Assembly: GCF_036321535.1 (NCBI RefSeq)
Contig: NC_087436.1
Span: 12,834,001 to 12,898,000 of the forward strand
Length of the DNA stretch: 64,000 nt
Direction of reading: 5' to 3'
Source: Camelus dromedarius
Taxonomy: Eukaryota
Position 1 is the stretch's first letter, and each line of letters opens with the position of its first letter. A model generated the notes under the pieces. It did not search any database. It had not been told where the DNA came from and saw only the letters and a program-made list of their open reading frames with translations. A program made the translations under genes and the position numbers. Positions 1 to 64,000 of this stretch are shown here, in pieces.

Positions 1-676
1 CTCAGAGACTCCACTGAGCTAATTATGAGGGATTTTTTTTTAAATTTATTTAAAATATAGAGCCATATTATTTTTCTCATATCCTTTGAACTAAGTCTCA
101 TTAGGACTAGGAAACACTGGATTTGCCCTGGACAGGGCACCAAGTTTAGTGAAGCCCCAGCTCCTGAATCCTTACTTTGACTCTTTCTATACTTGGGAGG
201 CACTTGACTAAAGTTAATGGTGCGAGAGTAACTGGCAAGGGAGTGATCCTGTTGACCTAAAGAAAGCTCAGGAACAATTTCAGCTCTAGAGCTGGGAAGA
301 AAACCTTCTCAGTAAGACAATCTAAGAATATATTCACGTCCCCTGATTAAGGCTATAATGGAATAATTGGAATGTGATCAAAGTAATTGTCTTATCTCCT
401 AATCAAACCTTTAAAATTTGAAAGACACTTCTGCATTTATTTGGATTACTAATTGTTAGGAGGGCAATCTTAATTGGTATTCATGAATGACTGCAGGATA
501 TAACATTGGCCAAGTATCAAATGCCTAAGAGATTTGGAACTCACAAATTAAAAGTTCAGAGAACAAATTATTATAGAAGTAAAATGGGGAATATCTACCA
601 GTAAATTTCTTTCTTTTGCTGGCTATTGCAAAGGATCACTCAACAGCAACTTCAACATCCTTATGTGCTATTTCAG

Positions 677-822
677 ACAATGATAATACGTACAGCCAAG
701 TGTCAGAAGATCTGAGAAGCAAAATTGAGATCCTGAAGCGCAAAGTCATAGAACAAGTACAGCATATCCACCTTCTACAGAAAAATGTCAGGGATCAGCT
801 GATAGATATGAAACGACTGGAG
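677..822 (+). CDS. FGA: Fibrinogen alpha chain, exon 4 (coiled coil); exons 1-3 lie upstream of the window
   Basis: tttcag|AC...GAG|gtaagt, 146 nt; encodes [48 protein letters not shown]. Confidence 0.97.
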
Positions 823-1427
823 GTAAGTAACTTGGAGGCTCTCACCACAGATTTTCTTGGTTTTGAACAGCAGATAAAGGAAGGCAATAGTCATTCATTA
901 AATGCCTCCTATGGGTAGAGCAAAGTGTTACAGCTATCATCTACCTACAAAGTAGGTATTATTTCCCCGACTCTGTGGATGAAGAAGAAAGCTCAGAGAT
1001 ACTCAGTCAATTTCCCAAGGGCACATAAGATAGGAAATTTCATAAGCAAATATTCAGTTCCTCTTGTCTTATTCCAGCCTTGCTTGACCCTGACATTGAG
1101 GTGCCTCTGAGTCTTCAGCCTCAGTCTTACTGAGGATCCTGTCATTAGTGTTTCTTTTCAGAGGGAAGGCCACCTTACTCTTGATCTAGCCTAGGATAAA
1201 TCCTAGTAGCTCCCACTACTTATCCTGGCTAGCCTTACAGTACCCAACATCTCTTCCACTGAAGATACCACATTAATGGAAAATGCAGTATGGGTTAATA
1301 GGTCTCCAAGTCAAAGAAATGAAACTGGTTCCCCCAAAATAAGCGAACTCCTAAGAACTCAATAGACAGAGTTTACTTATTTATAGCTACCATTTTTTTT
1401 TCTTTATCTCTCTCCCCCTCTCTCTAG

Positions 1428-2891
1428 GTGGACATTGATATTAAGATCCGATCTTGCAAAGGGTCATGCAGTAGGGTTTTAGAACATAAGGTAGATCTGA
1501 AGGACTATGAAGATCAGCAGAAGCAACTCGAACAGGTTATTGGCATAAACTTACTTCCCTCTAGAGACAGGCAATACTTACCACTGATAAAAATGAACCC
1601 AGTTCCAAACTTGATTCCTGGAAATTTCAAGAGCCAACTTCAGGAGGCCCCTCCAGAGTGGAAGGCACTAATGGAAACACGGCAGCTAAAAATGGTGTTA
1701 GAGAGGTCTGGTGGAGCTGGGCATGCCAGAGGGGACTCTGTACCTCATGGAGCAGGATCAGTACCAGAAAGCCCCAGGAAGCCTGGAACTGGCAGTGCTG
1801 GAAGTGTGAGCCCTGGGAGCTATGGACCCGGAAGTGCCGGCGCTTGGACCCATGGAAGTCCTGAGCCCGGAAGTGCCGGCGCTTGGACCCATGGAAGTCC
1901 TGAGCCCGGAAGTGCCGGCGCTTGGACCCATGGAAGTCCTGAGCCCGGAAGTGCCGGCGCTTGGACCCATGGAAGTCCTCAGCCCGGAAGTGCCGGCGCT
2001 TGGACCCATGGAAGTCCTCAGCCCGGAAGTGCCGGCGCTTGGACCCATGGAAGTCCTGAGCCCGGAAGTGCCGGCGCTTGGACCCATGGAAGTCCTCAGC
2101 CCGGAAGTGCCGGCGCTTGGACCCATGGAAGTTCTGGGTCTCCTAGTTTTAGGCCAGATAGCTCAGGACATGGGCACACCAAGCCTTTCAACCCAGACTG
2201 GGGCACATTTAAAGAGGTGTCAGGAAGTGTAAGTCCAGGGACAAAGAAAGAATTCCACACAGGTAAACTGGTCACTTCTAAAGGAGATAAAGAGCTTCTG
2301 ATTAGTAATGAGAAGGTCGCCTCTGGTCACACAACCACCACTCGCCGTTCATGTTCCAGAATCGTTACAAAGACTGTTACAAACGCCGATGGTCGCACAG
2401 AAACCGTCAAAGAAGTGATAAACTCCGAAGACGGTTCTGACTGTGGTGACACAAGTTTAGACTTGCACCATGCTTTTCCTAGCAGGGGTAGCCTAGATGA
2501 GTTCTTTCATAGGCGCACTGATGAAGCGGCCTCAACTAGAGATACGTTCCCGGATTTCTTCAGCCCTGTGTTAAAAGAGATGGGCAGTAAGATAGGCTCA
2601 GAATTTGCCACTTCAGGCTTAGTAGACACCAGCTCTCACCACCCTGGTGTACCTGACTCGTCCTCCAGTGGTAAAACTTCAAGTCGCAAACAATTCGTTA
2701 CCAGTAGCATGACTATCAACAGAGGAGGCTCCACAACTGAAAGCAAGAGCTTTAAAATGGTAGATGAGGCAGAAAGTGAAGAGGATCTTGACTTCAAAGG
2801 AGCACACGCCAGCAAGAGAGTCCTTGCTAAACCTCGCTTTGGCAGAGGTATCCACACTTCTCCTTTGGGGAAGCCTTCCCTGACCCCCTAG
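1428..2891 (+). CDS. FGA: Fibrinogen alpha chain, exon 5 (alphaC connector and domain), ending at the stop of the common A-alpha isoform; internal alpha-E donor after 2847
   Basis: Polypyrimidine tract + ctag|[19 protein letters not shown]...[15 protein letters not shown]; alphaC Cys pair (RSCSR/SDCG); AGAG|gtatcc at 2847/2848. Confidence 0.98.
1827..2132 (+). repeat. Coding 39-bp (13-aa) tandem repeat, 7 full units + one 33-bp unit
   Basis: Unit cccggaagtgccggcgcttggacccatggaagtcct(g/c)ag starting at 1827, 1866, 1905, 1944, 1983, 2022, 2061, 2100. Confidence 0.98.
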
Positions 2892-3070
2892 ATTAAGTCC
2901 ACTACTGCAGTGTGCACCTGTAGCACCTTGCACTTCTTCCATAGCCCTTTATCACACTTTATTGAAATTACATGTTTTGTGTGAGACTGTAAGTTCCATG
3001 GGGGCAAGGACTTTGTGTATCCCGCTCGTCTCTGTATTCCCAAGTTCCTAGCAGTGCGGAGCCAACACAC

Positions 3071-3076
3071 AATAAA
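3071..3076 (+). terminator. FGA: Poly(A) signal for the A-alpha mRNA
   Basis: AATAAA 180 nt after the exon 5 stop. Confidence 0.7.
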
Positions 3077-3431
3077 TACGTGTTAAATGAACAAACAAAT
3101 GGTCCCTCTGGAACTCAATTGTAAGTTTATTTTGACCAGATTTTTTTACCATTCAAAATGTGCACTGCTGGAAATTGTCACCCAATTGGTTAATCATTAC
3201 TTTTAGTGTGTGTCTCAGTTGACATTGAGATCAGGTTAAAAACAAGTGATATTAGTACCAAATGTTGCTTAGCGATCTTTGCTGGTTACTTGCTATTAAT
3301 TGGTATGTGCAAGTAAAATTCCAAATTCATTGAGAAAAATCCCCCTTGCAATTTGTAGGTATAAATGCTACTGACTTGTGTTAAGTTCCATCCTGGTATA
3401 ACTGCATCCTTTCTCTATAAAGAGAAGGAAG

Positions 3432-3508
3432 ACAGGAAGGCAGGAAGCTAGGAAGGCAGGAAGGCAGGAAGGAAGGAAGGAAGGAAGGGAGGAAGGAAGG
3501 GAAAGAAA
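3432..3508. repeat. (GGAA)n/(GGAAGGCA)n purine-rich microsatellite in FGA intron 5
   Basis: Direct reading. Confidence 0.9.
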
Positions 3509-3601
3509 GCCAATATCTGCCTTCATTTAATCTGGGCCATGCCTAACTTTATAAAGTTAAATGAGAGTAACTTCCTCCAACCAGCTTAATTTTTTTTTTA
3601 G

Positions 3602-4311
3602 ACTGTGATGATGTCCTTCAAACACATCCTTCAGGTGCCCAAAGTGGCATTTTCAATATCCAGCTACCGGGATCCAGTAAGATTTTTTCTGTTTATTGCG
3701 ATCAAGAGACCGGTTTGGGAGGATGGCTTTTGATCCAGCAAAGAATGGATGGATCATTGAATTTTAACCGGACCTGGCAAGACTACAAGAGAGGTTTCGG
3801 CAGCCTGAATGACAAGGGAGAAGGAGAATTCTGGCTAGGCAACGAATACCTCCACTTATTAACCCTGAAGGGCTCCACCCTTCGGGTTGAATTGGAAGAC
3901 TGGGCTGGGAACACGGCTTATGCAGAGTATCACTTGAGGGTAGGCTCTGAGGCAGAAGGCTATGCCTTGCAGGTCTCCTCCTATGAGGGCACAGCAGGTG
4001 ATGCTCTGATTGAGGGCTCGGTAGAGGAAGGGACAGAGTACACGTCTCATGCCCACATGCAGTTCAGCACCTTCGACAGGGACGCAGACAAGTGGGAAGA
4101 GAACTGTGCGGAAGTCTACGGAGGAGGCTGGTGGTACAACAACTGCCAAGCGGCCAATCTCAATGGCATCTACTACCATGGGGGCTCCTATGACCCCAGA
4201 AACAACAGTCCCTATGAGATTGAGAATGGGGTGGTCTGGGTGCCCTTCAGAGGTGAGGATTATTCCCTCAGGGCCGTTCGCATGAAACTCCGGCCACTGG
4301 TGACGCAATAG
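3602..4311 (+). CDS. FGA: Fibrinogen alpha-E exon 6 (C-terminal fibrinogen-related domain; fibrinogen-420 isoform)
   Basis: tttttag|AC; joining to G2847 gives DCDDVLQTHPSGAQSGIF...GGWLLIQQRMDGSLNFNRTW...MKLRPLVTQ*; NRT sequon retained. Confidence 0.96.
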
Positions 4312-4485
4312 GCTGAAGGAGTGGAAGTGAGAGCGTTCTGTTTTCTTTGTTTAGTGAAGTGAGGGGAAAATAAGGACAAGATAGGAGTTGAGATTCTTTA
4401 CAACCTACTAAAAAATGCCCAGGTGCTATTTTATTATTCTTTGTACTGTAGCTAAATGTAACTGAGACATACTAGTGCTTAAAAC

Positions 4486-4491
4486 AATAAA
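4486..4491 (+). terminator. FGA: Poly(A) signal for the alpha-E mRNA
   Basis: AATAAA 175 nt after the exon 6 stop. Confidence 0.7.
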
Positions 4492-5063
4492 GTCATGTGA
4501 GTTTTTCATCTTTAAAATCACTCTGTGGGTTTTGAAATTTCTATTAAAATACACCAAGGGGCATTCATTACATTGGAAGAGGGAGTCGGTCAGAGGGTCC
4601 TCTCTACAGTACTTAAGAATGTCGTTTTGAGAGCTTCTCCATTGCCCACACCACCTAAAGTCATAGGGTCATTATCAAGTAAAAAAATAATTTTATCCAT
4701 TCTGCTTGATTAGTCTTAAACCAATATCTTAAGTTACATGTCACTGAATTGAACATCGGCTGGCCTTTGTATAGGAATTTACAAATTACTGCCTTCACCA
4801 CTTCTGTTACGAAGTGAATCGAGCAAGGCAGGAGAAGTGTTCTTTCCTAACAGAAATAGAAATCAATTTTTAAATCTTCTAATGAAGACCATAATACACA
4901 TTTAATTTTCCTCCAGAATCTAACCAATTGCTTTCAAACATACATGGAAAAAAGTATTTAAAATCTTTTAAATATTTACAAATTTTCCCAAAACACTGAA
5001 TTTACACATTAATTAAAAAACCCCCACAGCATTTTGTTTTGTTCTGTTTTGCCTCTAGTGCTC

Positions 5064-5138
5064 TTTATTATTTTTTATTGAAGTATGGTTGATTTACAAT
5101 GATGTGTTAGTTTCAGGTGTACAGCCAAGTGATTCAGC

Positions 5139-5178
<40 letters not shown>

Positions 5179-5841
5179 TATATATACACACATGTATGTA
5201 CATACATATATTTATACACACATATATATCTACCTTTTCAGATTCTTTTTCATTATAGGTTATTACAAGATATTGAATATAGTTCCCTGTTCTATAGCAT
5301 AGGACCTTGCTTATCTGTTTTATATACAGTAGTTTGTATCTGCTAATCCCAAACTCCTAATTTATCCCTTCCCACCACTCTTTCCCCTTTGGTAACCATC
5401 AGTTTGTTTTCTATGTCTATGTGTCTGTTTCTGTTTTATAAATGAGTTCGTTTGTCTCATTTTTTCAGATTCCACATATAAATGATATCACATGGTATTT
5501 GTTTTTCTCTGTCTAACTCCACTTATTATGACAATCTCTAGGTCCATCCATGTTGCTGCAAATGGCACTATTTCATTCTTTTTTATGACTGAGTAATATA
5601 TATATATATAAAAGCACATCTTTATTCAGTCATCTGTAGGTGGATATTTAGGTTGCTTCCACGTCTTGGCTATTGTAAATAGTGCTACCATGAACATTGG
5701 GGTGCATGTATCTTTCCAAATTAGAGTTTTCTCCAGATACATGCCCAGGAGTGGAACTGCTGGCTTATATGGCAACTCTAATTTTAGTTTTTTAAGGGCT
5801 CTCCTTACTGTTTTCCATAGTGGCAGCACCAAATTACATTC
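5064..5841 (-). mobile_element. 5'-truncated LINE-1 (3' UTR + ORF2 C-terminus) with internal (TA/CA)n expansion
   Basis: Poly(T) head, ttgaagtat...tttacaat L1 3' end; minus-strand ORF 5626-5880 has ORF2-like LKKLKLELPYKPAVPLLGMY...[20 protein letters not shown]. Confidence 0.9.
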
Positions 5842-5999
5842 AACAATAGTCAATATTAGCAGCATCATAATTGGAAACACAGTTTGGTTGCAAGACGAGA
5901 CACCAAATGTCTCTTTTCTACTTTATCGTATCTTTAATCTGTTGCCCTATTTCCCTTATTCCAGCAATTAAGTATTAGTTCAGCCTCTCTGACTTTCAT

Positions 6000-7640
6000 C
6001 CACATGGAAGCCCACCTTAACTCAGCTTTCACTTGGTTACCACTCTCTTGAAATTGTTCTCTTAGAGTCAGCAGGAGCTTTGGAGCTATGAATTCAAGGT
6101 CCTTTATTCGAGCCCCCTGTTGCCTGACCTCTTGCAAAAACTTACATTGTCTCCATTTACCTCTTCAAGAGGTATTTTTCTCTGGGTTTCTGGTATCCCA
6201 CACCCACCTGTCTCACCTTTCTCAGTCTTTGTAAGCGGCACTTCCTTCTCTGACCACTCCTTGAATGTAGGAGTTTCTCATTACAATGACATTAGGACTC
6301 ATTTTTATTAGTTGGGATTAGATTTGACACATGTGGCTTAAATAAGACAGAAAACCCCACAGGAATATGTCCCCATGGTGTCTTTAGGAAGCCAATGTCT
6401 TAAGCAATAGCTTCCACCCTCAAGTTTACATCACAGCCCAAACATCCTGGGCAATTTGAAAAGAGAGACAGAAGAGAAAGACATACTTGTCCCTTTTAAG
6501 GAACTTTCCTGGATGTTCCATGTGGCACTTCCACTATGTCTCATAAGCCACACAGACAGACCTTGCTGCAGGAGGCACGGGACGCCTTGCCTTCCACTTA
6601 GACACAAGGCTATCCTGATGAAAATTAGGGTTCTGTTAACGAGAAGGAGAGGGAGGGTTGAGGTTGAGGGAAGCGGTTAGCAGTTATAGCCAAGCCATCT
6701 TCTCTCTCTCTGCAAGTGAGTGTGCTTTCTTCTTGGATGATTCGATGATCTCCACAGCTCCAGTTTCCATCAACAGGCTGATGAGAACGAGCCTAATCGA
6801 AAACTTCAGCCCTGACCTTCAGATCCACATTTTCAACTCCTACTGATCACATCCAGGTAGATATCTCTCATTAATCTAAGATGAACTAACTAGCTTCCCA
6901 TCAAATCTGTTGTGTCTTCTCTGTTTCTCACCCTGGTCAGAGGCTGTATTTCCTAATCTAGAAAACTCAGGCTCCTTCTCAGCTTCCACTTTTCCTTCAA
7001 TTTCATCATCCAATCTACTCCCAAAACATATTCTACCCTAAAAATGGCCATTCTTCCAACACTTTTGTCCTCTGATGCTATCTTGTGTTACTCTTTTCTC
7101 ATTTGGGCTGTTTAACAGTCTCTTAACCTCTCGCTTTACCACTATTGATTTACTCATTCATTCTCCACAAAGTTACCTTTAAAAAAATAGGTCACATCTT
7201 TCTCCTGCTTAAGGTCTTATCTTTAGGTTGAGTTAACACTTCTTATCTTTGTATAACAAGCTGCTTCACCAATTGATCTCTTTTCAGCCTCTACAATCAT
7301 TCACATTACACTTCAGTTACAGTGCATTTCTCAACGGTACTGGAAAACCAGTTTCTATAATGACTCCGTGTCTTTCCCAAGCTGCCAGGAAGCCTCGCCT
7401 TCATCCCTGAAAATGTAGCTCAGTAATTAATGTTCCTTCTGGGAACCCTCCCTTAAAGCCCACTACAGAACATGGGACCAGGAACTGTTCCCTGGGCCCT
7501 TGGAATTCTTGTTCATATCTCAAAAATAGCACAATCAGTCCCTAACTAAAAAAACAATTTTGTCTATGTTATTACGGCACTAGATTGTAAGTTCCTTTAG
7601 GCCAGAGCTCATTTATGTAGTATTTCCTGCCGTATGAATG
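6000..7640. mobile_element. Degenerate old repeats (L2-like fragments interrupted by a probable MaLR/MLT LTR at ~6310-6670)
   Basis: Pyrimidine-rich L2-like motifs (tagattgtaagttcct...); recognised by eye only. Confidence 0.4.
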
Positions 7641-10600
7641 AATGTCTCACTTACTCCCTGATTGTTCAGATGAGTTTGTAAAGTTTCTTTAAATATTTTT
7701 ACTGTTTTCTTCTTTTACATTTAAATATTTAGTTAACTTAGAATTCATTTTAATATGTTACAAAGAAGGTCTCCTTTTGTTTTCTTGTGGGTTGATAGCC
7801 AGTTACACTGTGGTCATTTATTAAAGCATTCTTTGCTGGAGGAAGTGACATGGCAATTTTGTTGAATAAAACATTCTCTGGCTTTATAGCTAAACTCTCT
7901 CCAGAGCTTACACCGCTCTGCTCACGCTTTAAAGTAGAGCTTTCGAATGAAGCAGTCTCCTTCTTACCTTTCACTTTTTCTCTTTTTGTCTAGAAAGATT
8001 CTAATTTCAATTTTTACTTCTTTTGTTTGCCCTGGGGTCTATTTAGGAAAGTCTTTCTTAATTCTCAGTTAGTTACTTTTTTAGGGGGTTAGGGTGAGCT
8101 ATCTTTTTTTTCCTTAACCCTGACCTCATGTGGAATTGGTGAGTCATCTTTTAATTATTAATTTCCAAGAGGTTTAAAACTATTTAGTTTAATTCTTTCA
8201 CTCCATTTTAGAAATAAGATATTCTTTGTGGACAAGTACATGATTAATGTTTGTGATCGTTTCATAGGCAAAAAGAAGAATGTATATTTTTACATTTATA
8301 GGTTACAAAATTTTATATTACCAAGCTTGTCAATGGTAATATTTAAATATTCTATGTCTTTTCTTTTATGTAATTGATCTATTACATTTTGAAATGTGCG
8401 CATGTATATATGAACATACGTTTACATGTACATACATGTTTGTATGTGTGGTCTGCATGTATATAATAAGGTCTCACTCAATGGTTTTGCATATATGTGT
8501 TATCTTTTTGTGTTCTAGTAATTTTGTTTCATGTGATTGACTCTTTTATTATCTAGTACATGAAAGTTTATGCCTGTTATAACTTCTCCATGGACTATAC
8601 TTTTTATCATCACATAATATCTCTCTTTTACTTATTTCATCCTTTTAAAATTGAATTCCACCTGGTCAGATATTAATATTGTCATTACTCCCAATTTCTT
8701 TTTCTTTACATTTGCCTGATATCTTTACAGGTCATTTTATTTTTAACATTACTTTATCACCTTTTTAGAAGACTTTCCTGAAATGATAAATACATTTTTA
8801 AATAGCTTTTAAAATTTTATTGTTGTTTCCCCATCCTTAATTTTTTGCATGTTGTTCCTTTATTTCCAAACTTTCTTTATCACTCAATTTAGAAGATTTT
8901 CTTACACGTGATGAATTTTTTAAAAACACTTTCATTTTACATTTACTTTGAAATCTTTTTTTTGTTTGTTTCTTCTTTTTTTAACTTCTGCTCACTGACT
9001 CATGGTGCTCCTTCCCTTCCAGCCCCCCTCAAAAAAAACAAAAAACCCTCTTAATCTGCAAATTCTATTTAGGTTATACATTTCAAAATGACCTCTGGTT
9101 GAGTGAATGAATGAATAAATGAATAAAACAGATAAGAATCTGAAAGTTTTGCCAGGAAGGTACTGGTTTTTAAATGTTTCTGCTTCAGAGGCAAACGCTG
9201 AATTAGAGATTTTGGTCTTGAGTAAGAAATGTAAAAAACCAATCAGCTATCTCTTAATTTCACACCTAGATAGATCCACAGCTCCATCTTTCAGCCTCTA
9301 GTCATCCTTAGTGCCCTCCTTTTGCATGCCATGGGACCTGGGAAACCTAAGTACTCTTTCTTAAGTGCAGAATCTGTATTTTTTTTTCCTCAGTACGTCA
9401 TTCAAAATCTGTCACAAAGTAATAACCCAATAAAATCTTCGTCAATTCAAGAAATTTAAGAGGAACTTTAAAGATCATCCATGTCATCCCCCTACTAAAT
9501 ACATAAATCCCTTCTGTATCTGTTGATGTCATATTCAACTTTTATTAAAAGAAATTACTTAAATTTTGATTCATGTATTCATTCTAGTTACATATTTACT
9601 TTCAGTTTCTGGAAACCTTTTAGAATAAAGTATTACTCTTCCAGAAAATGTAATATAAGAATGTTTTTAATTGATCATCATTAGAGTTCCTTTAATAAAG
9701 ATGAGTACATTCTATATGCTGACTTTCTTTGATGAGAAAGCAATAGTTTAGGGGGGTTCACAGCGTGATGATAAGGAGCACCTCTAGGACTGACGCTCAC
9801 AGCAGTGTTCTTCCAGGCTCTCGCCACCTGCTTTCCCCACAGAACTTATTATAAGTTCTAGGATAATGACAGTGTGGTTCATAGATAAACATGAGAATAT
9901 TGCATATAGCATTTAATTCTAATTATTCTCCCAGTAGTATTACTGATCTAATTATACGCTGTCATGGGTTCCCATTATAACCAACAAAATACATTTCCGA
10001 TTTAGTTAGCTGACACTAGGGGTGCAGCTGGTGAATCAGAACAAGACCAAGCCAGCCAAATTCATTATTAATCTCAAACCATGTCTAGAAAAGCCTGAAA
10101 AAAAAAACCCACCATATTAATACAAGTACACACAGGATGCAAAACTCGTAAGCTAAGTATTTGTCATACTTGAACAAAGGAATACATCATTTACTGTTTG
10201 CTGAAACAGCTTGAAAAAATAGCAACATTTAGATGTCGGTACAGATTATACAAATTGCTTGTAGGTAATGAAATTTACACAGAAACCATTTTGGAGATAT
10301 TTTATTTATGTATTCATGCATTTATTAACTCACTTATATCCTCTTTTTGATTGAATCCCAAATACTTTATAAATCTCATTTATGGAGAAAAATCTTTAAT
10401 TAATTGCAAGTGATGGTAGTAGGAGCCTTAAATATCACAAATGGGAGTAATATGGTGAGGAGTTTGCATCGTGAGGACATTCAAATTAATTCTCATATGA
10501 GAGAGCTGGACATTGTATTTTCAATATCCACATAGTAAAAGCAACACTTTGAAACCACAGAGGCAAGAAAATTTAAGATAACCTGCCAGATCTGAGCTGA

Positions 10601-11099
10601 GAAATACTCAGCTATTAAACTGTGGGCTCCCTATTCATCAGTTCTTTGCTAAAGGTGGCTCCACGCTGATTGCAACAGAGCACTCTGGAAAATATTTGCT
10701 AACTCCGCCTTCGGCTCTATCTACGATAGGTCTATGACCTCAAGGTTGCATGCCTACACAAGCTCTTACAAAACTGCATTAAAAGTGTCTCCTTTTGAGA
10801 GATAAAGTGAATGTAGTAAACAATTGGTAAATCTAGGTGAAGGGCATGGAGGTATTCATTAAACTGTTCTTGGAATTTTTCTGTAAGACTGAAAGTTTTC
10901 AAAATAAGAAGTTGTTGGAGAAATAAAGATAATTCAGTCTAAAGACAAGACAAAAGAATGTATTACCTGCTGGTCACATCTTGGTTGGGAGATGAGAAAG
11001 GGTACAGTGGTTAATATTAGGACCAATTAAGACTATTTGCATAAGCATATGACTCTCCCAGTCTAATCACCTAGGAAATAAAGTATTTTAAAAAACGGG

Positions 11100-11950
11100 G
11101 GGTAATATCATGTCTCTGATTGCTCCTACATACACAAAGAATGGTTATAAACGTATATAAAAGATGATTATGCTAATAGAAAACTGGGGGAAGGACATGA
11201 AAAGAAACTCTCAAAAGAAAGTAGACAAGTGGTTATTAAACATTTTAAAATCTCTTAGTTGCACTAATAATTAAAGATATGAAAATGAAAGCAATTATCA
11301 ATATTTTCATCATAACATTCAGCATTCATGAGGGAGAAGAAAAATATAAAAAGCGAACACCTCTGATTCTGTGTGCCAAAGGGAAACTGATACAATCGTT
11401 ATTTTTGTTTGGCAAATTGTTTGACAGTTGTTTGACAAATATATTTATTTAAAAAGCTTTTAAAATGCCAAAACTCTTTCTTTTCTCTCGAAATTCTGCT
11501 TCTAAAAATTTATTCTAGGAGGAAATAGACAATAAGCTACATTATAGATAATACAATACAGATTATATATGTGCCAAAATATGTAGAAGGATGTTAATTG
11601 CAATATTGTCTTTATTAGAACAAAGTCATAAAAATCTAAATGTCCAATGACAGAGACTAGGCTAAAAAAGTTAGAGTACATGGCACATGATGGAATTTCT
11701 ATGGCCATTAAAAAGCATGTTATGAGAAAATAATATTATAGAAGAACATTAAGTGACATGGAAAATTTTCCACGACACAATGTGAAAAATTCAAGTACTA
11801 AAACATATACAGGATAACAAGAAAAATATATGTCAAGATATTAGCTGCTTCCCTTTTAGTGCTGAAATTATAAGCAGATGTGCTTCTCTTCTGTATTCCC
11901 CAAAATGTCTGCAAATAACATACACTACTTTCATTATTTAAAACCACAAT
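11100..11950 (+). mobile_element. Old L1 (L1M-type) 3' remnant
   Basis: A-rich degenerate ORF2/3' UTR motifs (aaatgtccaatgacagaga, ggaatttctatggccattaaaa). Confidence 0.55.
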
Positions 11951-12951
11951 GAATGTTGTTAAAATAAACAGAAATTATTCCATTTGCTGAGTTTAGCCGT
12001 AATTACACGCTAGCACATTGTGATTTGGTGCAGAGTTGAGTGACAGCCTCAGTAAACTCAACCAGGGAGCATCAAATCTCCCGACACAGCGAGGGATGGA
12101 TGGTGTTCAGATGTCACAGTTGCAACTTTGTAAAAATGATAGGTAGCATCTTTCATTTGTTTCTACATCTCAAAGAACCTCAAAGTCCAAGTAAAGAATC
12201 ACCAGAGACTAAGAGACACTGGAGTAGGAATAGTGGTTCCAGCATTCGGAGACCACGTTGTTAAACACAAGTTGAGTCTTTAAACACACCTAGAAATCAC
12301 AGTAATTTCAAAGATGACCAGTTGCTCTAATTTTTGCCTTATGGTCACCATTTGAGTGGAAAAGTTCTAGATAAGAAAGATGGGCGTCTCGGGTAAATGC
12401 AAACGTAGCCGGTGTCATTCACTCCAAAATCCAGCTAGTGATCAGAATCTTTTGGGGACATTTATGTAAAAATACATACTCTTAGGATCTTCCCATGTAG
12501 AGACTCTGTTGTAATAAACCCGGGTTGACACCAGGAAATCTGTACTTTAAATCAGCTCTGCAGGTTTAGATGATCAGTGAGCATGACAGTTGATATGTAA
12601 TGGTTAAACAGAAATGTCAGCTGAGCTCCTGAGGCTCTTGGTGTGTGAAATAATCCACATTTTCACCCCATGTGGGGGAATCTGTTTCAGCTTAAAAAAC
12701 AATGCTTTAGTTACATTGGTTAGCTGTTTTGTTGTTCTTAAATGCAGAGGAACTAAAAGTTTATGTCCCAAGTGCATATATCCTTTATAGCTTGTTATAC
12801 ACATGCAGTCTTAAGTGTATAATAAGTATGTTGTAGTTCCCGTGCCTTAGTGTGGGATGAGTAATTTTCAATGCATCTTTTTTAAATCTTCATAAAAGTC
12901 ATGAGTTAATCTTTTAGATACTGTCTTTTATATTCTAACTAGGGGCTACTA

Positions 12952-13226
12952 CATTTTTTTAAATTGAAATATAGTCAGTTGCAATGTGTCGATTTCTGGT
13001 ATAGAGTCTAATGTCCCAGTCATGCATATATATATATACATATATTCATTTTCATATTCTTTTTCATTAAAGGTTATTACAAGATATTGAATATCATTCC
13101 CTGTACTAGACAGAAGAAATTTGTTTTTTTAAGCTATTTTTATATATAGTGGTTAACATCTGCAAACCTCAAACTCCCAAATTTATCCCTTCCGACCCCC
13201 TTTCCCCCAGTAACCATAACAACTGT
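12952..13226 (-). mobile_element. Short young L1 3'-end insertion with target-site duplication
   Basis: ttgaaatatagtcagtt... L1 3' end; TSD taactagggg(c/a)ta(c/t)ta at 12936-12951 and 13227-13242. Confidence 0.85.
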
Positions 13227-15233
13227 TAACTAGGGGATATTATCTTTTGATTGTATTCAAAATTGTGATGCTTGAATGGGCAAAATCCAATATGTAGCAT
13301 TTCTTATCAAATGATACATTAAGTAGGCTTACTTCTTTCTAGATAGATCTATTACCCAGGCATGGTCTCTGTGTTTCTGCTATTTGTACATTAACTGAGA
13401 ATTGACCACCAAATTATCTACTTTAGTGGATTTTAACCTGTGGCTTTACTTTAAACTCTCAAGGGATTCGCTCAGTCCTGAGTGCATAATGGGGCTGAGC
13501 AAAGGTCTGAGGGATCCTGCCCTTAGCCTGGGCTCCTGCTACCTCCCCATCCTTAATTCTGTGGGCTTTCACTACCCTCAGTCTTGCTTCAAAAGTTCTG
13601 CTTTCAAGTATTTTGCCTGTTGAGTTTCTATGTGTGCCTTTTTTGGAATGTGGGTTCTACATAAAAAAAAAATCTATCCAAGATCTTGATACTCACTGGA
13701 TTTAGTTATCCAATACTTACAAGTTTATGAAAATCAGCCTCTCTGAGAGGCTGATGATTCTGGAATCAAAGATGAATAAGAGCTAATTATTAGTGAAGGA
13801 GAAAGATGTGTAAATCAGATAAATTGCAGTAACCAGAAGGTTTGAAAAGGGACAGCAATTAGTCAGAAGGTGATGGGGGGAAACATGCTGTTAACAATGG
13901 GAGTATCGTATGCTGTTAACAAAGGGCCTGCCCTTTCCTGGAACAGTGAACAATTCGCTGTGACAAGAATGTAGATGTATAGTGAAGGTGGAGGAGGGGG
14001 TGGCCAGGAGACAGAGCTGGGACCAAGTAACAAACCATTTTCATTCCCAACTAAGGAATTTGGATTTTAACACTTAGATAACAAAGAGTTAACATTAATC
14101 AAGAAAGTAACTTGGTCAGAATTTTCTATTTTTTAGGACAATGTATGTGAAGGCAGAGTAATAGAATAAAGGTAGGGGTGGGACAGAACTTATGTCCAGG
14201 AAACCAGGTCAAAGCTGAAGCTGGATATGATGAGGAATTAAGAGAGTGATGGCATTTCCGTGATAGAAGTTAATAGCCTTTGCTTGGATGCGATGGAAGA
14301 TGAGCTTCAGGACGATCAGTTTCTATGAATGTCGGTGGCAGTGATGCTACAGGAGGGAAGGGGAACCGTGGGTCCCAGGGTTGCCCAGGGCAGATGGAGA
14401 ATATGAAGTAAGAGAAGCGGTGAGTTGATGGGGAGAAGTAGAAAGACGAGAAATCCGCTTCTATTTTAGTTCTGGTTGTGACTACGTAGAAAACAAAAAC
14501 CCAATGGAGGCCAATAGGTTTAATTTCCAGGTGCGGGAGGCAAATGCTGCTTCCTGCCTCGCCTGTTACCCTCAAGAAACAATGCTGAAGACTTGACCCT
14601 GTCTGTCCCCTTGGGACCTCTGCTCCCCGTGTCTAGCTACCTGGCAGAGCAGTGGCTTTTCAGGGTAGAGTGAGATTCTGAACATGCAGGTGTCCGGTGC
14701 CAGATCACTAGCTACTTGAGGTTGGGACTGCTTCTCTTTTCTTACAAGTTTAAAGCCTGACTCAGTGGCCCTGTGGATTACAAAATAAGGAAACATTGAC
14801 TTATTGTAACAGAAACCGATTTAATGAATAAATCCTGTTGAATTTTCTGTGACGGATCTTACATAAATAAATAGAGGTTCAAAGTGGACTTTCAAACACA
14901 AGTTTTTAGTCCACCTCAGTTTTCCCACAAGGGTAGAAAATTCCTCTTCCTCATTTAAAACTTTTCACAATCCAATGGAATTGAAATTATGAACACTGAC
15001 TATCTGCAATTATTCTTTTAGTTACTTCTTGGTGCGCAGTATAAATGATGAATACGAAAGAAGATCATGGGCTGCTTTTAATGTCATTTATCCTAAATAC
15101 TTTTCCCAAAAAAGTCACATTTACTAATTTTTTTATAGCTTTAGAGGGATATAATGTTTGAATGAAAATTCTGATGACATGAGAATACAAAAATGTTGTT
15201 ACATAAGGCAGAATAAAAATCTACTTTTGGGGA

Positions 15234-15584
<351 letters not shown>

Positions 15585-15829
15585 TCACACTAGTACACAA
15601 AAGGCCTTCTCTGCCCTATAGCAAGAAAAGGAGAGAACTGGGCCTATGTGGCAAATTCATCTACATTCATTACTTTACCCTAAATTGATAGCTTTCAGAT
15701 CCTTTAGTGTTACAGATCTCTGGAAAATGAAATGGAGGTTTCAATATACACCAACTAATACAGAGATATAGGAATCTGTCTGAACACTCACTACTTAGGA
15801 AGTTACTGTGCTCGAATTCCATGTGTATC

Positions 15830-15995
15830 TCTTACAGTTGCATGACTTTGGGTAAATTACTTCATCTCTCTACACTTCATCTGTAAAATGAGGCTAAGAA
15901 TGGCAACCTTAGAGCAGAAATGCTTTAGAGGGATCCAGGAAGGGCTTGGTACAGGGGCTGGCACACAGGAAGTACCCAAGAAATGATGGTTATGT
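15830..15995 (+). mobile_element. MIR SINE remnant
   Basis: tgactttgggtaaattacttcatctctct...catctgtaaaatgagg MIR core. Confidence 0.65.
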
Positions 15996-16080
15996 TACTT
16001 TTGACATCCACTCCCATCAGTGGCTCCAAGTGGCAATATTAGCTTGGTGGAGGGAGCAGGAGGGAAGGGCCAGCACATAC

Positions 16081-16366
16081 CAGCCATCGTTGTCTCTGTC
16101 GTATGTGCTGAAGAACATGCTGTTGTGAATGGTCATGGTCCGGTTTTCTCCCACCAGTTGAGAAGCCCCTTCTAAGAGGGCATTGCCGGCTGTTCCCTTG
16201 TAGTTGCTCACTGACAGTTGGTATTTGTTGGCCTCGTTCTGTACAGTGAAACCTTCATAGATTGCCTTCACCGTGTCTCCTTTCCAGTCCTCCATTTCAA
16301 TCAAAAGCTTTGTGGGTCCCATTCTGGTAAGCTGGCTAATTTTTTCATTCCCAAGCCAGTACTCAC
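16081..16366 (-). CDS. FGB: Fibrinogen beta chain exon (human exon 7 equivalent)
   Basis: ttag|GT...TG|gtatgt, 286 nt; [13 protein letters not shown]...[23 protein letters not shown]. Confidence 0.97.
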
Positions 16367-16595
16367 CTAAAGGGAAAATAAAATAAAGTCTCGCTAAAAA
16401 TAAGAACTTTGGAAACCAAAAAATGCCTTTCTTCACTTATCATTGGCTTTTATACTCTTTTTATAAATTCTTCTTGACCTCCTAAGACTCCTAAAAACAG
16501 ACTGCTAATACTTTTCACAGTTTGAACACATTTTCAAATGGAAAAAAAAAAGTATTTGAAATAGAATGATTTTATTTTGTACTCCCAGTTTTTAC

Positions 16596-16721
16596 CTGGC
16601 ACACCACAGTATTTTTTCCCATCTGCATTGGTTGCAATATTTCCAAATCCTTGTCTGTATGGATCCCATTTCCTGCCAAAGTCAACACTACCATCTTGAC
16701 GGTTCTGAATTACTGTCCATC
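16596..16721 (-). CDS. FGB: Fibrinogen beta chain exon (human exon 6 equivalent)
   Basis: aaag|GA...CAG|gtaaaa, 126 nt; [21 protein letters not shown]. Confidence 0.96.
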
Positions 16722-17087
16722 CTTTGGTTGAAAGAAACAAAAACAGCACATATTATTAACCACTAACAAATAATGTCACTTTGAGGGGCATGTCTGAATT
16801 CCTTGTCCATTTAATTTAATGTATGTCACCTATATTTAGTGCTTCAAAAGAGATCCACTAAGAAAATAAACACGAGATGAAGACTCTTAGACTCTTTGGA
16901 AATTACAAGGGCTTTATCTTACCCCAAATTGTGAATCATAGATATTTTTAGAAGTTTAAAATAGCAAACTGAATTCCAAATCAAATAGCTCATTGCTTGT
17001 CATGTTAAAGCTAGGTTTTATTTCCTGGCATTTTTATATAATCAACATAATTTCAGCATAGTCGGTCAACAGGTAGCAAACACTTAC

Positions 17088-17201
17088 CTCCTCTTTCTGT
17101 TTTCATATCACAGTAGACTCTATACGGTTTGATAGCCCCTTCCGGCTGAATGAGATACATTTCAGATGTTTCACCTCCATTCCTGATAATTTCTTCACAT
17201 T
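17088..17201 (-). CDS. FGB: Fibrinogen beta chain exon (human exon 5 equivalent)
   Basis: gcag|AA...GAG|gtaagt, 114 nt; [19 protein letters not shown]. Confidence 0.96.
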
Positions 17202-17694
17202 CTGCAACCATAAGATAACATATTATATTTAGGGGCCACAACGTAATTACCTAGCCTGTAGTCACTCATTCTACAATATAACTGATTCCGTAGGACTTAG
17301 AAATGTTTTATTTTAGATATCTGAGAATACGTTTCAGAAAATCTTCCTTTTAGTGAAAATCAAGCTCGGATTTGAGGAACTCTGTGTGCCTAGGGGATGG
17401 AAAAAAAGCCCTTTTCCACCTTTTGGGTCCTGTGATATCTGTAAATTTCCAGCACACACAGGATGGAAAACTTCATTCCTACATCAATGGTTCCCCTGTC
17501 TGTCCAAGCAAGAGTGTATATTATACCCCTGTAGCTACCAATGTCATTGCACTGCTCCTACTCATCAAAAACTGGCGAAGGCATTAGGCTAAGTCAGAAC
17601 ACAGCATGCTGGGGATAGCTTCAGGACGCGCTGAAATGCCATTAGGATCTGTCGGGGAAAACCCACTGGACTTCCTTTAGTTCTCTTATTTTTA

Positions 17695-18030
<336 letters not shown>

Positions 18031-18879
18031 CTAAATGTATTCACCTGCAGAACTGTGATTTTGATTTTTCTGAGAATAAACTAACAGACACTGAATGATT
18101 ATCAGGAAGTCATGACACGCAGTTGTCCTTAGGAGAGATTATTTGGCCTATGGCACAAATCAACACACAGTCTAGCTACTAAAGTAGTAATTTACCTTAG
18201 ATTGAGCTAAAAATTAAGCCTAATAATAAACACAATAGGTTGATTATTTCTTTGGTGAGGAGAAAAGGAGAAAGCAGCATGTAGGCCTTCCATCTCAGAA
18301 GCTCAACACCTCACGGAGTGGATACGCTTGACTTACTTATCCATCTCACATAACTGCTTGAAATTTACAAGAGACATGCCATGATCCCTTTGAAAAATGT
18401 CCAAATTTGGATATGCTACTCCCTGAGACGCCTGTGCCAGGCTCACTCACTAGCTGATCCTGACCACCGAGCCAATCGCTCAAAATTCAGATCTCAAGTT
18501 TCAAAGATTAGGATTCTTATCTGCAATTCAGTTGAGTATATCATGGATGACCCGCTCATATTCAAAACCTCAAATGTTAAATCTATGAATGCTAAACTTT
18601 CACCCTGTCTTAGAGTCGCAGTTTCTTATAGACTAAAAATAAAGACTCGATGGTGAAATTTTTCCTAGACAGTCGCCCTCGCTGGTACCACACTGGGAAG
18701 AAGAGTTGAATAGTGCTTATCTGGGGGTTGCAGGTAAAGATGCCTCAGTGAGGACCTTAGGGTCACCAGGCTCATAACGACCTTCTTAGAAATTTGAATC
18801 TTCTCATAATTATGCATTCCCACAGTCTAACAGTTTCCATTTTATAGCAGAATCAAACAGAAAACACAAGGATATCTAC

Positions 18880-19063
18880 CTTTTACTCGCTTCTCCCTCT
18901 CTTTCCACATGTTTCTTAGCAGAGTCATGTACTGAAAGGTGGAAGAAGAGGTCTGGGAAACAGACTCTATATTGCTATTTAACTCATTTACACTGTTTTT
19001 GATGGGTCTTTCCTGTTTTAGCAAAGTGTCTTGCAACTGACATCCTGTAGGACACAGCACGCC
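18880..19063 (-). CDS. FGB: Fibrinogen beta chain exon (human exon 3 equivalent)
   Basis: gcag|GGC...AAG|gtagat, 184 nt; [22 protein letters not shown]. Confidence 0.97.
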
Positions 19064-19546
19064 CTGCAAAACAAAGAAAACAGCCAACATTAGGGGAAGG
19101 ATCTGGGTTATGGATATTGGTGAAAACAGCACAGAGTGAAAATTCAATGATATCATTTGCTGATATAAAAACTTGCAATTTGATGTCTTCATGTAGGACT
19201 AGAAGTTCTAGAGTCTTATCATATTCCTATGAAGATTAAAAATGATCCTTACCACAGAGGGTAGCTAGGCTATGAAAATATTACCATCTGAACAGGTGAA
19301 GTGGACAAAATACAAAGGGAAAGGCAATGCCACGTGTCCTAATCTGTAACCTTGGGCTCAGACCAGAGAAAACTAAAAAAACACCATTAACCCAAGGCCC
19401 AATAAGTTTATGTTTTGTATTTATATCCAAAAGAAACAAGTAACAGTGATGGTAACGTGGGTCAGCGCGACATCAGGAAGACGTGATGAATGCAAGCTTC
19501 CTTTGCCTGGAAGGCCCGGCCCTGCGAGAGACAGCAGTGTACCCAC

Positions 19547-19738
19547 CAGGTCGGGGTCGGCATGCAGACAGCCTCCAGCATCAGGGGGTTTTCTCTCCAC
19601 TTTCCTCTGGCTGGCAGCTACTTTGGGTGGACGAGGCTGATAGCCACCTTTGCTGATGGGAGGGGAGACAGGTCTCAGGCTGGGAGCTTCTTCCCTATTC
19701 CTGTCATAGGGTCGATGGCCGCGGGCATCCAGACGAAC
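19547..19738 (-). CDS. FGB: Fibrinogen beta chain exon (human exon 2 equivalent): thrombin site and knob B
   Basis: gaag|GTT...CTG|gtgggt, 192 nt; [23 protein letters not shown]...GCLHADPDL; not in the ORF track. Confidence 0.96.
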
Positions 19739-20279
19739 CTTCAGGGAACCATGCAGAAATAAAATGCAGTGTGTTACAGACGATTTGAGATGTAGCTATT
19801 CCAACACCCTCGTTCTACAACTTAGGTTATCAGACAACTGATGATTTCCTGAAGGTCCATCAACTGGTGAGTTGTCGTTGCTAAATCCATCGGATCCTGA
19901 GGCCTCTACAGTAACAGTAGAAAGAACAGCGCAAAAAGCCACTGTGCTTGAGGTAGTCTCTAAAAAGAGGACTTAAAATAAAGATGCATCCAACAATGAA
20001 AAACAACGACCTCAGATTCCTGAGTTCTATACACTGGAACGCACAATAGTCAGAAGTCTACACTGTCAGAGGGAATAAACATTCTCAAGCCACTTGGATT
20101 CCTAAATTCCTGTCATTATTTTTTCACTTCCAATTTTTATGAAATGATGATTAATTTGGCTAGCTCCTATATGATTATATTTAAGAGGCAACAAACACAG
20201 CTTTATTAAAAGTGGAATTTACCTGAGATTGATTTGTAATAAGACAACCACTGACTCTAACATGTCTAAAGAGGAATAA

Positions 20280-20480
20280 GGTGTTCTGGAGCCAGATGCT
20301 GGGTTTCAGGTCTTGACCCTACCACGTACTAGCTATAAAGACCTTAGGCATGTCACTTCACCTGTAAAGCAGGGATAATAATGGTATCTACCATATAAGA
20401 TGATCATAAGGATTAAATGACCTATTGCATATGACACCCTTAGAAGAGTACTTGGCACATGTTAATTATTCATTATTATT
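20280..20480 (+). mobile_element. MIR SINE remnant
   Basis: ctggagccaga...gaccttaggcatgtcactt...ggataataatggtatctacc...aggattaaatga. Confidence 0.65.
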
Positions 20481-22083
20481 TTTATTGCATTCACACTTAG
20501 ATGCTACAATGAATGGCTTCTCCACTATTAACTCCAGTCTTATCTTTATCATCTATAAACAAAATTGTTAAACCATTCTCATGAAATTTCTTACATGATT
20601 TCTTTATCAAAGGCCATGATTTTCTCATATTTCAAATAATTCTCAAGGCATGCACATTGCAATTAAAATTATATTTGCTAACTTACAAAATATTACATTA
20701 AAAGATAGTAAAGTAAGAAATATGCAATGCAATACAAAAGTGCCAGCTTGGATTAAACTGTATTATCATACGGTCTTTGTCAGTAATTACACCTTTGGGG
20801 GCTGAATTACAAATTAACAAATGACTAGATATGAAGCAGAGACTCAGCTCTCTAGCTGTTTCATGAGCCTAGAAGTCATCGAATGACTCTGGAATTTTGC
20901 AGTCATTTATTCAGTAGCTTACAATATTTTGTAACACTTGGTGGAAGAGTGCTAGGCTTTAAACCCAGGCGGATTAGTTCCAGATTCCCCTGCTTAACTG
21001 GTGAACTTAAAACTACATCTGTTATGTGTGACTGCAATTAAAAAAATGTATGAAGATTTAGGGAAAATAACATATTTCATACTGAAGACATGGTCCCAGC
21101 CAGAGATGATCTGTTCTAACAGGAATTTTATGAAATGTGACTCATCTGTTTATTACAAATCCAATTGTAACAGAAGAAAAATATATTCTTTTTATTTCAG
21201 AGTCCCATTAGAGAGGTAGCATGGATGATCTAACTTTACTAGAGAAAAGGAAACAAAAAATATTTAAAACAATTGTGTAGGTATTTAGGTTTATGAAGAA
21301 TACCGTCTCTGTGTATCAATTGGTGAGCAGAATGTAAAAATACTTAGTCAAGTACTTTATTCGGTCAAGTACTTTATAAAAGTTTACTCTTACACATTCT
21401 TTACATTTTTCTTTCCTAATCAATTAACCAGAGAACTATCTTTTTACATGTATAGTTTGATAATTAAAATATTTAGGTTCCATTCAAATGCAACATGTGA
21501 TCCGAAATGAATCTCTTCATTGAAGTATTACTGTGTCCTTTTATTTATAATGTGGCGATATTATGCAATGTACAAGAAATTTGATCAGGCGTCATCTGAT
21601 AATAAAATTAAAATTCTTTAAATATTCACTTCTCTGAGTGCATTTTTGTATTTTTGACATCTCCAAACCAACAGGAATAAATTAGCAAAGACAGTGCTTG
21701 AAGGAGAACTGTTTGCCAAAGGAATAAATTAAATGGAGCTCTATATTTCATAACCACTAATACTAACAATAAATAAATTTCTCATTTAAAAAAAAACACA
21801 GCTTTTAGTTTTCTATCGCCACACTTGATCTATTCTGCTTTTAGATATAGTATACAATTTTCATTCATAAATAGCCAGTAATTTCAGGGCCCATATACTA
21901 CCATCCTTCATGAAAGAGTCACCTAGATTCCACAGCTTTTTTCTTTAAAACACTGCTCTTTTATTATTTTACAGTCTGCAAAATTTTCAGAGTTTTGTTC
22001 TCATAACTGTCATAACGTATTGTTAGAACTAAATGAAAATCGTAGTACCCAGGCTAACAACAAGTGAGAAAAACACGTCTTAC

Positions 22084-22104
22084 CTTAACTCTGTCATCTT
22101 CTTC
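22084..22104 (-). CDS. FGB: FGB 21-nt microexon encoding EEDDRVK of fibrinopeptide B
   Basis: Long pyrimidine tract ...cttttattttcccag|GAA GAA GAT GAC AGA GTT AAG|gtaaga; phase 0-0; completes ATDYDE-EEDDRVK-VRLDAR. Confidence 0.9.
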
Positions 22105-22332
22105 CTGGGAAAATAAAAGTGACAAACCAGAAAACAAGAAATCATTATTTTGTTTTATATAAGAAATACTATGCAACATTCTTTTTTAAAAAAATGGGTC
22201 TTGAGATTAATCATTCAATCTCATAACTAAAATCAATGTTAATTTCATTAAAAATAAATACAAATATTATGCTTAGGTTATAGTTTATTTTAATCATGTT
22301 AGTAAGATATAATAATAACATTTAAAAGTTAC

Positions 22333-22404
22333 CTCGTCGTAGTCAGTGGCAGCTTGGGACTTAACAATAAAAATGCAAAATAGAAACAGTAATAGATGTT
22401 TCAT
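22333..22404 (-). CDS. FGB: Fibrinogen beta chain exon 1 (signal peptide + start of fibrinopeptide B)
   Basis: accATG MKHLLLFLFCIFIVKSQAATDYDE|gtaact. Confidence 0.95.
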
Positions 22405-22474
22405 GGTTTTAAAGTTTTGGAAGTTCCAAGAAGCCGTCCTTTGCTTGTGAACTTAACTGAGAGAGCCTCCAGCC

Positions 22475-22602
22475 TATATATATACCTGAATCCCCTGCTG
22501 GGTATGCCTTTAGAAGTGGGGACCTTCCTTAGTTAATGTTTAATTTTTTGGTTCACTTGTTGGCTGAACCATTTTATCCCTTAAGCAACATCTTCCCAGC
22601 AA
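22475..22602 (-). promoter_or_regulatory. FGB: FGB proximal promoter: TATA, HNF1 site, C/EBP site, IL-6/STAT3 response element
   Basis: TATATATATA 22475-22484; GTTAATGTTTAAT 22532-22544; TTGCTTAA (rc 22581-22588); CTGGGAA (rc 22593-22599); same order as in the known human FGB promoter. Confidence 0.85.
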
Positions 22603-25600
22603 GACTTATTTACTTCTCATACAACTGTTCTCCGTTGGCTGAGTTTAGAAACACCAAAGTCCTTCAATTCATTTAATTGGACAGTATGATGGGAAATGAG
22701 AACATTTTTAAAAGAGCTGTGTATCATCACTCTTCCTGTAAATTAATAAGGAGGCTGCACAGGCTCCCAAAGAATGTGTGAGGAAAAAAACAATTTTTAA
22801 TCCAGGCACAAAAAAATTGGACCCATTTACAAGGCACCCACTAACACTGTGAGCAAACTAAAGGTTTACCATAAATGATAAGTTTTCAGGTAATCCTGTA
22901 GTTCAGTTTTTAAAAAGGCCATTAAAATCAAGGATAACATTATGTTACCATGTGTTTATCTTTTCTTTCAGACATTAATCAGAGTAACAAAATTACAATT
23001 TATGACAAACACTCTGATAGACCAACATCAAAAAGAAAATGCTATCTTCTTTTTGCTGCCTTGACCACCTTTTATATTTTGTTCTCTATTAATATGTAAA
23101 AATGTTCAACAAATTCTAAACATTATTAAAATGACTAATAGATTACAGGTTCTTAAATCAAAGTCATTATTACAGTGAGTGGATACATATTTAACATTTT
23201 ATTTTATTTTTGTGATATATTTCATTCTATTGTTTATACAAACAATATTATTTTAACATTCGTGATGCCTTCAAACATCTATTCCAAGTAGAAGCCCAGG
23301 AACTAAATGTGGCCCATTTCCCGTCTTCATTTCCTATAAACCAACACATATCTCTCTCATCTTTTCATTGTTTTTTGCAATCAGGATGAACAATTCTTAC
23401 AAGAATCAATAGGGAAACCAGAGCCAACAACACAAATCCCAGCAGGGCTGCTGCTTTATAGCATTATCTGGGTTTTTTGGTTTTGGAAAGTGAAACATTC
23501 TCATTAAATTTTTAAAATGATTTTATTAAAAAGATAGCAAGTTACCCAGGTTTGGATCAGGAGAGCATGTTTTAAACAATGCTTTGAAGTGGACTCTTGA
23601 TATGATACGAGACTTACTAAATTTCTTTCCTCTCTGGGTAGCAGGGGTTACATTCCCAAATGCTTTTAACTCAAATTTATAGAAGCCAAGTATTGAGCTT
23701 AAATTAAGTAAAATAATTGATTGGATCTTTCCAGATATAAGTTCCATTCATTAGTAGCGAGACAAGACTGTACTTTAAGATTGCTTAATTTTCATCCTTC
23801 TAAGAAGAGTGCACACTGACTGAGAAAGCAAATATGTGTGCATGTGTATATTAATTAAAGTAAGATGCAAGAATACTTCCCTCCAAAATGTAACTGACAA
23901 AAGTCTATTTTAATCTCCAGACAGGGTTTAATTTTAGTGATGTCAGATTCTTACAGATTTAAAAAGACAATGTTAAGAAGACTAAAATTTTTTTTTCCTT
24001 TTGATATAACACTATCATATTGCTTTATTTTCAAGCACTGACATTACATCAACTAGCAATAGGACCATTATTTAATTTCCAGAAGTTTGTTAATTTTTAA
24101 AGTTTCTTCTAGCATATTCTAGAAGCTTGTACATTAAAGTGAAAATTCCTTTATTCTGCTCTGACAAGCATTCTTGCCATCGTCGGCAGAAACGTGGAAG
24201 GAAACTACTAGAATGGACATTCCATAAGAGCAGAAACTAAACATTCATTCAATGAATAGCTCTTGGGAGCCTCCTGTGTGACAGGTAGTGAGCTAGAGGC
24301 TTGGGATACACTGGTGAGCAAGACAATCCTGGGAGGCATTGGATAAAAAATTGCGAAGTCAATGAGTGAATGAGCCTCCATTGAAACAAGCCTCAGATGC
24401 CATCTCTGATAATCATTTATCTACTTTAATTCTTGAAACCACTAAGTTCTACAGATGATGACACTGAGGCTCAGAGAGGTTAAATCAACTACTCAAAGCA
24501 TCAGGTAGTAAGCATGTTACCAGGACTTGACCCACGTCTGTCTGACCCAACAGTCCACACTCTGTGCCCATTTCGCCATGTTGCTCAACAAAACGCAAAC
24601 ATGATAAATAGTGTACTTTTTGGTTTGTGGTTGAGACTCCCGTGTCTCAGACGGGCACAGTCATTCTTGGCCTTTATTTTCACCTACACTTTCCCTCTAA
24701 CATGCGGGTGTGTGTTGGGTATTCACATCTGTGTGAGAGGCACGGCTGATCAGTGATAAAGCCTGCGACTCTCTTTAATTCTATTTCTCGCTGGATATTT
24801 TTATAGAGTTATATTACAGCTATCCTAACACTTGAAAGTGCCTAATATTACAAAGAAAATTGCCATATTTTCAAAGAGAAGAAATACCTTTGCAGAGAAT
24901 CTGCTTGCCAAAATACTTAAATTTTTGAAAATGTTGATGCCATTGGTGGAGGAGGAAGGGAGTACTATTTGCTCAGTTACGTTTTCTGGTCAATAGTGCA
25001 GGGTTCTTCAAATTAGCTGATCCTCTTATGTAAGTCAAGGGCAGTCAATCAGTGACAGAGGAAACAGAGATAATCTGTCCTGTCCAGCTGCTCGCTGGCA
25101 AGAAGGACAGACTTGCTGGTACTGACTGTCCATGCATTCATTGGTGATACTTTTACAATTCATGACAGGCTCAGTTTGTAGTGCACAAGGCAGTCTGTGT
25201 TCATCAAATATTTATAGAGCACCTACTTTGTGGCAGGTAGCATGCTAGGAGCCAAGGATAGGTCCCCAAGATAGACAAGTGCCCTGTCCTCATGAAGCTT
25301 TGTGCCTAGACGGGGAAGACAGAAAATAAAAAATTACTTACAATACTATGTGCTGAACCTAAGACAGGGAAAGGTGAGGCTTTGGAAACAGTAATTTAGG
25401 GACCTAACCTCCTTCCAACAGAAAAATGACTTGAAAGGAAAAGGCTTTTGGACTTGAAACTTCGGGTTTGAACGACCGTTTGGTGTACATGAGACACTTG
25501 CACATGATAAGTATTTGACAAATACCTGTTGAGCTCGTTTACAAACATACCAATGAGTGAATGATTGAATGAATAACATGCAATACTGACTTTCTATGTC

Positions 25601-27090
25601 TAAATAGGCATAGGTTTTGAGAAATGATATTAAATCATTGTTAGTCTCTGTATTTTTTTAATCTTATTTTGAATTAGAGTTTGAGAACCACTATCAAACT
25701 AAATTTAAGGAGAAATTAACACTGAAGAGTTGGAGGCCAGCCTGCACCACAGCTTTGACGGGCAAGCCTGACACCAGTGTGGCAGTGACATCTGTAAGTG
25801 GTTAGCCATGTACAGCGGGGAAGCACTTTGCAGAGAAGAAGCGTAGGGTTAGCTCTGTTTCTTATGGAGAGTCTCCTTCTATTGACTGGGAAGATGTCAG
25901 TTTGCTTTTGTTAAGGAAGCAGATACGGAGATTGGCAATAAGGGGAAAATAGGACATTTTCTCCTTCAATCCAATGTCAGTCACAGGAGCTACAAAAAAG
26001 ACAGAGATGCGCTTCACATTAGACTCAAAGCCACAGAGGGTGTGATGAACATTGGTTGGAGTGCTGCTCCCTTCTCCTGGAATGACCTCTAAACTGCCAG
26101 TGTGCGGTCCTGTAGGTGTTGTGACATCCTGACCCTCCAGCCACAGGTGACTTAGTGGGGGTAGATCTCTTGCCCAGGCTAGCCCTATCAGCTTTTCTCC
26201 CCCAATTTAATGTTTGCAAGAGAAATTAGCAAAGGAAATAATCAGGTTGATTGGCCTGGTGTCGTATTCATGGCAGCCTTTTAGAGAGAAAGCCTACCAA
26301 CTTCAGCAGCAGAAGACACCCAAACTTCAAACCTTGATTATTTGATTCTTCCACCAAATCTGTGAGACACCTGATGTCTTTTTAAATAGTAAACCCTGCC
26401 CCGCCCCCAAATTATCTTTTGGTAAGTTTGGCTGAGATGGCTTCTGGGGTTTGCTGAATTAATTCAAGGGAAAATTAAGATCAAATGTTTAGAAATGAAA
26501 CTGACATTTTTATTTTAAAAAAAGCATAAATTGCACATTAGAAAGCTGTATTTTCAAACAATAAAATACAATAAATCACTTAAAGTTTTTATACATCAAG
26601 TATATAGTAAAACTCTGAGTATTTTATAACATTCATTTAAAAAATCTTTCACTGTTTAATAATAATTTCTTGAATTAACAGTTTTTTTCTGTAAAATATG
26701 ACCAGGATTAGGTTAATGACATCACCGACATATTTATAATTTCGAGTCTTCCTATCTAAGAATAAGGTATGTATTTTCATTGATTCAAACCTTTTAAAAT
26801 ATCTCTTAATTTTTTTATATGTCTTGCATATTTTTCACTTATTATTGTATAAATGAGATCTTTCCCCTTGTTGCATGTTTTAACTTCATATATGAAAGTT
26901 TATTTTTTTAAAACAGAATAAAGAGATCTCCTATACTGGTTAGTGAAAAAAATAGCCTAACTAATGAAGGGAGGTCTTCCTTAAAATTTGTACTATTGGT
27001 TTAATCCCAGAAGACTTAATAATATTTATATTAATAAGTTATTCACCCTGTATGCTTTTGGGCAAAAGCCTCCTACCCTTATGAAGAGCA

Positions 27091-27110
27091 GCAGTGACCC
27101 CTACTGGTTA
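27091..27110 (-). promoter_or_regulatory. Candidate CTCF site between FGB and PLRG1
   Basis: Minus strand TAACCAGTAGGGGTCACTGC resembles CCASYAGRKGGCRS; motif match only. Confidence 0.5.
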
Positions 27111-27895
27111 AATAAGGCAGCTCTGGGTGTCTGCCAGGACAGAAATTCTTAACATTTTCTGGGTCCTGGATTCTTTTCCAAATCAAAAGAAATCTAGAGA
27201 TCCCCTCACCAGAAAAAAATTCAAGTTCTTATGTAAATACAATATTCGCATAACATACAGGTAATTCATGGATCCCTGAGCTAGATAATAGGGTCACTGA
27301 GATCTATCTGAAAGTTTGAAGTGGATAATAAATTCACGTAGATTCAAAAGAGTTTTTACAAGGAGCATAAGCTGGTGCAACTTAATTCAATTATTATGAT
27401 GTTTTTACCAGCATGGCTTACAATATTTTTTCAGGATGATTAACTAACAAGTTAATAGGCCCAACTAGATAGTTATTATACTGCCATAGACCTATTAGAA
27501 TCATGCTTATATTTCTATCATTTTCTTGGTCTTTTAAATCATGTTCTTTGGTATAGTTATTTCCATCTATAGTAATGTATACTGTGAATTGTTTTCCAAG
27601 GTTTATGTTTTATATTATGGCATTTCCTTGCAAGGCCTACAATCAGTGGCCACTGTCACAAAAAAATCAGTTCTTAGGGCCAAACTGACACTCATATTCA
27701 GAGAAACTGTATTTTCAAATAGAAGCATGACCTTAATGGCTGAAATGAATTAAAAATTAATTTCTAAATGAGATTATCAATTCACATTGCTATATTTTTG
27801 ACAGATTTTTCCTCCTCTCGAAGTATAATGTGTAATAGAAAAGAACAAATCTTACTCCATGTTAGATCTATTCTTTTGGCTCTAACCCTATGCTC

Positions 27896-28337
27896 TGTTT
27901 CCTAGGCTCAGTCTTGCTGGTTCTGCACATTTTGTAAAAGAATGTCGCCTATAGCCTGAAATAGACAGGACAGCCCATTCTCAAGGCTCTGGCCTCTAAG
28001 GGTATTAGCACTTTTCCATTCATATAATAAGTTGCAGAATAGAAAATAACATTTGTTTTGTTGGAGATACACAGGGACACCATGATCTGACCCATGTGGA
28101 CAGTTGCCAGAACAAAGGTTTCCCACACCAAGAAGTCTGCAAAAACCACATCCCCTCCCCCTTTTTAGTATAAAAGGAGCCTGAATTCTGACTTGGAAGA
28201 TGGTTCTCTGGAACATTAGTCTGCATCTTCTTGCTCTGCGGGCTTTCCGAATAAAGTCCTTATTCCTTGCCCCAACACCTCGTCTCCCGATTTATTGGCC
28301 TGTCCTGCAGTGCAAAACAGGTTTGGACTCAGTAACA
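27896..28337 (+). mobile_element. Solo ERV LTR (~440 bp)
   Basis: TG...agtaaCA ends, TATAAAA 28169-28175, AATAAA 28250-28255, U5-like tail; TSD not resolved and left end approximate. Confidence 0.7.
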
Positions 28338-28904
28338 AATGCAGTGTGCTCTGGGGACAAGATCAGTGGACCTGGTTACAGTTAAAGAACAAGCAGAGCC
28401 AATAAAGTCCTTGTCTATTCAAGTCTGAAAATGTCCAACTCCATCAATTTTCCTTCTCGGGAGGAGGAATAGCTAGGCATGACTGATCACAAACTGGATT
28501 TTACCTGGGTATAAAACAAAATGCCAATACTTTGGCACCAGGATGTATATAAATAGAAATGGCTTAAGTCTTGTGTCTTTCTTCCACCAGCTTTAAAAAG
28601 CTGTACCCTGGGACTGCTGAAGCCATATTAATCAGCAGATTAACCAGGACATGGCCAGAAGTTATGCCATTTTGAGAGATTAGCAAAAAAAAGGGGAAAA
28701 AAAGGAAAAAAAAACCTATGTCAGCAGAAGATAAATTTGAGATTTTGCCACATGCTGTTAAAAGAAAAAACTCTTTTGCAAACTTTCTCAAATTGAAACT
28801 CTTCCGCAATATTCAACAAGTGTTTACTGGACAGTGTAAGCGGAATTGTTTTGGGGTGCCACAGCTACAAGGATATCTCAACACTTCCAGCCAAACTGAA
28901 CCAA

Positions 28905-29710
28905 AGTAGCGGAATCAGGTGACATGACTCAAGGCGGCGGCACCCGAAGGCGGCGGGGTGTGAGAGCCACGGCGCTCTCTCCCGATCCTCCCTAGAAAGA
29001 TTACCTAGGTTATCTAAAGAAAAAGCATTAACCCTCCAGGAAATACAGCACAACAACCATGTCCCTGAGCCAAAATATTTAAGGCTGAGAGTAAAGTAGA
29101 CAACTTTATCATCTCAAGACTTCCCCAGAAGCGGGGGAAACCTTCAGCCGCGCGACTCCACCAGCTTCCACCCGGCAGTCCCAAAACCCCGCCCCAGAGG
29201 CGGCCCCGGAGAGAAAGGCCCGCCCCCTGGCCCTTGGAGGCGGGCGGGTTACCAGCGCGCATGCGCAGCTTTACGTCACGTCCGGCGCCAAGGCGTCCAA
29301 TTCCGGAAGAAGCTGCACAGTGTGGCGGCGGTTTCTGTGTTGCTGATTAGTGTTTCTTCCTTGCCGGAGCGAGTGGGTAGACGGCGGCGTCATGGTCGAG
29401 GTAAAGTGACAGTTGAGTGCTCAGGGACCTTCTGCTTCTGGACTGTTTTTCTTTGGCGGCTGGCTTGGGGGATCGAGGGTGTTGGGAGTCTGGGGAGAGA
29501 AGCGGCTGCGAGCGGAGACTGGCCGAGGCCGGGTAGTCTCTTTTAAGGTTTTCAGGGAAGGAGAGAAGCCGGATGAGAGCTCGCGTTGGAGGTTGTGTCC
29601 GGGCTGGAAGCCTGAGATAATTTCTCCAGTTTTTGTTTGGCCCCTGGGCGCTGCCCTCCGAGGCGGGCCTTCGGGCGATGTTCGACCGCTTGTACTCGCA
29701 GCCTGCTGAG
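28905..29710 (+). promoter_or_regulatory. PLRG1: PLRG1 CpG-island promoter
   Basis: High CpG density; GC boxes; NRF1 GCGCATGCGC 29257-29266; CRE-like TTACGTCA 29271-29278; ETS TTCCGGAA 29301-29308. Confidence 0.9.
29392..29400 (+). CDS. PLRG1: Pleiotropic regulator 1 (Prp46 homolog) exon 1
   Basis: gtcATG GTC GAG|gtaaag (MVE). Confidence 0.92.
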
Positions 29711-29849
29711 TAGAGTCAGTGATTCTGTGTCCTAAAAGACTGGCGGCCTTTCTGTGGTCTTCAGTTTCTCTCCCAGCTCTTCCCAGGGAAAACCTGCCAT
29801 TCTTGAGTTTTTGCTTTTTCTATGGCTTGAACAACCGTTCTCCTAGCGA

Positions 29850-30560
29850 GCCTTGTTCGTCTTATCTGAGAAATCTTTGACTCTTGCCCAGGACCACTGC
29901 CATCATCTGAATTCAATCCACATCATCTTCCACCTGCTCTGATGCGTTAGCTCTTGGGTGATCTTTTTGCTTCCTTTTTTGTCACCTTCCCCCACCCCCA
30001 GTAAGTGATTTGTTTAAAACGTTAAGTTGATAAGGTTTTTCTTGCTTAAAACCCTTTAGTGGCCCCATGTAACTAGAGCAGAGATGCAGACCGTTGCAGT
30101 GGTATATTAAAAAAAAAAAAATCTGGACTTTGTCTCTTCTTGCAACCTCATCTTGCATCACAACCCACCATCTCCCCAAACATATACAACAACATATACA
30201 GTGCTGCAGCTTCTGGCATTATTTCAGCTACTGAACACCTTTGTACTTGCCATTTTCTCTCTACCTGGATTTTTCTTAGTCTATTTTGTGCAAGGCTAAC
30301 TCCCTTCTGCTTAAATACACCTCAGAGAGATCTTTCCTACCCACCCTGAGTTCTTTCTCTGATCTCTTTTTCGGCATCCTGCTTGTTTCCTTCATAGCAT
30401 TATCAAAATGTGGAGTTACTTTTCTTATTTTTATTCGTCTCTTTCCTCTTGAGCACAGAGACCAAGGCTGGCTTTTCATCATTTTGTTGTTAGCTTCTAG
30501 CACAATACCTGCCAGACAATTAGCAGAAGCTCAGTAATTATTTATTGAATAAGTGACTAA
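29850..30560 (-). mobile_element. L2 LINE remnant in PLRG1 intron 1
   Basis: ...ctagcacaatacctg...gctcagtaattatttattgaataagtga L2 terminus. Confidence 0.55.
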
Positions 30561-30781
30561 TCTCAGGCATCACTCAGTTGGTATACCTGGGGCTCTGGCC
30601 CAAGGGGAGCTTCCTCCTCTTCTCTGAACTTGACTCCTGTAGCTTGCTACAAATAGCTGTGGTGAGTGGTACAAAACTCTTTACATATTTATACATGTAA
30701 AGTATAACTAATTTGACTTTAATGTAGGTTATGGTATGTGTAATTTGTAGCTGGATATGTAATTACACTCTTTCTTTCTAG

Positions 30782-30888
30782 GAGGTACAGAAACATTCTG
30801 TGCACACACTTGTGTTCAGGTCATTGAAGAGGACACATGATATGTTTGTGGCTGATAATGGAAAGCCTGTGCCTTTGGATGAGGAGAG
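30782..30888 (+). CDS. PLRG1: PLRG1 exon 2
   Basis: ctag|GAG...AG|gtagga; [35 protein letters not shown]. Confidence 0.96.
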
Positions 30889-31911
30889 GTAGGAATAGTT
30901 CCTTTTCAATTGCTAGAATATTTGAACTTCTGATACTGGGGCAAGAGAGCAGGGAGAGGGGGACTTTAAAAGACTAGTAATACTAACTCATAGGATATCT
31001 ATTCAATATTGAGTGGTGTCTGGGCATAATTTAAGCTGATTTAACTTTTTTTGGCCTTATCTTTTACAATGAAAATCCCATTAATTAATTGCATTTTACA
31101 AGTACCCAGTAAGTAGGAGAGTCCCTTTTAGGTGTTATATTTTATAATCAATCACTTTGTATGTGCTTTCAGCTTCCTGCTGCTCTCAGAGCCTTGCTGA
31201 GCTGAAATTGTACCTGGCCAGTACCTCTACTCCCATCTTTTCTCGTTAGTATGATGAAGATTTTTGAGTGGTGGCATATTTTTGGTTCTACATCTCCAGC
31301 TCCAGTCTGGGATTGCATTATGTGCAGTGGTCCTTCTTTGTCCTTCACCTTTCTTTAAAAATCTACCTAATTCCTCAAATAAGCATTTATATTTAATTTA
31401 TAAAGTGGGCTATCCTTAAAAGTAACATAATAAGTGCATTTCTCTTTAAAATATTTAACTAAGTACTCGGATAAGTTCTAACTAATCTTTTTAGATATAT
31501 CCAGGAAAGGTTACTATAGAAATTTTTACTTTATTTTTATATTTAGACTTTTGAAGGAAAGTATATTGGCTTTGAAGTTTTTTAAAAGATATATTAGTTT
31601 CTATATATTTTAAAATCAGACACTTGATAAATCAACATGAAAGGTTTTATATAATTGGTTAACAAACTAAAATAGTACTTAGACTTAATGGATGCTGTGT
31701 GGTAGATTATGAATGAAAGTGTGGAAATGCACTTGGAAATTTTTTTAAATATTGTTTAACTTTAAAATTGTAATAGAAACTTTTTCTACATGATTAGGCA
31801 AACCTAAGCTATTTAAAAACTTGTGTCCTGGCTATCTGTGAATATATTGACATGGGTGAATATATTTAGAGTTCTCAAAGATACATTTTTATGTTTATAA
31901 TTTTTAAATAG

Positions 31912-32054
31912 TCACAAACGAAAAATGGCAATCAAGCTGCGTAATGAGTATGGTCCTGTGTTGCATATGCCTACTTCAAAAGAAAATTTTAAAGAGAAAG
32001 GCCCTCAGAATGCATCAGATTCATATGGACACAAACAGTATCCTGCCAATCAAG
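31912..32054 (+). CDS. PLRG1: PLRG1 exon 3
   Basis: atag|T...G|gtgaga; [24 protein letters not shown]...YPANQ. Confidence 0.96.
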
Positions 32055-32758
32055 GTGAGAATAATATTGTCAGAAATGTCACGATGTACATGTGAATTTT
32101 GAAAATAGAAAAATGGAATATCTCATTGGTGCTCCTCCTGGAAAGACTTCTTTGATCCACACCCTATTTACCAGCTATCCAGGTATCATAATGACAGTCT
32201 TGATTTCCTCATTGGAGTAGAGAGTGAGGTTACTGGTTGATGGATTTTTTTTTCCCTTGTAGGGAATTTTAAAACGGTGCTATAATGATGGCAGAAATTC
32301 TTAGGATATGGAGACAGTCGTAATGGAGACTAAAGGAAAAACTTCTAACCTTTGGGGAGACCTTCTGTCTATTTTCACTGTAATTCAGAAAGGTGATATC
32401 AAGTATTGAAATTGTAAGGAATAAAGATAATCCAAAATTCCACAGGAAAACCATTTTCTTGGAAGAATAACCATAGTGGTTTATTACTTGATAGGATGAC
32501 CTCTCTACACACCATTGCAATGTAGCAAATGTACAAGCTTTCTCGACATCACATTGGCAAATGGTCAGGGAAACAGCTGTGTCCATGGTCTTCAGAAGGC
32601 AAAACAAAAATGATCAACTTGCCTTTTTTATGAGGATTGGGTTTAATTTGGGAAATCCAGTTGATAATTTAATATTATTTAATCCATTAAAAGAGATGAT
32701 ACTTATATATAAGGTAGTTTTACCATTGATGAGTTTTCTCTCTGTCTTTTTCTAATAG

Positions 32759-32812
32759 GACAAGAAGTTGAATATTTGGTGACAGGTACACATCCATATC
32801 CACCAGGACCTG
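32759..32812 (+). CDS. PLRG1: PLRG1 exon 4
   Basis: atag|GA...G|gtaagt; [17 protein letters not shown]. Confidence 0.95.
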
Positions 32813-33674
32813 GTAAGTGAGCTGTTAACAATTGTCTTGTTGTTACATGTATTTCCATGAATGAGCCAACGGTGTGATTCCCATTACCTGTAAAATAATA
32901 AAGCTCAATAACCAGGCATCCAGGCTTAGTTTCTTAGGTGATAATTAACTAATACTTAATGTCACATGCATTCATTCAGCACACATTCTTAAGCGTTTTT
33001 TTTTTTTCAGGCACTTTGGTAGGAATTCAAAGATGGTAAGACTGTTCCAAGCTAAGACAAATTTTTTATCTGGAGGCTTAGCCAAGACACATAAATATCA
33101 CTAAGCTTATAAACATGTCAGAAGTGTTAGTAGAGAAGCAGGTATGATGGAAATGTGTCCTGGGCATGTTGTATGTACAGAGGAATTGGCACACAAGTGG
33201 AGTGGCCAGGATAATAGTAATAGGGTGGAGGGCAAAAAGCTTGGTATATCCGGGTTCTAGTAATTTTGGAGGACAGGATTCACTGTATTAGAAGTTCAAA
33301 TAAATTGGTACTTTTTGTAGTAATTTTCATTCACCCTTGGAAATATTCTAACTAATGTATTTAGGGGACAGCTTAATTTTTATATTTGAAGATAATATTC
33401 TAAGATAATAGAAATTGAACTTTACTATCTTGGACTGTGTAATACCAAACTGTTTTGATTAACTCAAATCTGAGATGTGTGTTGGGCAATATTTATTATA
33501 AAAAAGTTGGAAACAAAAGACCTTCAAAATAAAAATTTTTGTAGTATCACCACATGGTGATAATGACTATTACCTTTTTTGATATGTTTTCCTTCAGCGC
33601 TTTTTTGTAAATGCATGTAAATGAAAACAGAGATCATTACTAAAAGGAGTTAATTTTCTTTTTTAATTTAACAG

Positions 33675-33768
33675 GGGTTGCTTTGACAGCAGACACTAAG
33701 GTCCAGAGAATGCCAAGTGAGTCAGCCGCACAGTCCTTAGCTGTGGCCTTACCTACTTCTCAGACCAG
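33675..33768 (+). CDS. PLRG1: PLRG1 exon 5
   Basis: acag|GG...AG|gtagga; [30 protein letters not shown]. Confidence 0.95.
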
Positions 33769-33975
33769 GTAGGAAATATCACGCTTCTGTTTACAAAGGT
33801 TTTGAAAGCATAGTTTATTGTTCACATTTTTTCTCATTTTAAAATTGTGTTCCTTTGTAATTATGGATTACATGACACTTTACCAGTGCTTACAAAAATG
33901 TGTAAAGAGTCAGTTCTGCAGAGCACATGACTAGAGGCATTAGTTACTTCAAATATGATGTTTCTTTTGCCTCAG

Positions 33976-34057
33976 GGGTGATACAAATCGCAGTGCACCC
34001 GCCGGAGGTGAATACCGACATCCTGGGGCTTCCGACCGCGCACAGCCTGCAGGGGCA
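33976..34057 (+). CDS. PLRG1: PLRG1 exon 6
   Basis: tcag|G...GCA|gtaagt; [27 protein letters not shown]. Confidence 0.92.
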
Positions 34058-35404
34058 GTAAGTTTCCCTGTGCCAAATCACATCACGCTGCAGGTTGCTC
34101 ACTTTTGGAACATGTTGCCTGTGTCCGTTTATCCCAAGATTCTTACCTTAAATATTAAATAAATGAACATTTTCCTTGGTATTATTCAAGTAAATATCAG
34201 CCTAAGGTAATTGTTAATATGTCATAGCCCTAAAATTTAAGTTGCTAGTGAATTGATATATTTTCTAGAATTTAAAATTCTCTTAATTCTATTTTTGCTT
34301 GCACATTGGACATAATATTTATTTTGATGAAAATAATAGGATGTTGCTCTTTATTACCCACTATTAAAAATACAGGGAATGTTACTCAGAAACTTGTATT
34401 AGTATGTATTAGGTATAAAAGTCTTTTTTACTAAACTCTAAGTTGGTTTATACAGTTAGAGTTGAGTGCTATTAGTATCGTAATATTCGCAAGCTATGCA
34501 ATTAGTGCCTTATAAATGAGCATTTAGTAATGCATAAATTCATGTCTGTAAGTAAGTGGCGGCTACTGTTACTATTGCTGAAAGTATAGAAAGAATAACT
34601 GAAAATATGCAGTTTACTCGAAGTGCAGACTTTCCTTCCTCAGGTTAGTATGCAGTCACCTTATGAAGTGAGTGGATTGTAGTCCTGCCACGTTTCTTAA
34701 GCCTCCATTCGCAAGATCTGCCCAGGCTTGGGCTATGATGCAAACCTCTGGAGGGCAGGAGCTCTACGGGCTTTTCTGGATGGGTGGACAGGTGGCTGCC
34801 AACAGTAGACGGTTATATCGGCTCGGGTACCTTTTAAAATAGTACTTAGATATTCCTATGGGAGATAAATAGAAGGAACTCTCAGGCTGGCCTTTGTAAT
34901 ATTCAGTCAGTAATGTTAAAATATGACAGTGAGAGGCAGTGGCAGTAATCCAGTTACAGTTACTTAAGAGGACGAGCTTTCATGGAGCATTCACTCCTCT
35001 GTCAGTCTGCATAATGACTGTAGGAAGTAGGCGCTGTTACTTCTGTTTTACTAACAAGGCACAGAGATTACATAATTTTTACCCAAGGTCATTATTAGCT
35101 AGTAATTGGCAGAGCTGGGCTTTGGAGCCACGCACAGTGATAAGTGCTCTCAGTGCTAATGCTCTGCCTCCCTGAGATTTTTTTAAATTGATTTTTAAAA
35201 TTAAAATGAACATACAGAAAATACTGTTCTAATTAGAAGTCTTAGACTCATTTTCTAGGTATGCAAGTATTTTTCAGCTGTCCTTTCCTCTTTTAAGGAA
35301 AAAAACCTTCATAAATCCCTTCTTTGAATTTCCACTTTTGAACTGATAACAGGAGACCTTAGGTATGATCACTTTAATGTTAATGCAATCTGTTCCATAT
35401 CTAG

Positions 35405-35506
35405 GTTGTTATGGAAGGTGGCAATGCCAAGAACTCCGCCCTGATGGCTAAAAAAGCCCCTACAATGCCAAAACCCCAGTGGCACCCGCCATGGAAGCTC
35501 TACCGG
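35405..35506 (+). CDS. PLRG1: PLRG1 exon 7
   Basis: ctag|GTT...CGG|gtgagt; [34 protein letters not shown]. Confidence 0.95.
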
Positions 35507-36179
35507 GTGAGTGAATATGTATATTATTCCACTGCATGAAACATGATCACTGCTTTCCAGTTAAACAAGAGCGGAGAAATCGAATAAGGAGGAAAAGGAG
35601 TGAATATGAGAGCTGGAGAGCAATCTAGGTGGGATGGGGAAAGGGGCTTTAGCACTATCTTAAAAGATATTTTGCGAAAGAGACTTCAGTAAGTGGAAGC
35701 TATATTTGTATTCTGTGCAAAATGTTGGTAGACGGCTACTCCAGAGCAGATAAGATAAACTTAGGAAAGTTTGTGAGATGTTCTATATAAAGGCCAAGGG
35801 GACATTTCTTTGGCCCTACCAATTATCTTTTTAATTCTAGTAAATTAAAATGATTCAAAGTCATTTAGATTTACTAGATCTAAAATAAAATGTCTATAGT
35901 AGGAAAAGTGCAGCTATATAAATTATCACTCAATAAAACAGACTGTGAATTCATCCAGGTTGCACGTGTTAACACATGCCTTTTTGTTGCTGAGTCATAG
36001 TGTGTTGTAAGGATACACCACAGTTTGTGTATCCATTCACACATTGAAGATAATTTAGTACTTACTCTAAAATCTAATGGGGAGATAATCTCATAAACTT
36101 ATCATTTGAAGATGTGGGGGAGCAGTTCATACTGATTAAACTTTAGCCTGTGTGTGATGAGCCTGCCCTTTTAACACAG

Positions 36180-36272
36180 GTGATCAGTGGGCATCTTGGC
36201 TGGGTTCGATGCATTGCCGTGGAACCTGGAAATCAGTGGTTTGTTACTGGATCTGCTGACAGAACTATAAAG
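36180..36272 (+). CDS. PLRG1: PLRG1 exon 8 (WD40)
   Basis: acag|GTG...AAG|gtaata; [31 protein letters not shown]. Confidence 0.97.
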
Positions 36273-37012
36273 GTAATAAGGAAAGAAGAAAAAAATAAAC
36301 ATGACTTTGTGTTTACCTTGCAATTTTAATGTGTTTTAAGTTATTTCCTCGGGTGGCAATTGCTGTTGTAGTTCTCTGATTTCTTAACCTGAGTGTGGAG
36401 TAAAGTTTATCATCTATACCAGTTAAAAGTTCCACATAAATAGCTGTTTGAAAAATGGTATTTAAACAGTTTCTTTCCCAGACAGTACATGCTGTCTACA
36501 ACTAATTCCTTAATATTTAAGTTTTTTCCCCTTCTGGTTACGGAATTAAAGTGTGATTATCTGTAAAAAAAAATGTGAAAAATATAAAGAAGTATAAAAG
36601 AATATAGACCTATATGTAATCTTACCACTGTCAGGTATTTGAATGACTTTCTTTTTGACATTTATTTCTGTGTATATGTATCAGTGCATTTTCTTCTGAG
36701 CTTTTTTCCTGTGTGTACATAAATATGTATCTTTTTAAAATCATGTTTGATATGTAAATTTGTTCCCAGCTTTTTTTCACTTACATCAAAAGCATATTCC
36801 TGTGAAAAATCACATCTTTTTAAATGGTGCCGTAGTATTATATCATTTAGATATTCTATAATCTGTTTTCCTAATGTTGGACATTAAAGTTTTTTAGTTT
36901 CCTGATTGTCCCTATCATAAGTAATGCTGTAATTTACTCTACGCCTAAAGCTTTTTCTGTATTTCAAATTATTTTGTTATGATAGTTTCCCAGAAAAGGT
37001 GTTAGCAGGTCA

Positions 37013-37160
37013 CTTTTTTTTTTTTAGGTTTTTTTTTTGGTGGGGGGAGGTAATTAGGTTTATTTACTTGTTTATACTTTTTGAGGGAGGTATTGGGGAT
37101 TGAACCCAGAACCTCATGCATGCGAGGCACACACTCTACCATTGAGCTATATGCTCCCCA
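37013..37160 (-). mobile_element. tRNA-derived camelid SINE (vic-1 type)
   Basis: rc: ggggagcatatagctcaatggtagag (A box)...gggttcaatcccc (B box), A-rich tail; flanking caggtca repeat at 37006-37012 and 37164-37170. Confidence 0.85.
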
Positions 37161-37707
37161 CAACAGGTCAAATATTCTTGAAGTTGACCCCCAAAGTAAA
37201 AATCATTTTCCAAAATGGGTAAATTGATACTTGCAGCGTATGAGAGGGTTCTTTTCAGCAGATTGCTTGTGTTTCTTTAAAAATATCTACTAATGTGATA
37301 AGTGGAAGTGAATATCTAATCTTTTAAAAACTGTTTATATAAAATTTTGAGTGAGGTTGAACTTTCTGATACCTTTCTTTGCTACTTGCAGGTTTTTTTT
37401 TTTTAAGTTGATACCATCCTCGGCTGATTTAATACCTTAGTATTTATATTTTGCTCTTAATGATATCCTTTATATATTAAGAATAATAAGTTTTTGTCAT
37501 CTATGTGGATATTTTCTCAGTTTAAATATGCCTTTTAATTCTCCTTTTTTCCTGCCTTTATTTTTGCTGTTGGGGTCATTTTGCAAACTTTTATATTTGT
37601 ATATGTTTTTATATTTCACCTTTTGAAGACAGTTTTAACATCAAGAGTCTAAAAATTTGCTTTGGAATAATCAACAAGAAGAAAACTTGAGTATTCTTTG
37701 ATTGCAG

Positions 37708-37857
37708 ATCTGGGACTTGGCTAGTGGCAAGTTAAAACTGTCATTAACGGGGCACATCAGCACGGTGCGCGGTGTGATAGTGAGCACCCGGAGCCCGTAC
37801 CTCTTCTCCTGCGGGGAGGACAAACAGGTCAAATGCTGGGATCTTGAGTATAACAAG
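37708..37857 (+). CDS. PLRG1: PLRG1 exon 9 (WD40)
   Basis: gcag|ATC...AAG|gtaagc; [23 protein letters not shown]...CWDLEYNK. Confidence 0.97.
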
Positions 37858-37946
37858 GTAAGCATGGAGTGAAGGATTTAAAACGTTAGGAGCCCCTTTG
37901 CCCTTTCTCACTGTAGACATTTTAACTTTCCTTCTTTATCCGTTAG

Positions 37947-38048
37947 GTTATAAGGCACTACCACGGACACCTGAGTGCAGTGTATGGCTTGGATTTACAC
38001 CCAACAATCGACGTGCTGGTGACCTGTAGCCGAGATTCCACGGCACGG
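37947..38048 (+). CDS. PLRG1: PLRG1 exon 10 (WD40)
   Basis: ttag|GTT...CGG|gtaagt; [34 protein letters not shown]. Confidence 0.97.
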
Positions 38049-38567
38049 GTAAGTGGAACAGAGCTCTGTGCCAACCTGGGCACATACTGCATCTCACAGT
38101 GTGCTTGTTTGATACTGCAGTCATATATTGTTTGACAGAGAATTTAAAGGTAGGTACCTTGACTCATCAATACCCTAGTCTCAGTTTCTTGACTTGTATG
38201 TTTTTTCCACCTACATCTTCAGTTCTGTGGCCTCGCCATGTTTATCATTGGAGTGCCCCACCCCTGACACTCTCACGTTCCAGTCTGACCAGAGCTGTGG
38301 TCCATTGGCTGCTTCATTCAGTGGCCCCACTAGACCTGTTCTAGACAGTAGGTTTCCAGATCTTTTAGCTTGTTTCCCCCATTGGCTGCCTCCTGTCTCC
38401 ATTCCCCAGCCAGCTCACAGGTGACGAGTTCACGTAAGCACTTTCTTGGTCATAGTCAAACAGGCACACACCGTTGTCTGGTAAAGTCCCAGGTATGAAT
38501 TGAGCTAGTGACCTGCCTGAGATACGAACACCTGTTCTCTGACAGTATGTCTGTTGTATTTTTATAG

Positions 38568-38670
38568 ATTTGGGATGTGAGAACTAAAGCCAGTGTCCAC
38601 ACGTTATCTGGACATACTAATGCGGTTGCTACCGTGAGGTGTCAAGCTGCAGAACCACAAATTATTACTG
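38568..38670 (+). CDS. PLRG1: PLRG1 exon 11 (WD40)
   Basis: atag|ATT...G|gtacga; [34 protein letters not shown]. Confidence 0.97.
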
Positions 38671-39389
38671 GTACGATCGCTGCTTTCCAGGTTTACAGTA
38701 CACTCATATCAGTGCATTAAGGTTATGTGTATGCTTTTCATCTTTACCATGGCTCTGGCTTTGTGTTGGATATACAGTGTTTCTGTGTGCATTTGAAATG
38801 TATTGTGGTAACGTTCCATTCGATTGTTTTATCTCATACTTTTTACGTATCATAGGATACGTCCTATGTTGTATAGTGTAACGTCTGACTAGAAAATGGT
38901 GCCGTTAGATGCAGCTAAGCCTTGTTTTATGGTATCAGAATTACCAGTCGGGGAATTGAAGTTAGAAGACAAAATACCCTGAGCAGATTTGAGTCTTGTT
39001 TCGCTTCTAATAAGGCTAATAGCAATGGATATTTACTCTGAGATTAGAAGATTATCCCCTCCCTTGATGTGTTTTGGTAACTAAAAAATCATTAAAGTTT
39101 TTTCCTTCTTCTCTTTCAGGGGATAATACCATGCATTTGTTTTATTTGTTATTCACATTTGTTTTAGCTGTTCAGATGACAGGACAACACACGTTTATTA
39201 CATTTGTTTAACAATTAAATTTAAAATCAGCCCCAAACTTTGGAACTATAAAGCAATTAGCTAAGAGTTAATATGACTTTTACTTAGTATATATGCGTCA
39301 ATGGAAGAGCGCTTCAGATTTTATTATGTTTTAATTTTTGCCCTTTTTTGCATTTATGTTTTGGGGTTGTGTGTGTATCTCCCTTACAG

Positions 39390-39498
39390 GAAGCCATGAC
39401 ACTACAATACGATTATGGGATTTGGTGGCTGGAAAAACAAGAGTCACATTAACAAATCACAAAAAATCAGTCAGGGCTGTGGTTTTGCATCCAAGACA
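39390..39498 (+). CDS. PLRG1: PLRG1 exon 12 (WD40)
   Basis: acag|GA...CA|gtaagt; [35 protein letters not shown]. Confidence 0.97.
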
Positions 39499-39971
39499 GT
39501 AAGTATATTTCCCTAAGCAAAGTCCTTCCGTTGGTTCTAGGTATAGTATAGAAATCGCAACATTAGTGCTAGTTTGGTCATCATTTGGCCTGTGCCACTT
39601 AGGAACATGCATTTCTTTTATTTTCCCTGTGTAGTATTTTGCTTCGTGCCCTTTATAAGAGAAGGAAAACTTCCTACACCGTGAAAAATGGTAATGTCAA
39701 ATGAGATAATCTGAATAAATCATGATGAAAAGCTGCGTGTCATAATAGAAGCTAATAGTAGCTAGATTTAGTGTTTTGGAAATAAATGGTAGTAGACACT
39801 GAGATATAAGTAGAATGGTTAATTTTTAAGGAGGAAGGTAGTATGCGTAGGGGAAAAAAGTAGTAGGAATCATGAACAGTGTAGTCAGGGTATCCAGAGA
39901 GATGGAGCGCAGCATCGCCTCCTGTCGTCTGTGACACCGCGTCACCCGGCACTTCTCTGGTCACATTCATG

Positions 39972-40116
39972 TCTTCTGTCCTCCTCCCTCTCCTGCTCTC
40001 CCTTACCTTTATTCCCTCTCTCCTTCTTCCTCCTTTTCTCTCTCCCTCTTGCCCTCTCTCTCTTTCCTTTTCTCCATTTCTTTTTCTCTCTCTCTCTGGC
40101 TTTTCTCTTGCTCTCA
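39972..40116. repeat. CT-rich low-complexity tract in PLRG1 intron 12
   Basis: Almost pure pyrimidine on the + strand. Confidence 0.85.
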
Positions 40117-40444
40117 CCAAAATAGTTACATCACCCCTCGCTCTTTATGTGAGTTTAAGGGTTTGCACATTTATTGCTTTAGCTCAGTGTTGAGCACTGG
40201 GGAAATGAAAGAAGAATAAAACTTTAATCTAGGGCTTAGAATACATTTAAAATAATTTGAAAATCTGGTTTAACTTGGAACAGATGTCGATGTTTTTCTC
40301 TCTTGGTATGACAATAATATTTTACTGAAACTACATAGATCATGACTACAGATGCAAAATACAACCATAATAAGCATTTTTAAAATCTGACATTTTATTT
40401 AGCTTGGTTTACTTTGTCATTAATTCTTTTTCATCTTATTTCAG

Positions 40445-40584
40445 TTACACGTTTGCATCTGGTTCTCCAGATAACATAAAACAGTGGAAATTCCCCGATG
40501 GAAGTTTCATTCAAAATCTTTCTGGTCATAATGCTATTATTAACACATTGACAGTAAATTCTGATGGGGTGCTTGTATCTGGAG
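40445..40584 (+). CDS. PLRG1: PLRG1 exon 13 (WD40)
   Basis: tcag|T...G|gtaaaa; [46 protein letters not shown]. Confidence 0.97.
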
Positions 40585-41072
40585 GTAAAATAAGATTTTT
40601 ATGATAGATATGTTTTAGTCCGTCATTTTTTTCTTTTAGTGAGTGAGTAAAATTCCTAAGTCATTATACTTAAGTATTATAGTAGAACTTGCCTTTTCAC
40701 TGTGTGTTTGAATGTTCATGTGTGTGTTCATGCATATTCCTAGTACCTGTAGCATATTTCATGGCTTAGCTCTCTTTAAGTTCTCACATTGATAAATCTA
40801 AGGGGTTTATGCCAGAAATCACCCAAAGTTGGCTTGTATATTCTAGAAATGAATGTCATCTTGTGGTGCTTCTTGAGATATGTAACAAATTCTGAATTGA
40901 GCACAAATGAAAGTCAACTGATACTAAGAGAAACGAGTGCCTGCGTCTTCCGTATCTTTATAACTGTAGTTATTGGCACAGTGCTTGGCTAATGATTGGT
41001 GCTTATTAATAAATGTTCATCAGACTGACTCATTAAAGGCTTACCAAGTTTAATTGTATCTTTCCCTTTAAG

Positions 41073-41266
41073 CTGACAATGGCACTATGCATCTTTGGGA
41101 CTGGAGAACTGGCTACAATTTCCAGAGAGTTCATGCCGCGGTGCAGCCTGGGTCCTTGGACAGTGAATCAGGAATATTTGCTTGTGCTTTTGATCAGTCT
41201 GAGAGTCGGTTACTAACAGCTGAAGCTGATAAAACCATCAAAGTGTACAGAGAGGATGATACAGCA
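41073..41266 (+). CDS. PLRG1: PLRG1 exon 14 (WD40)
   Basis: taag|CT...GCA|gtaagt; [17 protein letters not shown]...[12 protein letters not shown]. Confidence 0.97.
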
Positions 41267-41715
41267 GTAAGTTCCCTATTTCATACACATTTTAAAGGAA
41301 AGTAAATGTCATGCCAATTTTGCATGTGTTTTCTCATTTTAGAGTTAACTGTAATTATCAAAGGGAAAATAATCTTCATAGTAGTAAAGTATTTCTCATC
41401 TTGAGTAGTGTCTGCTCATAGATTTCTGTACTGCTTTCATTGATGCCAGCAATCCATAGATAGTTTTAATTTTATCTCAGCTTTCCTTGTTAAAGTTACT
41501 GGGAAAATCGTACACTGAGAGTAACGGCGAGTAAGTGGATTGCTATGCAGATTAATTCTAGAATCATAAACTTTGGTGTTATTAGAATATCTAAATAGCA
41601 ATTTTATTTAAGATGAAAAACCATAAACAATTAATAGTTGAATGAATTCATCCTTCATTAGATTCCAATAATGTCAAAAGTTGGTCACCTATTCTTAAAA
41701 AGAACTGCTAAATAT

Positions 41716-41840
41716 ATAATGCCAAGTAACATAATTTAGAATGAATACCTTATTTATGTTAGAAAGGAAGTTACAACACAACATTGTAAAATGACTATAA
41801 CTCAATAAAAAATGTTTATATATAAAAATTAAAAAAAAGT
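41716..41840 (+). mobile_element. Very short L1 3'-terminal insertion in PLRG1 last intron
   Basis: acaacattgtaaaatgactataactcaataaaaa L1 terminus + A tail; TSD tgctaaatat at 41706-41715 and 41841-41850. Confidence 0.75.
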
Positions 41841-41901
41841 TGCTAAATATGAAGCAAACCAATAATACTTTGTGTTAACTTGTTTACTTTTCTATTTTTA
41901 G

Positions 41902-41961
41902 ACAGAAGAAACTCATCCAGTCAGCTGGAAGCCAGAAATTATCAAGAGGAAGAGATTTTAA
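41902..41961 (+). CDS. PLRG1: PLRG1 exon 15 (last coding)
   Basis: ttag|ACA; TEETHPVSWKPEIIKRKRF*; the 15 exons sum to 1542 nt in frame. Confidence 0.97.
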   Translation, partial: TEETHPVSWKPEIIKRKRF

Positions 41962-42111
41962 TATGGCATTGTCTTCGTGGTGGTTCCAGTTTTGTTTGTT
42001 TGTTTTTGGTTTTTTTAGCTTGGCATTGATGAGACCATCCAGTCATTGTGCTCTGGCTAGGAATATAAAGCAAAACTCAGATGCTTGAATCATTGCTTCT
42101 TCATATTTTAC

Positions 42112-42117
42112 AATAAA
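42112..42117 (+). terminator. PLRG1: PLRG1 poly(A) signal (second AATAAA at ~42147)
   Basis: AATAAA 150 nt after the stop. Confidence 0.65.
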
Positions 42118-44539
42118 CTGTCCTCTCCCCTTGTTCTTATTTCTAAAATAAACAATTTGAGATCCTAGGAGGTAAGACGCAGATGTCAAGCATATGCAGG
42201 TTTTTGAGCATAGCTATTCTAAAGACAGAATGTTTTGTCACCTTTATTAAAACATACCCTTTTGTTTTTTAACTTACGAAACTGCTAACTCTAGTAGGAC
42301 GTGTTTTGACGGGAGCAATCTTTTTTTAATCCTTTGAAAACTAGTATCTGATAATTTGGGATTAAAGGATTGAAGACTTAATTTAAATTATGTATGTTTA
42401 TTCCACAGGCAGTTTTTGAGTGCGCATTCTGCACAGTTCTGCACTAGATAATGTTCAGGAAATAGACAAGCGAGATGAGTGTTTCCTTTAAGACTTCCGC
42501 TTGAGTGGCTTATTACAGAAATGCTGTCATAGAGGTACCGGCGAAAAGCCGGGGTCGCACAGAGGAAAAGACCATTCATTTTCCCCGGGACGGATTCTGG
42601 AAGACCTAAGAGTCAGTGGTAGTTGAGCTGAGACTTGAGAGGTCAGAGGAGGGAATGAGTGTTCTAAAATGAGGCGTGAAGTGGGTGAAACCAGACGTGG
42701 GACAGGTGTGTGTACCAGGGGTCCAGGAGCAAAGACGTGCCTGCTGCAGTCGACGCGGTTGGTGATGGGCAAAGCTCGTGTTTTGAGTTGCAGTTTTATG
42801 CCACAAGCAGTAGTTACCAGTATAGGTATCAAACCCTGGGGAAATAGCTGGAGCTACCAGTGGAGACACCTGAAGCCGTAGCAAGGCCTGCGGTCTTTTG
42901 CAAAGACTTTACAGAAAAGTGTTAACGTTTCTGATGCCTACGCCTCTTTCTGCTTTGTAAACCCTGTCTTTAAGGATCCCGATTCCCTAATCAGTCAAGA
43001 AAATTTGTCACACTTCACTTTCTGTAGTTAGAAAAAACAATTGCAGGAACAGTCGGTTTAAAATTTTGGTTTCAAATCTTAAAATTAGACCCTAATTTTG
43101 AATAAGCATTTCCAAATTATGCATACCCCGTCTTGCATGCCGTAGGTGGGAGTGTAGGTACTACAGCCTTTAGGAGGTTAGCTTCTCAGAGTATGCTGAA
43201 AATGTTTGGACTCTTTGGCTTCATTAGAAAGGAAGTTACTAGAAAACTGCCTGTTAGGAGCAATCTGCCAAGTATACACAATCAAGTTCATTGTACCTTT
43301 ATTTTTTAATTAAAACCAGCCCAGATGTCTTATCAGTAAGGGCCTAGTGTAATAAATACGGTATCTTCATGCAGTTTCTCTCCATTAAGAGTGAGAAATG
43401 TCTCTGGAATAATAAGATGTCCAAACTCTGCTCTTAGATAAAAAAGAAAGTTGTGCAAGTTTTTTTTTTTGTTTTTTTTTTTTGGTGAAACAACTTGTTA
43501 ACGTTCTAAATAATAATGGAGAAGTAACAGCACATTGTTACCAGTAGTTTTGTGAGGGAGTGGAATTATGGGAGAACTTTCATGATCGGCTTTATATATT
43601 TCTATAATGTTTTAATTTTCTATAAGCATGTATTTTGTAAACTTAAATAAAGAAAAAAATACCACTACACTTGCATCCCTGAGAGGTTCTACTACGCTTT
43701 CTAACAGAAGAAAAATCATAGAGGTGAATAGTATCCCAAAGCTCAGCCCTGAGGCCGAGGAGAAATTAATAAAAGGAGGTGAGAATGAGAGCGCCTAGTA
43801 CCCTGCCGAGCAAACCTGCAACTGTTGTGTTAGACGTAAGTGTCAGACGCTGAAGAATATGAAAAAAATCCATTTCCCAGCTTCATGCTGTCCTATGTTA
43901 ACAGTGTTCTCAAATACTCTTGCCAAGAGTCCACCTACCATATGTGGTCGTGAACCCCATGAAATTTTAAGCAGAATTTCATGCATGTGCCTTTTTTTAT
44001 TGGCAGAAACCCAGCCCAGGTTAACCCTAAGTCTGTCGCTCTGCCTATGCCTTGAGCACACTCCAGCTGTAAAATTTTAGAGAAAGGTAGCTGTGCCGAC
44101 TGGATTCGTTAATTCATAAGCACATACCTCAAGTGGGCCATCAACAGTGACTGTGTACGCACTTCTATCATTTTGCCTCCTGTTACAAAGGAAGAACTAC
44201 TCACCCAGGAACAGCATTGCCACGTGTACAGTTGTTGCCATGTACTCCTGCGTCCTCAAGGACTTTGCTTCCACAATTAACCCCTTCCTCTACTGCACCA
44301 TAAATTCCCTCCCTTTTTGCCAAATGATTCTCCTCAACAAATACGTTGTATTTAAATAAGTATTTAATATGTATATTCAAATAAGACTATTTTTTAAAAA
44401 TCACTAGACAATGATTCCTTCTGATATGCACCATTTCTTTGTTCCCACCATTTCTCTACCTTTTTATAACCTTCTAGCCTCATCTCTGATTCCTCATTTT
44501 CCTTTCTCTTAACTGACTCCAATCCAAAATAAATCTGTG

Positions 44540-46960
44540 AAACATAGTTCTTAAGAAAAGAAAAAGAAGAAACTTTAAAAAATAGTATGAAACAGTTGAC
44601 AGGAAATAAATTGGTGAAATAAAAAAGATGTAGAGTTAGTAAATAAACCTAAATGTTGATTTTTTTTTTTTTTTGGTATAAAATGAAGTAGACGAAACTA
44701 ACCAATTAAGAAGCAAAGAGAAGAATCATTGGTATCCTAATAAAAATGGCGAGGGGAGAATTCTGTCCAAATCCATGCTGTTGTGTTTAAACAGTCAAAT
44801 AAAATGGTTAAGTTTAAGAAAAATAAAATCTCATGACTGATTATAGAACATACAGAAAACCTAAACAGATTAACAGAGAAGAAACAGAATTCTCAAGGAG
44901 TTAACTCCTACCAGCACCACTTGCATACATCCCAAGCTCATCGAGATCCAGAATGAAATTCTAATTATAATGCACTTCAAATTTTTCTAGGACCTAGATA
45001 AAGAAGGAAATCTTTCGTGTTTTAAAATGTGAGTGTAACAGAGATACCCAAATTCAATAAAGCCCCAAGGGAATTGTGATTTCATTTTGCATATGAATAT
45101 TGAGCCAAAAATCATTAGTGAAGTCTATTGAAAGGATCAAGCAGCACATTTCCAAGTGGAATTTATTCTAAGAGTGCAAGGATGGTTCATTATTAAGAAA
45201 TAAATTAACAACTTACCATATTGCTTTATATAAGGAGAAAAATCATAAGCATCTTCATAGACAGTAGAGGCATTTCAATATTTAAAATCCATTCTTTGTT
45301 ACATAAAAAAAACTTACTAGACATAGGAACAGATGGATACGTTTAAAACTTAATTAAATCAAACTACTCTACCTCAGTTGTATATTGGGAAACACAAGAA
45401 GCATTTCTATTAACATCAAAACAAGACAAAGTTGTCCACCATCACTACTTTTTTTTCATTTTTTTTACAAGAACTTTCCACTACATTTAGAGTCAGGTAA
45501 GAAATTAGAAGTATAATAATTGGAAAGCAGGAAATAAAATTATCATTATTAGCACATGACTTAATTATACATCTGGGCAAAGAATTAACTGAAAATAGCG
45601 ATTGAATGTTAGACAACACTTTATTGCAAATAATTCGGATAAGCAAGAGCAACCAATATATGCAGAAAAATCACTTGACAGAATTCAAGGAAAGTACCAA
45701 GCCAGCGTTCTGAGAGAAAGAACGGGGAGATACGTCAAAATTTTTCTTAAAGAGTAATTAGGAAGTACTACTAAATTATTCTTTATGGTAGAGCACAGAG
45801 GCAGGCACAGGAATAATTAAAATCAGGAATAATAAAGGGGTATCTGCACTCATTTTTTAATTCAATATGGTTCTGGGAGTTTGAACAAGTGGGATAAGAA
45901 GGAAGTTAAATTATAATGATTTGTAGATAAGGCCATATAAAGCAACAGAAAATCTGTTAAAACTAATGCAAGTGCCCTATAAATGATTCCATGCAAGATA
46001 AATGTGGGACATGAAAATTAGTAGTTTTTCTTGATAACAGCAGTGAGCTAGCTGTTTGATTTGTCTAAAAAATAACCACCTTCACACTAAGAACAAAACC
46101 TATAGAGTAAGAATAGCTTTAACAAGAAATGTGGAATCTCTATGTAAAGGAACAAGAAATTATGAAACTCGAATGAAAGTTTTAAAGTCCTAATAAATGG
46201 AAAGACACACCTTGCCCCTGGAAGGAAAGACACAGATTTTTAAATATGCCTTTTTCCATAAAAATTAACAGATAAATTTAATATAATTCCTATAAGACTT
46301 GCAATGAGTTTTGTTGGAAGAACTTTATAAATTGATGCTCAAGTTTATGGATCATCATAGATTATCACAGATGAGCTGAAAGATAACCAATGTTTAAGAA
46401 ACTTTTGAAAGAGCAGACTCAGGAGAGGTGGGAGTGAGTCTTCTACCAGATACAAAAGCATATAATTATGTTGGAGTTGTTTGTTAACGCAGGAATAAAA
46501 ATTCAAATCAAGAGAAAAGAATAGTCAGCCCAGAAATGGATATAGATACATGTGGGAGCTTAGTATGCGCTCTGATATGGAAAAATTCCAATACTTTATT
46601 AAAATTAAAAAATGGGCACTAATCTTAGTGCAAGATTTATTTATACTTATCTAAGTGTAATATTTATTCATATAAATATTATGACATAGATATATGTTGA
46701 AGGACATATAAGAAACTAAACATTGGTATCTCTCTGAAATGGAATAGGGTCTTGGGTAGATGACAGGCTTTTAATGCACATTCTTTGGTATACAGAGCAT
46801 CTTCCCATGAATAGAGGATTGATGGATACATTATTCAGTACAAATAAATAACATGCTTTTCTTGAAAAGAATATAGTAGACATTAAAGTTGATGTGGAAA
46901 GACAGCCACAGACTATTGTGGAAAATGTGCATAACAGAATATATAGCATGATCGTAATGA
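44540..46960 (+). mobile_element. Highly degenerate old L1 ORF2 remnant
   Basis: A-rich with L1 motifs (ggaatttattctaagagtgcaaggatggttca; taaatggaaagacacaccttg; agcccagaaatgga). Confidence 0.65.
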
Positions 46961-47740
46961 AAAATATGTATTAATGTAAGTCTAAAAGGACATCAATTAA
47001 GCCTTCAACAAGAGCACAAAGTAGAGGCTAAGGTAAAATCTTTTACTTTCCATCTCATTGGGAATGAGTAACTACTACTTCCAGTCAAAATAGAAAATAT
47101 CAACCAGATAATCACATCCATTAGTTATGTTCTCACTCATACATAACTATTCCATATCCAGACATATTCATGGGAAAAAAAAACCCCTACAGTCTTTATC
47201 TCCCAGCTCTCAAAGCCCAACAGTGATAAAATATTTTCACTCAATAAAAAATTAGGTTAGTAGTAACTTTGAATGAAGACTGTGGCACAGGGAATACTAT
47301 GCTGCCATTAAAATGCAAAGTAGATTTGAACATGCTGATGTGGGAAAATGGCCAAAATAGATAGAAAAAAAAATTGCAAGAACATATTAAATAAATATAT
47401 AGACTTCTTTGAAGGTGGTTGATTGAATGTATATATCTAATTTTGCTTCTTCCCCAAACCTCATTAAAATGACAGTAGAGTTGTTTTTGTTTATTTCACA
47501 AAGATGAAAATATGCAAAGAGAAAAAAAGAACAGAAACAAAATTTTGGAAACAAGAAGGCATGTAGTCAAGTGGTAACCAACACCCTGGGGAAAGTGGAA
47601 TCTTAAGCTGTCGGGGGGGGGAAGCCAAAAAGGGATACCTATTTCATGCAGCAGAATCAGTCCTCAAAGACTAGGAAATGGACAACATCAAGCTAGAAAT
47701 TGGGGTAAGGGGAGACATTTAAAATGCTGAGGCTTTGTCT

Positions 47741-47846
47741 TTAGAGTTGACAGGTAAAATACAGGACACCCAGATAAGTGTGAATTTCAAATAAACAAAA
47801 ACTTTTTGGTGTAAATGTGGTCCCAATATTGCATGGGCTGTATACC
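47741..47846 (+). mobile_element. MER53-like hAT DNA transposon fragment (second fragment at ~48735-48790)
   Basis: agagttgacaggtaaaatacaggacacccag...gaatttcaaataaac...gtcccaatattgcatggg. Confidence 0.6.
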
Positions 47847-50118
47847 TATCATAAGAAAAACCAGCATTCATTGCCTTAGACATGGAGCTAAGAATGTGGT
47901 TTTTATTCTGCCATGTAATGTGTCAGCAATAGGAAATCATTCGAAGATGCTGAAACCAAGGAAAAAGTTAGATTTGAACCAACTGTATTTGAGGCCCTCC
48001 TCCGGCAAGGTGCTCTTCCCACGTGACCGAGTCAGTCCCCACCCACATTCACACATCATCGTTACTCAGCTGCACCAAACCCCTGGCTATTCTCAGAACA
48101 CACTGCACGCTTTCTCACCTCTGGTTCCGATCTCGTTGTCCATCTGGGAAGGTCTTTCTCTTTCCTCTTCTTTCATTATGCGAGTGAAGTCTCATTCAAA
48201 TGCCACTCGTTCTGTAAAGGGCTCCTGGTCAGAATGAACAGTCCTTCTTCCGCATTCCTGTGGCATTTCCAAGTGGACCGCTAGTGTGGTGCTGGTTTTA
48301 TGACACCTCATATCCCAGTTATGGATGGTTTTTGTCCACCGCAAAAGCAGCAGTCAGAATGTCTGAGCACCAAAGTAGGCAACCAAAGCACGTATAGAAA
48401 GAAATTAACTGAGATGCATCTTTGTATTTGTAAGTATCTTAAGCTAAAATTCTACATCATTCATATAAGAAGTTGCTTGATACTTACCTACAGTCTGTTA
48501 TCCCCAGGCCCCTCACTCTACCCTCTGCTCTGTATTTCTGTGGCTAGGGGCCAAAAAACAGCAACATTTCCTAGGCTTTTTTTGCCAACTGTCTTCCAGT
48601 TAGATTGTGCTCATAGGAGACACCATTAGGAACTCACACGGCAGGGAGATGGGAGAAGCCAGTATTTGTTCTCGCTGCACCTCTCTCCTTCCTTTGTAGA
48701 GAAGCATTCCTGGGAGCCATATCCATTCCAAGTAAGGTTGCCAGATTTAGCAAGTAAAAATAAAAGACACCCAACTAAATCTGAATTTAAGGCAGGCATC
48801 CGTGTTTCTTAGAATACCACTGCCTTCATTTTGTGTTTCGAGCAGGTTCTGGTCTGAATGACATTTCTGAGTTCTTACCACACCCACCCAAATGGGCCTC
48901 ACCGAGGCACCCTGGGATTGTGGGCTCTCTAGTAGTGGATAAATAGAAAAGCCTTCTGGAGCTTTCTTTTGGTCACCTGCTTTAAGAGTTACCGCCAGAC
49001 ACCAAAATCCAGCATTAGGCAATCAGCTTAGATCTCCCGAAACTAGTTCGAAAAATGTTAAGATTCGAATTTGGCTATTATTGTTTATATATCAGAAGCA
49101 AACCTGCCTGCAGCCTTTTAATGTTTTCATAAAGACTGGCAGAAAATACATTTTAAGACGTCCATATTATGATGCAAAATGAAAGATGCTTCCTCCTGAA
49201 GGTCTGGATTTAAAGGCAGAGAGAGAGAAATTAAAGATGAAAGTGAATGGATGAACAGTGTGGACAAACAAGAGACAAATCTTAGCTCTAGAATTCTCTA
49301 CCGCACTTCCCAATGGCTTGGACGCTGTTTTAGCAGAGGAATGTCTTGGAAGGCACCAATGCATGTCCATGTCTTAAGCTCAGCTTCCACGAAGTACTTC
49401 ATTGCTTTGTTGAATCAATAGCATTCTTGTTATTGTCAATCTCAGAATTTTTCATAGTGAAACTGGCTTTCTACTACATTTATCAACAAGCATTTTTTGA
49501 CAACTTCCTCTATTACAGTCAAGGCTGATGGCGCTGGGACTGTAACAATGACCAAGAATTTTCGTCTTGATTTTCTCACAAAAACCATTGGATCCTTAAT
49601 AACTCTTCCTCAGTTGGATGCATGCCTACCATCTCATAGAAAGCCAAGCCTGCTTCACTCTCAACTTCGCTCTTACATTTTTCTTTTCAGGTCCACTTGT
49701 AGAAATGTTAAATGCTGAGAAAATTTTTCTTCGATACATTTAGACTTCTGCTGGGTGCAGTTGGTTGCCATACGTGAACCGACCACTTTCATTCTAGAAG
49801 CTACAGAAAACATTCCATGCACGCACTTGTGTTCAGGTCCTTAAAAAAGAGCTTGGATCATTCCACAGAGTTCGATGAAGCAGGGCATGCCAGGTTGCTT
49901 TTGAAATGCTATGATATTTGTCATACGGGTCTGTTTTGAAAGAGTATATGGCACTTGGTTACTTAATTATGCTAATGTATCAAAATCGAAATATTAATAC
50001 TTGAGATTCACACATTATAGTTTCATTTGGTAAAAACTGACGTTTACTGAATTCTTCTGCCTTCTGGTGGGGAAAGGGGAGTGCTTACAACCTATTAAAA
50101 TTGGGATCCTCCCATTTA

Positions 50119-51239
50119 TTTATTTATTAGATAAATTTGACATGTAACATTGAATAAATTTAAGTGTACATTGTGTTACTTTGATACATTCATATATTAT
50201 AATATAATTGCCACAGTAATGATATTCATCACATTACACACTTAGAGTACAAGTCAAGAAACAGTCCATTAAATCTCTATGTCCATTTTAGTACTCAGTG
50301 CTAGTTTGTATACTTAAACAACATCAATTTTATCCCCCCATGCTCTTCCCCTGGTAATCACCATTTTACTCTCTGTATTTTTTTTTTTTTACATGTTTGA
50401 ATTTTGTTTGGATTTCATGTATAAGTGAGCTCACGCAGCACTTGTCTGTGTCTGGCTTATCTTGATTAGCATAGCGTGCTCAAGTTCCACCCATGTTGTT
50501 GGAAATAGCAAGATTTCCTCCTTTCTCGTGGGTGAATAATATTTCATTGTCTATGTATACCACATCTTTTTTATTCATTCATTTGTTGATGGGCATTTGA
50601 ATTATGTCCGTATCTTGGCTATTGAGAACAGTACTGTCATGAACGTGGGGGGCATATATCTCACTAAATTTCTGTTCTCATTTCCTTTGGGTATATTCCC
50701 AGAAGTGGAATTGCTGGGTCATACAGTAGTTCTATTTTTAATTTTTTGAGGAAACTCCATGTTATTTTTCATAATGGTTGGGCTAATTTACATTCCTACC
50801 AACAATGCATGAAGGTTCCGTTTTCTCTACCTTCTCCCCAAACTTATTTGTTGTCCTTTTGATGACAGCCATTTTGACAGGTGTGAGGTGACATCTCATT
50901 GTGGTTTTGATTTGTATTTCCATGATGATTAGTGACGCTGAGCATCTTTTCATGTGCCTGATGGACATTTTGATGTCCTCTTTAAAACTATGTCTACTCA
51001 GTTATTCTGCCCATTTTTAATCGGATTTTCTTGTTGCTGTAGTTTTTATTAAGTTGTGCAAGTACTTTATATATTTTGGATTTTAAACACTTATCCAATA
51101 TACGGTTTGCAAAAATTTTCTCCTGTTACATATGCTGCCTTTTAATTTTGTTAATTGCTTCTTTTGCTATGCAGAAGCTATTGAGTTCAATATAGTCCCA
51201 TTTGTTGATTTTTGCTCTTGTTGTTTGTGCTTTTAATGT
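50119..51239 (-). mobile_element. 5'-truncated L1 (L1MA-like) with TSD
   Basis: ORF2 remnant [30 protein letters not shown]; flanks gatcctcccattta 50105-50118 and gaccttcccattta 51240-51253. Confidence 0.85.
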
Positions 51240-51798
51240 GACCTTCCCATTTAAACCACATAACGCTCCCTATCTACCCGTCTCTGCTTTATTCTTCTCA
51301 CTTTTCACATTTTTATATAATTTATTCATTTTTTAGTAGTTTATTTCACCAAATAGAATATAACCTGCAAATAGCAGAGATATATTATTCATACTATTCA
51401 AAGTGAACCTTAAGAATTGTCTGACATATACTAGGTACCCAATATGTTCTGATGTATCTAATAAAAGATAATTGAAGTCAGATATTCTGAGTAATTAGGA
51501 ATTGGGAGAATCACCTTCCAGTGATCCTATTTGATTTTTTAAAAATTTTGTAATAAAAATAAGTTATTGAATTTATTATTTAACAATGCAGGATTAGAAG
51601 TAATTTTAATGAGGATAATTTGTAATTTTTTGAATTTAATATGTAATTAATGCTTAACACTTTAAAAACTTACAGATTTGGGAGATATTTTGTTGAGATT
51701 AAGCTGAATTTAGAAAGTGTGAATTATAATCCCACATCATTCGCCCTGCTCATTTTTTTAAGCGATGGACCTCTAGACAGTTTTCTTCTTTGAGCAAA

Positions 51799-51816
51799 GC
51801 ACACCCTCTACTGGCC
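51799..51816 (-). promoter_or_regulatory. Candidate CTCF site
   Basis: Minus strand GGCCAGTAGAGGGTGTGC; motif match only. Confidence 0.4.
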
Positions 51817-52913
51817 TTTTCTGGTACAGCTTATGGTTTAAACATTCTACAATGACTTAAAACGGCTTGATATTTTTACATTCAAGGTCATCTTGTGTAG
51901 TGGCTACATTTCTGAGGAATTTAACTCTGAAGTCTTGAACCAATATTGGTGAACATGGTATGTGCTACATTCTGGTTTAGTTTCTCTGATGAATTACAAA
52001 ATTCAAATAAGTGAAGGTGGCCGAAGGTCGGTGGGAAAACACTGCATTTGTCTGGATACAAAACTGTTTCCTGTAACTTGATATTGAGTTGAAATACCTC
52101 CTCCGGAGACAAACACCTTTTCCCATGCAGCTTCATCATAAACTGAATTTACGGAAGGCAAGCACTGATGTGCTTTTTAAGCAGTCTTTCTCTATAGTTA
52201 TCATTAGTGGTGATAAAAAAGTGGCAACTGGAAATTTCTGAAACTAGAATAGAAATGACCCACCAGTGAGAAAAGCAGGATTTGGTTGGTTTCTCTGACA
52301 GCATTTTAAAATAATGCTTATAAACTTCTTTAAAACTTGCAGACATTTCAGCTTTTCCATCATCAGAACCATCATGATGATAATATCAGGAGGAGGCGAG
52401 GGCACTGGTTCAGAGCACAGCCCACAGGAGTGTCCACCTGCCAAGATTAACAGTGCATCGTATCCTTCCACAAGTGACTCAACTTCCCTGTTTCTCAGTT
52501 TCCTAACTGGTAGAACAGGGGTAATAATTCTACCTCCCCCCCAGAGTCAAGTGGCCATAACAGGGCCAGGCAAATGGTAAACATTCTCTAAGTATTAATT
52601 ATTTTCCTGGATACAGTGATTTCCATTATCTTAGTTGCAGCTGCTTAAGTCTTTTTATAATTGCCTAAAAATATGTTGCAGAATCTTCCCTCCAACTTCC
52701 AGCTGGTAAATTCCTTCTGGACTCTAGGATACTGATCTCTTCCAAGGCCATTGGCAAATCAGCTCTTTTTACTTAGATGCAAATCGAGATGTTCCCTGGG
52801 CATCACCATCCACAGTCTTGGAAGGGGCATCCACACTCCTTGCAGGTTTCCCTTACTGATGTGTATCAATGTCTGTCCACACCACACAATTTTCTTCCTC
52901 CACGGAGTGCGGA

Positions 52914-53025
52914 ATATATACCCATATATATAAATACATATACGAATTATATATATATAAATACATATATGAATTTATATATAAATATATGTATATACAC
53001 ACATACATGTAATAAATACATAATA
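52914..53025. repeat. TA-rich simple repeat
   Basis: Direct reading. Confidence 0.85.
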
Positions 53026-53311
53026 CACTTGAAATCTTTGACTTTGTTAATTGATGTTTAATTATTTAATTTAAAAAATGTCAATGTTATTTACCTGGTT
53101 ATTTATGATGAACCAAGGGTGAATTTCCCCACTGTCCAGCCTCTTACAAAGGGATGTACCTCTACAGTCAATCCTACACACCAACCCCCTTTCAAAGACC
53201 CAGGTTTTTGTTGTTTCTTGTTGTTTTTTGAGGGGAAAGTCATATGGTAGAGACTGTGAATTAATAGCCAATATCCATTCTTCTTTCTTAGTAAGAGAAG
53301 CCTTATTTTTT

Positions 53312-53459
53312 GTAATAACTAACTATTAGTGTCCATTTGACATCCCTTGCTGTCTGGAATCTTTTGAGGATCTCCCACTTAAGCTGTTTTAGAGAGATGC
53401 TCATAAATTTATTTAGATTTACTAGAAGTAAAACTCATGCTGAAAGGCATTGGTCTCTG
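53312..53459 (+). repeat. Left arm of a 148-bp inverted duplication
   Basis: Ungapped match to rc(58723-58870), 21 mismatches by hand count. Confidence 0.92.
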
Positions 53460-54240
53460 TGTCTGTTCTCCCATCAAAAGTCATCAACAGACTGCTGGAA
53501 CTTTCACTCAGCAGTTTGTGTCTGTCTCTGCCTCTGCGTTCTTCTGTCCTTCACGCTGGAATTCTTCCCCGGTCCTTCTCCTGTTTCCCCAAGAGAAGTT
53601 TACATTCTGCCCTGGTTTTGCCATCTCTTGTCCACTTCTCTCTTCAGTTATTTCACAGAACTCTAGGAGGAATGGCTTAAAACTCAGCTATCTGAGAAGT
53701 TAACTCTTTGAGATTGTTGTAAAGGTATACAGAAATGAATTTAGCATGCCAGGACTTTGTTTTAATGAAAGAAGGGAGGAGGATTTATTAACAGTCATTA
53801 AGCTGGTCTGGGTTCCCTGGACTTTTGCTGACCGACCTAGGAACCTAGATACAAGAATGGCTCTGTTTCAGGTAATAAATTTTAAATGTGCTGGTTGCTT
53901 TTATTTCTATGTGATAGGAGAAATTTAATATATATGATCTATGTTTGAAAGGTAAGCAAACTGGGAAAAGACTTGGGAATCAGAGCCCGTCACTGCTTGT
54001 TCCTGGATTGAAATCAATTTCAACTGGTGACACCTGATACCATTTGTGGTCTCAAACTTTCACGTCACATGGGGGACTTGCTTTAGCTCACAGGGGTCCT
54101 ACTGTCAAAGGCGATGTGCTCAAGGTTTTGTTCCCTTGGGGATATTTAGGACAGTGCTTTGTTTTTGTTTTCAAAAGCCAAGGCCTGCCGTCCCTAGCAT
54201 CCTATACTTTCCAAATTTTTTTCATTTATTCTAATTTCTT

Positions 54241-54467
54241 TTTTTGACTTTGTTAAAAAATTGAAGTATAGTCAGTTTACAATGTTGTGTCAATTTCTGG
54301 TGTACAGCATCATGTTTCAGTCATACAAGTACATACATCTATTCATTTTCATATTCTTTTTCATTGTAGGTTACTACAAGATATTGAATACAGTTCCCTG
54401 TGCTATACAGAAGAAACTTGTTGTTTATCTATATTATATATAATAGTTGATATTGGCAAATCTTGAA
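54241..54467 (-). mobile_element. Short young L1 3' end nested at the tail of an older L1
   Basis: TSD ctaatttctt at 54231-54240 and 54468-54477. Confidence 0.85.
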
Positions 54468-54477
54468 CTAATTTCTT

Positions 54478-55316
54478 CTAATTGTGATAAAATACATACC
54501 TAACATGAATTTACCATCTTAACCATTTTTAACTGTACACACCAATAGTATTACATACATTCCCATTTTTCTGTAACCAATTTCCAGAACTCTTTTCATC
54601 TTGCAAAACTGAAACTCTGTACCCATTAAAGATTCTTCATTCCTTTTCTCCCCAAGCCCCCAGCAACCAGCCTTCTAAACTCTGTCTGTAAAGTGGAATC
54701 ATACAGTACTTATCTTTTTGGTGCTGGGTTGCCTCACTTAGCACAGTGTCCTCAAGTTTCATCCACGTCGCAGCAGGTGCCCGAGGTTCCTTCCTCTGAT
54801 TTAAAGCTGAACGATACTCCACGGTATTCCTCCAAACCCAGAAATAGCAGAATTAAGCCACCTGACCAATAAAATAGTATTTAGTAAGAGTTTATTGTGA
54901 AGTTCCAAAAATATAAATGCTGCATAATTCCACTTTAGGAGGTGTCTGGAGTAGCCAGATCCACAGGGGCAGAGTTTAGAAGGTGGCTGCTGGGTGCAAA
55001 ACAATGTGGCATAAAGGTATACGCCAATGAAATAGAATAGAGAAACCGGAAATAAACCCTCGCATATGTGGTCGAATGATTTTTAACAAAGCGTCAAGAC
55101 AATTCATGGGGAAAAGATAGTCTTTTTATTAGGTATTAGGAAAATTGGACATCCAGTTTGGAACTTTTTCAAGATTTTTGGCTATTCAGGGTCTGTCTGT
55201 TTAGATTCCATATGAATCTTATCATGAATTTTTTTTTCTTTTTCTGCAAAAACTGCCTCTGGGATTTTGAAGGGGTTTACACCAAACCTTTGGATCACTT
55301 TGGATACTCTCGACAT
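54478..55316. mobile_element. Rearranged older L1 fragments in alternating orientation
   Basis: 3' UTR (-) 54478-54830; 3' UTR piece (+) ~54906-54995; ORF2 (+) ~54997-55156; ORF2 (-) ~55165-55316. Confidence 0.7.
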
Positions 55317-55630
55317 GAGGGTTTTCATTTTTGGCAATATCAGATTAATCTTGACTTCAAAAGCATTATCCATGGTTTATAAAGGAGTCAAGGAGAAGAG
55401 CCAGGTTTAATGACTTTCCAGAGATATGAATATCAAATAATATTCACTGTGTGCTCTTGGGTTCAGGAAGTCATGTTTCTAGTTCCCTTTTTAGAACTGG
55501 TTCAGCTTTTTTTGTTTTTCCCCAGCCTGCCTTACTCATAACAGAATTAGACATAAACCTTCCTGTAGAACTGTTTATAGAACTTTTCCAAATTAATTGA
55601 CAGTAATTCAAAAAGTTAAATGCTTCAAAT

Positions 55631-55768
55631 GGCAGAGGATGGGTGTAGCTCAGTGGTAAAGCACATGCTTAGCATGCGTGAGGTCCTGAGTTTAATCCCC
55701 AGTACCTCCATTTAAAAAAAAAAAAAGAATGCATAAAAAAAACATTAAAATTTTTTAAAAATTAAAAA
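55631..55768 (+). mobile_element. tRNA-derived camelid SINE (vic-1 type)
   Basis: gggtgtagctcagtggtaaagcacatgcttagcatgcgtgaggtcctgagtttaatccccagtacctcc + A tail; TSD taaatgcttc at 55617-55626 and 55769-55778. Confidence 0.85.
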
Positions 55769-56440
55769 TAAATGCTTCTAGTGTCTGTGCTGCTTTCAAT
55801 TCCAGAGGAAAAAAGACTTTTATGATGACACCTAACAAATCATAGGTCCACTATAAATGAAAACTCCCTTCCTTACTTCCTTCAGTAACAGGTATTAAAC
55901 TACCCCCTAGGAATTTTGCATTGTCCATTTGGCTTTTGATCTTTTTTCTTTTTTTCAGGGCTGAGAATCTGAACCCCTCTGACAAGCTGACTTTTTAAAT
56001 AAACCATATGAGAGAGTCTAGTTATTTTTAGGACTTCGATAATCTTTTGTTTTAAGGGTCATCCATTCACCTGTTTTGTTCACTTAGGACATACAACATG
56101 ATTTTCAAAGTCATTCTGAAATAATGGAAACTCTGTCCAATCTTTTAAAGGCAAGAGCTTACTTTAATAGATTTTGAGGGGTATCCTAGCAACCACCCCA
56201 TAGTGAAATTTATCAATTTTTCAGAGAGAATTTCCGCTAAATCTATGAAAGAGACACTTCAATTTTAGTTTCTTAACCATTTTTTTTCTACATAGTTCCA
56301 AGAAGCAGATCTTCTTAGATAGCTTTGCTGTTGAGACTTCGTTTAATGACCATTAAAAACATATTTGATGTTATCCTACTCAGCCATCTCCTTTAGTGGC
56401 GCTGGATTGTATCAGACCAAAGATAAATGAAAAGTTAATC

Positions 56441-56446
56441 GATAGG

Positions 56447-56490
<44 letters not shown>

Positions 56491-56491
56491 A
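56441..56491. repeat. (GATA)n microsatellite
   Basis: Direct reading. Confidence 0.95.
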
Positions 56492-57362
56492 AATAAAGGG
56501 AATATTTTAAAATTATATAAGCAACCAAAAACTTAACTTTAAAAATAGAATCTATGTGTGTGCTTTTTAGTTTTACTTCTCAATATGCAAAAATACAAAG
56601 CACAGCCTTCTTGATCTTAAAGAAATATTGACAAAAACTGAAGCCTGGAAAGCACATTCATACTTGCTCGTCTTGGTTTTCCTGGGTGATGTGAATGAGA
56701 GAAGATTTATTTGGTTGTGCTTTCAGATATTAGTTGTTAGTTCCAAATTGATGACTTAAAAAATTCTGAATGCAAATCAAAATAGAAATTTCTCCCAGGC
56801 GTGTGGACAAGTCAAGCATGAAATAGCACGAGCTGAGTGCACATTCTGCAGGTGGGGTTCAGAATTGAACAGGCTATTAAAATTAAACAGCGTTAACAAT
56901 GCAGCTCTGAATAACCAGGGAAAAATGCCTGCGTGGAAATTTCCTATGTGTGAGCAAGACTTATTCTTGCTTTTCTGTTATCTTGAAAAGTAGTATCAAA
57001 TTGTTATGTGCATTGGTCTGTGGAGGTTTAAAACGCATGCACTGTTTACAGGACAGTCATTTAGCGTTTGCCTAGGTATCTGAGGAGCCGTGTATAAGGA
57101 CATGCATGCATACAAATAGTACTATGATAATTTAGTGACAGGGAGAGAATTTCCACAACCTAGCAGGCTTACTAATTGCTTCCTTATTGTGTTCTGGTGA
57201 AGTAAGCATTTAGAAGCCAATATTTATGATAGCCTTTTTCTGGCAAAATGCCAATTAACAGAATTGATGGAAAATATTTTTCTTTTAAAATATGTAGGTA
57301 TTCAGTAAAAGTTTGTTGATTTTCACCATACTAAGTATTCTTTGATGTGTGTGTGTTTTTAC

Positions 57363-57924
57363 TTTTATTTTTTATTCATTTTTTACATTGAAGTATAGTC
57401 AGTTTACAATGTTGTGTCAATTTCTGGTGTACAGCATAATAGTTCAGTCATACACACACATAGTATATTCATTTTCATATTCTTTTTCATTATAGTTTAC
57501 TACAACATATTGAATATAGTCCCCTATGCTATACAAAAGAAACGTTGTTTATCTATTTTATACATAGTAGTTAGTATCTGCAAATCCAAAACTCCCGATT
57601 TATCCCTTCCCACCCCCTTTCCCCGCTGGTAACCATAAGTTTGTTTTCTATGTCTGTGAGTCTGTTTCTGTTTTGTAAATAAGTTCGTCTTTTTTTAGTT
57701 TCCACCTATAAACTATATCATAAGATATTTTTCTTTCATATCCCAGTGTTCATAGCAGCACTATTTACAATAGCCAAGACACGGGAGCAACCTAAATGTC
57801 CATTGACAGATGACTGGATAAAGAAGCTGTGGTATATTTATACAATGGAATACGACTCAGCCATAAAGAAGAATAAAATAATGCCACTTGCAGCAACATG
57901 GAAGGACCTGGAGATTGTCATTCT
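57363..57924 (-). mobile_element. Young L1 with 5' inversion
   Basis: 3' UTR on - strand to ~57737, then ORF2 C-terminus on + strand ([11 protein letters not shown]...[13 protein letters not shown]); TSD at 57345-57362 and 57925-57942. Confidence 0.85.
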
Positions 57925-58164
57925 ATGTGTGTATGTTTTCACATAGCCACCCCAGGTTTCTTTGATTACTGTCAGCTTGGTATCTTTTTCTATCCTTTTA
58001 CTTTTAACTTATTTGTATGCTTATATTTAAAGTGGCCTCATTTGGGGCAGCATATAGTTAGTTGCATCTTGCTTTTTTATCTAGTCTAACAATCTTTGCC
58101 TTTTATTTGAAGTAGCCATTTCCTTTTTTAAAAAAAAAAATTATTTAAACTAAAAAAAAAAAAA

Positions 58165-58727
58165 AAGTTCATTCATTTCTCCCATTTCTCTACCCCTGCC
58201 TCTTGCAACCACCAAGTGATTCTTTTTGAGTTTGCGTTTTTCTTTCTTCAGATAAATACCCAGAAGTGGAATTGCTGGATCATATGGTAATTTTATCTTT
58301 AACTTTTTTGAGGAAACTCCGTACTGTTTTCTATAAGGTTTGCACCAATTTGCCTTCCCATCAACAGTGTACAAGTGTTCCCTTTTCTTCACATCCTCAC
58401 CAAGACTTGTTGTTTCTTGTCTTTTTGGTAATAGCCATTCTGACTGGTGTGAGGTGATATTTCATTGCAATTTTGATTTACATTTCCCCGATCATTAATG
58501 ATGCTGAGCATCTTTTCATGTGTCTGTTGACTATCTATACATCTTCTTTGAAAAAATATCTATTCAGAGCTTCTGCCCATTTTTAATTGGATTTTTTTTC
58601 TTGAGTTGTATAAGTTCTTTACATATTTTGGACACTAACCTCTTACCAGATACATGATTTGCAATTATTTTCTCCCATTCATAAGTTGACTTTTTATTTT
58701 GTTGAGAGTTTCTGTTACTGTGCAGAA
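58165..58727 (-). mobile_element. L1 fragment with internal deletion
   Basis: ORF2 remnants [18 protein letters not shown] and EWEKIIANHVSGKRLVSKI. Confidence 0.85.
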
Positions 58728-58870
58728 ACCAATGCTTTTCAGCATGCATTTTACTTCTAATAAAGCTAAATAAATTTGTGAGCATCTCCCTAAAACGACC
58801 AAGGTGGGAGATCTTCAAATGATTCCAGAGAGCAAAGGATGTCACGTGGACATTATTAGTTAGTTATTAC
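58723..58870 (-). repeat. Right arm of the 148-bp inverted duplication
   Basis: See 53312-53459; ORF track shows paired spurious peptides MTSLAVWNLL.../MTSFALWNHL... Confidence 0.92.
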
Positions 58871-59764
58871 TAATGGCTTTACTCTCAGTCTTGATGAGCT
58901 CAAACCAGTTTTTCTTTCACAGCTTAAATTTCTCCATCTCCCACTTTGCTGCCCCAGGGAATGCGAACATCCAGCTACTGAACGGGAGAATTGAATCTGA
59001 AAGCAATGAAAAATAGCAGAGTAATGTTCCAATGCCCTTAATTGAAAGAGAAGAGCTTTAAACTACATTAAAAACAAAACAGTGTGTTGTTTTGAACGCT
59101 GGTGCTTAAGGAAAAGCAAGTCTAATTAGAGGAGGATGAAGAGATTCCAAATGGGACTTGTGGCTACTTTCAAGGGCTTTCAAAGTCGGTGGCAGTGATT
59201 CCTTTTGAACCTGTTTCTTCTCAGCGTTTCTACTTAAGTCTGGACAGTTGCCTTCCCCCACCCCCGACTCACCCCACCCCCGCCCCCCACCGGGCTTTTA
59301 GCTTGGCTCACAAATGGAACAAATATGTAATAAGAAATGGAACAAAAGAAATATCCTTGAGATAAACTGACAGAAAGTGGGAAAAGGAAGAAAAAGAAGG
59401 AGGATCAAAGAGGATATTCTCGGAGCAGAAATGAGAGAGTGAGGAGAGAGGCAGGGAAAAAGATTTGAGTAAGGGAAAGAAGAATGCAAGGGAGGGAGAA
59501 CAGGAACAAGGCGGGGGGGGGCAGGGGGCGGGAGGAGAGTAGGGCGGGGGGGGGGATTGGGGGTGGGGGTAGGAGTTCGATGGGCCGCTGGGAGATTCTG
59601 TGCAGACCTTCTGGTAGCAATCTCTTGTTAGATGATGCAGAGGACTTTTGATCGCACAGCTCTTTAAGCTCTTTAAGGGGCCAGGGTGGTGCTGTGGACC
59701 TGGAAGTGCTTGTTTTAAGTCAGAGAAACTGGAAATCAAAATGCCTTAAGACCCTGTTCTTAAC

Positions 59765-59913
59765 ACTGCTGCACACTGGATTCACCCTGAAAGATTTAAA
59801 AGCTGCCTGGACCTGCCTCATTTCCCAGAGACAACACTGATGGGCCAGGGGGGAGGTCTAGGTGATTATAAAAGTTCCCGGCTGCTCTAAAGCACAGCCA
59901 GGGCTGAGAACCT
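59765..59913. mobile_element. MER5-like hAT-Charlie remnant
   Basis: ctgctgcacactggattcacc...gcacagccagggctgagaacc termini. Confidence 0.55.
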
Positions 59914-61524
59914 CCGAGTGGGTCCAGAGATATTGCAACAGCGTGCAGCCAGCTCCTCGTGCCTGTGGGATGCTGTCTGTAAGCTAGTGTCGCCTTGAGG
60001 AGCATGACTGCATCCAAGTACTTGTTTTATGCTAGTTCCTTTGTGGAAGACGCCCTCCAGGGTACGTGCCAGAGCTGACACTTTCTAAGGAGTTTGGGCT
60101 CTTCGAAACCATAATTCACCTGGGGAAATATGGCATTCAATATAAGGATCATACAGAGCTTTCAGCTACAGAAGTTTTTGCATGATAAAATCTTTCCTTC
60201 TAAATTAAATGTTCCTATTCCCTGCATGGTGAACTGTTCTGTTGATCAGATACACAAAAAGGGAAGGAAACTCCTTAGCTTCTGACTATTAATTAATGTC
60301 GTCAAATTTCTCCAACAAGACTCAGAGGATTCTGTTAGTTGGTGAAAAAAAAAATTACTATCACTGAATTTTTAAAGCAATTGCCAAGAAATGTGAAAGA
60401 AAAGCTCTTCACTAGCTAAGTTATTATCATCATTACTATTATTAATTAATAGCTATTTTTTGTTGAGCACTTGAACACCAGACATTGTATTAGGTGAGTT
60501 ATATAGGAAATCTTAATTTCATTCACACAGCTCTTTTTCCGGGGTTCCGTGGTTGTCAACAGTGATTACAAAAGTCAGCCTGAACATTTAAAAGAGTTTT
60601 GTTCACATCCACTAAGAAATCAGTGTGGAATAATGAAATCTTTGTAGAAGGCTGGAAGAATGTATTCATTTCTCCAAGTTGTGGTTTCTTCATTTATTAG
60701 ATGATGTGGTCAGACGGACTGATTTTTGACAATTTATGAAAATCAGAGTCAGAAGAAATCATTGGATAAAACCATGAGCTGCTGAGTGCAATACTAACAC
60801 ATTTTTGGTGGATGATGCTTTACAATTTCCATTTCTATTATAAGTGTTATTATTTTTGATTCTCACTCACAGCTCCCTTGTGAGGTAAGCAGGCTGGATA
60901 TCACCTCACCATCCCTGGGAGGAAGCCAAGGAATGTTTCTCTTAATAAATTCTACAGAAAAAGCAGCCAGGTTTTGTTTTCTTTCTTGCTGCACGAAGCA
61001 GTGGGAAAAGTAAATGAAAGATTCAGTGATTGCTAAAACAAAGACACAAAGAAATGTAAAAGCTTGACTTTTCCCCTACACATTGCAAACCGTGTACACA
61101 TTTTCATTTTACTAAAGAAGAAAATCATGTGAATTGTTTCTCTCTGAAATACTCTACTTGAAAAGGCAATTCAGTCTCCTAGCAACCAACACTTCACCAA
61201 ATGAGAAAAATGTCTACAGGAAGGGAGAAACTACAATTACACACGATGAATAGAGTCAAATTCTCATGAGCCTGGACGAGAATCATAAAGGGTATCTCAG
61301 CCCATTTCTATTCTCCCAGTGTCAGCTTCTGGAGTCCTCAGAGGCTCCAAACACGGTCACCAGCAAGGTCAAATGTGGTGGCCCACCTTTTGCCTCTGCC
61401 TGGCACTGGGGCCCCTTTCTTTCCCACCCCCTTGGAGCTTTGCCTTTTCTAAAGGAGCAGCGTTTTCATAAGCAAGGTTTGGAAATCCTCTGGAGCAATG
61501 TGATTCAACACGGTAGCCCTTAGA

Positions 61525-61655
61525 CTCCTATGGCTGTTTAATTTTAAATGTTAATTCACTAAAATAAAATAAAACTAGACAGGTCCTCATTCACACAAGA
61601 CACATTTCAAGTGCTCAATGGTCTCACGTAGGGACGGCTGCCATACGGGACAGCT
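61525..61655. mobile_element. MER3/MER33-like DNA transposon remnant
   Basis: aattttaaatgttaatt...cacatttcaagtgctcaat motif. Confidence 0.5.
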
Positions 61656-64000
61656 TGGGCATCCCTGCAGAGTTGAGCGCTGCTCCCTGCGCTTGTCTGC
61701 TGAGTGCTGACGGAGAAACTTCGGTTAGGAAGGGGTCAGCTGGATGAAGAACCCCCATATTATCTCCCTGAATTTTACCTCTATCTTGAAATTTTTCTCC
61801 CCATATTTCTACATTAGATATTTGTTTTTCCTGTCGTCCTCACCAAGTGCAAGAGTTATTTCAGTGACTAGTTAGTTAGGTTATGAATGTGACTAAGGGG
61901 TACAGAGGGAAAGAACGTGAGAGGACAAATGTCTTTTCACCATCAAGCAACTGATAGTTTCCGCAGATTTAAATCTAAAGGTTCACAGCAGCAGTAGGAA
62001 CCACAGGTCACAAATAACAACATTCTCCCTCAAGGTGACTGAATACAGGATGGTCTGAGTGCCTGATGAGGTTGGTTCCTATTTTTGGATCCCAGGATTT
62101 GGCTGGCACAATGCTGGCATTCATGCTTGGGGTGAACAAGGATTTCAAGACAGATTGGGGTTTTCTCCTGGATTTCCTCATCTTCTCTGCTTCTCATTCG
62201 TGTTTATGCACACCTTAATTCCCTGTCTTGGTGCCCCAGTCAATGAAACAGCTTATTGCCTCCGAGAGGAGAAGACAAAAGAGAGGAGCAGCTGCCATGC
62301 CGTACTCGGAATGCATCTGCACTGACCCTCCAGGGCACAGGACAGCAGGACTAGTCAGTGAAACGTGCGACCCAGAGCACCAGCAGCACAAATGCCCCCA
62401 GCTGGGACCTTCACTCCCTTGTGACTCTGCTGGGCTGCCCTCTCCACACTGGACATTCTCCTCCTTGACAACACTGTCCATTTTGGATGGAGGGGCTTCT
62501 GCTCCTGCTGTAATGGGTAACTTGGCTACATCCACTATGTCACTAGTCAAAAACAAACAAACAAAACTCACGCTGATGTTTTTCATCTTAATTCCAGGGC
62601 TTTCATAGTTCAGCCCACATTTACAAAAATCTGTCCGAGGCCCTTGGAAATCAGTTCTGGGTTGATATTTCCTTTCCCATACAATTGAAAAATTCTTGCT
62701 TCAAAAAAAATATATTCTTTTCACATACATATCAACCTCCAGAAGTCTTTTAACCTGAAAGAGTTAGCTTGAGAAAGCTTAGCTTGAGAGGTGAAGTAGA
62801 AGTCAAAGCAAGGCATCTCTGAAACTTTGACTTGGTCTATACAAAGTGTGGGTTGTGAAGAAATGGCCAACTGGAAGAACCCTGGGCGCTTCCGTTCCCA
62901 TAAGACGCTGGGCAGGACGTGGTTGAACAGAGATGCCAACAGACGGCGTTTACTGACCTGCTCAGCATATAATCAGCACCCGTATATCTGCCCAGAGGGA
63001 ACCAATTTTAGGTTAGAAGCCAAGCAAGGCTCGATCTGTAGCGGTAGCGGAGGCTTCAAACCCTCTTCCTTCCGCATGGCTGCAACGTGCCGCGGGTAGG
63101 CTGTGGCAGAGAAAAGCCAGATGTACAGACCGGACGGAGAGACTGAAAGTTGTCTAAGTTCATGGTTTTGTTTCCTTAGTAACTGCAGCTGGCAGCCAGC
63201 GACCCAGAACAAAGGGGAGGAACCGAAGCCAGCTTCCGGGATGTCAGTTACTAAATAGCAACAGCGGAGAAGGATCGCGCACAATCGTCAGTCACAAGAC
63301 TGAGTTTGGCAACTTCATTTTTATTCAACTTTATTTTTATGCCATTCAACGCAGTTCTCAAGCCCCTGTTTCTGCCTAGGAGTAGGAAAACCATCCTGCC
63401 AGCTCAACAAAACTCAGTCACTTCGGATTTGAGTACAGTCAGGTCAGGAAGAAAACGCAGTCACCTAGAGATTTCCGGACCCTGTCCCTTCGCACACGCG
63501 CCTGGACACGCACACACTTCCCTCCCGCTGGGGGCTCTGGGATCCAGGGACTTTTCTCCCCCATGGCTCAGGGGGTCACAGGGTCCTCTGGGAAGCTGTC
63601 TTCCCCTCCTGGAACTCCAGACAGGCGCTGGGACACAGCCTCCTGTGCTTTCAGATACCTGCACACGTTGGGGATTTCGGCACTGCCTCTTTCTGGTATT
63701 TAGGTGGAGACGACAAGGCACGCGGTCAGGTGGGGCACGGGGAGGCCGCTTTATTGGTGTCTAAATGCCTTTGCTCTCCCTCATCTTCTCCATTTCGGGC
63801 CCTCCCGTCCCGGGAAGGCTGCCCTCTCTTCTCTGTGTGTGCATCATTGTGTCTTCTTCCTCTCGGTGTGATTTACAGCATGAACTCAGTGCCCAAGCGC
63901 TCCACGCTCTGGAGCTTTGGAAACTCAAGTCCTTGTCTCTCTTAACAAAGCCAGACTCCTGCAAGTGAATGCCTTGCTTCCTCCTTTGTTTTTTCTGTTA

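Follow-up and report, generated by a model that had tools for sequence, protein, structure and literature searches.

The window analysed is a stretch of 64,000 nucleotides of Camelus dromedarius DNA (NCBI RefSeq assembly GCF_036321535.1, contig NC_087436.1, positions 12,834,001 to 12,898,000 of the forward strand). It contains the fibrinogen beta gene FGB at 15234–22404 on the minus strand, a locus that was found once in the genome by a genome search. A spliced search of the window recovered 484 of the 484 residues of the dromedary FGB model XP_010978619.1/KAB1282287.1 (P0057) in nine exons, the second of which is a microexon. The features of the gene, listed in the direction of transcription, are as follows.

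22333–22404, minus strand: coding part of FGB exon 1, 24 codons for the signal peptide and the first fibrinopeptide B residues, ending in phase 0 with the donor GAG/GTAACT
22105–22168, minus strand: acceptor region of the microexon, with an AG-free zone of 62 nt, 13 pyrimidines in 15 positions and a CAG end, its last 20 nt being free of TGC
22084–22104, minus strand: FGB microexon, 21 nt, encoding EEDDRVK, phase 0-0, identified by the spliced protein match and an RNA contig
22078–22083, minus strand: donor of the microexon, GTAAGA
19547–19738, minus strand: next FGB exon, the equivalent of human exon 2, with the last six fibrinopeptide B residues, the Arg-Gly thrombin site and the GHRP knob
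19063–18880, 17975–17748, 17201–17088, 16721–16596, 16366–16081 and 15465–15234, minus strand: the six remaining FGB coding exons, from an exact spliced match

The exon at 19738–19547 has a PDB match to human fibrinogen beta (entry 3GHG, chain B; E value 4e-26), the gene carries the Arg-Gly-His-Arg thrombin site and its homologues bear PF08702 and PF00147. At 22405–22446 (minus strand) the upstream in-frame ATG of other mammals, which gives a longer leader with an MVSWNF-type start, is ACG; camel FGB therefore begins at the later Met (22404), as it does in the camel model. Elsewhere in the window, on the plus strand, 1428–2888 is the large exon of FGA, with tandem 13-residue (39 nt) alpha-C repeats at about 1760–2160 that are ordinary for this gene, and 3571–4308 is the FGA extended-alpha (fibrinogen-like domain) exon, open and with its frame intact. 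WD40-type exons and a GC-rich start were noted at about 29100–41300 (plus strand); these look like PLRG1, the usual neighbour of FGB.

The microexon starts 228 nt past the exon 1 donor (22333) and ends 2345 nt ahead of the next exon (19738), and both flanking junctions are in phase 0. With 21 nt between CAG and GTAAGA it falls within the definition of a coding microexon, an internal exon of at most 27 nt between AG and GT. Purines make up 17 of its 21 bases. Its donor, AAG/GTAAGA, agrees with the consensus at 8 of 9 positions and is joint best among the eight FGB donors. The symmetric phase, the strong acceptor and donor, the EEDDRVK content and the location in intron 1 had been given in a preliminary description of the sequence, and all were confirmed. 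Candidate exons in the 2594 nt interval were defined as frame-preserving, stop-free AG..GT segments of 3–51 nt; the microexon was the only one of 81 to pass all of the splice thresholds (donor ≥7/9, pyrimidines ≥12/15 and YAG). A passing candidate was present in 12 of 300 dinucleotide shuffles, or in one of 300 with pyrimidines at ≥13/15, figures that flatter the microexon and are a rough guide only, the cut-offs having been chosen with the microexon already known. A repeat search of 19500–22500 gave short chance repeats only and no sign of an origin of the microexon by local duplication.

The 484-residue camel model can be encoded by the window solely by way of the 21 nt exon: its N-terminus consists of exon 1, EEDDRVK and the next exon, and is not the skipped form. 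The model and the window are identical in protein, EEDDRVK included, in a comparison made with the protein and not with the exon table of the record. The camel microexon is already known as annotation, being present in the public dromedary FGB model, as the preliminary description had surmised for automated annotations.

EEDDRVK corresponds to precursor residues 25–31, which are P13–P7 ahead of the thrombin-cut Arg37. Camel fibrinopeptide B counted from Gln17 has 21 residues with the microexon and 14 without it; counted from Ala19 it has 19 and 12, respectively. The microexon is coding and adds seven residues, which supports the earlier proposal that it builds the long fibrinopeptide B. The accompanying statement that skipping would give the human length of 14 residues is correct from Gln17 but not from Ala19. 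The computed effect of the microexon is a change in the net charge of the peptide from −2 to −4 and an increase in the acidic residues within five positions of the Tyr from 3 to 6. Thrombin cuts off fibrinopeptide B, which exposes the GHRP knob, and the peptide is absent from fibrin; many fibrinopeptides B are sulfated on tyrosine. Any effect of the seven residues on clotting is likely to be small, because the peptide is cut away and humans manage without the block. None of six matches among solved structures shows an ungulate fibrinopeptide B, and a camel fragment search (at least 30 residues) returned five matches, none of them across the microexon junction.

Four contig sets (X1, X3, X7 and X8) were compared with positions 18800–22560 of the window. 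A 142 nt contig of run X3 (record 12, depth 438.6) agrees with exon 1 at every position that it covers and runs on into the first 12 bases of the microexon. This 12-mer occurs once on the minus strand of the window and nowhere on the plus strand, and differs from the start of the intron and from that of the next exon; the contig is spliced and hence does not derive from genomic DNA. Run X3 is labelled liver RNA-seq, its kind being a guess (no listed run is on record as RNA), and its sequence is camel-type. The other loose end of the contig has the same junction in the opposite direction, which is probably a fold-back artefact. The junction 22333>22104, which had been suggested as a check in liver RNA, was accordingly found in one of the four runs; X1, X7 and X8 hold intron or unspliced pieces only. 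Inclusion of the microexon on its upstream side is therefore observed in camel-type RNA. Spliced contig cover of 19547–19738 is present in none of the four runs, which can result from the filter; contigs drop rare forms, and the joints table of the comparison is empty. As the downstream exon has no spliced cover, the missing skip junction is no evidence against skipping. Pieces of FGB intron 1 (19660–22039) are present in RNA-type contigs of X1, X3, X7 and X8; loose ends of poly(T)/poly(A) occur at 21551 and 21248, and in X1 a contig end at 20513 resembles an adaptor. These intron pieces and their ends probably represent pre-mRNA and internal priming. Letter differences common to runs at 21700, 21784 and 21852 have the look of allelic variation or of a sister species.

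The distribution of a block of about seven residues at the camel microexon junction was analysed in FGB proteins of other species. Mammals were counted in 121 rows from 237 FGB proteins obtained by two protein searches and three cluster look-ups, after removal of non-mammals, duplicate isoforms, fragments and models that start aberrantly. Length was taken as the distance between the cysteine of the signal peptide and the arginine at the cleavage site, and proteins with a value of 24 or more were classed as the long form. The lengths peak at 20 (27 rows) and at 27–28 (47 rows), about seven residues apart; mouse is intermediate at 23. The long form was counted as follows.

Cetartiodactyls: 10 of 19
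Perissodactyls: 2 of 3
Carnivores and pangolin: 4 of 6
Bats: 21 of 23
Afrotherians: 3 of 7
Marsupials: 7 of 12, or 8 by eye (Dromiciops was mis-measured via a second cysteine)
Monotremes: 2 of 2
Non-simian primates: 1 of 4 (mouse lemur)
Glires: 3 of 14 (two deer mice and a pocket gopher)
Simians: 0 of 13
Logan transcript-type proteins: 17 of 18, the exception being mouse-like; the 17 are from bats and a pangolin, few species that are not independent

The block occurs in FGB of many ungulates, whales, carnivores, bats, elephants, sirenians, mouse lemur, deer mice, marsupials and monotremes. At the protein level it is thus found at the junction across the outgroups (both monotremes) and is absent from all 13 simians. 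Its sequences are not alignable across distant groups and diverge widely outside Laurasiatheria. Seventeen same-species or close pairs were hand-picked because they differ; ten of these differ by exactly seven residues at the junction (yak, deer mouse, porpoises, rorquals, Molossus, Miniopterus, serow/goat, puma/jaguar, the wall lizard Podarcis and aye-aye/mouse lemur) and the other seven by 2, 5, 5, 5, 6, 6 or 9 residues. The 20-residue fibrinopeptide B entries P68116/P68117, which carry the name Ovis aries, and P14538, which carries the name Elephas, are identical to long forms with the block included. Entries of this type are derived from direct peptide sequencing, so that block-equivalent residues would be present in the plasma protein of both sheep and elephant. 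An exact look-up of a 21-residue cattle peptide gave no entry in the protein collection. In genomic read-through ORFs of several mammals (P0007, P0008, P0021, P0043, P0279 and P0280) the downstream exon starts six residues before the cleavage site, and the Miniopterus model P0100 reads into an intron start that resembles that of the window; both boundaries flanking the microexon therefore look conserved. Outside mammals, same-species pairs differ at the junction by seven residues in Eleutherodactylus and by six in Acipenser (sturgeon), one of the Perca models seemingly reads into the intron, and the 15 bird proteins among the cluster members listed include no pair with and without the block. 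A 21-base exon 1 pattern was used to look for intron 1 of other mammals in metagenome contigs, and all six loci match only at or beside the pattern and are unrelated. Fibrinogen beta fragments listed under Klebsiella pneumoniae and Clostridioides difficile (P0093, P0194 and P0205) cluster with bat, marsupial and bird FGB and are likely to be contamination or mislabelling.

Some short models can be annotation misses, as is seen in Miniopterus, where four Logan proteins contain the block but in the two RefSeq models it is either absent or replaced by a run into the intron. Laurasiatherian models that are about seven residues shorter than those of close relatives (P0004, P0016, P0019, P0039, P0059–P0062, P0065, P0066, P0099, P0111 and P0112) are probable misses of the microexon, in a class that protein data alone cannot separate from true exon losses. 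RefSeq lists long and short isoforms, all of them computer predictions, for Peromyscus californicus (X1/X2), Trichosurus (X1/X2) and Gracilinanus (X1–X4). The Gracilinanus agilis models P0186, P0191, P0192 and P0196 have either no block or one of three different blocks (5, 6 and 9 residues) at the same junction, which are either several alternative microexons or guesses of the predictor.

The camel microexon is real, and is most probably a normally included, frame-preserving spacer exon that is old and has been lost in simians and some other lineages. Strong splice sites on both sides would lead to its splicing between exon 1 and the thrombin-site exon, where its seven mostly acidic residues (P13–P7) would produce a longer and more acidic peptide masking the B knob. 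Since the peptide is released by thrombin, the fibrin chain would be unchanged by the microexon, and the symmetric phase together with the discarded peptide would render loss of the exon harmless. Constitutive use is inferred from the strong sites, the lack of TGC by the acceptor and the presence of the block in all 17 non-rodent transcript-type proteins.

On the evidence of protein models, in which homology of the block is judged by its position and length, mammals probably had the exon from the start and simians and some other groups have lost it, a history that would explain most of the split between long and short fibrinopeptides B. One old origin followed by several losses is the more economical account because the block is present in monotremes, marsupials, afrotherians, laurasiatherians, a lemur and some rodents. 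The preliminary description had attributed much of the variation in fibrinopeptide B length to gain or loss of a microexon; the two length groups about seven residues apart agree with this, although loss would be favoured over gain. Its view of the long form as an ungulate feature was too narrow, as every major mammalian group except simians has the block in the rows examined, and on the same grounds a gain specific to ungulates was rejected. The pairs of models with and without the block in lizard, frog, sturgeon and perch are the reason for considering a still greater age. We hold it to be slightly short of an even chance that the exon is older than mammals, perhaps of bony-vertebrate age, and has been lost repeatedly; the seven-residue gap between human and ungulates would then be one exon loss, intron 1 of human FGB may still contain a decayed copy within its first few hundred bases, and some rodents and marsupials may be midway, with the exon spliced as a cassette.

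A separate history, in which the camel exon is real, the human eight-exon gene is ancestral and each of the various groups acquired its long form independently, through exonisation or exon extension, is considered unlikely. It would account for the little that the afrotherian, deer mouse and marsupial blocks share with EEDDRVK, for marsupial block lengths that span 5 to 10 and for the lack of a with/without pair among the 15 birds, and acidic low-complexity peptides tolerate insertions. However, monotremes, afrotherians, laurasiatherians, a lemur and rodents have their blocks at the same junction and, for the most part, of the same length, pairs from the same species differ by seven residues in Podarcis and Eleutherodactylus and by six in sturgeon, and a single origin with several losses requires fewer events.

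Less probable again is a real exon that is a regulated cassette, with the liver making both long and short fibrinopeptide B and so tuning charge, sulfation context or thrombin release. The phase symmetry permits skipping, which would shift the net charge from −4 to −2 and the acidic residues within five positions of the Tyr from 6 to 3, and one sturgeon-type Logan protein (P0248) is without the block. The splice sites of the microexon are nevertheless among the strongest of the gene, with no TGC near the acceptor, the single camel model retrieved has the block, and so do all 17 Logan proteins from bats and a pangolin, a sample of few species that are not independent. The isoforms with and without the block in P. 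californicus, Trichosurus and Gracilinanus keep the idea alive for those species, but these pairs are computer models. Alternative skipping, as put forward earlier, is hence unsupported for the camel, all 17 of the non-rodent transcript-derived proteins having the block. Vertebrate neural microexons of 3–27 nt are regulated by SRRM3/4 and have a TGC motif just upstream of the acceptor; regulation of this type was rejected for the camel exon, in which TGC is absent from the last 20 nt before the acceptor. That the microexon is a chance pseudo-exon, annotated only via a predictor guided by related proteins, is extremely improbable and was rejected: 12 of 300 shuffles give a similar candidate at the looser cut-offs and the joints table is empty, but the RNA contig joins exon 1 to the microexon, with neither the intron start nor the next-exon start at the junction, and the sheep and elephant peptide-level entries contain the equivalent block.

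As the exon is already annotated, it carries little weight as a discovery. The comparative picture, if true, would mean that one exon loss explains why a textbook example of a fast-evolving peptide falls into two lengths, and the microexon would be a clean case for studying the decay of a dispensable symmetric exon. Models of whale, deer, cat, bat and yak recurrently omit exactly seven residues, an annotation error by which species identification from peptides and codon alignments would be misled. Knowledge of long artiodactyl fibrinopeptides goes back to the 1960s (PMC2912333); in that paper Doolittle (2010) gives fibrinopeptides as mostly 16–21 residues in length and cites the 1967 sequencing of the dromedary peptide, and the words exon, intron and deletion do not occur. 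Our literature search found no paper that ties fibrinopeptide B length to a microexon, a weak negative for a search with the literature of the 1960s–80s and subscription literature outside its scope. The evolutionary history proposed here (an old spacer exon, its loss in simians and its frequent omission by predictors), which is plausible on the protein models, is possibly unpublished.

The long fibrinopeptides B of artiodactyls and elephant (P68116/P68117, P14538 and Doolittle's series) have a block of the same position and length as the camel exon. Human FGB resembles the camel gene in its signal-peptide exon, in a downstream exon that starts six residues before the cleavage Arg and in the GHRP knob. 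It differs in its 14-residue fibrinopeptide B, which is without the seven-residue block, and in having eight exons against the nine coding exons of the camel; the human number, as stated in the preliminary description, is borne out by PMC6178649. The camel exon is like neural microexons in its size, in being a multiple of three and in the long AG-free zone ahead of its acceptor, but unlike them it belongs to a liver gene, has strong splice sites, lacks TGC and encodes part of a discarded activation peptide.
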